Assembly: GCF_002113885.1 (NCBI RefSeq)
Contig: NW_018408028.1
Location: 556,895 to 620,894 of the forward strand
DNA length: 64,000 nt
Reading direction: 5' to 3'
From: Mizuhopecten yessoensis
Taxonomy: Eukaryota
The notes beneath the pieces are model-generated. The model made no database searches and was not told the DNA's origin. It worked only from the letters and a program-made list of their open reading frames with translations. The translations under genes and the position numbers were made by a program. The stretch's first letter is position 1; each line of letters begins with the position of its first letter. Positions 1-64,000 of this stretch are shown here, piece after piece.

Positions 1-66
1 GTTCAACCCAAATTGTTTGTTCTACAATTTCTGTATCCTGGTAAATCAATTTTTATGTTTTTTCAG

Positions 67-166
67 TAAATCGAAAGCTAAGCCAGTAGATTCATTGTTT
101 GGAGAGGATGAAGATGACGGTTTGTTTGGTATGGGAAAGAAACCTAACAAAAAAGCAGCAGCAAAG
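67..166 (+). CDS. WASHC2: WASHC2 exon (KSKAKPVDSLFGEDEDDGLFG...AAAK), phase 2->0
   Basis: tttcag acceptor, AAG|gtat donor, complete LFa motif. Confidence 0.88.
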
Positions 167-404
167 GTATAAAGCTGGTATTATCAGTGTATAATAGATT
201 AATATGGTATCGTGGATACATAGGGCTATTGTCATTTGTCATAAGGATCCCTCTACCACTGTCAAAAACTGTAACGGTTTATTCTAGCATGACTAGCTTT
301 GATAAATCATTGCTGAAAAGAAAACCATACCATGCACAATGAATTGTTCCACTCTTAAAAAAACTCATTGTTTCTGGGTAGAGAAAAACCTTACCTATGA
401 CTTC

Positions 405-762
405 TATATACAGTGAAACCTCAGGGTAAAGGACACTATACACAGTGAAACCTCAGGGTAATGGACACTATATACAGTGAAACCTTGGGGTAATGGACAT
501 TATACACAGTGAAACCTCAGGGTAATGGACATTATATACAGTGAAACCTAGGGGTAATGGACACTATACACAGTGAAACCTCAGGGTAATGGACACTATA
601 CACAGTGAAACCTTGAGGTAATGGACATTATATACAGTAAAACCTTGGGGTAATGGACATTATACACAGTGAAACCTCAGGGTAATGGACACTATACACA
701 GTGAAACCTTGGGGTAATGGACACTATACACAGTGAAACCTCAGGGTAATGGACATTATATA
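405..762. repeat. 32-bp minisatellite (tatacacagtgaaacctcagggtaatggacac), about 11 copies
   Basis: Direct tandem units; the unit contains a CAGTGAAACC motif resembling a DNA-transposon end. Confidence 0.9.
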
Positions 763-1094
763 TATATCTGTATGGTTTCTTCGTAAAGTACAACCTTGTT
801 AGTATGGGGTCAGGACTAAACAATTAAACCTGATTATTCTGTGTTAAGTATTCTAACAAAAATGGAAAACAAATGTTTGAAATAATTAGAACGTCACCTG
901 TCATGTGTTAAAACTTGCCTCTATATCAGGAGCATTTATAAGTGCGGACTAATTTTGTAATTCACGATCAGAGTTAACGATTTACTTTTGGGACTATTTT
1001 CTTTATCTACTCTCTGAGTTGGGATTTATGTTAGGACTGTTTTTTGGGACTATTTTCTTTATTTCTGATCTGAGTTGAGATATATTGTTTACAG

Positions 1095-1192
1095 AGTAAG
1101 GTGACAGAGAAGCCTAAATCAAGTGGTCTGTTTGGGGAGGAAGATGAGGAAGGAGACATGTTTGATGGCGCCCCAGTCAAGTCTACCCCCAG
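1095..1192 (+). CDS. WASHC2: WASHC2 exon (SKVTEKPKSSGLFGEEDEEGDMFDG...), phase 0->2
   Basis: ttacag acceptor, CAG|gtat donor, LFa motif. Confidence 0.88.
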
Positions 1193-1586
1193 GTATATTG
1201 TCATTTCAAATTGTCCATTTTCCTTGTTTAATTTCCACACAATCAGTTGATAAACAAAAAATATTAACATGACAGTATGAACAACACGTAATGTTAGTAT
1301 AAATGTTTTAATTTATTTTGTTCTATGTATTTTAGTTTTATATGTGAAAATGATAGTGTCTGAACTAAAAATTAAAAAAAAATCTTCTTAATAAAGTTAT
1401 GAAATGATATAAATTAAAAAAAAAATCTTCATAATAACATTACGAAAATTATGCCAACTCTTTTCAATCTTACCAGATACATGAAGATTGTATAAAATAA
1501 TTACATTACGAAAATTTGGTTGGGTGGAATAGTGAATTAGATTGACTTTGCTGGTTTGTAAGCCTTTCTCTGTCCTATACACACAG

Positions 1587-1680
1587 TAAGAAACCTGTGG
1601 GAGGCGTGTCCTTGTTTGGTGGGGCTGATATTCTCGGCAAAAAAAAAGCAGACCCAACACCAGAGCCAGTACAGAAACAG
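1587..1680 (+). CDS. WASHC2: WASHC2 exon (KKPVGGVSLFGGADILG...QKQ), phase 2->0
   Basis: cacag acceptor, CAG|gtcagt donor, phases match neighbours. Confidence 0.85.
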
Positions 1681-1833
1681 GTCAGTTGTCTCCAGTAATG
1701 AACTTACTTATGATATTTAATCATATGAGCAATCCACAGGATTTCAACCTGTGTTAATAAAAACCTGTCGGCTGTATTTTTTAAACAAGATAGCTAACTT
1801 TGTTCTGAATGGTAATGGGTATTCTGACATACT

Positions 1834-2127
1834 CATGAAATATACACGTTGTATACTGTATACCATGAAATATATACACGTTGTATACTGTATACCATGA
1901 AATATACACGTTGTATACTGCATACCATGAAATGTTCGTTGTATATAAACATTCATGGTTTTCGTGGAGGCTACGGAACCACGAATATAAATACAACGAA
2001 TTTAATTCATATATACTGGACTACTCTTTGTTTATATAGGGAATCCACGAAAGTTTGTAGCACAAAACGATCTAATGGCTTTCAGCCATGAAAGAAAATA
2101 CTCACGAATATTTCATGTTATACAGTA
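1834..2127. mobile_element. TA-flanked MITE (1916-2127) preceded by about 3 tandem copies of its left end
   Basis: TIRs tactgcataccatgaaatgttcgt / acgaatatttcatgttatacagta; ~30-bp tandem units at 1834-1932. Confidence 0.75.
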
Positions 2128-2504
2128 ACGTATTCAACATTACACCGTTAATTATTCTCTTTATCTTAACACAATAAGGGCATATCTCAACGTAAATGGT
2201 ACAGGAACTTACCATAATATAAATCGTTTATTAACCAGATACAATTTTGAAACAATACCAAGTTATGTTAGATAGCTGTTACCAAATGTACAAATGTCCA
2301 TAGACATATTTCAAGTCCACAAAAGATCTTTTTGCATGAACACAGGGATAAATATCTCCATGGACCTAACAAAGTTCAGCCTTCTCTCTGATATCTGCTA
2401 AATGTTTCTTTGTATATTCAAGGAATGTTTTAACATTTTGCCGCGAATGTATTGCTTTGGTAACCATGGTCAACGTTACAATGCGACGGTCTTTGTCTGC
2501 ACAG

Positions 2505-2627
2505 GAACCTCCAAAGACACAAGCTGCTGCGCCGAACAAGTCTCCTCTGTCACTGTTTGATGATAACGCGGACGAAGAAGATGATTTGTTTGGAGGAGTT
2601 GGTGATGTGGCCACCAAAGCACCACAG
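2505..2627 (+). CDS. WASHC2: WASHC2 exon (EPPK...SLFDDNADEEDDLFGG...PQ), phase 0->0
   Basis: gcacag acceptor, CAG|gtgtgt donor, LFa motif. Confidence 0.88.
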
Positions 2628-3269
2628 GTGTGTACATAACCTTGTACTGTTCAGCTCCCTCTGTTTTTAGGTCGTTTATATAAAACGTTGGATATAAACA
2701 GGGCTTTAAATTTATTTGAGTTAACATCGACAGCTATCAGCTTGGTGCAGATATAAACTAGGCATTGGATGTTAAAGTTAACATAAACCGCAATCCACTG
2801 GGCCTGGGCCAAGTGGCTCCAAGTAATGTTAGGTTAATCGGACAATATATAAAAGTTTCAGTCTCAAATATTCCCAGGATTATTGAAGTCAATTGTGAAA
2901 TCATGTGTCAAGATATTGATGATATCCTAAAGACAAAATCATAAAAATAACTTGTATAATTCAGAAAGTTAAACAATGACCTATTTGATATTTGATATTT
3001 ATTCACCAGGATATTCGATTGTGAATTCAACTATATCATCATTATTTCTTCCAACACATCAAATATTATTAGGTTTGACATATTATCTAAAAGAAATTCA
3101 CATTTCATGGTTTTGTGATGTCACACTTGTGACTTAATATTTTCATAACAGATTTTAATGAAACTAAATTTGCTTCTAAATCCTGTTAAGGGTGCTCGGC
3201 TCCCACCTGAGGATTTGTATTGTAATTGATAACATCAAGTTAATATTTTTTCCTATATTAAAACATCAG

Positions 3270-3907
3270 TATGCAGACATGGTTAAGCTGTTAATTGTTA
3301 TTGGGCGGATTGGTTGAGTGGTTAACACTCCGGCCTTCCACACAGTGGTGAACACAGGTATCTGTGCTGTAGCATTCAAGTGAGGTGGCACTATAAATGA
3401 TACTGTTGGAAGCACGGTCTCCCTACAAACAGAACACATTACATCTCCAGCACACACGCAGGCATACACACATAGGAAGATATTAGCCTGGTGGCATAGG
3501 GCTAGAAGTTAGCACCTGATAAGGCAGCTCCTAAGAATTCCTCCAAAATTGTATTGATTAATGTATATGCTAATTGTATTNACAAATTCCTCCAAAATTG
3601 TATTGATTTATGTATATGCTAATTGTATTAATTGTATATATATGTCCTGTAAAGCGCTTTAGAGTGGCTTATTCTAGCTAGATAGGGCGCTATATCAAAT
3701 GTTGTATAGTATTCTAGCTAGATAGGGCGTATATCAAATGTTGTATAGTATTCTAGCTAGATAGAGCGTATATCAAATGTTATATAGTATTCTAGCTAGA
3801 TAGGGTGCTATATCAAACGTTGTATATTATTCTAGCTAGATAGGGCGTATATCAAATGTTGTATATTATTCTAGCTAGATAGGGCGCTATATCAAATGTT
3901 TTATATT
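3270..3907 (+). mobile_element. SINE remnant with LINE(L2/CR1)-like 3' tail, tail tandemly amplified (~40-bp unit, about 6 copies)
   Basis: tgtaaagcgctttagag...gggcgctatatcaaat tail signature; repeated tattctagctagatagggcgctatatcaaatgttgtata. Confidence 0.55.
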
Positions 3908-3920
3908 GTTCTGTTTCTAG

Positions 3921-4055
3921 GCCAAACCTGTGGCCACAACAGGAGGGAAGAGAGATTTGTTTGGTGATGAGGATGTCCTGTTTGGAGGGGCTGAGGAGGA
4001 GTCCCCCGGGGTCAATCTGTTTGGCTCTCCTGCTTCCCCTGGCACATCACCAGAG
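3921..4055 (+). CDS. WASHC2: WASHC2 exon (AKPV...DLFGDEDVLFGG...SPE), phase 0->0
   Basis: ttctag acceptor, GAG|gtaaac donor, LFa motifs. Confidence 0.88.
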
Positions 4056-4182
4056 GTAAACGTCAGGATTTCTGGTTCCAGTTTTCACTTCATTCATGTG
4101 CCTTTAATGTGTTCGAGTTATCTCCCTTAACACAATTAATGATCATTTTACAAGTTTTGTCAATAAATGCATTGTTGTGTAT

Positions 4183-4418
4183 AGGGCTTAGCGGTCAGAT
4201 ATGTGTATGCCCTATATATAGTAATCATGGTGTCTGTCTGTCTGTCGGTCTGTCAGTCTGTCTGTCCACATTTTCGTTTTCGTAGATTATCTTGGAAACC
4301 AAGAGACTAATCTTTCTGAAATTTGACAAGGTGAAATATAGTTATTTGGCATTTAAAAATGGTGGAGGTCAGTCAGACACATAGCGGGGCCCTTGCTGAC
4401 CTGTCGGTGTACTTGTTA
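4183..4418 (+). mobile_element. Helentron-associated (HINE/pearl/DINE-like) non-autonomous element
   Basis: (GTCT)n microsatellite near the 5' end, 3' hairpin ggtcag...ctgacc, terminal cttgtt. Confidence 0.5.
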
Positions 4419-4888
4419 GATAAGAAAAAGTTAAATTACTCAATATTTAAGATTTTTCACAATTCCATATACAGTATGCAGTATTTATTTAGCATAACTA
4501 TATAGAACGAAAAAGAAATAACAGCGCTTTACGTACAGAGTACCATAAAGATGAAATATCTTACTACCATCACCACTATTATGAAACATGTAAGTCATTT
4601 CATTGCTAGTTGGCATTACTTCTTGTATAAAATAAGTTTGATTCACGTGTATATTTTAGGATATGTCATATTTTAGTGGACAAGTTAAAGAAGGATATGG
4701 TATTCCTGATATATTGCTATTCATTTGTTATGTCTGAAACTGTCCATTTTTTTAGCTCTGCCTACAGTGCAGTCCAAGTTTGTTCGTTAATCCTAGAGTT
4801 TTTATGAACCTCCTGAACTGTTTCAACCGGGATATGCAAATGCGGCCCATGTATCAAATCTCATGAACAATTTCAACTTCTTTTTCAG

Positions 4889-5020
4889 AAGAGTTCGCCT
4901 GTAAAGTCAAAGGCAGCTCCGACCCCTAAGGCGCCTGTTACCAAGGTAACACAGAAATCAAGCTCAGGTCTGTTTAACGATGACGATGACGACGACATGT
5001 TTGGATCGTCAGCACCAAAG
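4889..5020 (+). CDS. WASHC2: WASHC2 exon (KSSP...GLFNDDDDDDMFGSSAPK), phase 0->0
   Basis: tttttcag acceptor, AAG|gtaaaa donor, LFa motif. Confidence 0.88.
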
Positions 5021-5435
5021 GTAAAAAGAACATTGGAACACAAAGCATTAGAGTGTTAGATGAAGTCAAAAGATAAAAAAAATATTTTAAGTTTTACTGC
5101 AAAAGACAAGTTTTCCTGTTTGAGTAAATTAATGATGATTTACTTTTGTAGACTCTAAACTTTGTTTTTAGGCTACATGTAAGATGAAGTTAAATGTGTT
5201 CATGTGACAACTTGTCCATTGAAAATTACCCAAGTAAAACATTTCCTCTGTTCCTACCTGATCATTCCAGTTTTCTGCCGGGACAGGTGTGTGACGATAA
5301 TTTATTGAATATCCAACAGAATAAAATTGGAACTCGTTTTGATATGCTTGCCAGGTTGTTCCAGGAAAGTATTTGATATAAAATTGTTTTTGAAAAATTC
5401 TGCTCCAATCTTTCTCTTTAAATTCTGTATTTTAG

Positions 5436-5507
5436 GTACGGGCGGACAGTGGGGCGACACTCCCTGTGGCTGGGGTCACTACGGAGGAGAGTTCTGATAC
5501 ACCAAAG
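5436..5507 (+). CDS. WASHC2: Probable WASHC2 exon, possibly a cassette (VRADSGATLPVAGVTTEESSDTPK), phase 0->0
   Basis: GC-rich 72-nt open island between a ttttag acceptor and a weak AAG|gtctga donor. Confidence 0.6.
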
Positions 5508-5643
5508 GTCTGAATCACTAGTTATATAATCATCTCACAGCTTGGTTCTTACTACTTCAAATACCAATACTGAATTTGAAAGAAAAATGTCTTGTGATTT
5601 CATGTTTGTCAGCAAATTTGATTTAGTATTGTTTATTTTGTAG

Positions 5644-5830
5644 AATAAGGAGGCTACAAAGCCCTGGAAACCTGTAGGAGGCGTGTCCATCATGGGGGGT
5701 ATCGATCCCTTCGCCATCAAAAAACGAAGACCAGTCGGTGAATCAGACGAGGAGGACGATGTGGGGCCAAAGAAAACAGAAGTAAAGGAACCACCAGAGC
5801 CTGCCCAGTCTGCTCCGGTAACAAAAAAAG
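5644..5830 (+). CDS. WASHC2: WASHC2 exon (NKEATKPWKPVGGVSIMGGIDPF...TKK), phase 0->1
   Basis: ttgtag acceptor, AAG|gtatag donor, phase matches next exon. Confidence 0.85.
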
Positions 5831-6165
5831 GTATAGGCCGATAGATCAGAAAAGGTTCTGTTCTTAGAAGAATTTTACAGTGTGTCATATACATATGTAA
5901 GTGTATCCATGTGGAACCAAGGCATATGCTGAAGGTAGAATTAACTTACCCCCACAAACCTACATGATAATTAATCCCCCACAGATGGTAGCAGAGGGGA
6001 CTACAGGTTTGTACTGCATTGGTCAGTGTGTCCTAGGCGTATCTCATGTAACCTGTGCATGTGAATACCTTTTGGTATGGTAGCGTCACAAACTGAAACA
6101 TAGGGTCTTGTGCAGAGAGTATAGAGAGTTATAGCCCTTTGTTCACCGTGGGTCGCTCTATCGAG

Positions 6166-6289
6166 GGCATGTCTCGTATTCCCTGGTAGGCACGTGGCAT
6201 GTCTCGTATTCCCTGGTAGGCACACGGCATGTCTCGTATTCCCTGGTAGGCACACGGCATGTCCCGTATTCCCTGGTAGGCACACGGCA
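6166..6289. repeat. 30-bp minisatellite (ggcatgtctcgtattccctggtaggcacac), 4 copies
   Basis: Direct tandem units. Confidence 0.9.
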
Positions 6290-6479
6290 GGGCCCTTGTT
6301 GACCTGGCAAGGTTCTAGTTGCATCGACCACTGCATTCCAGAAAGTAATCGGGTCAATACAAATTTCGATAATTTTTTATTTTATTTTTAAATTTGTTAT
6401 TGCATCAATCACATAATTAAGGTACAAGTGAGACAAAGGTGCTTGATTCTATAAAATGTAACACTATTTATTTTTCCAG

Positions 6480-6923
6480 TTGATCCCTTATTTGGTGATG
6501 ACGATGATAGTGATGACATGTTCACAGTCTCCAAACCAAGTCCTAAACCCTCGACTATTTCCGCCACTAAACCTCCCCAGAAAACTGAGGATGTCTTTAG
6601 CCCCAACAAACCTGCCAACACTTCAGTGCCAAAACCCAAGCCTGGTCCCCTGTCTGTGGACGATGACGAGGATGATGATGACATGTTTGGTCGGAAGCCT
6701 CCCCCATTACAACTTGACTCTCCAGCTAAATCAAAAGTGGGTGATGTATTTAGTTCGTCCCCCTCCTCAGAAAGCGATATGTTTGGCTCGTCACCCCCCG
6801 CGCTAGAGGAACCACAAACGGCACCACCAAAGGTGAAGAAGCCGCCTGCGGGGGCTGTGTCCATGTTTGGTGGGGTTGATCCATTCGCAGCCATGAAGAA
6901 AAAACAAGCTGTAGAAAGTGAAA
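6480..6923 (+). CDS. WASHC2: WASHC2 exon (DPLFGDDDDSDDMF...KKPPAGAVSMFGGVDPF...ESE), phase 1->1
   Basis: ttccag acceptor, AAA|gtaagt donor; overlaps ORF 6518..6967. Confidence 0.9.
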
Positions 6924-7193
6924 GTAAGTGTTATTGTTTGATTTGTAAAATGATTGATAAATGTTAAGGGTACAGCCAACATGATGGTGGAATAATCTCG
7001 TCCTCTGTCCCTCGTCTGGATACTCAAAAGTATGCAGGACAATTGAGTAAAATGGTTTACATATTAATATAAACTTTATTTCATTTCCTTTTTTCCCCGT
7101 TTACAGTATGATGTAAAGCAATACACAATTGTTGAAATTAGATTTGTAAACAAGTTTAACAACTTATGTAGATCCGTATCCAGGTTACATATT

Positions 7194-7338
7194 CATAGAT
7201 TCAATCACAACAGGCGAAGGAGCAGGTTGTCCTTGTGGTTTATTAGGATCGCAGGTGTCTTGTAGTTTATATTAGAATAATGATTCTAATAAACTATAAG
7301 AACTAGTCGATCCTTTGCCTGTTGGGATTGAAGCTATG
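7194..7338. mobile_element. Palindromic MITE-like hairpin
   Basis: catagattcaatcacaacaggcgaagga pairs with tcctttgcctgttgggattgaagctatg; additional internal palindrome. Confidence 0.6.
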
Positions 7339-7470
7339 GTTGATGAAGAATACATCACAGCTAGGTACGACTCATACTGTCTGGATTGTGGAATGACGGA
7401 ATGCAGCATCATTGTCTATAAAATCCAATTATTACCGTTATAGCATAAATATATGTCATTGGTTCCTGTC

Positions 7471-7656
7471 CGTAATTTTTCTTGCTCTCCGTAAACCTGT
7501 TTTTCTTGCTCTCCGTAAACCTGTTTTTCATAAACCTGTTTTTCTTGCTCTCCTCAAACCTGTTTTTCGTAAACCTGTTTTTCTTGCTCTCCGTAAACCT
7601 GTTTTTCTTGCTCTCCGTAAACCTGGTTTTCTTGCTCTCCGTAATCCTGGTTTTCT
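7471..7656. repeat. ~24-bp minisatellite (cgtaaacctgtttttcttgctctc)
   Basis: Direct tandem units with partial copies. Confidence 0.85.
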
Positions 7657-7871
7657 TATTACACCTAAGATATTGCAGTTACTTATTTCATTTGTTACAT
7701 ATTGTCGTATTCTTTAGAAAAGGAGTCCAATTTTTGGAAATATTTTTGTAAGAAAGTTTATTTAAAAACGTGTCCTTTCCAGAACAGTTTTTAAGGAGTT
7801 TTATAAAATTGAAAAAATTGTACTACGAATATGTTTTACAAATAATATATGAACAAAACATGTTTTTTCAG

Positions 7872-7897
7872 AGACAGCAGAAGATTCAGAAGAACAG
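7872..7897 (+). CDS. WASHC2: WASHC2 26-nt microexon (K-TAEDSEEQ), phase 1->0
   Basis: ttttttcag acceptor and CAG|gtaatc donor; needed to reconcile the phase 1 donor at 6923 with the phase 0 acceptor at 8797. Confidence 0.75.
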
Positions 7898-8796
7898 GTA
7901 ATCATGATTATTTTTGTATTGTAGTTTTGGTGTGGCTTTACCTGGTAGTGTTTAGCTCTCTGACTTTTTCTCGTAGTGTTTTAGTAGGAGGTTTGCCTTC
8001 TGTCATGTTCTATCCTGCCTAACGAGCTTTAACAACTTACAGCCTATTTTAAAACATTCAAAACATTTCAAATTTTAGAAGATTAGATTTTTTCTTGTAA
8101 TAAATCCAATCCAAAAAAGGGAAAGAAGTAATTTCTCAAAAACTGCAGTTTATTTCATTAGGCTCTGTATCATTGAAAAAAAAATCGTATTTTAAAATTC
8201 ATAGATTCCCATTAGATAAAAAATAATTTGGAAAGGAAAAAAATCAAAAATATTATTTTGTTTTTCAAATTTGAAGATAAATAAAAAAACAAATTAAGAT
8301 ATCGACAAAAATTGAAGTTTCACTAACACTTTCTTGTTTGTGAAGCTGTCTTGAAGGAATCAGGCACAGAGTTCTACATTTTTGATTTTATAGAGTTTTA
8401 TGATAATTGCTGCAATACAATATCAATCCCACTTCAAATAGATAATTGTCACTGAATTGGTTTTCAATAAAAGATTATATAATTATGTATTCATGAAAGA
8501 ACTAAAGGATGAATATAACAACAAATTATTATGGAATATGATGTAAACATAATAAAATTTCAAGATATCAAAATGGCTGAACTTCAAACAGAACATTGTT
8601 CTGTTGCTGAAAGAACACCATGCTTTTCCTTTTTAATGGTTGTGTAGTTAGCAGATTTTCATTTAAAAAGAAACCTTTTTCTTGTATCAAATTCTTTATA
8701 TGTTAATCTGTAGTGTGTTGTGTGTGGCTTGTACTCTCTGGTTTGTGTTGTGGTTGCCTGGCTTTTTACTGACTGTAGTGATGCTTTGTTTCTTAG

Positions 8797-8973
8797 CCCT
8801 CAGCATCTGTACCTAAAAAGGCAACTTCTAACAAGGGGAGCGAACTCCCATCTCCAACCAAGGAGACAGAACCCCCGTCTCCCACCAAAGGGTTTGCCCC
8901 TTCTTCACCCACCAAGGGGCCAGAGAAAGGGTTTCCTACCAAAGGGCCCGCTGGTAAAATAGGGAAACTAAAG
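8797..8973 (+). CDS. WASHC2: WASHC2 exon (PSASVPKK...AGKIGKLK), phase 0->0
   Basis: tcttag acceptor, AAG|gtattg donor; KIGKLK leads into the conserved NIGINPAALLPG segment. Confidence 0.82.
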
Positions 8974-9318
8974 GTATTGCCCTGTAAAACAGTCTATATA
9001 ATGTATGAATGTAGCCTATATGTTGGTGTCCTATTTATCAAAATACAACAATCTAATAACAGACAGTTTCACAAATCGCTTAATTGTGGTCATTTTAAGA
9101 TTTTTCTTTCAGCAATGATTAAGGGAGATTTAAGAATATTCAATAAGGAAAACTCATAAATAAAATGTTTGTTATAGCCAGAAGTGTTTGCAGATAGAAT
9201 TATCCTGTTGAATCTTAGACATAAAAAGAGATATATTTTTCAAGCAATTTTTTATCCTATAACAGTTTTAGTATCGTTACTGATCAGAAGATGAATTACA
9301 CATACTGTTATATTACAG

Positions 9319-9444
9319 ATGAACATAGGGATCAACCCCGCTGCTCTACTACCTGGGGCGGCCCCACCTGTGAAGGAGCCAGAACCGGTCGCTATAGGAT
9401 TTGACCAGCCCGCTGAGGTCAAAACCCTACACAGCGCCTCAAAG
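9319..9444 (+). CDS. WASHC2: WASHC2 exon (MNIGINPAALLPGAAPP...TLHSASK), first half of the CPI motif
   Basis: ttacag acceptor, AAG|gtacga donor; hallmark FAM21/CAP-ZIP segment. Confidence 0.92.
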
Positions 9445-9750
9445 GTACGAAACAGAAACATGTAACCACCAGCAGACAACTTTTATACATGATCAATTGC
9501 TCATTCTTCGAATCCTCATCAAAGATAACTTTTCATGAATGCATTTTCTAGTATCAAGACAAAATACTTTATTGAAGACACCAAAAATTATTAGATAAAT
9601 TAATCAAAATACACTCAATAGTACATTTGGAGGTCGGAGCCAGAATGGTGACCTTATTACTGACATATACATTTGCAAATGTAATTGCATTTATAGTTGA
9701 GAATATTTTCTCTCAGTATTATGATGGAGGGTATATTGTGTATTTTCCAG

Positions 9751-10417
9751 GACCGTGCAAGAATACAGACGAAACGCCGCCCACCCAGTCGCATGGCTCG
9801 TCAATCAAAGGGAGATAGTAGCACCAGTGATTTATTTAGCCCTTCATCGCCACCTGGTGATGATGTTCCCAAAGAGATGCCAAAACCAGTTGTGAATAAT
9901 CGAGTGCCGCAACCAACCTCCGATCTTTTTGGTAACGATGATTTGCTGGATGGTGGCTCTACGACACCTGTCAAGTCAGCTCCTATTGTCCAAGAAAATC
10001 ACCTATTCTCAGGTGGAGCTTTCTCCTCAGGTGCTAAAGTTACAAAATCAAAAAAAGGGGTGGACGATGATTTGTTTGGAAGTCCGACTAAATCGGTTGT
10101 GAAGTCAGCGACTAGTGACGATGTATTTGATGTGTCATCTAAAAAGCCTAGTACACTAATGAACAACGATGAGGAGGAGGATTTGTTTGCTCCTAAATCT
10201 TCTAAAAGGTCTACTAAAGTTACTGATGAGGACGATATATTTTCTACGTCACAGCCAAAAGTGTCAAAACAGTTGCTAAATGACGATAACTTATTCCCTT
10301 CAAAGTCAGGAACAAAGAATGATAACTCTAAGGCGCTGCCACCTAGTGAGAAATCTACAAACGGTACTCAGAATGATGATGATATATTTGGGGGTGTAGG
10401 CACACCCAAGAAAACAG
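9751..10417 (+). CDS. WASHC2: WASHC2 exon (DRARIQTKRRPPSR...DDIFGGVGTPKKT), phase 0->1
   Basis: ttccag acceptor, CAG|gtacgg donor; within ORF 9697..10452; second half of the CPI motif and several acidic-LF motifs. Confidence 0.92.
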
Positions 10418-11207
10418 GTACGGTATTTTATTTGTACTTCTTTACCCAGTAGGTTTAGGTTAGATTCTGTTTTCCAGGCAAGAATGAGAAAAAAAAACCA
10501 GATGTATATATTTTCTCTGTAGTTTATTCCATTTAAGGCCGACAGTCCAAATTAATCAACTTCAGTTGAAATAAAATAAAATGTTCAGAATGCTTTTGAG
10601 ATGATCCCTTCTATTGACCATCTTGTCTGGCCATCATATCCAAGGAAATACTTTAGCGGGGCAGAGGTATGGTGAGCCTGGCTCATTTTGTGTCAGTTTA
10701 ACACCTGACCCTAACTTTTCGCTCTTTCAATGAATTATCAATTTTAACAATTATAGATTACTTCTGTAGGAAAGATAAATTCATCAAAACTTGAGTGTAT
10801 AGCGCCTATTATATAGTCTTCACTTCAAAATCCCTAATTGATTTTATTGATTACAACTGTAAATACCAATTGTACAGTAGTTTTTAGTATCATGTAGTTG
10901 TATAAATAGTTGTATAATCTATTCATTTTATTAAGATTCCAGGAGTGAGGTGTGGGGTGTGTGGAGTGATAAATATGTAATGTAAACAAGACCTCCTCAA
11001 TGATGCTATTTCCTTTGTGACCAACAGGACTTAGGTCCTTCCTCTATATGACTGAGGAATGATTTACGTAGAATATCTTTCTGTAAATGAAGGAAGTTCA
11101 CTCAATTAATTTACATTACTTGTTCGTTTTGAAACATGATATTTTCCTGTTGTCTATTTCAGATATGAAATTTGAGGTTTCTGATTTTCCCCTGTTGTCT
11201 ATTTCAG

Positions 11208-11308
11208 AAGCAAAGCCTGTACTTGAAAAAGACAAAATGAACAATGATGATATATTTGCTGGAGCCACGGACACTGTGAAAAAAGTAGAAAAACCCAATC
11301 AGGATGAG
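11208..11308 (+). CDS. WASHC2: WASHC2 exon (EAKPVLEK...DDIFAG...QDE), phase 1->0; alternative in-frame start at 11163
   Basis: tttcag acceptor (duplicated 45 nt upstream), GAG|gttagt donor. Confidence 0.82.
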
Positions 11309-11539
11309 GTTAGTTTTACAGACTTGTAACTTAGGTAGAATAATGGCCGTGCAAGCCTAGGTAGGTAAAGACAGGTTTCTAGGGTAAGAAAGGGGTGCAA
11401 GACATTTCTTTCTTACTCCTCGAACTGCTCAGCATGACATGCCGTCAAGAATTTGAAAAAGTCTGATGCCACAATGCGGAAATAAAGGAGTCTTATAATA
11501 AAAAAGAAAACACAACTAAATTCCACAATTCATTTCCAG

Positions 11540-11738
11540 GACGAAGACTTGTTTGGAAAGCCAATGGAAAAGAAGAAACGGCAAGTGAAACGAGCCCCAA
11601 AGACGAAAGATGAAGATTTATTTAATGACAACACAGACATTTTTGCTGACGTCCCTGCATCTAAACCCAAGGAGAAGAAGAAGAAAAAGACGACAACTGG
11701 AGGCTCAAAGAGCTTATTTAAAGACACGGATGGTTTAG
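11540..11738 (+). CDS. WASHC2: WASHC2 penultimate exon (DEDLFGKP...SLFKDTDGL), phase 0->1
   Basis: ttccag acceptor; TAG|gtatgt donor lies inside the first unit of the 42-bp array. Confidence 0.88.
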
Positions 11739-14700
11739 GTATGTGTAGGGATATCATCGTATAAGACCCGGATGGTTAAGGTATGTGTAGGGATATCATG
11801 ATATAAGACACGGATAGTTTAGGTATGTGTAGGGATATCATCGTATAAGACCCGGATGGTTAAGGTATGTGTAGGGATGTCATGGTATAAGACACGGATA
11901 GTTTAGGTATGTGTAGGGATATCATGGTATAAGACTCGGATGGTTTAGGTATGTGTAGGGATAACATCGTATAAGACACGGAGGGTTTAGGTATGTGTAG
12001 GGATACCATGGTATAAGACACGGAGGGTTTAGGTATGTGTAGGGATATCATTGTATAAGACACGGATGGTTAAGGTATGTGTAGGGATATCATGATATAA
12101 GACACGGATAGTTTAGGTATGTGTAGGGATATCATCGTATAAGAGACGGAGGGTTTAGGTATGTGTAGGGATATCATCGTATAAGAGACGGAGGGTTTAG
12201 GTATGTGTAGGGATATCATGGTATAAGACACTGATGGTTTAGGTATGTGTAGGAATATTGTCGTATAAGACACGGATGGTTTAGGTATGTGTAGGGATAT
12301 CATCGTATAAGACACGGATGGTTTAGGTATGTGTAGGGATATCATCGTATAAGACACGGATGGTTTAGGTATGTGTAGGGATATCATCGTATAAGACACG
12401 GATGGTTTAGGTATGTGTAGGGATATCATCGTATAAGACACGGATGGTTTAGGTATGTGTAGGGATATCATCGTATAAGACACGGATGGTTTAGGTATGT
12501 GTAGGGATATCATCGTATAAGACACGGATGGTTTAGGTATGTGTAGGGATATCATCGTATAAGACACGGATGGTTTAGGTATGTGTAGGGATATCATCGT
12601 ATAAGACACGGATGGTTTAGGTATGTGTAGGGATATCATCGTATAAGACACGGATGGTTTAGGTATGTGTAGGGATATCATCGTATAAGACACGGATGGT
12701 TTAGGTATGTGTAGGGATATCATCGTATAAGACACGGATGGTTTAGGTATGTGTAGGGATATCATCGTATAAGACACGGATGGTTTAGGTATGTGTAGGG
12801 ATATCATCGTATAAGACACGGATGGTTTAGGTATGTGTAGGGATATCATCGTATAAGACACGGATGGTTTAGGTATGTGTAGGGATATCATCGTATAAGA
12901 CACGGATGGTTTAGGTATGTGTAGGGATATCATCGTATAAGACACGGATGGTTTAGGTATGTGTAGGGATATCATCGTATAAGACACGGATGGTTTAGGT
13001 ATGTGTAGGGATATCATCGTATAAGACACGGATGGTTTAGGTATGTGTAGGGATATCATCGTATAAGACACGGATGGTTTAGGTATGTGTAGGGATATCA
13101 TCGTATAAGACACGGATGGTTTAGGTATGTGTAGGGATATCATCGTATAAGACACGGATGGTTTAGGTATGTGTAGGGATATCATCGTATAAGACACGGA
13201 TGGTTTAGGTATGTGTAGGGATATCATCGTATAAGACACGGATGGTTTAGGTATGTGTAGGGATATCATCGTATAAGACACGGATGGTTTAGGTATGTGT
13301 AGGGATATCATCGTATAAGACACGGATGGTTTAGGTATGTGTAGGGATATCATCGTATAAGACACGGATGGTTTAGGTATGTGTAGGGATATCATCGTAT
13401 AAGACACGGATGGTTTAGGTATGTGTAGGGATATCATCGTATAAGACACGGATGGTTTAGGTATGTGTAGGGATATCATCGTATAAGACACGGATGGTTT
13501 AGGTATGTGTAGGGATATCATCGTATAAGACACGGATGGTTTAGGTATGTGTAGGGATATCATCGTATAAGACACGGATGGTTTAGGTATGTGTAGGGAT
13601 ATCATCGTATAAGACACGGATGGTTTAGGTATGTGTAGGGATATCATCGTATAAGACACGGATGGTTTAGGTATGTGTAGGGATATCATCGTATAAGACA
13701 CGGATGGTTTAGGTATGTGTAGGGATATCATCGTATAAGACACGGATGGTTTAGGTATGTGTAGGGATATCATCGTATAAGACACGGATGGTTTAGGTAT
13801 GTGTAGGGATATCATCGTATAAGACACGGATGGTTTAGGTATGTGTAGGGATATCATCGTATAAGACACGGATGGTTTAGGTATGTGTAGGGATATCATC
13901 GTATAAGACACGGATGGTTTAGGTATGTGTAGGGATATCATCGTATAAGACACGGATGGTTTAGGTATGTGTAGGGATATCATCGTATAAGACACGGATG
14001 GTTTAGGTATGTGTAGGGATATCATCGTATAAGACACGGATGGTTTAGGTATGTGTAGGGATATCATCGTATAAGACACGGATGGTTTAGGTATGTGTAG
14101 GGATATCATCGTATAAGACACGGATGGTTTAGGTATGTGTAGGGATATCATCGTATAAGACACGGATGGTTTAGGTATGTGTAGGGATATCATCGTATAA
14201 GACACGGATGGTTTAGGTATGTGTAGGGATATCATCGTATAAGACACGGATGGTTTAGGTATGTGTAGGGATATCATCGTATAAGACACGGATGGTTTAG
14301 GTATGTGTAGGGATATCATCGTATAAGACACGGATGGTTTAGGTATGTGTAGGGATATCATCGTATAAGACACGGATGGTTTAGGTATGTGTAGGGATAT
14401 CATCGTATAAGACACGGATGGTTTAGGTATGTGTAGGGATATCATCGTATAAGACACGGATGGTTTAGGTATGTGTAGGGATATCATCGTATAAGACACG
14501 GATGGTTTAGGTATGTGTAGGGATATCATCGTATAAGACACGGATGGTTTAGGTATGTGTAGGGATATCATCGTATAAGACACGGATGGTTTAGGTATGT
14601 GTAGGGATATCATCGTATAAGACACGGATGGTTTAGGTATGTGTAGGGATATCATCGTATAAGACACGGATGGTTTAGGTATGTGTAGGGATATCATCGT

Positions 14701-16433
14701 ATAAGACACGGATGGTTTAGGTATGTGTAGGGATATCATCGTATAAGACACGGATGGTTTAGGTATGTGTAGGGATATCATCGTATAAGACACGGATGGT
14801 TTAGGTATGTGTAGGGATATCATCGTATAAGACACGGATGGTTTAGGTATGTGTAGGGATATCATCGTATAAGACACGGATGGTTTAGGTATGTGTAGGG
14901 ATATCATCGTATAAGACACGGATGGTTTAGGTATGTGTAGGGATATCATCGTATAAGACACGGATGGTTTAGGTATGTGTAGGGATATCATCGTATAAGA
15001 CACGGATGGTTTAGGTATGTGTAGGGATATCATCGTATAAGACACGGATGGTTTAGGTATGTGTAGGGATATCATCGTATAAGACACGGATGGTTTAGGT
15101 ATGTGTAGGGATATCATCGTATAAGACACGGATGGTTTAGGTATGTGTAGGGATATCATCGTATAAGACACGGATGGTTTAGGTATGTGTAGGGATATCA
15201 TCGTATAAGACACGGATGGTTTAGGTATGTGTAGGGATATCATCGTATAAGACACGGATGGTTTAGGTATGTGTAGGGATATCATCGTATAAGACACGGA
15301 TGGTTTAGGTATGTGTAGGGATATCATCGTATAAGACACGGATGGTTTAGGTATGTGTAGGGATATCATCGTATAAGACACGGATGGTTTAGGTATGTGT
15401 AGGGATATCATCGTATAAGACACGGATGGTTTAGGTATGTGTAGGGATATCATCGTATAAGACACGGATGGTTTAGGTATGTGTAGGGATATCATCGTAT
15501 AAGACACGGATGGTTTAGGTATGTGTAGGGATATCATCGTATAAGACACGGATGGTTTAGGTATGTGTAGGGATATCATCGTATAAGACACGGATGGTTT
15601 AGGTATGTGTAGGGATATCATCGTATAAGACACGGATGGTTTAGGTATGTGTAGGGATATCATCGTATAAGACACGGATGGTTTAGGTATGTGTAGGGAT
15701 ATCATCGTATAAGACACGGATGGTTTAGGTATGTGTAGGGATATCATCGTATAAGACACGGATGGTTTAGGTATGTGTAGGGATATCATCGTATAAGACA
15801 CGGATGGTTTAGGTATGTGTAGGGATATCATCGTATAAGACACGGATGGTTTAGGTATGTGTAGGGATATCATCGTATAAGACACGGATGGTTTAGGTAT
15901 GTGTAGGGATATCATCGTATAAGACACGGATGGTTTAGGTATGTGTAGGGATATCATCGTATAAGACACGGATGGTTTAGGTATGTGTAGGGATATCATC
16001 GTATAAGACACGGATGGTTTAGGTATGTGTAGGGATATCATCGTATAAGACACGGATGGTTTAGGTATGTGTAGGGATATCATCGTATAAGACACGGATG
16101 GTTTAGGTATGTGTAGGGATATCATCGTATAAGACACGGATGGTTTAGGTATGTGTAGGGATATCATCGTATAAGACACGGATGGTTTAGGTATGTGTAG
16201 GGATATCATCGTATAAGACACGGATGGTTTAGGTATGTGTAGGGATATCATCGTATAAGACACGGATGGTTTAGGTATGTGTAGGGATATCATGGTATAA
16301 GACACGGATGGTTTAGGTATGTGTAGGGATATCATCGTATAAGACACGGATGGTTTAGGTATGTGTAGGGATATCATCGTATAACTAGACACCGATGGTT
16401 TAGGTATGTGTAGGGATATCATCGAAAAAGACA
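11721..16433 (+). repeat. 42-bp minisatellite (aagacacggatggtttaggtatgtgtagggatatcatcgtat), about 112 copies, built from the WASHC2 exon/intron junction
   Basis: About 4.7 kb / 42 bp; centre essentially invariant, edges variant; first unit overlaps the coding exon end. Confidence 0.97.
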
Positions 16434-17051
16434 TGGTTACTTAAACCTCTTGTCAGACACATATTATACTGGGAAATATTGCCTTTTTCGCCCTCCATAA
16501 TGAGGTTGAATTTATCATTACAGCCAACCTTAGTCAACAACATAATATACATAGTAATAAAATGTGAAGGACGAATTTAACACTGGGCAAATATGGATTA
16601 TACCGGCAAAGGGTGAAAGTTTCCTGGTAAAGAGTAATTGTAACTTTTATACATTGTACAAGCATGGAACAAATTATTGTGAATCGGTTATTACAAAAGG
16701 TGTTCCAATGGTACTAATGTACATGTGTTTCCATTACACAGCCCCGAGATAAATCTACCAAAAATGCTGTAATAAACTCCCCACAGCCAGAACTACGGTA
16801 CTGTTCAATCAGGGACAAATCATGTTGTCATGTCATATTCTAACTATGACGGAAATTCACAGATGATTTATGGTCATTTAGATTTGTCTGTGTGAAATAT
16901 CCATTTTAGTATTTGGCTGCAAAATAAACATCCCAATTTGAAATCAAATGTAGATTCTTTTATTCTTCCCTATTGAAGTTATTCATGAACAAAAACACTG
17001 ATTTACAAGCCAAATTGATCATCAATACATACTTGTTCTCCCTTGTTGCAG

Positions 17052-17185
17052 ACGACATCTTTGCCAGTGCTCCACCCAAAACCAAGACAACCAAGAAGGA
17101 GAAAGCCAAGAAAACCGCTCCAGCCGCTGAGAAAAAGACTGGTGCGGATTCAAATGATATTTTTGATGATCCCCTCGGCAACTAA
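17052..17185 (+). CDS. WASHC2: WASHC2 last coding exon (DDIFASAPP...SNDIFDDPLGN*)
   Basis: ttgcag acceptor in phase 1; FAM21-type IFDDPL terminus, TAA at 17183-17185. Confidence 0.92.
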
Positions 17186-17989
17186 TTAAACAAGATGGCC
17201 ACCTCTTTAAACACGTAGCCTTGAACTGATGATGTTGTGGTGACCTCTAGGATAACCATGTGGTCACCTTGGTGAAGAATATGACTAGGAAGAAATGACC
17301 TTCATCTTTATTGTGTGACCTTGATGGTAAAACATTCTCCAAAGAGTGACCTTGGCAAGAAAGTTATGACCTTCATCTTGGATATTTTACCTTGATGATG
17401 AAACAATTGCTTAGCAATTACCTTGACCAGGAATCCATGACTATCTTGTGTGCTGAACATTGCTTAAGGAATAACTTTGATTGTTTTGGGGGTTATACGG
17501 TATATACCGAAAAATCTGTATGGACTTTGCATAAAGCCCACATATATAACGAAAGAAGTCATAGTTATTCCTTATAATTAAATTCAGAAAGACAGACAGC
17601 ACTACTTTGTCTATAGTTAATGAGTATTTATTTATTTATGATAAAAACAAAATTCCCACAAAACACAGCATTGTGGTGTAGTATCATTGCTGAGCCACTC
17701 AATTAATCAGAAATTAGAATTACAAACACAGTGCCAAACATTGCAGTATACAATGTCATCTGTTTTTGTGTTTATGTGTACAGGGAAAACTTCTGAATTC
17801 AAACCGAGAAATATATGTGATTTAAAATGATTTTTTGTGACTTTTCTCGATCAGCAAAATTAATACAATTACACTAGAATGAAATGTATTTTTGATCGTA
17901 GTTTTTCGAGGGTACGAAAGGAAACAGATATATTATATTACTTGGCCTGATAAAACATTTTTAAATACTGTAATGTACCTGATATCTTA

Positions 17990-18500
17990 TTTACACCCCA
18001 TCTACAAAGGAGCTTGGGTTATTCTGTTTTTCGTCCCATCCTTCTGTCTATCTGTCTGTTAGTGATTGTCTCCACTCCAGAGAGCTCATGATATTATTTT
18101 ATCAAACTTGATGCAACGTTTCAGGACGTTGAATGTGGTTCTCTTACAACTGGTCATAAAAGCGTTCCCAAAGCACTTGGTTTTCTACAGTGTATGTTTA
18201 AATTACACAAAAGAGTGAGTTTCAAAGTACTCTATTCAAGGTCAAGGTCACTGTTTCTTAAAATAAAATCTTTGCCATCACTCTAGAAAGCTTATTTCAG
18301 ATTGCAGTTTAGTATATCAATATCTTGACTGATTTTTAGAAAGCTTATTTCAGAACGCAATTAAGTATTTCAATATCTTAACTGAATTTTAGAAAGCTTT
18401 TATCAGATTGCAGTTAAGTATCAGGTATATCAATATCTTGACAGAATTTTAGAAAGCTTTTATCAGATTGTAAGTATTTCAGTATCTTCACAGAATACAT
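17990..18500 (+). mobile_element. HINE-like element with internal ~52-bp tandem repeats (18283-18500)
   Basis: tctgtctatctgtctg tract, ggtcaaggtcactg core motif, repeated tagaaagctt...cagattgcag. Confidence 0.45.
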
Positions 18501-18951
18501 ATTTACCAATGTATTACGTGGACCAGATTCAGGTCAGATTTGAATGGATATAAGTAAGTATTACCAGTCATCAACATTATACTTAGTGCAATAATGGACT
18601 TTAAACATCACAGCATTTGTGACATTAACTACACATTTATAATTCATGGGTTACCTGATTTTCACCACTGGTACCATTTACCTACCTGTGGGCATTAACA
18701 ATTATACATCACACAAGTTATTGTGTATTGTTGTTACCTAAACAGGATGGCAGAGAAATTGTGTAAGCGTTCCTCACTTCCTTTTGTTGAAAATGTAAGG
18801 TTTTATAAAGAAAGTAAGAAAGTATGTACCAGTGTTCTGACTTCAGATATGAATTGATATGTTGTTAAATACTTCATCCTGTTTTGTATATATGTAGAAA
18901 CCCATTCCCTCCAATGTACAATGTCCTGCCTGAGTATATAATACTGACATT

Positions 18952-19950
18952 CCTTGTGTAATACCGGTACCACACACACAGAGTGTACCTTGTGTTATAC
19001 CGGTACCACACACATACAGTGTCACTTATGTAATACAGGTACCACACACACACAGTGTACCTTGTGTAATAACAGTACCACACATACGGTGTACCTTGTG
19101 TAATACCGGTACCACACACATACGGTGTACCTTGTGTAATAACGGTACCACACACAGTGTACCTTGTGTAATACCGGTACCACACACACACAGTGTACCT
19201 TGTGTTATACCGGTACCACACACATACAGTGTAACTTATGTAATACAGGTACCACACACACACAGTGTACCTTGTGTAATACCGGTACCACACATACGGT
19301 GTACCTTGTGTAATACCGGTACCATACACACACAGTGTACCTTGTGTAATACCGGTACCACAGACAGTGTACCTTGTGTAATACCGGTACCACGCACACA
19401 GTGTACCTTGTGTATTACCGGTACCATACACACACAGTGTACCTTGTGTAATACCGGTACACATTGTTATCACACATTTACAGTGTACCTTGTGTAATAC
19501 CGGTACACATTGTTATCGCACACACACAGTGTACCTTGTGTAATACCGGCACACATTGTTATCACACATTTACAATGTACCTTGTGTAATTCCGGTACAC
19601 ATTGTTATCACACAGGTACGGTTTGCCTTGTGTAATAACGGTACCACACACACACAGTGTACCTTGTGTAATACAGGTCCCTCACACACACACAGTGTAC
19701 CTTGTGTAATACCGGCACACATTGTTATCACACATTTACAATGTACCTTGTGTAATACCGGTACACATTGTTCTCACACATGTACAGTGTACCTTGTGTA
19801 ATACCGGTACACATTGTTATCACACATTTACAATGTACCTTGTGTAATACCGGTACACATTGTTATCACACATGTACGGTGTACCTTGTGTAATACCGGT
19901 ACACATTGTTATCACATATGTAGTGTACCTTGTGTAATATCGGTACACAT
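18952..19950. repeat. ~33-43-bp minisatellite (cagtgtaccttgtgtaataccggtac + CA tract), two unit variants in succession
   Basis: Direct tandem units; the unit changes to a longer 'acattgttatc' form at about 19460. Confidence 0.92.
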
Positions 19951-20351
19951 TTTTATAGGCGTGTGTCAATACATGGTTATAATATATATATATCTTTATT
20001 GCATAGAAATAAATGTATTTTGATTGGATAAAACTTTGTAGTTAATTCTAATGTTAACTGAATGTGTATTCAGAGACCAAAATGAGACCACATTTTGACT
20101 TCTGAATACAGATATGATCCCAGTAATGGTTCCTCTCTACAGGTTTGGTTCCTAAAGGGTGCATGTCTCTCAATACAGGTTTTACTGCTGGAAACCACTG
20201 ATAGTTCCCAAGGTATTTCTTTATTAGCGAAAAAGTCATTGACAAATTCAAGTTACTTGCTTCCTGACCAAGATAAGGTTACTTTATAGCCCACCATCAT
20301 TTGATTGTTGGCTGTCCAAATTGTTCTTTGTCCATGTTCCATTGTCAAGTC

Positions 20352-20845
20352 AGAACACCTGTCCTGAGAGAACATTTCTTGAGACTCATGAACACCTGCT
20401 TTTGAGAGAATACCTGTCATGAGAAGAACACCTGTCTTGAGAGAGAACACCTGTTCTGAGAGAACACCTGTCAAATGAAAACACCTGTTTTGAGAGAGAG
20501 AACACCTGCCAAATGAAAACACCTGTTTTGAGAAGGAACACCTGTCCTGAGAGAACATCTCTTAAGAGACCACCTGTCCCGAGAGGGCACTTGTACTGAG
20601 AGAATACTTGTCCTGAGAAAACACCTGCTTTTGAGAAAACACCTGTTTTTGAGAGAACACCTGATTTGAGAAGAACACCTGTTCTGTGAGAATACCTGTC
20701 CTGATAGAATATCTATCCAGAGAAAACACCTGCTTTTGAGAGAACACCTGTCTTTGGAATACACATGTTCTGAGAGAACACCTGTTTTTGAGAGAACACC
20801 TGTCCTGAGAGAACACCTGTTTTTGAGAGAGAGAGAACTCCTGCT
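20352..20845. repeat. Degenerate ~18-20-bp minisatellite (gagaacacctgt(c/t)(c/t)tga)
   Basis: Many aacacctg units. Confidence 0.88.
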
Positions 20846-21107
20846 GTGACAACCTTTGGATGTTAAATTTCAAGTAGGAAAACCACATGGAATTCAAATA
20901 CACATTAAAATATCAATATTGTATCCTAAAGAAAATTATGAATAACAAGAGTATTGCAGGGAATACAATTTGATGTGATATAGAAGAACCAAGTTATGTA
21001 ACATTTAATATTTTTTTATTACACCAAAACAAATCCTTATTTTTGTAGAATATTCAATGAATGGTTTTGTTATTAATTATAAAACGAACTAAATTAACAG
21101 TACAGAG

Positions 21108-21868
21108 TTATCCTTCCTGGGACCAACCAGTATCCTTGGTCAGGTCTTGCGACATATCATGTGACTGAGAAAGTTCTGATATGTCATGTGACTGAGAAAG
21201 TTCTGATATGTCATGTGACCTAGGAACGTCCTGTGATAGAGATGAGTCATGTGACCCCTGACGTAGATCCTCTCGCTGAAGCCTGAGGTGTACTCTCTCC
21301 ATGGCCTTGGAATGTGAAGCCACATCATGTGACACAGACACGTTTCCTTCGGTATGTGAATCCACATCCATGGCAGTAGTATGTGAAACACTGACACTTG
21401 AATCACCTCCAGAAGTTTGTGAAGCACCGGGACTGTCCATTAGATGAGACACATTTCCTGAAGTCTCAAAACCTAACAGAGAGCTACTTTTGTCCAGCTG
21501 CCATAGTAGCATTGACCTACTTTTATCTAGGTCACAAGACAACAGTGACCTAGTCTTTTCAATGTCACTTGAATGTTGTACAGATTCTTGTGATGTTTCA
21601 TCATCTTCTTCATTTGTTTCTAATTTCTTTTGACTAATCCGTTTTTCTCTCTGTCGTTCATTTTTCCACCATATTTTGACCTTGGCAGCAGTGACCTTGG
21701 GCCTTTCTAAGCGCACATGACCTTTATTGAGTTCGTCTGCGAAGTTTTTAAGTTTTGCGTTTGTGGGATTCTTACATTGTTTGTACCACTTCCTCATCTG
21801 AGGCACCTCGTGTTCTGGGTGGAAGGTCATTCGAGTGTCCCTAGGACTGGACTTGTCTTCTGAGAAAC
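21108..21868 (-). CDS. SATB-like arm terminal exon B3: one Dve-type homeodomain plus Ser/His-rich tail
   Basis: ttgttccag acceptor in phase 1, in frame with ORF 21108..21830; HD TRMTFHPEHEVPQMRKWY...KVKIWWKNERQREKR. Confidence 0.88.
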
Positions 21869-22192
21869 CTGGAACAAAGGGTAATCTTAGTATAACAACA
21901 GCTCTATAACAGTATTGTTTTATTTACTTTGTTACACGTTTCTACAATATTGACTGCTTTTTCAATGTTATTTCATGTTCCAGTACATGAACAAATGATG
22001 ATGATATTCAGGACAAAGGCCATATCAGGGCACACAGTTTACAACATGGTTCTTTATAATAAATATGTTTTACTGTTGAACATTGGCAGATTTTTATTCA
22101 AGCAAAATATCTGGGCAGGAAATATATCTTCCTTTTCACATTAAAATATTTCTTAATTGGATTAATGCAAAATAATGAAAATTATATTAAAA

Positions 22193-22420
22193 CGTGGTCA
22201 GATGACGTTGTGCACTTGTCTTCCACCAAGGCGCCCAGGTTTTGAGGCTCTGTTTGGCCATGAGAAGGTATTGGTTCACCTTCCCTACCATGTGGGTTTT
22301 CTCTGGGTATTCCACTTTTCTCCCACATTAAGACTCGTTGTCCACTACCATCCTGGCCAACAGGAGTGGCTAATATACGGGTTTGTTGACCGAACCTGTT
22401 TTATTATTGTTGTTACAAAT
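22193..22420 (+). mobile_element. Degenerate tRNA-derived SINE with V-domain-like core, in the intron between exons B2 and B3
   Basis: gtgggttttctctgggtattccacttttctcccaca resembles the V-SINE core GGGTTTTCTCCGGGTACTCCGGTTTCCTCCCACA. Confidence 0.6.
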
Positions 22421-22429
22421 ATAGTTTAC

Positions 22430-22535
22430 CTCTGACATGTTGGATCTTAATTTTGTACCAATCCCCAAACTCACGGCACTTCTCTGCACTCAGCTTGCTC
22501 TCATACTTCCAGTTGGCTATGTAGGAGATTGTTGA
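22430..22535 (-). CDS. SATB-like arm exon B2: CUTL second half (STISYIANWKYESKLSAEKCREFGDWYKIKIQHVR), phase 0->1
   Basis: ttctcttag acceptor, GAG|gtaaac donor; matches SATB [8 protein letters not shown]...[13 protein letters not shown] (recalled). Confidence 0.88.
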
Positions 22536-22950
22536 CTAAGAGAAAAGAAGATGTACACTTAAAATATCTAGTGAGTGAGGAATGTTAATGTGAAGAAACA
22601 TGTAGTGGTTCTGTGAGAAAAAAGGTTTCAAATTTATCACCGTACATTTTGGAATTTTTTTTCTTCTAATTTCAGCTGTTAAATTTCATCTTTTAATTTT
22701 TTGTAACTTTGTTTAGACCTAGTAGCTTCAACTCAATTGGCATCACAGAGGTCTGAAACTTTGATGTTCTGACCATGATCTGAAAATTCACAAGGTACAA
22801 AAATTCATGAGTTTTGAAGCATTTGTGAAAAAAGTGAAATAGAAACCTTTGTGAATATTAGCAACTTTTCAAAAGTCCTATCAAAAGTCCGATCTACACA
22901 GGTTTCTTACATGTAAAAAGACACAGTAAAACACTCAATTAAAATTGTAC

Positions 22951-23068
22951 CTGAGTCAGTGGACATTCCTTGGCTAGAGCAGACTGACTGGATTCCCTAA
23001 GTAGGGAAAGGACGGCACACCTTACAGAATGGTCAGTCCAGGTATCGGGCACGGTGAACCCAGAGGAA
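22951..23068 (-). CDS. SATB-like arm exon B1: CUTL first half (SSGFTVPDTWTDHSVRCAVLSLLRESSQSALAKECPLTQ), phase 2->0
   Basis: tttacag acceptor, CAG|gtacaa donor; QSALAKECPLTQ closely matches SATB1/2 CUTL [12 protein letters not shown] (recalled). Confidence 0.88.
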
Positions 23069-23148
23069 CTGTAAATACAGGAACAAGTAAAGTTGTGCTG
23101 GAATAAGAAGAATGCTTATATAGATGAAACTTAATTACAGTAGACAGA

Positions 23149-23424
23149 CCTGGCCCCGTATTCAGGAAACCATTCTCATGCTCAAGCATGGATTATGTGA
23201 TCATGCCAACTTTCTCGTAACTCACTTAAATTAGGTGTCACAATCACAGAGTCAATTGTTATCAATGTAAACTGTAACAGTTTATAGTCTATCCAATTTT
23301 TACATAATTTTGACAAAATGTGATTTAATTTATCTAAATTTATCTCCTTAACAAGATAAATATTATGTTTGAGCACTGAATGTGAGTTTGAGCATGAGAA
23401 CGGTGTCATGAATACAGGCCCAGG
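23149..23424. mobile_element. MITE with ~37-bp TIRs (Harbinger-like ends)
   Basis: cctggccccgtattcaggaaaccattctcatgctcaa / ttgagcatgagaacggtgtcatgaatacaggcccagg. Confidence 0.75.
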
Positions 23425-23454
23425 ATTTGACCTGTGACTAATTTGATCTGCCTG

Positions 23455-23545
23455 TTAACTCATTCACCCCTACATGTTTATATTGGACTTGCCCAGTCTT
23501 TGATTTGGTAAGACTCAAATGTGACTTTAGGGGTGAATGGGTTAA
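23455..23545. mobile_element. ~90-bp TTAA-flanked hairpin MITE, family 1
   Basis: ttaactcattcacccct...aggggtgaatgggttaa; related copies elsewhere in the window. Confidence 0.8.
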
Positions 23546-23989
23546 TAAGCAAATCGACCCAGCTGAGATCTTCTATATTCTTCCTTCCATTAACAAATCC
23601 TTTACAAACATATAATCTAATGTGAATATAACTAATTCGGCACCAAACTTAAGAGGAGCAGAAAAAGTTAACTACCAGTTGGAAATTTCAAATTAAAGAC
23701 TGTCCAGGAGTTCTTAACCCTGCTACATTGATAATCTTCCGACCTTCCCATTGGTGAGTCCTGGATTATCTGTTAAGGAAACTTGAGATTTGAGCTTTAT
23801 TTAATAGATATAAGCTTGATCATCTCAATTTTTGTTGAAAAATTCTTTTACGTTTCTTTCTAAAGTGAAGTAAAAATAAAAAAATAAAAAAAAATAAAAA
23901 AGTTTACGTACAGATTTTCAAGGTTTCTAAACCAGAATTTCCTTTGAATTTTGATTTGGATATATCTATTGCGATGGTAAGAAGCACTT

Positions 23990-24756
23990 CCATTGACCAT
24001 CAGGTAGCTCAGTGTTGACCATCAGGTAGCTCAGTGTTGGCTTGAGTGACAGAATCCATTGACCATCAGGTAGCTCAGTGTTGGCTCGAGGGACAGGATC
24101 CGTAGACCATCAGGTAGCTCAGTGTTGGCTCGAGGGACAGGATCCGTAGACCATCAGGTAGCTCAGTGTGGGCTCGAGTGACAGAATCCCTTGACCATCA
24201 GGTAGATCAGTGTTGGCTCGAGGGACAGAATCCATTGATCATCAGGTAGCTAAGTGTTGGCTCGAGGGACAGAATCCATTGACCATCAGGGAGCTCAGTG
24301 TTGGCTCGAGTGACAGAATCCATTGTCCATCAGGTAGCTCAGTGTTGGCTCGACTGACAGAATCCATTGACCATCAGGTAGATCAGTGTTGGCTCCGGTG
24401 ACAGAATCCATTGACCATCAGGGAGCTCAGTGTTGGCTCGAGTGACAGAATCCATTGACAATCAGGTAGCTCAGTGTTGGCTCGAGGGACAGAATCCATT
24501 GACCATCAGGTAGCTCAGTGTTGGCTCGAGTGACAGGATCCGTAGACCATCAGGTAGCTCAGTGTGGGCTCGAGTGACAGAATCCATTGACCATCAGGTA
24601 GCTCAGTGTTGGCTCGGGTGACAGGATCCGTAGACCATCAGGTAGCTCAGTGTTGGCTCGAGGGACAGAATCCATTGACCATCAGGTAGCTCAGTGTTGG
24701 CTCGAGTGACAGAATAACTATTCGAGGTCCAGGGTTTGAATCCTGGTCTAGTACCC
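23990..24756 (+). repeat. 44-bp minisatellite (about 16 copies) formed from the head of a tRNA-derived SINE, ending in the B-box
   Basis: Unit ccattgaccatcaggtagctcagtgttggctcgagtgacagaat; the last unit continues ...gaggtccagggtttgaatcctggtctag. Confidence 0.85.
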
Positions 24757-25299
24757 CCACTAGTTTTTACGCTCAAAACAATTTTGTTGATTATGTTGTA
24801 TTTATTTCGTCTGCATTATTTCTCATAAATGGCCCAAGTTATGGTTTGCTTTTCAGGAATCGTTTATCAGACCTATGAATAGTTACAGGTTTTGGCATAG
24901 GAACATGGATCCTTAATAGAGAATTTCCATAACTTGTGACAGTTGTTTATTATATTTTTTTGTCTCTCATAAGCCTCGTAACTTTTTGAAATTTGAAAAT
25001 TAAGTGGCTCATAGAAAATATTATAAACAACAGTGACTGGTTATGAAGTTAATTTAGCATGTATTGTAATATCATCTGTAACTCTCATAATAACAAATAT
25101 ATCAAAACAACCATCAACACATTACAGACATTTGTAGGAGAGACAACTCTCAATGTGTACTTGTGTTTGAAGACAACCTGAACATGTTAAGGTAGCCAAC
25201 TCTAGGTGGGTACTTTATAGGTTTGAAATTAACACTCAGTGTTAATCCAACATTTGAACGAGAGACAATCTTCAAATTAATGTCAGTCAGATATCTTTG

Positions 25300-26995
25300 G
25301 GGCTAACAACCCTCAATGTGTACTATGACTCTAAATGTGTACCTGATTTTTGTAGGGAGACAACCCTCAACATGTACCTGATTTTTGTAGGGGAGACAAC
25401 CCTCAACATGTACATGATACTTGTAGGGGAGACAACCCTCAACATATACACGATACTTGTAGGGGAGACAACCCTCAATGTGTACCTGATATTTGCCAGG
25501 GGAGACAACCCTCAATTTGTATCAGATGTTTGCCAGGGGAGACAACCCTCAATGTGTACCTGATATTTGCCAGTGGAGACAACCCTCAATTTATAGCTGA
25601 TATTTGCCAGGGAGACAAACCTCAATGCATACCCGATATTTGTATGGGAAACAACCTCGACGGGTACCTGATCTTTGTAGGGGGGACAACCATTATTATT
25701 ATTTCTCATCAATTTTACAGCGTGTCTGATTGGTTTAAACGCATCACATGAAAGGATTATAAAACATTGAGTCTCCCTCATGCGATCCATTTTCCCTGTC
25801 GAGTATCCCTCTCGGAACCCCTCACATATTATCCGACAAGTTGTCTCTCTTTGTTAGACTCTCAATCACCTGATGCATTCCGGAAGGCACCATAAACATC
25901 AACAATGGCTGTGAACGGGAGATTCCACCTCCCAACAGCTGAAGAACATGAAGGGCTATTATTGTTGTTCAATTTGATGTAACATCAAAACACTGACAGT
26001 GATAGGTATTTGTAGTATATACATGCAGCCAGACCTAACGTTACATTGCCTAATGTTGATGTATTTTTGTTATATGTACATAGGACACAGATTCCACAGA
26101 TGGAATTTCGGAATAATAAAACAGTTATTGCCCTGGTGAGAGACCTGAAGAGTTGTTCCCCCTCGATATATCATGTTTTCTGAGGGCGAATATGTACCTG
26201 ATATTTGCCAGGGAAACAACCTTCTATGTGTACCTGATATTTGCAAGGGGATACAAACCTCAATGTGTACTCCATATTGGTAGAGGAGACAACCCTCAAT
26301 TTATAGCTGATATTTGCTAGGGGAGACAACCCTCAATGTGTACCTGATATTTGCCAGGGAGATAACCCTCAATGCATACCCGATATTTGTATGGGAGACA
26401 AACTCGGTGTGTACCTGATCCTTGTAGGGGAGACAACCATTAATATGTACCTGATATTTGCCTGGGAGCCAACCCTCAATGTGTACCTGATATTTGTATG
26501 GGAGACAAACTTGATGTGTACCTGATCCTTGTAGCGGAGCCAACCATTAATATGTACCTGATATGTGTCTGGGAGCCAACCCTCAATGTGTACCCGATAT
26601 TTGTATGGGAGACAAACTCGGTGTGTACCTGATCCTTGTAGGGGAGACAACCATTAATATGTACCTGATATGTGCCTGGGAGCCAACCCTCAATGTGTAC
26701 CCGATATTTGTATGGGAGACAACCTCGATGTGTACCTGATCCTTGTAGGGGAGACAACCATTAATATGTACCTGCTATTTGCCTGGGAGCCAACCCTCAA
26801 TGTGTACCCGATATTTGCCTGGGAGCCAACCCTTAATGTCCAACCGATATTTGCCTGGGAGCCAACCCTCAATGTGTACCTGATGCTTGTAGGGGAGACA
26901 ACCCTCAATGTGTACCCAATATTTGCATTACTAATGGAACATTCTTGATACATAGTATTTATAGGGGAGAAGATAACCCTGATATTTGTAAGGGA
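25300..26995. repeat. ~35-bp minisatellite (ggagacaaccctcaatgtgtacctgatatttgtag) split by a ~500-bp insertion at about 25692-26190
   Basis: The same unit occurs on both sides of an unrelated block. Confidence 0.88.
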
Positions 26996-29863
26996 GACAG
27001 CCCTAAATGTGAATGTGATATTTGTTAAAGGATGGAAGACAACAGTTAATATCATTATATGTAGCTGATACTTGTCAACCTAAACTTGCACTGGATGTTT
27101 GTTATTGATAAAATCCTTGATGACAGAACAGAAAACACAACATGTAAATATCTTAACCATGACAAGATTTTATTGCATATCAGAACAACAACTTTTGGCA
27201 TTAATGATGAAACACCTGATTTCCAATAATTTACCATTAAACGATGAAAACATGAAATAAATACCATGTAAAATATCTGTTATATTAATAATCTCTTCGT
27301 GCACACTTCCGCGACGAACCATGGACAGGGTTCAACTACATATCAACTAATAAAAAGTATGCAATTAAATTGTTATCTAAAACATTAAATATTGCTACAA
27401 TGTATAATTGCATGGCTTAATCATCATCAACTACCTATAAACATTGTGACAACTTGTACAAATTAACCATGACACCATCTTAATGATTGTACTACAGTTT
27501 TCTTCTCATCTTCAAATCGTCACACAGGACCTGAACATTGTGCAAAAGGGAATAAACCCACTCCTCGTCACTGACAGGTGGTGGGCGACTAAATCTCTAT
27601 AACAACCCATCAACTACCATCTTATAAACATATGAAGCATTCTTTAAGAAGATAGACATTATACATACTATGTATATGCTACTGAAGTACAGTGTACTAA
27701 GGAATTCCACAAAGAATTCTATTCTATGTTTTGAGATATTATAAATCTTTCCGATATCTCACCAATGATGATTTGTTTGAGGTAAAGATAGTATTCTGAA
27801 CACTTCACACCATATGACCCTAATAGTTCTTATTTTTATAAGAATATTGTGTCACGGTAAAATATAAATACACTCATAAACGTGGGGAAATATTATCTTA
27901 ATGCAAATAATTTGCATTTGTTATCACATTTTGTTGACGGAGTTACAGAAAACAAGTTACATGTTTAAGATCAGAGGACAATCATAGCATTAGAATAAGT
28001 ACTACTGCAATCATGACAACGACACAATTACCATGGCAACAGTATATTACTTGACATGTTTCCATGACAACACTTACTGGTCTCAACATAGTGAACTTGT
28101 TTCTGTGACATACTCTATCATTACATCAAAGTTTACAAACAAAACCTCTCCCGATTGGATAGCAACAATTAACACAGTCATTACAAAGTTTCACGTGTCT
28201 CCATTACCTTATCAAAGCTGGAATTGAGTTTTCTATATCACAACTTGAGATCTCTGAGATTTGTGATTGGATGGTTGTAAAAGCTGATATCCAATGGGGA
28301 GATTTTCCGTTCACATCGTAAGTATGGATAAACACATCCATTAGTCTAAGTGTTAAATTAATCACCTGTTAATCTAAACAACAGCAAAGATGTTTATAAA
28401 ACTGTTCTCACCCATACAGTAATGTCAAGAGATTTAACTTTTTTCATAATCATTTAATATCCAAACTGAATTTCCTCATGCAAAAATATTTTAACCTTCT
28501 CTGTACATACAGATTGTCAAATAGAATATATATTGTAATGCTTATAGGTCACAAGACGCCGTTCAAAAATATGTCATCAGTGATTTAAAGCTCGAACTAC
28601 AAAACTAATGCTGTTACAGGTCCAACTAATATTCAGGGGAGATAACTGCATAAACAGGGGAGATAATATCACTACTTGAGAGTTAGTAATGATAGCCATT
28701 ATGTATGTTAACTAATTACCATCATGATTAACCTTTCTATCTCCAGGGTAAACATTAGACTTGAGATCCTTTCACCCCTAGAAATATAAAAGAACCCTAT
28801 TTAACACCTAGTAATCCAGTTTTATATCAGCACTTATAAGTTTTGGGTTTCCGATCAGTTGCATCTCTATATCTACAATGTAACACTACTTTTGAAGAAG
28901 ACGTTTTATGACAAATCAGTGTTTTGGATGGGTTTTGAAAGTGGGAGGGGTGAGAGGATCCGGAGGCAAAGTATATTTTGCATAACACTTTTCTATTGAA
29001 AGACAATGGGTTAGACCTTCTCCTGTTTATCATAAAAAGTCCTTATCTTACATAAAAATTCATCGATTCCTGTTTCACAGAACTCTTGAAAAAAGGTCAC
29101 AGAACTAACTTTCCAATGAATTCCTACAAATTTCCTTTCAAAGACCAGTTATATCATCTTAACTGATCAGATTTTAAAATTGAGTCATTTCTTTCAAGGT
29201 TTGAGTATTTAACACAAAAATTCCAATTGTTTTACAAAAAATTACAATGAGAAAGGCCTTTATATCTACAACACATGTTCTAATAAACCAACTAGGCATG
29301 GGTCTTTATATGGTACTGACAACCAGCATATAGATCTTATATTCATTAACGAATAACTAACTCGGACGAGATTGTCTCGGCACCTTATTATCTAGTTGTC
29401 ATTTTAGTCAAACATTTATACGGCTATTGTTTTGTGCCGTAAATGTTGATTAAATCCTTCAGGCCAAACAATTACCAAGACATATAGAGTAAGTGAACGT
29501 GGACAGGATCACTGTATATACCATCTATATCTACCAAACTGACTACAACAGTACAGTTTCCACCAATAGAAGTATCAACAATTTAATAAAAACACAATTC
29601 ACAAATCTCAGTACATTATATAAAAAATTTGATTTCAGGATATGATAGACAATATTGGATAGCATTATCTGAAATGCAAGTTAAAATTAACTCTGACTTC
29701 TAAAACATTAATTCGTTAACTAAGTGTAATTTAAAATCAACTCTGACTTTCTCAGAAGTGAATTATTTACTAAGATAAAAAAAAAAAATGAGCTTGGTAG
29801 GGGAAAGTTGACATCTTCGGCAGTAGCAATGTAATGTAGTAGGACGAGGAATAGTGATAGATA

Positions 29864-29933
29864 TGGTGTCGTCGCTGGGGCTCGACCCCACGACCCTTGG
29901 CTCTCCAGCCCGATGCTCTACCGCTGAGCTACC
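29864..29933 (-). mobile_element. tRNA-derived SINE head or tRNA pseudogene
   Basis: ggtagctcagcggtagagcatcgggctggagagccaagggtcgtggggtcgagcccc has A- and B-box-like motifs but no pairing acceptor stem. Confidence 0.65.
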
Positions 29934-30869
29934 TAATCTAAACACATATTTTACACTAATTTAATTGTCTAAAACCTGTTAACCAAAAACTTGTCGCAGA
30001 CACCTGAGAGACGATATCCTCATCTACCGCTTCTACAGTTAAGATCAAATCTATAAAGTTGATTTATCATATTTTTCTATATTAACGTCAATCAAGGACT
30101 TTCGTAAGATGAATATGAGAAGGGTTCATCTAGAACCTAATATCGCATAAAATGGCCACTGTTTACTAAGCCTGGCCGCCAGCTACAGCTACTATGAGAC
30201 ATGGATGAAAATATCAATCAAACGCATCATAAAATTTTGTAGTACATCATGTACATTTCAAAACTGATGCATATTAAATCAAGATAATGCACAATCTCAT
30301 ATTACTGCCAGCGTTTGGCAATTGTCATATTTATTATCCAATCAGAAGTCATTACTCTATGATATACAGATTGTTGATTTTAAAACATCTTGATATTATT
30401 TATTGGAGTTTTAGAATGACACAAGTTAGTACATCAATACAAAATTCTTGATATAAAAGAAACACTTGAAGTGAAAAGAAAAAAACTGAATTAAAGAAAA
30501 TCTTTTCAAATTTACAGATAAAATCATTAACAAAAATGAAAATTCAAAAACATAAACGAAAATGAGATGTAAATTGGAGAAATATTGCACAACTAAATTG
30601 AGGCCTACAGTCGGCCTAGAACTAAAAATAAAAATCACACACTACATTTACGAAACACAGGATTTTTTTTCTGTCGTAGTTGATAGGATGAATTGGTCAT
30701 GTTTCCTTAAAACCAAACTTATCATTTACACTTCCATTAAAGACGTGATTCTTTAAAAACTAGGATCCCTGCCCCAACGTAATTCATACATACTGTAATA
30801 TCCTATTAATTTTGCTTTGATTATACCTATATATAGTTAGTCTGGTCTACGAAAGTTCTGCTTTTCACA

Positions 30870-30935
30870 TAACTCAGTTGATTGGAGAGACTGTATTTTG
30901 ATCTGAGGTCATGGGTTTGAATTAGGGTCTGACCT
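30870..30935 (+). mobile_element. Highly degenerate tRNA-SINE head
   Basis: taactcagttg...gaggtcatgggtttgaattagggtctgacc resembles the SINE head at 24690-24750. Confidence 0.4.
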
Positions 30936-33138
30936 CTGATAACTTTATTCTAAGAACACTTGATTTTTTTGTTTGTTATTTCCTCTGTATCATTTTTTAT
31001 ACAATCCTTTCTGCTTGATAAGCTTTTGTCATGTGGTAAAATAACTGGATTTACAGTTACAATTTTTGGCAGTGGTACAGGACTCCTTAAAACATGTGAC
31101 ACTATACCATGTATGGGACTTAAATCACAAACTTATTTAAAATAAAATATTTTAACATTTTAATTCTAATATTCCTTTTTCTCCCTGGTGATATTGACGC
31201 CTGGTACATCAGGGCTGGTCAAAACAGTGGAATACTTTGTGATGTCATGAACTTACAAATAAAGTGCAAACATTTGAAGAAACCTTGGTATATCGAATAC
31301 AAATGTAAATTTACGAATCAATTATAGAACCTGCCCCCCACCCCCGACGGTACATACAATGATTAACTGTGCTATTCTGTACTACATCCTGTTAGTCTAC
31401 CTTATACAATTCTGTGTATTAACTTCCTCTGGTGGAATGGAGACAAAATAAAATAAAACCCACAAGGAATGCTAAAAGTGTTGGGCAAAAGATCTGATTA
31501 TCAAGTTCTCCAGCAAATAAAATGCCTCGTAAGTTCATAACTCTGATGAACAATGCCACTCGTCAAGTGTCGGGCTGTTGTTTAATTCCAAGAGTTATCT
31601 CCACTTGCAACTATAAATTGTTTCGACGTTTGTGAGGTAATATGATCAACTACTTCAGCTCAAGTATGAACATAAAAGGAAGAATTTATACTCTTTTGGT
31701 GCAGTAATTAATGTTACGTAATGGTGCAGTAATTAATGTTACGTAATTGTGTTCAACTGCTTTACGAATTTGCTTACACCTCATCTCAAATTTTAGACGC
31801 TTTAGAGTATTACCGTCATAAAAAACATATCTTCATGCAATTACATTATCTTGTCATATGGATTGGGGAGATAACTCTAAATGTATAAAAAGTTCTGACA
31901 AAAAACGGGGAATACTCACATAATTATATTCCAAAAACATTGGAGGGGGTCAACTGCGTTAGCCGTTTACACTGTCAATATATACATATAATTAATTGCT
32001 GAAGCCCGTGGCAGATGGTCGACACCATCCTTTGTCAATATTATATATTGCATGTGTTTCATATCCAAAAACAGTATCATAAATATAGGAATATTTTCAC
32101 AAAACAAAAAGAGAGACACAATTGTGTCACATCGTCAGGTGGGGCACAGCACAACATCATACTGGTAATGACCAAATATGGTCATACTGGTAATGACCAA
32201 ATATGGTCATTGACTTAATGAAGGCCTTATATGGATACAAGACTATGGTTTCTTTGCCTTTGGTGATAATCAGCGTTCAGATTGCAATAGTACAAAGAGT
32301 TAGCTGTGTTGTTAGTTGTAAGAACATTTTCAAAACTTCATCAAGATTAAAAAGTCTTAAAACAAGATACAATTTGTGACTTAATGATAAGTATGTAATA
32401 TCATTTCAATTTCTAAATGAAAAAATAAGATAATACAGATGACAATAAAACCTAGCACCAAAACAAAATGTTGAGAAGTAGTTAGAACCAACGAAATCAT
32501 AGCAAGAATCTACTAACTCAGAAATTCTGAAAACAAAGATTCAGATAGGCAATATTTTAATTCTGAAGCTGTCAGAAATACTGTTTCAAAATTTTTCATT
32601 AAAAATGTTGTGTTAATTTACTATTAAAAACAAAAAATTGCGTAAAATCAGAATCAACCAATGGAATTGCGTAATCAGTTCTATATTGACCAATGGCAGA
32701 CACTTTTATAAAGATTTAGAATGTCAAAGATTTTTTTTAAACAAAGCGGCACCAAAGAGTTCCGATTTGTTTTGTCAAAATAACATAAAAAGATACAACA
32801 AATATATCAAAATAATTTCACAAAATAATCAATAACAGAGAAAAAGATGCAGAAAAAGTCATTGTCATTTGTTTTACGCACATAGATTATATAGCGAACA
32901 GTATAACACATATAAATCATACAGTTATAACACAGAGGGTAAGACAACATGTGCAGAATCAAACAGCAGTGAAATTGCATAGTCAGTATACAATTGTAGT
33001 CCTTATCATACTACACTCGTTAGCACTATACTGTGGTACATTTAGCCACTTTATCTAGCCACACTTAAAATCCATTTAATAATTCACTAAAACAACCTGT
33101 GTACTTCACAATGCTGTCAAGTTAAAAATTGAATCAGT

Positions 33139-33566
33139 TACTGTGACGATTCTAAAAATAGCTTGATTTTCATTTGAACACAAAATTGGGAGGGGAGAGA
33201 GAAGGGCATTAATATGATAAATGTTTTAGTACTGGTACCAAGGTGCGCCAGTCCAGCCTACAGATCACAAGGAATTGGTTAAACTTTAAAGAGACTTTTC
33301 ACTGGTCCCAGCTTGTCATGCGACATTAAGTTAGATGGTACCTTATTGTGATACACCATACACTATACAGTAAAACCTCCATTACCACCTCCCTTATCTC
33401 CAACAGTTCACAAGGTTCCCTGCACCTTATTTTCTTAACGATTTCTTTGTGCACCTTATCGCCAAAATCACTTTATAGTTTCAAAAGATTTCTATCATAT
33501 CATGTTTCTGAAATTTGAGGTAGGTCAATGTAAATGACTGGGGCAATCGTTAGAATCATCACAGTA
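33139..33566. mobile_element. TA-flanked MITE
   Basis: tactgtgacgattctaa / ttagaatcatcacagta terminal inverted repeats. Confidence 0.65.
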
Positions 33567-33621
33567 TCTGTCTTATAATTTGTTGTAATCATTCTGTATG
33601 TGTTACTAGGACATGTTTAGC

Positions 33622-33711
33622 TTAACCCTTTCACCCTGTGTGACTTTAATAAACTCTTCCATGCATTGATCTGAAGAAGTCCATTATGGTCTATAGTGGT
33701 GAAAGGGTTAA
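33622..33711. mobile_element. TTAA-flanked hairpin MITE, family 2 (piggyBac-like CCCT...AGGG ends)
   Basis: ttaaccctttcacc...ggtgaaagggttaa; related to 47500-47584 and 53275-53364. Confidence 0.78.
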
Positions 33712-34584
33712 CCTCAATATAACAATACTATAAATATACAAAGCTGAAACATTGTTTTGAATTTCACATTTTTAAACATGGTATATATATATTTTTTCAT
33801 GTACAAATCTGCTACTGAAAGAAATATTTGCAGAAAAACATTCCACGTCTGTTGAACACTACTTTCGTCTGGCAGTGGCGGTGCATTGTGACAATACGTG
33901 GGGAACTCATTGTGGTAGCTATGAGGTAAATCTGTATTTATAAGTGTATACTTTGGGCTGATTCTTACATAAAATGACATCAACTGAATAATGTGAATTT
34001 TAACAGAACAAAAATTCCTGGTCATTAACAACATATGTGTATGAACATTTGAACTCTTAACAATACCAAACACTGCATATAGCAGCAATCTGTTTGAAAC
34101 ATGTACTGTTGTTTTAACGATAAGGGGAAGAAAGAGAGGCGTATTGTGACTAGGAAGCTGAATTACTGTAAAGGGACGATGATATCAATGTCTGTAGAAC
34201 AAACATCGACTCCGCTGTAATTCTTGGATAATGACAATGAGGTATAGAGGTCGCCGCTATGTACAGTTCTGTTAATAATGCTCATCGCAAAAAAGTATCT
34301 TATTCATAAATTATTTCAAAGACTGAATCAGCTACTAATGTACACATTATTCATCAATGACATTCTTCCATGCCTTCATAAAAACATTTCAAACATTTTA
34401 CGATGATGTCATTAATTTTTACACCTGAGATTAAACAATATAATGCATATTCATTTTATTAAATTTGAAAAAAGGGTCAATTTGACCTCCATGAAAAGGT
34501 TAGAGGTCATCCATATATAGAAACAACCCAAAAGTACCACAAGGTAAAAGCTGTATCTGTCTCTGTTGGTATGGCTTTTTAGTG

Positions 34585-34675
34585 TTAACTCAATCACCCC
34601 TAAAAAATTATAATGAACTATTCAAACTTTTGAATTGGAAGAGTTAAAATGCGTCTTCAGGGGTGAATGAGTTAA
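34585..34675. mobile_element. TTAA-flanked hairpin MITE, family 1
   Basis: ttaactcaatcacccct...aggggtgaatgagttaa. Confidence 0.8.
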
Positions 34676-36900
34676 ATAACACACAACCAGTTATCATAAA
34701 CAAGCAATTCTCTACAATGTATGATATTGTTATTTAACTAGAATGATTTCTACTTCATTAAAAATGGTTCAAAACTTTCATACAGATGATTCTATCTTAA
34801 TGGCTTGACCAATAAATGAAACGATATCAATAACAGTATATCATATTGTGCATGCAGAATAATGATTTTTCATCTAAAAGTATGGAATATGGACAGTTTT
34901 TATTTATTTATGAGTCTTAACCAATTACATTCCAAATGTCATCTCTTGTTTTTCCAACTTCCTTAATTAGCTTGTTTTGAATTTCCATTGATGGATCATA
35001 ACAGTTCCTTGAAATAGGAGAAATCATAACAATAGTGTACACTGGAGAGAATTGGAAAGTTTTCCTCTAGTCAAAACCAGACAAATCCTACAAGCAATAG
35101 AACATTTAGGTAATTACCATGTCAAGATACAAAACGACAAAAAAATCTTAACAAATCAAGCTACTAAAAACGTAAGTGCAGGTCAAATAAAATGAGAAGA
35201 AATGTTGTATATAAAATAATTCTGTTCAATAAACGATCATTTGGGAATGCTGTTTGTTAACATAGCTTATATAGTTTCCATGGAAAGATTAATTCCCCTT
35301 AGGCAAATTGGTGGTTACCAGATTACCTCCCTTTGGAAAAAAATCCCCACCAGTTACCTTTGCAAGTTCACATTTAGCAAATGTCACATAATATAGGAAA
35401 TAATAACTGATAAAGGTTAAATAATAGAACTTAATACATAAACTTGCTTTAAGAATGTGATTTACCAATGAAACATTAAAATGTTGATTTTTCACAAAAA
35501 ATGTTGTGTACCTTAATGTAACCTTAGAAACACTAAGTGATACCATATCATAATTTATATGTGTTTACTGAATACACAATTTCAAAAGTCCATCAACCTT
35601 TATTCTAGAAAAGGATTTTATAAGTTGTGAAAACTTCAAAAGTTCGTAAATTCTTTTGTAAATATTTTATTGCAATTAAATGTTTTAAATATATTTTACA
35701 TGAAGGGGAGGTAATCTGATATTTTATTTACACTTTATGAGTTGTTAACACTTGGTAACGTGCCTAATGCTGGATTTGCTGAATGAACACTATCAGAGAT
35801 CATAACTTAATCTACGAATGTTCAATAGCATGATATTCATCTACACAAGAAAATATTTAAAAAAAAATAGCTATCATCATATTCATATCTTCAGAGCTTT
35901 ATGCTGTTTTTTCTTCATTATTGTTAATTTTTAGTCAACAAAGGATAAACATATTGAAGGAAAAAGAGAAAAACCAAGGAAAATGATTGTAATAATCAAT
36001 AGTTCAAATCAGTAATCAGTAATGTTACAAAATATTTCACAAAATGTACGGAAATTGAGTAGAATTATATTTATTGGCCTGTTTAAAAGTAACTAATACC
36101 ATTTATTCTATGAGAGCTATTTGATAACTACATATGATACAACCCATACTCTAAAGTAATGTATAAGTCGATTCAATGAACAAGAAGTGAACATTTGATT
36201 GGCATATTAAGGTAGTGTTAAACTTGATAAGAAAACTGTCCTCGTACTTTCCCAGTAAGTTGCGTAATGCTGATCAGAATGCGACAGCCCCAGTTAGTTT
36301 ACATAATGCTTATCAGAAAAGGACTTGCTGTCAATCTTGTGATATCTTGCATCATATTGCCATTTCAGATTCAGAAAATATAAATACAAAAATATTATCA
36401 CAGTACAAACACTTTCCAAATGTTGAATTTGTTAATGTAACAGACAAATAAACATAAAAAACAATTAAAAAGGGAGAGAACTCTCCCCCTTTGGTCAAAT
36501 CATGAGACAAAACAACATGAAATCCATTATATACATGAATAGTCTCAGTTAAAAACAAACCAAATTATATAAGCTCTGTTCACCACCACTGTTTTCAAAT
36601 CTTACACAGTTATTAAGTTAAAAAATCAAACCTATAAACTTTATCAGGAACTTTACATTAAATCTTAAGATGAAAAACAACCTTAACACTTAAGGAAGGC
36701 TGATTTTAGATTTCAAAATAAATTTTTTCATTCTGAAGAAGATGTGAAGTCAAACAGCACTAATATAAAATGGTCTGCGAAAGCTGAGGTCAGCACATTA
36801 TACAAGCCAACAGAAAACAACCGAGCAAGCTGGATTTGTCTGGCCAATCAAAACTGGGGTCAGAGGTCATTACATTCAATAACAAGGTCAATAACATAAG

Positions 36901-38412
36901 TCAGTCTAAATGAGAGGTAACTCTCATGCGTTTGACTTTAGCTCGGTGGTTCTTAAACCACAGCTGAACATTTTTTGGCTCTAGTTTTGGAAACTTTTGC
37001 CTATAATCGGAGCGATTAAGGTCCTCGCAGTATTTATCAATCATGTACGACGATGGGTGTGTGTCTTCTGTAAACCACTTCTCAAGTTTCGGGATCTCTG
37101 TCATGGGATCAATGAAGACTCGCGTGCGCCGTTTACGGTGAGCATTTCCTGGGCTTGCTTTGTGATGAGGATGCTGCGATTGCTGTTGTTGCTGGTGCTG
37201 ATGATGTTGAAGTCTTGCAGCAGCAGACTGCTGTGCCATGAAGTGAGTATTCATCGGAAAGTAGTGCATGGCCAGGGGGTGGGGAAAGTGGGGGATGTGT
37301 AGGGGCTGGTGGAGGCCACTTGTTGGGGTTGTCGGCATCCTTGATATATGGTTGCTGAGGTAGTCCGCCTCTGAGAAGTCCTTATTGTAGGATAGAGATG
37401 AAAGTTTATGACTAGATTCTGAATCCTCGTTTGATTGTTCCTCATAATCTGACTCCATGTCATCGTCATCTTCCGAGTCAGACATGTGCATGCCGTTGGA
37501 TTGTGGTGCCTCACGCTCCCCCATGCTTATTCGATCTACATCGTCCTTGACCCCTTTAATGAGATCTGTCACACACTCACCATCTCCTAAATCTGGTGTC
37601 TCCTCCTTAATGCTGACTGGAGACTTTTCTTGATGCGTTTCCATGGTGTCCATGGCCTCCACTTCCTCATCTGCACTATCTGACTTGCTGTCACATAAGT
37701 CTTTCTCCTTCTTAATATCTGGACTAGAGACTGGCCTTCGGGATTGGGACAGGTCACATGGCTCTTTGGACTGGTCATGTGACGAGTCATGTGACATGAA
37801 GGGACCGTGGTAAGGGTAGGGGACAATATACACAGCATTTTTATTGGGCAAGTAGGGAACATTACGATCAATTGTAACGGGACTGTTCTCCAATCCCTCC
37901 TCCATTTCAAAAGAGTTATCATCAAAGTTTCTAGAAGCCCGACGATGAGCTGCTCGAGCGTTTTTGAACCAGTAGATTATATTGGTGAGATCTAATGGAC
38001 GTCTTCCTTTGCGAGATTCCAGTTTATTCAACTCTTCGAGAAACCGAATCATTTGCTCTCTTGTAGGGTGCTGGCACTCTGCAAACCATTTCTGGAGACG
38101 GGGAATTTCATGCTCAGGATCGAAAGATGTGCGCATCCTAGTCTTGCCGTGATTCAGACCCGTAAGTGAGGTGAGTGGAGGGCTGTGATTGGCTGGGCTG
38201 TTGCTGAAGTGATTCTCGTGGGCAGCTACAGTGCCATTGATGGTGCCATTGAGAGCCTTTTCGGGAGAGCGTAGATCTTCAGGTGCCCCATTCTGCTCCT
38301 GAGACTTTTTGGCTTTCTCTACTTGTTCATCATACCACTTGTCAAACGCACAGCGCACATCATGCGGAAGACTAGACAGTGTGTCACCCTTGGTAATGGA
38401 GGAGAGCAGAGA
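36901..38412 (-). CDS. dve: Dve arm terminal exon A2: rest of the divergent CUTL plus two atypical K50 homeodomains
   Basis: ORF 36901..38424, ttgcag acceptor; HD1 RMRTSFDPEHEIPRLQKWF...YWFKNARA, HD2 RTRVFIDPMTEIPKLEKWF...LWFKNHRA, both with the Dve-type helix2-3 insertion. Confidence 0.93.
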   Translation of the reverse strand, partial: SLLSSITKGDTLSSLPHDVRCAFDKWYDEQVEKAKKSQEQNGAPEDLRSPEKALNGTINGTVAAHENHFSNSPANHSPPLTSLTGLNHGKTRMRTSFDPEHEIPRLQKWFAECQHPTREQMIRFLEELNKLESRKGRRPLDLTNIIYWFKNARAAHRRASRNFDDNSFEMEEGLENSPVTIDRNVPYLPNKNAVYIVPYPYHGPFMSHDSSHDQSKEPCDLSQSRRPVSSPDIKKEKDLCDSKSDSADEEVEAMDTMETHQEKSPVSIKEETPDLGDGECVTDLIKGVKDDVDRISMGEREAPQSNGMHMSDSEDDDDMESDYEEQSNEDSESSHKLSSLSYNKDFSEADYLSNHISRMPTTPTSGLHQPLHIPHFPHPLAMHYFPMNTHFMAQQSAAARLQHHQHQQQQQSQHPHHKASPGNAHRKRRTRVFIDPMTEIPKLEKWFTEDTHPSSYMIDKYCEDLNRSDYRQKFPKLEPKNVQLWFKNHRAKVKRMRVTSHLD

Positions 38413-38716
38413 CTGCAACGACAAAGAAAGTATAACAAAATCATAGTAAGGGATGGTTTAAATACCCGATGTACTGTAAAGCTAGGAGAAACAAAACATA
38501 TACTTTCAAGGTACCTCATACATTTAGCATCTAAAAGTGCAGATTTTTTTTGATTTTTTTTTAGTGTTAAACATACCACAATTTTTAATATTAACAAATG
38601 ATGAACACTGCAAAGTATACAAGTTATGACCCCTGTGTGTTTCCATTCGGGCCAACAAGGTTTTATAAATACAAGTTGAAAAAAGTTGTTTCATATTTGT
38701 TATAAAAGAAAAATAA

Positions 38717-38987
38717 AGTTTACATACAGCGAAACCCATAAATATGACAGAAGTTATTAATATGACAGAAATTTACATACAGCGAAACCCATAAATATGA
38801 CAGAAGTTTACATACAGCGAAACCGATAAATATGACAAAAGTTTACATACAGCAAAACCCAAAAATATGACAGAAGTTTACATACATCGAAACCCATAAA
38901 TATGACAGAAGTTTACATACATCGAAACCCATAAATATGACAGAAGTTTACATACAGCGAAACCCATAAATATGTCAGAAGTTTACA
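38717..38987. repeat. 35-bp minisatellite (aagtttacatacagcgaaacccataaatatgacag), about 7 copies, in the A1-A2 intron
   Basis: Direct tandem units starting about 20 nt into the intron. Confidence 0.9.
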
Positions 38988-39007
38988 ACAGAAAGGAAGT
39001 AACTCAC

Positions 39008-39113
39008 CTTTTCTATGGGACAGCCGGATGTGAGGAGGAGCCCGTGTGATTGGGTAAGGAGAAGTTGTAGTAATTTACTCTTCACTTCGTCGGTAGAGCT
39101 CAACTTTGATTGG
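39008..39113 (-). CDS. dve: Dve arm exon A1 (QSKLSSTDEVKSKLLQLLLTQSHGLLLTSGCPIEK), phase 2->0
   Basis: tttccag acceptor, AAG|gtgagt donor; resembles the Dve KLLxLLxxQSHxxLxxxGCP segment. Confidence 0.88.
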
Positions 39114-39773
39114 CTGGAAAGTGCAAACCAAAATTGGCGCATGTCGTTTAAAAATCGGAACTACAAGCTACTTGGTATCTGTATTTAGTATTATAGAAAA
39201 TACCCACACAACAACTGGAAAACACACTTTATTTTAAAATGGTTGACATTCAATTTCAATCCAAACGGTTTTTATTTTGATGAGAGTTGAAAGGAAGCGA
39301 AAGTAACTTTCTTCATAATAATAATGTATTAAGATATGCTGGTTGAAAGGATACAAAACAATATTATCTTTTTATATACAATATTGTGTCAGTGAAGGTT
39401 GTCTCCCCTGGGGATGTCATGGTTATATAATGGTTGATCAAGGATGTTTCATAAACATAACTTTCCATTTATTTTATGGATGAGGAATTCCACAAAATAA
39501 AAACAATGTGTTAGATTCAACAGAAATGTATTACTGTTTGCTATTTAAGTTTATAAAAACAGGATAAAAGTGTTGATCAATCCGTATGATTAATTCAGAC
39601 AAAAGAATAAATAAACAAAGGTTTTTATCAAGATTTTGTTCCGACAAGTTTGAGTTTATTTCTGAAGGGTTTGAGTTTGTCATAAATGGTTTCTTTTTTC
39701 TTATAGTTCAGTGTCTGAAATAATCAGGACTTTGTACAATTGACTGTTTGACCTTGGAACTATTGATTGATAC

Positions 39774-39900
39774 CTGCTGAGGCGTATCCGCAGTGTCGCC
39801 ACCTGTGTCAGTTCTCCCCAAATATCTTCCAGTGTTGCTTTTTCGTCATCAGTGATAACTTCGAAGGTCAAAGGTCGCCAGTTCTTGATTTGTACTGCAC
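39774..39900 (-). CDS. dve: ULD/COMPASS exon 2 (GAVQIKNWRPLTFEVITDDEKATLEDIWGELTQVATLRIRLS), 127 nt, phase 1->2
   Basis: aacag acceptor, CAG|gtatca donor; not in the ORF track, translated by hand; matches the C-terminal half of the ULD. Confidence 0.9.
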
Positions 39901-41328
39901 CTGTTTGTGGGTAAACAACATCGATGGAAATTACGTTTTACCAATCATCAATCCCGTTAAGACGCATGAAAAATATTTGAGCTTGATCAAAACCTTGATT
40001 ACAAAATTTCTTGTCAGAGCTTTAATATCTTAATGTTTTATACCAGAACTAAACAGCTGATCAAAGAAGCCATTTAGCCAAATTGGTGATGAATATTTAA
40101 ACACAAGAGTTTCTTCTCTGATGCACAAATGTCAAAAATAACGAAAACGATCAAAGCATTGATTTACTAATGTTTTTCCTCAATATTTAATATTCCAGTT
40201 TCTCCTACTCAATTTAAAAGTGATCCAGTTTGCGATTTACCAATATTTCTCATCCATGTGTAAGGCCGTCTAGCTTTCTCCCATTGAGTGTCTAAACCTG
40301 AACACTTATGTTTGGTATACGTGCCAGTAACATTTCTGATTGAATTCCACTTGTGTATAAAATCTAGTCATTTTCAGCCCGACTTTATATATATGGATGC
40401 GTTCACTTTCCATTTCATTCAAAGTTAACGACGATATTGGAAACATTGTGTTCTATTTCAAATATCCATTTCTAGAAAGCGTTCAGATTGCAGAGCTGAG
40501 GAAAGACCAATTTATCTATGATCTGTTGTTTCTACATATTCTGAAATGCTACTGAAAGTTTCATTTAACATTTTATATAATTCATTTATTTTCTCAGTAT
40601 CATTATCATTGATAAGTCCTGACAGTCCATCAACACTTCTCCTTTTAAATTTCATTTATTGAAAAAACACACAAAAAAACCCATTGTTTTTAAAAAGAAA
40701 GTAATTCAATGATCAAATTTTTTTTATTGAACTTTCTGAATATTCTACTTTGTTTCGACTGTGTTACAGGTTTTAAGAGTATAGATTGGAGCGTAAAATA
40801 ATCGTCTGTAGAAATATGTGTTACTTAGCACAGGTGTTGAAACAAACACATTCAAATAAATTAACTTTTCTGGCTACTTATTTTTATGACCATCCTTCAA
40901 GAATGTTTAAATAACAATAGTGTGTCTGAAGAAATATAACAAGATCTTATATTTTACATTCTAGAAAATTATTGATCAAATATCTAGTACCTATACTATA
41001 CAGGTACTTATAATACACACTTCACCGAGATTATGTTTTTACAAAAAAAACAACACCTGGAAATAACAGACAAAATATGTACTCTTTGAACTTAGTCCTT
41101 ATAGAAGAACAAAGATTAGTATTTATTTATGGTGTTGCACAAAATTAAAACCCTTAAAATTTGTTCTTGAAACAAAAACTGTAAAATTTAACCTCGCAAA
41201 ACTAAGACATTTAACAGTATCTGATAAAGTAATTGACTTTGTTTGAGTGGTTTGACGTCCACTTCACTACAATAAAGTAATTTACTGTATTTAAGGGATT
41301 AACTATTGGCGAGGGTTTCCGTGGTTAC

Positions 41329-41529
41329 CTTTAGCACTGATGGCCTCTGAGGGGTTGTATCCCAGTTTGATAAGTGCGGTCCTCACAACTTCGCCGAAAA
41401 GGGTGGTACTGGGAAGTATCGCGTAGGAATCCAGCTCCACGGAACTGTTGGAGCCACACTCCGGGGTGTCAAAGGTCACGACCCCTGTTGTTTGCTCAAT
41501 GATGCAATGCACAGGTAACGACTTTGTAC
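41329..41529 (-). CDS. dve: COMPASS/dve-SATB family gene: ULD/COMPASS exon 1 (GTKSLPVHCIIEQ...LIKLGYNPSEAISAK), phase 1->1
   Basis: ttccag acceptor, AAG|gtaacc donor; LPVxCxxE and ALxxLGY motifs typical of the SATB/Dve N-terminal ubiquitin-like domain. Confidence 0.9.
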
Positions 41530-42949
41530 CTGGAACATACATAATTTTGAAACCATTAAATACATTTCAATGCTTTAATAAAATTTGGTAATGTCAATCA
41601 AAAAGAAATTTGACAATCATATCTTTTGTCAAAAAAACAAACAAACCAGAAAGACAAATCAATCAAATATTTCTCCATACTGTGGCAAGCAATAACCGAG
41701 AAATGTATTTTTACTAAAAATTACAGTGACAATTTGATGTATCAATTCTTAAAATAATCATTTTATTATCCAAGAATTTAGACAAATATCTTTATTTTAA
41801 TATATTTATAAATTTCACACAAAATGGTCTTAAATTTCAAGCCATAAATTTTCTTTTTAAAGATTAATATGTGCGTATGGGTATAGAATCTTACGTAAGT
41901 TTAATTTCAAAAATCTTGTACATTTTTTTTTTTATAAAATTAAAATCTATCAAATTTTCGATATTACACCATTCCTTTGGATACTTTTAGTTTCTCATGA
42001 CTGCTCATGATCATGGTCTGAAAAACGGATTTTATGACGTTAGAACTTAATCATTATAATAATGTTTAATACCAGGAAAATATTTTTGACTAGGACTTTT
42101 TAATATGACCAGCAACTTCCTACACATGATAGAGTGATCAGGCTTGTGCTAATAAACTCATAATTAATCTACTGGGGATTTATTTAAGAATAATGACAAA
42201 ACAGGAAGCATAAATTAAAAAAATAAATCATTGCATCTTCTGTCGAATCTTTCAAAAAACCACACACAGACATCACCTTCTCCCATTTCTTCCCTCCCCA
42301 TCCGTTACCCTCCCCATCCTTTAGCAAACCCTCCAGAATATTCTGTTCATTAACAGATCAATGTGCGAGATACCGGTCCAATACAAGGTACAAACCGCTT
42401 CATATAAGTGACAATTTAACTCCAATCTAAACTTCACTACCCGTCCGTATACCGAAACACACAATAACTAACATCTCGGCCGTAATTACTCAAGTGGGTC
42501 TATCCCGTAATTCTATGTTTTCCATATGTCATTTGGAGTTTCTCATGCTTTTTCACATAATTTTAGTGAATAATTTCTAATTCTAGGTGCTTAGTTTCTT
42601 CATCTTTAAACTTATATTACGGAATCAGTTTTTGATTCCCACTTCTACAATTATCATATTTTTCCCAGTGCATAATTCTTAATGCATCTGTTGAGGAGAG
42701 TCTTGGTTGAATATTTCCGCTTGGCACTGATTAGGTTAATTAAAATATATATCATATAGGACGTCTCGACCACTTATAAACATCAGAGGGGAAATAAATT
42801 ATGTTAATTAAATAAAAAATTGGATGAAGATGTTGTAAAAGAATTCTGGCCTTGTTCAATCTAAAACTGTAGACCGTTTGTATAGTTTTGTTAAGGTTAA
42901 ATCTTGGTGATAGATATATCAATATAGATTTCTTTGACTGATCTACATG

Positions 42950-43335
42950 TAAATACAGGATCTGTCATTCGTTTCCCTTCATATTAGATTTATGATACAA
43001 GTTCTGGATTTTTCATGTTTGCAAGCCTCTGGCGAGCAAATATGAAAAATCCAAAACGAGTATCATAAATTTAATATGAAGGGAAATTAATGACAGATTC
43101 TTTTTATCATATTAAACAAAGTAAACTGTATAATTGTGATCTGAACGAATATTTTGCACTTGGCCGCCTCTGAAACAATGAAAACTTATCCGCTTCACAA
43201 TGACGTGACGTACACATTGATTGTTCCTATTCGATTGTGACGTCATTTCCGGAGTGATATTACAGACGTTACATAAACATAATGTATGTGATGGCTTTAT
43301 GGCACTGCATAACACGGTATTCATAAGATATGTAT
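42950..43335. mobile_element. Interspersed element containing a ~140-bp palindrome (42960-43098)
   Basis: ~60-bp imperfect arms atctgtcatt...catgtttgc / gcaaatatg...aatgacagat around a 13-nt loop. Confidence 0.55.
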
Positions 43336-44333
43336 CACCTTACTTAATGGGTTTTGACAGATAGTTCTGTCTATAAGGAGAACAAAGCTGATCAGATTTG
43401 TACTCAAATGATCATATGATGATGTTTTTATTCCATCAATATGACAAAATGAAATAATTTCCTAAAATTGAAATTATTTAGGGGACTAGACTGATGACAT
43501 GCGACCTTAATTTTCTTTCTGTTTGGGATATCTATATCAAATAAGTTGATTTCCTAATAACTAATATATCAATAAACAAACAGCATAAAATATTCTCTAA
43601 TTCTTAACCAAAATCTTCCCATCACTAAACTTACAGATACATCGTAATTATATAGTATAAAACAGTCCAATTTTATCCTTTTATAGAAAGTGAAATAAAA
43701 CCTCTGTACACAACTGTGGAAGTTTGCGGTTATACAGTAGTTTGACATACAACTCCTATGCTACCCCAGTGTACACAACGTTTACCCCTAACCATTTCCA
43801 CGACAATATGCACTCTTCCACATGAAAAAAACATACAAAGAAATGGATTGTTACACATTTCTACCATCTTAATCCCCTTTACATCTGAACTCTTCGGCAA
43901 AAGAGATTACAAATCCTCCTATAAACCCCTAGGAATGATTTCGATAAGAAGTAATCCACGTTTTATCCCCGTCACGTTCCTATGTGTACGGTAATCTTTT
44001 TTTCCCGCTGAAATGATATCCCTCACGATTACCCTAGTCAGACTCAGCACTGCGTTTAACATAGCAAAATAAAATGCCAATATTTACGAAGGTTTAAAAA
44101 CTAAATCTCGCAACAAATTGAGTCGTGAAAAGATGAAATGTTATCTTGTAAATTATGGCTGTTGGGTAAGGCTTTAATTTTACACCACTTAGAGGGAGGT
44201 TTTCGCCACCAGTGGCCAGATCTGTGTTTGATCCAATCCTGATTTGGGATATATAGCAAGTCGTTATAATTCTCGGAGGAGTGACGCAATATAAGTTAAC
44301 GCTTCATCTTCTACCGTTAACTATTGTATAACC

Positions 44334-44689
44334 TTCAAATCACTGCTACCCAGTAAAATGTTCAAATCACTGCTACCCAGTAAAATGTTCAAATCACTGC
44401 TACCCAGTAAAATGTTCAAATCACTGCTACCCAGTAAAATGTTCAAATCACTGCTACCCAGTAAAATGTTCAAATCACTGCTACCCAGTAAAATGTTCAA
44501 ATCACTGCTACCCAGTAAAATGTTCAAATCACTGCTACCCAGTAAAATGTTCAAATCACTGCTACCCAGTAAAATGTTCAAATCACTGCTACCCAGTAAA
44601 ATGTTCAAATCACTGCTACCCAGTAAAATGTTCAAATCACTGCTACCCAGTAAAATGTTCAAATCACTGCTACCCAGTAAAATGTTCAA
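44334..44689. repeat. Perfect 27-bp minisatellite (ttcaaatcactgctacccagtaaaatg), 13 copies
   Basis: Identical tandem units. Confidence 0.96.
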
Positions 44690-45328
44690 ATGTTTTAAAG
44701 TTTGCCAAAAAACTTAAAAACCTATCAAATTTATGCCTGTACATTTCAGTACTGTAATGGGATATGTCTAAGTACTTCAAAATGTTTTTGGAAATGAATA
44801 TATTTGAAAGTGCGTATATCAGCTCAACATATCCCACACTACATCAAATATGGAGTTTACTTGCTGTCTCTAGTATCATTTTCATCTTATAATTACGGTA
44901 GAGTACCACAAGTTTGATCATCCTAATTGAATACAACTTCTAACTCATTATGTTGTTCTAGTGTAATTTCCCCCTGATCAGTGGTATGTTCACTAGAAAA
45001 CAATAGTGTGACATGAAAACACCTTGGGTAAGAAGAATGGGGCCTGGGCCCACTTTACTGACTGATTAAGACCGAGATTCATTGAATACATACACCTTTT
45101 ATTAAACTTTCCATATGTAAAGAACCCTGGAAACATTTGTATTAACCAAATTTTACAACAGGACAACTGGACAAGCAATATACTTGTGATGATTAATAGT
45201 TAAAATATTTTAGTTCGTACAAACTGGAAAATGAGATGGTAAAATAATGTTTTGTAACAGCAGCGGTAAGAAACTGTTCTTGATCCCAGCCTTCGAACCT
45301 ATGTTTACAGGCACATCAAGACATCATG

Positions 45329-45419
45329 TTAACCCATTCACCCCTAAATTCATATTTGAACCTTACTAAATCATAGACTTGGTGAATCCATTTGAAAAAT
45401 GTAGGGGTGAATGAGTTAA
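45329..45419. mobile_element. TTAA-flanked hairpin MITE, family 1
   Basis: ttaacccattcacccct...aggggtgaatgagttaa. Confidence 0.8.
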
Positions 45420-46325
45420 GTAATGCAGCAGTTTTACATGTTTTCCTCCTGTAACAAGTTCGTAGTTCAACACATCAAAGTTCAATGTTATACACCGCTG
45501 CTTTGATCCAAATAGTAAGTTTAAATTAAATTTCAATGTAATAACTAGAATATGCCGGTAATTAACCGTGGATACGGAAAAATCATCCAATCATTTCGTG
45601 ATCAAACTTTTGGGATTGGGATATTTTAGAAGTAGTAAGATGGCAGTTCAATAAAGAAGATTCTTTTAAATAGTTTAAGAAAAAGGTTTTAAGAATTCAG
45701 ACGATATAATTAAATTTTATACTTTAAAATCACAAATACATGATGCCAGGCTTAACTTTCCTACTTGTGCCAAAGTATGGAGATTTTAATTTTATAATTA
45801 GTTTGGAAGAAAAGCAGAATTCACAGGCAACTCGTTACTTGGCAAGAAGCACGAACCTCAGTTATGAAACAAATTTTAAAGCTTTACCAACGTAACACAA
45901 TAAATGTACACCACAGTCCGTTGAAAATGCAGAAATTTCAAGATAAATCATACAACTTCATCTACACCATTAAAGAAATGTATTGTTTGTAATGGAAAAC
46001 ATGAGGAAACTTACAGAATAGGGCTGAAATACACTGAACTTAAAGACAATAGAGAAAGTGGAAATTTTAAAAACAGAAATCAGTAATTGATGAATCTATG
46101 ATTACTGTTGGATTACAGTAAAAGATACTGGCCATTAAGTGTTTGAGCCACCACTACAGCATCAAGCTATTGATTTGTAAAAGAACAGTTTATATTTTGT
46201 TAATATCTTGAGAATTATGTATTCTTCAAATAGGTAATGATATATGAAGAATAGTTACAGATCATTTTGCAACCATTTTTGAAAAAAATCTACTCCTAAC
46301 ACTGATGAAAGCCTGGTGAAGAAGT

Positions 46326-46752
46326 GCCTGGTGTAATTAGGTCCCTCAACATTACAGTGTATAGGACATGTACACGCCTGGGGTAAGGTCCCTACACATT
46401 ACAGTGTATAGGACATGTACACGCCTGGTGTAAGGTCCCTCGTCATTACAGTGTATAGGACATGTACACGCCTGGGGTAAGGTCCCTACACATTACAGTG
46501 TATTGGACATGTACACGCCTGGTGTAAGGTCCCTCATCATAACAGTGTATAGGACATTTACACACCTGGTGTAAGGTCCCTCATCATTACAGTGTATAGA
46601 ACATGTACACGCCTGGTGTAAGGTCCCTCATCATAACAGTGTATAGGACATTTACACACCTGGTGTAAGGTCCCTCATCATTACAGTGTATGGGACATGT
46701 ACACGCCTGGTGTAAGGTCCCTCATCATAACAGTGTATAGGACATGTACACG
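46326..46752. repeat. 47-bp minisatellite, about 9 copies
   Basis: Unit cgcctggtgtaaggtccctcatcattacagtgtataggacatgtaca. Confidence 0.92.
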
Positions 46753-47499
46753 TCGGATCACTGTAGCCTATGTATAACCACGGTGGGGGTCCTCAACGTG
46801 CAGAACAAAATCACGATTACATTTGACTGCTGAAAATCAGATCTTTTTTCTAACAAAGCATCCGTGAAGGAATACCAGACTTAATTACAAAGTCTCCACC
46901 CCTTCGCTGTGCATTTATCTCTTGGCCAGCAACAGTCAACATAGACCTGACAATTGGATTTCTCCGAGGTCCTTCGATACTTCTTATTCAAGCAGATATA
47001 ATCCCTTTAAAATACCTGGAAGGTCACATCTCCGGATTAAGTCCTGTCAGCTAAGCTGTAGAACTTATTATTCCCCTACCCACAATTTAACATCTCATTC
47101 TGTAAAATGATGGATCAGACAATAAATGTCAGAGAAACAGTTTTTGAAAATGTCTTCAATTTGTTACAGTTTTTGTATTCCTTCTCTAAGATAATGATTT
47201 TGAATCCTTATATGTGTAACTTGTTCGTTAAAAAAATATTCTAGATCAGCAATTTATGTTCGGCTCATCCTTACAAGTTGGCCTCACGTCAATGGCTGAG
47301 GTCCTCCTCCACAGTGGTACAGTAATGGTGTCCAGGTGCTGGGTTGTAAACAGAAGCCTGATAATAATGGGTATTGCCTGACATAGCATGCACCTGCTGC
47401 ATGTTGTTTGGTACAAACATTTGTAATACGGAACCCAATTTTTTTAAGAATATGTTACAATCCTTTTTTTAAACTCACATTTTTTTTAATGTAAGAAAG

Positions 47500-47584
47500 C
47501 TTTCACCACTGTAGACCATAATGGACTCATCCAGATTATTGCAAGGTAAAGTCTACTTCAATTGCATAGGAGTGAAAGGGTTAA
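47500..47584. mobile_element. TTAA MITE family 2, inverted orientation, one end damaged
   Basis: tttcaccactgtagaccataatggactc is the reverse complement of the right arm of the copy at 53275. Confidence 0.7.
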
Positions 47585-50500
47585 CATGACTTTTTGAACA
47601 GTCAACTACAGGAATGAAATATTTTTACTATATAATACTGTATATAAACTTCAACAAATATTATAGTTATAAACGAAAATGAAACTAACAACGCTTTATG
47701 AAATAGGTCTAAATTAGATTCTGTAATTATAATTAAGAAACAGGGATACCATTGTACTATAATCACACTTCCCACCTGCTGAGTGTTATCCTATGTTAAT
47801 GCTATGATGCAACCTGTGGCTTAAATCTCCCGGTGTCGCTCTGCTATCTGACAACCACCTACCATCCATTTAGCATTGTCAACTTAATTAAATATTTAAT
47901 TACATCCAAAAAATTGACAGAGAAATAAAAAGAAGTATCAAAATCAAAACTCAAATTGAAAGTTAGGAATTAAAACAATGATAAATAAACGCCAAAAAAA
48001 GAAGACGCAAACTTGATCATTCAAAATTGAATTTTAAATATACTTTCAAGCCTGCCGAGTTATCTGTGAAGTGTAGCAGCTGTTGTTCTGTGGTGGGGAT
48101 CAACAGATTAACAGGTCCCTATTATCATACACTGTACACGGTGAAATTGTCTCCCTTCTCCTGTGTGATCCGTATTTGTCCTGTAATAATCTCGCCTGTT
48201 TTGTTCAAGCCTCCACCGTCACCTTGGTAAAATGCTAGCTGCTTTAGTAACCCAACAAGAGAAATTCTCTTTAATTTAATCATTAGAATGTCAAACTTGT
48301 AGACCAGTGGTCCTGAGTTTGATTCCAAGTAGAGGCATTAAAATTAATACTGACCCCCATTACATTGGGCCCATGTTCTGTACCAATGTCACGTGACCCT
48401 ATACCTTACACTAAGAGTGTGTTTCTACGTATGGTGTGATGATTAAACCTTCTATATTTGTACATGACTTTTTCTCGCTGGTTCTTTTGCTCATCTTGGG
48501 AATCTTCAGGCAATTTTACAATTACACCTGAAAAATCACCTGAGGACCCCAAGGTGGGCAAAAGTAATAGTGAGATATAGTCATCCAAGTTTTGTTTTAA
48601 GTCTATTTCTACTATCACATTGACAGTTAATTTTTAACAACTTTTTGTACATGTATATCTATGTAAACCAAAGGTATTAGTTACATATTCATGTGACAAA
48701 ATATATATAAAAGAGTGTGTTGTAACCCACTCGAGTTTTCAAAGTAATTTTTATCGTTTACAGATGAAAATAATCACATGAAAACATTAGTTCACTAAAT
48801 CTGATTATGATTTACTTATTTTCAATATGTTTGGAGACGGTTCTAGATCAGAAATTCAATTTGAAGGATAAATTTATGTCCTGGCTTCACAAACTCAGTA
48901 ATCTATTTCAATCAATGATGTTTTACACTACAAAAGAGATGAAAACGGCAAATCTTATTAAATGAAAAATATTCAAAATATGAAAAAGTTAAATTTCTAA
49001 ATTGAGAAATGTTTTGAATTACTGTTGTAACACTCAAAAGAAAATGTTAAAATACAAGAATGATATAAAACGTAATAAAATCCTCAGAAACAGTCTTCCC
49101 GATATCAACCGATTTACGCTAACACCACTGATCACGGTATTAATTAATCCGTCGTTAACATCACAAGTGAAAACCGTCTGTTGGGCCTAATACTAAATAA
49201 CCCACATTGGTGATAAAATGTAACTTCTTCTCATGTCTCCGCTCCTAATCCCCACATTACAAGGGGCCATACAAGATTTATTTATTTCTTATGTCAAGTA
49301 TTCATCCCCCGTAGCCCAATCCTCTGATCTCCTTTTCAAGTTGGGGGGTGAGTTGAATTTTTCATTACCAGACAAATTCATTTAGCATTTTTCTGTATGC
49401 CGATCCTTGTGCCCCACCTGATAACTTTGTTTCCCATCCCCTCGCTGTTAGACAGAGACGAATAGCATGCTTTATAGCTGTAGGCCTGGATATTTGAAGA
49501 AAAAAACTAATGTCATAATAATATTAAATTTCTTAATCTTTCCTAGCAATTTCTTCCCCATTTAATCCTATTGAGACAAAAAAATAATCAATTGATGATG
49601 TTTCAAAATTATATTTTATTTTATTTTTCATTTTGATTAGGGTAATAATCGATGGAAAAGTATTTATAGACTATAGGGTAGGCATTGATGGAGCGGACGT
49701 ATGCAGACTTTGTTAATGATGTGGTGAAATAATTTTAAGGAATGTCTTTTCCAGTATATTTTTACTGTTAGAAACATTTCAGACTAAGAAAGTGACAACA
49801 AAACATTTTCATTAATGACCCAAAAAACATCCTTTTCATCTAGATTTGAATCGTAACACTGATTTTCATATTTCATTTACTCCTGTAGCTCGGTAGTCCA
49901 GATTGAATAACTGTATTTAATTCTGTATGCTATTCTACAGACATCTTCAATCTTATGTCTTGATAGCTTGAATCGTTGAATATTACTTTAAATAAAGAAA
50001 CTCTCTTAAAAGTTTAACATTTCAGATATAAAATAATAAACTCGTCAAAAAACAAAATATCTTTATTTAGAATAGAATTATTTGAAAATTCAAATTTACA
50101 TTTGAATAAAACGACTTGTTCTGTCGCTTTAACAAAACAAGTTGTATCAAGATACTGCTCCTTTTCATGTCTACGATATAGGTTACCGCCACGCCGTAAT
50201 CAAAATGCATCTTCCAAACTTACCCTAATCATGGCTAATTTGGTGATTTACTCAACTTGTAGTTACGTCAGCTTTTGATAAAACCTCACCACATGCAAAA
50301 ACAAATCTAAAGAAAAAGGGTCAAAGCAAACCTGATCTAACAAATTTGGTCTAATGGTTGCTAATTCCTCAATCATCCTCGTCATCTTTGCAAGAGGAAT
50401 TTGATAAAAGTCTCCAACACAGGAAAGTATACAAAAATCACAGGGAAAAAGGGTCAGGTACAAAAACCTAATCCAAAATGTCTTGAAGTTCACCAAACTG

Positions 50501-51132
50501 CTCTTAAATCTATCTGTGCTACTGATAAGAGGGCCGTAGTTTATAAATCCAGATTTTTACACACATAAAACTCCTACACAGATCAGCCTCCTTACAGGTT
50601 AACACTGGCAATCAAAAAAACGTGTAGACCTTTCGCAACTAATCTTTGCAACTGAAGTGTCAAAAAAGCATAATTTTCTGCCATATTACTGTGAAGTCTT
50701 GAAATTATGTTAGACTATTAAATATTTGAGCCTATTTATCACGTTTTCTCTCTACAGGCAAACCCTTAGGATAAAGCCAGGGAATGTTATGTAGTGGGCA
50801 CAAGTACCTTAGTGGGAGGGTGTAGTGCAGACATCTCCCCCCCCCCCCCCCCCCTGTCCCCTTACAGATACGTATACATAAACAACGTCACCCTCCAGAC
50901 CGTAGATATCTAAATAAGTAAATCGACAGCTTAACAAGACCATAAATATACCAATAAATCCATAGTAAATGGTTATTTACTGAACCATATATATTTTAAT
51001 AAATTTCTAGTAAATGGGTGACTTCACTGGACCATAAATATCCTAATAACTCTCTGGTAAATTGAGGACTTTGCTTGACAATAGATATCCTAATAAATCT
51101 AAAGTAAATTGTGTTTTGTAATAAGTGACCTA

Positions 51133-51327
51133 ACTTTGTTTAAGTTATGGAGATTCCTCATTCTGGTGTAAGGATCTACTTACTTTGTATAAGTTATGGA
51201 GATTCCTCATTCTGGTGTAAGGATCTACTTACTTTGTATAAGTTATGGAGATTCCTCATTCTGGTGTAAGGATCTACTTACTTTGTATAAGTTATGGAGA
51301 TTCCTCATTCTGGTGTAAGGATCTACT
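51133..51327. repeat. 49-bp minisatellite, 4 copies
   Basis: Unit actttgtataagttatggagattcctcattctggtgtaaggatctactt. Confidence 0.92.
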
Positions 51328-53274
51328 GAGGCCTGGAAAGCAGCTATTTTAGCTTTAATATAGGGACAAAACTTTAAATAAGCTTGGCACTTGATTTTTG
51401 TTTGAAATTTGAAATTGTTTTAAATGTTATAAACTTTAATTTGGTGTCCAGTTTCATCTGATATTAAATTAAACTTAAAAAACACCCCATCGCAATTCAC
51501 ATTGAAGGACGCCGAGTCAAATAATTCAAGGAGTATTTTTAGAGACAGGCTTATTTCACACACTAATCCTGCTCCTCATTTTTAAATTCTCCATGTTTAA
51601 ATCAAGGGGATTATTTTCTAATTGAAATTTTCAGCAAAAATAGCATGATCCTCGAACATTGAACCACTAATCATTTTTCATTGTAAAGATGGAGGGATTT
51701 ATTTAAATTAATATTGTAACAGATTTTCTAAAGCTCACACTGAGATTGTCTCCATGTCTTTATTGTAGACTTTCAGGTGAAGGAACCTAGAGAACGTTAT
51801 TTCATGTCAACACTTCACTTGAAAAATAAATCAATTGTGCAGTTTCTGTGTAAACCATTCATTTCACGTACCCCTCGTCATTACCAATGTAAATCCCTAC
51901 CTGATGACAGGCAGCACAAAGAAAATCCGCTGTTTTTTTATTCTATCAAAATCTGGAGTAAAGCAGCAGCCATAATCGGATCAACGAGAATTGCGATTAA
52001 TACTAAACATCTGCCTTATCTCTGATGACGACAGCCAGGAATCTAGATCGCACAAGCTCTTGTCATCGGCTATTTCTCAATCCTGATCCGACCAAAGCTG
52101 AGTGGGGGATTAAATTTAAGCGAGCTGTGAAGCTGACACAATGATCCTCTTTCCTTAATCTAGCCATCTGTCTCGCTCAGATACTAATTTTCCACACAAA
52201 GCAGATTATATAGGATCAGGGAAGTCTTTTATTCGTGGAGGTAATCCTGATGCACTGGTTGTCAATAGCCAGCACACAGGGTAGAGTGTGACATGTATCA
52301 CGGTGCTGTCATCGTGGACGCTCAGGATCTTCTAAATTCTATTCACTGCGACACCCCCTTAGCAATTCACTGACTTTAATTTGAATCTCAGCTTGGTGGC
52401 AGTATTATAAAATTTCTTATTGAAATTTCCACAAATTTTAGAATTGAGTTCCCATCTTTTTTTAGCCTACAAATTGATATATCTGAATACATCCCCAATT
52501 ATTCAACACACACAAACATTACAAACCTAGTTCTAAACACACACCAATCAAACTGATCTAATTATAAACCACAAATTAGTCTCTCAGGCATTATTGTCAC
52601 AGTATAATCCCATAATGATAGAAGATCAAATTCTCCCTATCTTGTGGTCAGCAAAATACATGAATCAGCCAATTAAAAAGGGTTTTACAAATGAGTCCAT
52701 TGACCCTCGACAAGATGAGGAAACACTTTCAAAGAAAGATATCTGAAATGTAGCACCATCTTGATATTAAACATTTTTGATACCATTTAATATTTGAATA
52801 CAGGTAAAACATCATCACAAAATCTTAAGGTGTTTACCACAAAATCATGTTTTTTTAAAGAAAACCAATTGATATAAAAAAAAATGTATCTCACAATTTT
52901 TTTTTCTAAAATAGATGTATGTGAAGTGATATATTATCTTCAAATCAATTCTTTTGAAGCAAAATGAGAACAAATTGGATTACCTCCCCTTGCCAAGACA
53001 AATAATGCACCTGAAGTTCGGGATATTAATGCCAGTCTTGCCCTGCCGAATGTTTATGATTAGAACACTGTTGTTGGTTAATGTTTATGTCATCTTTATT
53101 ATATCTCATTTAAGTCCCGTAAGGTATAGTTTTCTTATCAGAAATGATTTATCAAAGCTACAATTATGCTGGAAAAACAGTTTCCAAATTTACTTAGATA
53201 CATTTTTGCAGTGGTATGGGGATCCTTAAGGTAAAATATAGAAAAGTTAAAAGTTCAACATGTTGCCACCTCAC

Positions 53275-53364
53275 TTAACCCTTCTACTCCTACGTAACTT
53301 TAGTGGACTTTACCATGCATTGATATGAAAGAGTCCATTATGGTCTACAGTGGTGAAGGGTTAG
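53275..53364. mobile_element. TTAA MITE family 2
   Basis: ttaacccttctactcc...gagtccattatggtctacagtggtgaagggtta. Confidence 0.7.
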
Positions 53365-53527
53365 TGCCACCAATTTTACCTCAGCAATTCCTCATTTCCC
53401 TACAATGCCGCCATTTTACTGGACAAATGCTGGCAGTGTATACGTAACAAGGTTATATACTTTAAATCATAAAATGTCAGGAGATTCTAATAAACATAAA
53501 TGATGCATTCTTTCATAATTCAGTGTG

Positions 53528-53617
53528 TTAACGCATTCACCCTGAAATTTCATAAGGAACTCTTCCAACTTTTGAATTGGAAGATTTCAAATGTATCTTC
53601 AGGGGTGAATGAGTTAA
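53528..53617. mobile_element. TTAA MITE family 1
   Basis: ttaacgcattcaccctg...aggggtgaatgagttaa; interior close to the 34585 copy. Confidence 0.8.
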
Positions 53618-53896
53618 TCATCAAATACTTTTTGGGGCTGAAATGGCATTTAACATTTCTAGCTGTAAGTTCAGTCTACTGTCTCCACTATATTTTATTC
53701 AATTCAAAACTTTTAAAGCTGTCATACATAACACAATTTGCATAATTCTTATTAAGTAACAATTCATACAGAAAATATTATAAAACAGTTAACAAAGATA
53801 AGCATTTATTGAGACATTTAAACAGACTTAATGAATTTTATTTTGAAAAGTTTGTGTAAAACAAAGAAACGGTTAAAATATAATGTATCTGCCTGA

Positions 53897-54011
53897 TTGT
53901 AGAGAACTTGGAGCGTATTGTAGAGAACTTGGAGCGTTTTGTAGAGGACTTGGAGCGTATTGTAGAGAACTTGGAGCGTTTTGTGAGAACTTGGAGCATT
54001 TTGTGAGAACT
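53897..54011. repeat. 21-bp minisatellite (ttgtagagaacttggagcgt(a/t)), about 5.5 copies
   Basis: Direct tandem units. Confidence 0.88.
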
Positions 54012-57000
54012 ACTGATAGTTACGACTTCATTTACTAACAACAATCCTGATTATTATTCAAATCTAACTTCCAAGCACACAAGGTGTTATCAACATGATG
54101 GCCACCTGCTGAGTCGAGGCGTAACCGGTATCCACGGTAACCAATTACACTGAAACCAAGTAATGTACGACAACAGTCTAATAGTCGGCCAAACCATACG
54201 ACATGGACAGTGAGAACGACTTGTTCATAATTCTTACATAATGTACAAAATTATCTCTCCTGTGGCAAGAAATGAAAGTAATTTGCTTAATATCATGAAT
54301 AGAATGAAAAAGAAAATCTTTTTAGACATACTATAAATGAAGACACAAATTATTTTACAAAATGTGCTTTAAATTCAATGTTTAGCCTTAAATTAATCTC
54401 TGTTTTAAATCTTAATTATACAAAAAATGTGCTTTCAATAATTTGACTTAAATAAATATCTCTTTTAATCTGAATTGCTATGGCATAATCATAAAATCAA
54501 TTAGAATCATCCAAGGGGGATAATAAGATTAAAACAGGGCTAGTTACAAACTAATCAGTGTCTTAATATTCATGTCTTTAATGTATACATATTTTGGCCT
54601 TTAATTATGAATATGCCTGTTTTTTAATTAATTGAAATAGTCCATATCACCCAGAACAGATGTTACACATAAACCAAGAATCCTCATCTAAGGATTTAAC
54701 CAAAGCTAGCATCTAAACTGATCACATCTTTATCCTAATATATGGCACGGGAGAACAAAATCGGTAGAATCTTAAAGTTACAGAAATTAATTAAGATTTG
54801 AAAAACAACCTTGAGAATCTATCTTACAGCCATCTGCATCAACGTATTAAGTGTAAGGCCTTTCATCCTCAGTCACTAATTCCTACTGCCCTGTATATCT
54901 ATAAAGAAAGGAAGGGGAGGGAGAACTCAGAGCTATCTCAAATCTCAAGGTCAAGGAGGTCAGCACCTCTTACAACTTCTCTTATCACCCATCAAGGTTG
55001 AGTTGCATCAAGGTTTTTTTCAGAGTTTGACAAAATGTAACTATATTTATGAGCTCTTTATACTCTGGTTTATTTGTCTGTAATTGTGTTGTCTTACATC
55101 ACGTTAGATAGGTGCTCATCAGATCAGATCATCCGTTTTCTAAGCTTTTCTCTGACCCTGTTGAGATCAGATCTACAAGACACTTGTAAGCTAATTCCAC
55201 TCTGTATAGGTCAAGACCAGATTGTTTGACATAATTAACTTCACAAATTTGTTTGTTAAGAAGTGTTTAAAAGAAGTGATTTATGTGTCTGGCGGTTTAA
55301 AGTCAACTGAAGCCCCAGTTTTTATGTTAATGATAAAAAGATTGTATATATAATCATAACAAACTCACAGATTGAACACAAGACAAGTTTATATCTTCTT
55401 ACTTATTACAATGGCATGACATTTTGTTTTATGATACAGGCTGTCAGCGGAAAACAATAGATCGACCATTTCTTGCAGGTCATACATTTTAGTCTTAACA
55501 AAACAGGTGATACAGTTAATTGCTATCTAAAATACACTGTAGGACTGTGTATCAAATTGAAATGATTAGGCCTACAGACATTTTCTAACATAAATTCTGA
55601 TAAGAAAATGAGCATAAAAATATTCACTGTTACCTTGACAGGTCATGTGATAAAATTATACCGATTTCAATGAAAATATTACTTCAGAAGGAAGACGTGT
55701 GTTTTTAATCATTTAAGCAATAGTTTCTCTATTGCATTAGAAGTTGATTTCTCCGTGTCCCTCAAGACATACCGCCCTGACAGCATGGTGCCAGAAATCG
55801 ATCCAAATTTAACGTTATTGTCGTAAACAACTAACGATGGCTGCTTTATTTACAATTTAAGTTTAATACAATATTTAATTATTGTTAAAAAGGGAATATT
55901 TTGTGTCTTTAATTGTTATTGTTTCTTTGCAAGTTGATTTCACCACACGACTCGCAAGGCATGTGATTTTCACGTGATCGTAATTGACAGCGCGGAAAAA
56001 TATTTTTCACGCTTATGTGACAAAATATAACCAAACTTCTTGATGCAAAATAGGTAAATCATGACTATTTATAACACTTATTTCATCCTATTGACCGTAA
56101 CATTACGATATCTTAGCTAGGTTGTACTATAAAGATAGTTCTTAGGAATATGCTCGAAGTTATTTGAAAGTAAAAGTAGAATTTACATACTGATCATTAC
56201 AACGGCAAAACGAAATCTTCTCGAATTTTGACAACACGCTGATATAAATCACAATTTACAAATTATTTCAATTATTACTGTATCGTTTTGTATAAAACAG
56301 CATAAAAACGATCGAAAACAGCTTGATCGGTTATTATGGAAATAGAATATCATAATAAGCGGGTTCCTCTGTACAAGTTTTATAGATTTCACAGCCTTTG
56401 TTTTCTCTAGCTAATTAATAAATCTGTTCACAGCCTTTGTTTTCTGTTAAGCAATTGAAAAACACAGGAAAAATGTACACAAGTTTTATATAAAACGTTT
56501 GTATAATGTTACTTCAAACCTAATAGATTGATCTCAGTCTCCATTTTGAAATAAAATACTTACCCATCACAGCCAATAAAACCTTTCAAACGATTACAGA
56601 TCCTAAGTTCAGACACCAAAGCCACAACTACATAAAGCCAGTAGGGCTACAAAGAGTTGAAGAGTTTTATAACGTTCCGTTACTTAAATCCACAAATAAC
56701 CTGCTCCTGATGTAACCAGCTGATAAAAAACAAATTAGTACGAATCAGGAGATAGAATTTTTAACCTATCCAATCTTTTTTCTTACATCATACAACACAG
56801 TCTAAATAGATCTTTAATGAGTGATAAATTTAACGAAAATATATCAAATTTAAAATCCTAATAATATTTTTGAACTCCAAAGATTCAACTTAGTAATAGA
56901 GCAATATAGGACGATTACACTCTGCAGCGGTGTGGGTAAAATTGTGAAGAGATTTCACGCAGGTAGGGTATACAGGAGATAAGACCAGTATTTATTTCTA

Positions 57001-60000
57001 CTGCAAACTGAATTAAGAGTGCTAATTTTTCTGAAATCTTTTCCTATGGTGTAATAGCATGCAGAGACGAACACCGTGATGTCGTGTTACCAGGCTGCTG
57101 GGACGGTGAGAAAAACGGAGCGAGAAAACTCTCTACATAAAAAACATGGTGCAACAGTAGGGATTAAGTGTGGTGTAGGGAGAAATTTTCACCACTATAT
57201 AATCTCGTAAAACTTTTCACAGTATGTGTCACTTCTGGTTTGCAAAACATTAAATCTAGAAAAGACTAGATTGTTTCCTTGTGTCTTAGGTAGAATTTTA
57301 TGACGTAAATCTTTATGATGGGTAGAAACATACTAAATTTAGAATGCAACAATATATTTTTTTGTGTATTGTAGAAAAAATAAATAAAATAAAAAAAATA
57401 AAGTGTGCACTTATCTAGAATATATGTCAGAAAAATACATATACATTTTTGATCCAATTAATCAACGACAAAATAGTCTGTAGAATACACATTTTTATGC
57501 AAATAGATTTTGTATTCCATTTTTTTCCGGGAAACCTTTTTACCCTAAATAAGTGCTATACGTCAATGTATGAAACTGATTTACATATTTAATAATAAGT
57601 ATTTTAATTGTTTCGATATTTTCATTTGTAACATGTGACTTCTACGAGGCAATCCACAACTCTGCCTCCTGAAATATGTGTTCTCCTCTCAGTAATCCCC
57701 TATACCTCACTAGATGATTTCTCTATCCCCCATCAAAGGACCTCAACAATTTTCTTAGTGGAAACATAACACCACATCAGAGAAAAACACTGGTTTCGTT
57801 ACATCACAAAACTCATTACCTTTAATTCTAAAGCTTTTTATTACATCACGTTAAACGCTTTCTCATCTTGGCTAATTACATAAGAGAAAATACCAGTCTA
57901 ATTAACTTGTTAATGAAAAAATATATAAAAAATTGTATATCGGTTTTTTCTTCTTCATTTCGACCGTCAGAACGCCCATGTACCTCTCCTTTGGAACTGA
58001 AGTGGGATTGCATCAGACACTTAATTACAATTACATTGATAAGGGTCAGTTATATACATCTGAAGCGTGTCTTTGTACACGGCACTGTTGTCAGGACAAC
58101 CTAACTATATTGTCTAACAAGTTGTAGGATTCCAAAAAAATAATTTATTCATATCCGATTCCTCTATGATCTATCATCCAAATAAGAATTACGTTGACCA
58201 AAATACACATCATACCAATTATCCCGAGTAATTCCGCGGGATAATTTCTGACTCCATGACAGGAACATTTTGTCTTTCAAAGAGAATCAGATGATGATTT
58301 CCTACATCTATCATTGCACAGGAATCAAAGAGCTTTCTATCCTACCCGACTGGCATTGTAGTGGGGGACTCTTTATCCCTCCCTCACATTCATTTGCATA
58401 TCATGAAAAGACACAGAACGGATGCTGCAAAGTACAATAACCTAGGATTGACTTTGATAGTGGGACACAAACTGGCAGGTTCTCTTGTCTGATTAGCGTT
58501 AGATAATTTGTCTTTCATGCATTGCCGATACAGTGATATTCATTATTATCAACAAATAACAATTGTTTTGAGGAATAAGCATTTCTGGTAGATTGGATTG
58601 TGTGTCCTACATCCAACGTATCTATGGCCATACCCCACATTACGATCTCGTCTCTTTGACTGTTCCCCCTATTCCTGCTAGCTGTGTAGCTCAACCACTC
58701 ACCAACCTTTCTCGTAGTGGGATCGTTTTTAGGTAAGTACAGATCCCCGTAGTATACATCGTCCTAAAGTAGAATAACAGCTCCATCAACACCTCGGATT
58801 TGAACGGTATGTGTTTCATTATAACTGTAGAATTACAACTTAACGAGTTTGTCTAACACGTCAAGAAATTATCATTTTGACGCTGAAAGTATAATACTGA
58901 AACGTTCATTCAGGAGATAAATAATAATCGTATTAAGTCCTCAATGTCTGAAAATTAAACCCAGGTAACGATCTCCTGAAAAACCGGTTATGTCAGCAGA
59001 TAGGAACCTTGACCATATTATTTTTTTAGCATGATCAAGATGACCTTGATCTTCGTAATTGAAGGTCATACGAGTATGTTAGGAATCAACTGCTATATTT
59101 CATTTAGCTTTAGCCAAGGTGAAACGACTTAAAACAGACCTCTAAGTAGGACACGAATCTGATGCCACAATACTTGTCAGCATCATCATCATTACGTGAG
59201 GACCAAATTAGCATTATGGTGACAACATCCTGATACGGCCTCATTAGCCAATCACGCTTCAAAAGAATCTCACTGGTTAGCTTCAATTAAGTTACAAAAC
59301 AAAGCAAAATAATTTTTCAAGCTAATTACTATTTTCATTAATAAAATATTTTTCCTATTTCAGAGCCTATGGGTATTTTGTAAAATAAAATTTACCAAAC
59401 TTTTGTGATGAGAACTGTTGCTTTTGATATAGTATAAAACTAACCATGGAAGAACTGATGCAAATATTAAGGGTTCAGACACCTTAGAATCCCCTTCAGT
59501 CTGATAGAATACGTCTGGGGTCAGACGGAAAAATGGATTTTGAGAAATAAACATAAGGAGCTTTTTATTACGGATGAGGTGGAGAAAGTATGTTGTTGTA
59601 GAGGTAATACCGACTGGTATTTCTGTAAGCAGCTTCCACAAATTCAGTTTCAAATTAAATATGTACACGTCTCGAGTACGGCAGATTAGGAAGGTATGGA
59701 CGGCGCTAATCTGGTCGTGATCCATCACAGTAACGGACATGTGACAATGGCTAGGAGGTAAAGGAGGGTTGAACAGCGAGCCTTTCCCACCGCCGACACC
59801 ACAATATCACATGCTCCGCACTTCCCTCACTGTGACACAGATTAAACTTACACTTGAGCACGTCTCAAGCACTTTTTCTACTACCTCCATATTGTGAATC
59901 ATCGTCAAGAAATGAATGTAAATGCATTTCAGTGCTTCTTAAGACATATCATGTTAAACCTATTTAACCATCGTAAATTAATACCTAGAAACAAAAGATT

Positions 60001-61956
60001 TTCATTCCTTCTTTCACACACCAATATCAAAAGTCAGATTAGAGTTACAATATTTCAACACAATTTCACCTCAGATATTTACATAATTGTTTAAATAAAA
60101 ATAAATTCCACTGACATCAATAATTATAAATCAATCAGCAACAGAAATTGTAAGTAAATATATAACGACATAATGGTTAAAGAATATTTCAGGGTACAAA
60201 TTCTAAGAAACTAAAATCCTTGATTAATTATTCTTTCAAATAGTACTTGATGGCATTTATAGATTTAAAAAGCAGAGATTGATTTAATTCACAAATTTTT
60301 ATAATATTTTTACATTTGAATATGCACTTTATATATATTTTTCCTTTGATAAGAAAATTTCAAGGTTTCAGATTTGATAAATTTTTTTCATCCAAACCAA
60401 ATAGAAATGTTTAAACTGACAAGAATGAGTACAAATTACGCATTTAGACCAAAGATGTTTAGGAGCTTGTTGACTTTTTTTCCTGAATGGATATACGAAT
60501 TACTGGGTGATGCCCTAATGACAGACTAAACATAACTGGATGATTAAGTCATTGGCCGTATGGCCGACATGACATATCCACGACGTCGTCCTTAGACACA
60601 CGGCTTTATATATGAAAGATTAGCCGAGACCACTTATGATATTGACCCCATGCGTATAGCAAAATAAATCCCTCTATCTGTCAGCTATTGAAATTGTGGT
60701 ATGATGAGAAAACATTCGTTTCAGTCGAAATCCAATTATAAGAGATTAGTGCCCTCCAAACTGGGCGGCCATTGTTGAGGGAGGACGATCCGTTCGCGGC
60801 CTAATTTGAATGTTAAACATCGGATTACAGGAAAGTGCTGAGAGAAGTCCGAACCACTCGCCTAGGCTAATCTCCCGAAAGCTCACAAAGATCAAAATAG
60901 GATTTCTATCTCTTCAACAATGCACGCATTCATTTTGCCCGACTTATCTTAAATTGGGTTTTACCAGGGAGTGATAGAAAGAGATTAATCTGAACGCAAT
61001 TTCTAAAATGGGCGAGTCTTTCAGTAGGTTTAAGGTTTTATAGTGCTGGACATTTTGATGGTATTAGGGTAAATGGGGGTTTTGAGTTGGAGGGGATTAG
61101 TTAGAGCCCTGTTTGGACAGATAAGTAAACATTGATTGGACAGCCAGCCAGTAATCCACAATTTAATCCTTACTCTTGAACGCCAAGCACACACAAATCC
61201 TGAAAATATCATGGACTTGAGGAACTTTAATCTTACTGAAACAAACTTATGCCACATCGTATCTGAGAGTGTCACCAATCCTGAGGTTATTGTCAAACAT
61301 TTTATGACGGTGAAATTAAACACTGGGACGCTAAAAAATAGTCGAAAGACCATTCAGTTTTGTTTGTTAAAATGTTTTTGTAGATTTTAAGGCTTATTAG
61401 ATAAGCAGTCCCTTCAATATGTTAACAATTTGTACAACAACTTACAGTAGATACCACAACGCCATCGTATAGTGGTCAATCCTCCAAGGCATGCTGTATA
61501 AAAGATATACTTATGGTTCTGTGTCATTTTTTTCTTTATTTATTTCTAAATAATTATGATAATTTGTATGTTGTTAAGGACGCTATATTCGACATCGCAA
61601 CGTCTTTGAAGACAATCATAGTAAGTTTTATAACACATTCATATCTAACCTAGATCTCAATAAATTCTTCCTGTATCCTCTTCTAATCCTTAATCAGTTT
61701 GAATCAGTCCTGGCTGTGTTGTATTTTGAGTGCCCTTGTCCTGACATTTTATGATATGATGCTTGTCCCTCTAGACTTTTTCTGAACCCAGCAGTCCTGT
61801 TCTCCTGTTTTGGTCCCCTAGCATCAATTATCCCAGTCCCTAGTTTCCTATTAAGTCTCTTTGCCTATTCCAAGTACATGTCTCACTACAAATCCAAAAC
61901 TTGTGGCCCTCTCCTTTTTTTTCTTCAAATCCCTAATCCATGGCCTGTCCAAAATT

Positions 61957-62080
61957 GCTCCAACAGTCCTCAAACCCTCAGTAAATCCCCCGTACCAGCT
62001 CCAACAGTCCTCAAACCCTCAGTAAACCCCCCGTACCAGCTCCAACAGTCCTCAAACCCTCAGTAAATCCCCCGTACCAG
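61957..62080. repeat. ~41-bp tandem repeat, 3 copies
   Basis: gctccaacagtcctcaaaccctcagtaaatcccccgtacca repeated. Confidence 0.88.
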
Positions 62081-62273
62081 TTCTTTGCTCTCCTAAACAT
62101 CTTTTCAATGTCTATATCATTCTAAACGTTTCCCCTCCCATTACCCTCTCTACCCTTTTGTCCTGTCCTTAACCCTGGTCTGCTATTCTGCTTTAAAAGC
62201 TTAATTGTTGGCTAGCCTACTACTGACTTCTATCCAATCCCAACAGCATATTCCCTTTTCCCCTCAAACATGG

Positions 62274-62649
62274 CTCCTTAGCCTCCCCCTCCCCCGAACC
62301 CAGCCCAACTCCTTAGCCTCCCCCTGCCCCGAACCAAGCCCCACTCCTTAGCCTCCCCCAAACCCAGCCCCACTCCTTAGCCTCCTCCCCCGAACCCAGC
62401 CCCACTCCTTAGCCTCTCCGAACCCAGCCCCACACCTTAGCTTCCCCCTCCCCCGAACCCAGCCACATTCCTTAGCCTCCCCCTCCCCCGAACCCAGCCC
62501 CACTCCTTAGCCTCCAAAACCCAGCCCCACTCCTTAGCCTCCCCGAACCCAGCCCCACTCCTTAGCCTCCCCGAACCCAGCCCCACTCACTAGCCTCCCG
62601 AACCCAGCCCCACTCCTTAGCCTCCCCGAACCCAGCCCCACTCCTTAGC
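62274..62649. repeat. C-rich ~30-bp minisatellite (ccgaacccagccccactccttagcctccc), G-rich on the - strand
   Basis: About 12 variable units. Confidence 0.9.
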
Positions 62650-64000
62650 ATATCCCTAGTCCGTTATCAATGCCATACAAATCTTATATTATATCCTGTT
62701 TCCTGTACAAAACTTCCTTGTGCTTGTACAATACTCAGCTTGTATGTATTATCGGTTTAATACGAGTATACTCTTCATTCGATAACATTTTTATTTACTC
62801 ATATGGTAGGCTGATCTTAGTTTGTATAAGTGTGTACATTTCATTCAAGTGAGCTCTTCAAAGACAGGCATTATCTGTCGCCACGTCCCCACTGTTTTGT
62901 GGCACGGTAAACACATCCTTTATTTATCTTAGAGGCAGTTACATAACTTTCTGATACAAAATTATCATTTTTTTTTAATGCGGCACCTGTTAGCTAAGGT
63001 AAAAGTCAAGCATCAGGTTTTCTTGCTTCCCTGTAATTACTAGATAATGGAGCAGTCAAGGTAAAGATTAGCTGTAAACAAAGTCATCTATGTGATTACA
63101 CCAATTGGATCATCTGTGAAATATTATCAAGCTTTTCTAAGACCTAGACTTCACAGGAACACCTTGTCTCCAGAACGTTTACATGTAGTCAATATTTATA
63201 ACAAAAACATCAAAAGTTCAGTGTTATGTAAACAGAGAATAACAATTCTAACATTTGTCAATGTCAAACACATACCTTGAGCGATTAAATGTTTTTTCGC
63301 AAGTAATATTTTCTGTGAAAAGCGGGTTATTTAGACAGGGGTTCAAGATTATAGTGTCTAATCCTGGACTGTAGTCGGCTATAATTTGTGGGAATGCCTA
63401 TCCCAAAGTAAGTCAATATGATTATGTCGGATAAAGTGTTAGTGTCTGATCAGGTCTGGGCGGACATTGTGATACACATCAGACTTATCAACAAAACCGA
63501 CCAATTTGAGAATATGAAAAAACTTGTGTTTGGAGACTTCAGTCTTTAAATTCCTGTTTCCTGTATACAGCACGAATTGCCCAAACATCACAACTCAAAC
63601 ATCAAAACATTCAATAGAACGAGGTGGCGAAACATCAATAGTGATAGTAATGTCACCTATCAACAAGATTGAGACTTAGTATATTTTAATATGGAATTAG
63701 ATTAAACGTAGTCCGTAGTTTTAACTAGGGCTGTTATTGAAGAAGAAAAAAATATGGATATATTGATGGCAAATAATATTGATATATTGACCATGCATCT
63801 TTGAGTCATGATTAGTGTCTATGGTTTAATGTTAATTCTAATTAATTGTTTATATATCTAAATGAAATGCAATTATTTCCATTTTCATTTTCAAGAAACT
63901 ATATTTAAATACGACTTTTAACTTTGGTGTCTCAATTGAAATATATTTTTATACATATTTTACAAATATGTAATGAATATTTTTTTTACAGACCAGTAAC

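Follow-up and report, generated by a model that had tools for sequence, protein, structure and literature searches.

A two-armed Compass gene in the scallop Mizuhopecten yessoensis and the likely descent of vertebrate SATB from its CMPl-type isoform

The closest described counterpart of the gene considered here is the Cmp/Cmpl locus of sea urchins and hemichordates (Cavalieri et al. 2013, PMC3784565), through which a two-armed locus has been known in ambulacrarians since 2013 (PMC3784565). As in the scallop, a common N-terminus bearing the Compass domain is followed either by a two-exon CMP arm with two homeodomains or by an alternative three-exon CMPl arm with one W48 homeodomain. CMPl was published as an ambulacrarian-only protein without a vertebrate homologue, and in sea urchins it is CMPl, not CMP, that binds the sns5 insulator via its homeodomain (PMC3784565). 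Vertebrate SATB1 and SATB2 likewise begin with the Compass domain (ULD), which is followed by a CUTL domain, the two CUT domains CUT1 and CUT2, and an F48 homeodomain without an insertion between helices 2 and 3. Dve, DVE-1 and amphioxus Compass combine the ULD with two W48 homeodomains carrying 10-residue insertions. In reviews from 2015 and 2023, the Compass domain is the sole connection drawn between CMP and SATB; a shuffling origin of SATB is stated again in a 2024 paper. In one sentence, Pradhan et al. 2021 (PMC8526749) mention SATB homologues in Mizuhopecten yessoensis and in the spider Parasteatoda tepidariorum, which are most likely the same B proteins as those described below; the relevant passages of that paper treat them as SATB genes with all three domains, and mention neither the ULD shared with Dve, nor CMPl, nor the introns, nor the missing true CUT domains. 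Thus, the system is partly known, from the ambulacrarian two-armed locus (2013) and from the scallop and spider “SATB homologues” (2021). A search of the openly accessible literature returned no paper that unites CMPl with the scallop and spider proteins or derives SATB from arm B.

The window, a stretch of 64,000 nucleotides of the M. yessoensis genome, harbors the scallop's single Compass/dve gene, a Compass-family homeobox gene with seven coding exons on the minus strand. The exons, the homeodomains within them and the features beyond the window are as follows:

41329..41529, minus strand: ULD1, common to both arms; 201 nt, phase 1-1; first part of the ULD/COMPASS domain (PF16534, E 1.5e-14)
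39774..39900, minus strand: ULD2, common to both arms; 127 nt, phase 1-2; its donor is the A/B branch point
39008..39113, minus strand: A1 (arm A); 106 nt, phase 2-0; first half of a diverged CUTL-like domain
36901..38412, minus strand: A2 (arm A, last exon); 1512 nt; second half of the diverged CUTL, then two homeodomains, then the stop
about 38133-37960 and 37131-36925, minus strand: the A2 homeodomains, both W48 with 10-residue insertions
22951..23068, minus strand: B1 (arm B); 118 nt, phase 2-0; first half of a SATB-type CUTL
22430..22535, minus strand: B2 (arm B); 106 nt, phase 0-1; second half of the SATB-type CUTL, then a phase-1 intron
21108..21868, minus strand: B3 (arm B, last exon); 761 nt; one homeodomain, a low-complexity tail and the stop
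about 21833-21636, minus strand: the B3 homeodomain, CMPl-type W48-W49-K50 with a 10-residue insertion
G000:C4701 about 628540-629124 and 641896-642033, upstream of the window: two further coding exons common to both arms
G000:C4701:674218-680058, plus strand, outside the window: the TM9SF (EMP70) gene

All exons in the window are bounded by AG/GT splice sites, and both the A path and the B path are in frame; the lengths and phases that the initial annotation had given for ULD1, ULD2, B1 and B2 are confirmed, as is its translation of B1 and B2. The spliced gene model was searched one exon at a time, with the B isoform P0026 and the A isoform of a very close relative, P0102, as reference proteins. 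Pfam placed the ULD on ULD1 and ULD2 and the homeodomains on A2 (two) and B3 (one). The comparison of the two arms against the Pfam CUTL model (PF16557), which the initial annotation had proposed, gave matches on B1 (E 7e-5) and, over the cut-off, on B2 (E 5e-7), and none on A1 or A2. The B path corresponds to M. yessoensis protein OWF44677.1 (P0026), named “DNA-binding protein SATB2” by NCBI. The scallop genome has one ULD locus, and arm B thus has no ULD of its own. Elsewhere in the window, a short high-copy repeat at 23155-23210, immediately before the B1 acceptor, is deeply covered by unrelated transcripts; a candidate WASHC2/FAM21-like gene, named from its motifs, has exons at 6518-10452 on the plus strand and lies tail-to-tail with arm B; and a 39-nt minisatellite occupies about 4.4 kb (12070-16434), with other tandem arrays at ~24000-27000. 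A simple scan of the large upstream intron revealed no evident nested gene.

The ULD2-B1, B1-B2 and B2-B3 joints are all backed by RNA from public scallop runs. Raw reads cross the B2-B3 joint three times and the B1-B2 joint once, and assembled contigs contain both. Contigs from two studies, which are spliced and whose runs were typed as RNA by guess, extend past B1 into letters mapping to 39777-39806, the end of ULD2; hence, ULD2 is joined to B1 over 16.7 kb with arm A skipped; A1 lies 660 nt from the ULD2 donor. The ULD2-A1 joint is based on canonical splice sites and on the A protein P0102 of the very close relative. In oyster, a protein combining the ULD with arm B is backed by dozens of contigs of roughly 2 kb each.

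In its N-terminal half isoform B is organized like SATB, with a ULD/COMPASS domain (PF16534 on both ULD exons, joined to B1 by RNA) followed by a SATB-type CUTL recognized by Pfam, PDB and fold matches. Unlike SATB, however, it is one of two alternative products of a gene whose other product is Dve, and it is devoid of CUT1 and CUT2: Pfam detects no CUT domain in B3, and the five PF02376 matches in the scallop genome all lie on other contigs. Its homeodomain, too, is of the CMP type (W48, K50 and a 10-residue helix 2-3 insertion), in contrast to the F48 version of SATB; a search of the scallop genome with the hagfish SATB homeodomain returned nothing significant and did not recover the Compass locus. 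In view of the absent CUT domains and the different homeodomain, isoform B is not a SATB member. On the other hand, it resembles CMPl in pairing the Compass domain with a single W48 homeodomain, in being encoded by a three-exon arm whose use and that of the gene's two-exon CMP arm are mutually exclusive, and in its homeodomain, which clusters with those of the Amphiura, Diadema and Ptychodera B arms (100/99) in a sequence set without Paracentrotus. More broadly, all 17 B rows in the homeodomain tree, drawn from three bilaterian clades, form one group (100/99). The one departure from published CMPl lies in the K/R-rich helix 2-3 insertion, which is 11 residues long in CMPl, in four chelicerates, in Amphiura and in Ptychodera but 10 in the scallop and other spiralians. 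Arm B is thus orthologous to sea-urchin CMPl, and we classify isoform B as an orthologous variant of CMPl that, being one residue shorter, falls outside the published definition. Isoform A is a typical CMP/Dve protein, with the Compass domain, two W48 homeodomains with 10-residue insertions and no CUT domain.

Two observations bear on these domains in other settings. Besides those of Onecut and the three of Cux, the scallop genome encodes a fifth, divergent CUT domain (L015 = G000:C5266:177083-177313), possibly related to amphioxus Acut. In the crinoid, arm A (P0128; L003:16478-16633) contains a third, degenerate homeodomain-like stretch, and no exon for a B homeodomain turned up in the 3 kb past B2.

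The initial annotation had described the CUTL domain of arm B as far more SATB-like than that of the Dve arm, and this holds. Across 64 aligned columns, identity to six vertebrate SATB rows is 38-58% for 20 B arms and 10-33% for 19 A arms, the scallop values being 53% for arm B and 22% for arm A. Profiles built without vertebrates score the SATB1 CUTL at 109 bits for the invertebrate B arms and 44 bits (43.8) for the A arms. PDB searches with B1 alone and with B2 alone each returned SATB1 CUTL chains as their sole matches; these chains also read the same as the SATB1 sequence that the annotation had given. Ten columns join SATB to arm B alone and one joins it to arm A alone. The spacing between a helix-1 hydrophobic residue and a Cys-Pro motif is 20 residues in 20/20 B rows and 6/6 SATB rows, as against 21 in 17/17 scorable A rows, amphioxus included. 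The predicted arm B CUTL has the same fold as the SATB1 CUTL (1.1-1.8 A rmsd), which is also the top, if weak (E 1.3), match of the arm A model in a fold search. A Gln, Gln, Ser and Asn set in the CUTL helix is present in 95-100% of B rows and mostly gone from protostome arm A. The A and B profiles nevertheless match one another (E 5e-13), which indicates that the arms are duplicates and that arm A also has a CUTL, albeit a diverged one, in contrast to the reviews that tie CMP to SATB by the Compass domain alone. In ambulacrarians, the second CUTL exon of arm A is itself B-like and retains several SATB-like residues; hence, a part of the likeness between arm B and SATB is ancestral.

Intron positions offer a further line of evidence. 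SATB introns were read from one fully mapped vertebrate gene, teleost satb2 (L002), rather than from human DNA, and from read-through fragments. The satb2 exons measure 186 nt (1-1), 127 (1-2), 124 (2-0) and 103 (0-1), matching the phase series, the 127-nt second ULD exon and the phase-1 intron after CUTL that the annotation had given for SATB. Four SATB-type fragments enter an intron directly after the mid-CUTL Gln, and two of the fragments, P0141 and P0162, are identical to the PDB SATB1 sequence across the first CUTL exon. Among B arms, that of Lingula has exons of 118 and 106 nt, as in the scallop. The earlier claim that arm B shares its intron positions with SATB accordingly stands in that all phases match, but its first four introns are uninformative: they also occur in arm A at all mapped loci outside insects (two are missing from the wasp gene), so that only the fifth, the phase-1 intron after CUTL, separates the arms, and the common phases 1-1-2-0 were dropped as evidence for B over A. 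This fifth intron is present in 5/5 B arms (scallop, Lingula, leech, spider and crinoid) and in fish satb2, and in 0/6 A arms (scallop, Lingula, crinoid, amphioxus, millipede and wasp). It lies 8-13 codons past the last conserved CUTL Trp, with the phase fixed and the exact codon not. Its absence from the Dve arm had been correctly noted, A2 (1512 nt) being uninterrupted from mid-CUTL to the stop. Separately, fish satb2 (L002:7162-11404) has a phase-0 intron directly after the recognition-helix Gln in each of CUTL, CUT1 and CUT2, and the CUT domains of scallop Onecut and Cux (L011-L014) are uninterrupted by introns. The satb2 phase-0 introns may have been gained in parallel at a CAG|G proto-splice site, or they may go back to a common origin, or to conversion, with the CUTL exons.

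B-type proteins are found in bivalves, gastropods, a leech, spiders, a scorpion, a horseshoe crab, ticks, a mite and a sea spider, and among ambulacrarians in a brittle star, sea urchins, a crinoid and a hemichordate; a brachiopod (Lingula) also has arm B. Their presence in spiralians, chelicerates and ambulacrarians places the SATB-type CUTL before the protostome/deuterostome split, as had been proposed. The layout of A followed by B behind one ULD recurs in Lingula DNA, in crinoid DNA and in a hemichordate gene model, and tick A and B proteins are 98-99% identical to each other in the ULD. Two genes, L005 of a spider and L004 of a leech, carry no arm other than B; in spiders, the A proteins are separate and their ULD differs. 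In Parasteatoda (L005; P0029, P0043), the B-only gene sits beside TM9SF and the A-type genes lie on another large scaffold. It thus appears that spiders divided the arms among duplicate genes, possibly through isoform partitioning after genome duplication; ticks keep one two-armed gene. The TM9SF gene is head-to-head with the Compass gene in the scallop, Potamilus, Lingula, a spider and a millipede, which supports the orthology of these loci.

Among Dve, DVE-1 and amphioxus Compass genes, the loci that we tested lack arm B: at the amphioxus and millipede loci, where the next gene follows within 3-6 kb, and at the wasp locus, where 10 kb of flank was examined, arm A alone was found. Amphioxus thus kept only arm A. 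The proposal that insects and nematodes did so as well agrees with the A-only wasp and millipede loci; for nematodes, it rests on a lack of matches, since the best 150 representatives included no identifiable B-type match from an insect, crustacean or nematode, a weak indication of absence. Public annotations fuse arms A and B into one protein in Ptychodera and Anneissia (P0105, P0128) and present arm B as a separate ULD-less gene in Lingula (L010:30190-32980), Mytilus, Pinctada, Saccostrea and Diadema. Such mangled models may be the reason that arm B was overlooked. Multiple B-type proteins occur in the sea spider Nymphon and in the snail Nucella (P0171, P0233, P0050, P0067), and P0217 (JGI) is a very divergent B-type protein.

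On the whole, we hold with a good deal of confidence the reading in which a single Compass gene carries two mutually exclusive 3' cassettes and arm B gave rise to SATB. In a CUTL tree built on a short alignment of 64 columns, from which Lingula arm B was left out as from the other trees, arm A is separated from B plus SATB at 99/98. The descent of vertebrate SATB from the B isoform of a two-armed gene, first put forward in the initial annotation, is supported by AU tests, the spacing indel and the phase-1 intron, the latter two of which carry the argument independently of rates. When hypotheses were fully specified on the species tree (LG+F+G4, three long rows left out), an origin of SATB from arm B was not rejected (p 0.195), whereas an origin from arm A was (p 0.014 and 0.026, AU). 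The ULD tree has no A/B split and places SATB as a long branch among spider A rows; it was used solely for the absence of the split and not for the position of SATB. An alternative is that SATB arose not from the B isoform itself but from a third ancient copy, sister to arm B and lost in invertebrates, which we consider improbable. The unconstrained CUTL tree does place SATB beside the whole B group (87/100) and not with deuterostome B, and this topology is about 4 log units better than one nesting SATB with ambulacrarian B. Yet the nested arrangement is not rejected either, whether fully specified, as above, or as a simple constraint (p 0.16 (0.164)), the scallop has a single ULD locus, the ULDs of SATB and of the B-only genes do not cluster, and a third copy requires repeated losses.

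Still less probable, in our judgment, is the standing model, by which SATB arose from an amphioxus-like Compass gene, that is from arm A, through shuffling with Onecut, its likeness to arm B being a retained ancestral state. The SATB-like residues kept in the second CUTL exon of ambulacrarian arm A speak for this model, amphioxus, the nearest relative sampled, has only arm A, and a looser constraint that pairs SATB solely with the long A branch of amphioxus is not rejected (p 0.29). However, beyond the rejection of its species-tree versions, it has to reverse a one-residue insertion common to all A arms, regain the first Trp, gain the phase-1 intron and accommodate the 10 columns against one that favor arm B; the indel and the intron already largely refute it. 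A mollusc- or protostome-specific duplication of arm A, with convergence of the copy on SATB and CMPl, could draw on the 10-residue insertion of the mollusc B homeodomain, which is like that of arm A and not like the 11 residues of CMPl. Chelicerate B arms have the 11-residue insertion, however, and B homeodomains and B CUTLs cluster across phyla. A clade of scallop A and scallop B, the grouping that would have told against the initial annotation, did not appear and is rejected (p-AU 5e-5), as are separate duplications in protostomes and deuterostomes (p 0.010, AU). Lineage-specific duplication is thus already refuted by the tests run, and we give it hardly any credence.

Under the preferred derivation of SATB from arm B, a module of CUTL and homeodomain would have been duplicated in tandem before the protostome/deuterostome split to yield arms A and B. 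The phase-2 donor after ULD2 is spliced either to A1, giving the Dve/CMP isoform (ULD, diverged CUTL and two homeodomains), or to B1, giving the CMPl isoform (ULD, SATB-type CUTL and one homeodomain). Vertebrates would have lost arm A and exchanged the B homeodomain exon (B3), past the phase-1 intron, for a part encoding CUT-CUT-homeodomain, thereby forming SATB; arm B would have been lost in amphioxus, mandibulates and probably nematodes. By eye, SATB CUT1 and CUT2 resemble the ordinary CUT domains of Onecut and Cux, and the SATB homeodomain shows no relation to that of arm B; both points agree with the shuffling model published for the 3' half of SATB. That a brachiopod, ticks and echinoderms share the two-ended layout points to retention of one end of the gene by vertebrates and of the other by flies, worms and amphioxus.

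The biochemistry of SATB1 offers a guide to the possible role of isoform B. SATB1 ULD tetramers are required for DNA binding, and its CUTL retains residues used by CUT1 on DNA (PMC3351170). By analogy, isoform B may act like the N-terminal half of SATB, oligomerizing via the ULD, in which the SATB1 tetramer motif is only partly kept (K-N-W for K-W-N), and contacting DNA via the helix-turn-helix of its CUTL, with the homeodomain providing specificity as in sea-urchin CMPl. Arm A, from which the Gln, Ser and Asn of the CUTL helix are largely gone, would instead depend on its two homeodomains. Mixed A/B oligomers may also form, as a candidate mode of interaction.

We consider it likely that the common ancestor of protostomes and deuterostomes possessed a two-armed gene, with SATB as the surviving B (CMPl) arm, Dve, DVE-1 and amphioxus Compass as the surviving A arm, and spiders having split the arms, such that sea-urchin CMPl would be the true invertebrate counterpart of SATB and the genome-organizer activity would date from early bilaterians. 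This corrects the published claims that the Cmp/Cmpl locus marks Ambulacraria, that CMPl lacks a vertebrate homologue and that the Compass domain is the only link of SATB to invertebrate genes. It also shifts the choice of an invertebrate proxy for SATB1/2, a medically studied gene family: Dve of the fly and DVE-1 of the worm, commonly used as SATB models, would be orthologous to it in the ULD only, their DNA-binding part being the sister arm, and amphioxus would have seemed a poor intermediate because the relevant arm was lost there. More generally, the locus would present a clear case of two transcription-factor families emerging from two splice isoforms of one gene via reciprocal loss, and the B isoforms of oyster, tick and sea urchin make the origin of the chromatin-organizing activity of SATB testable.
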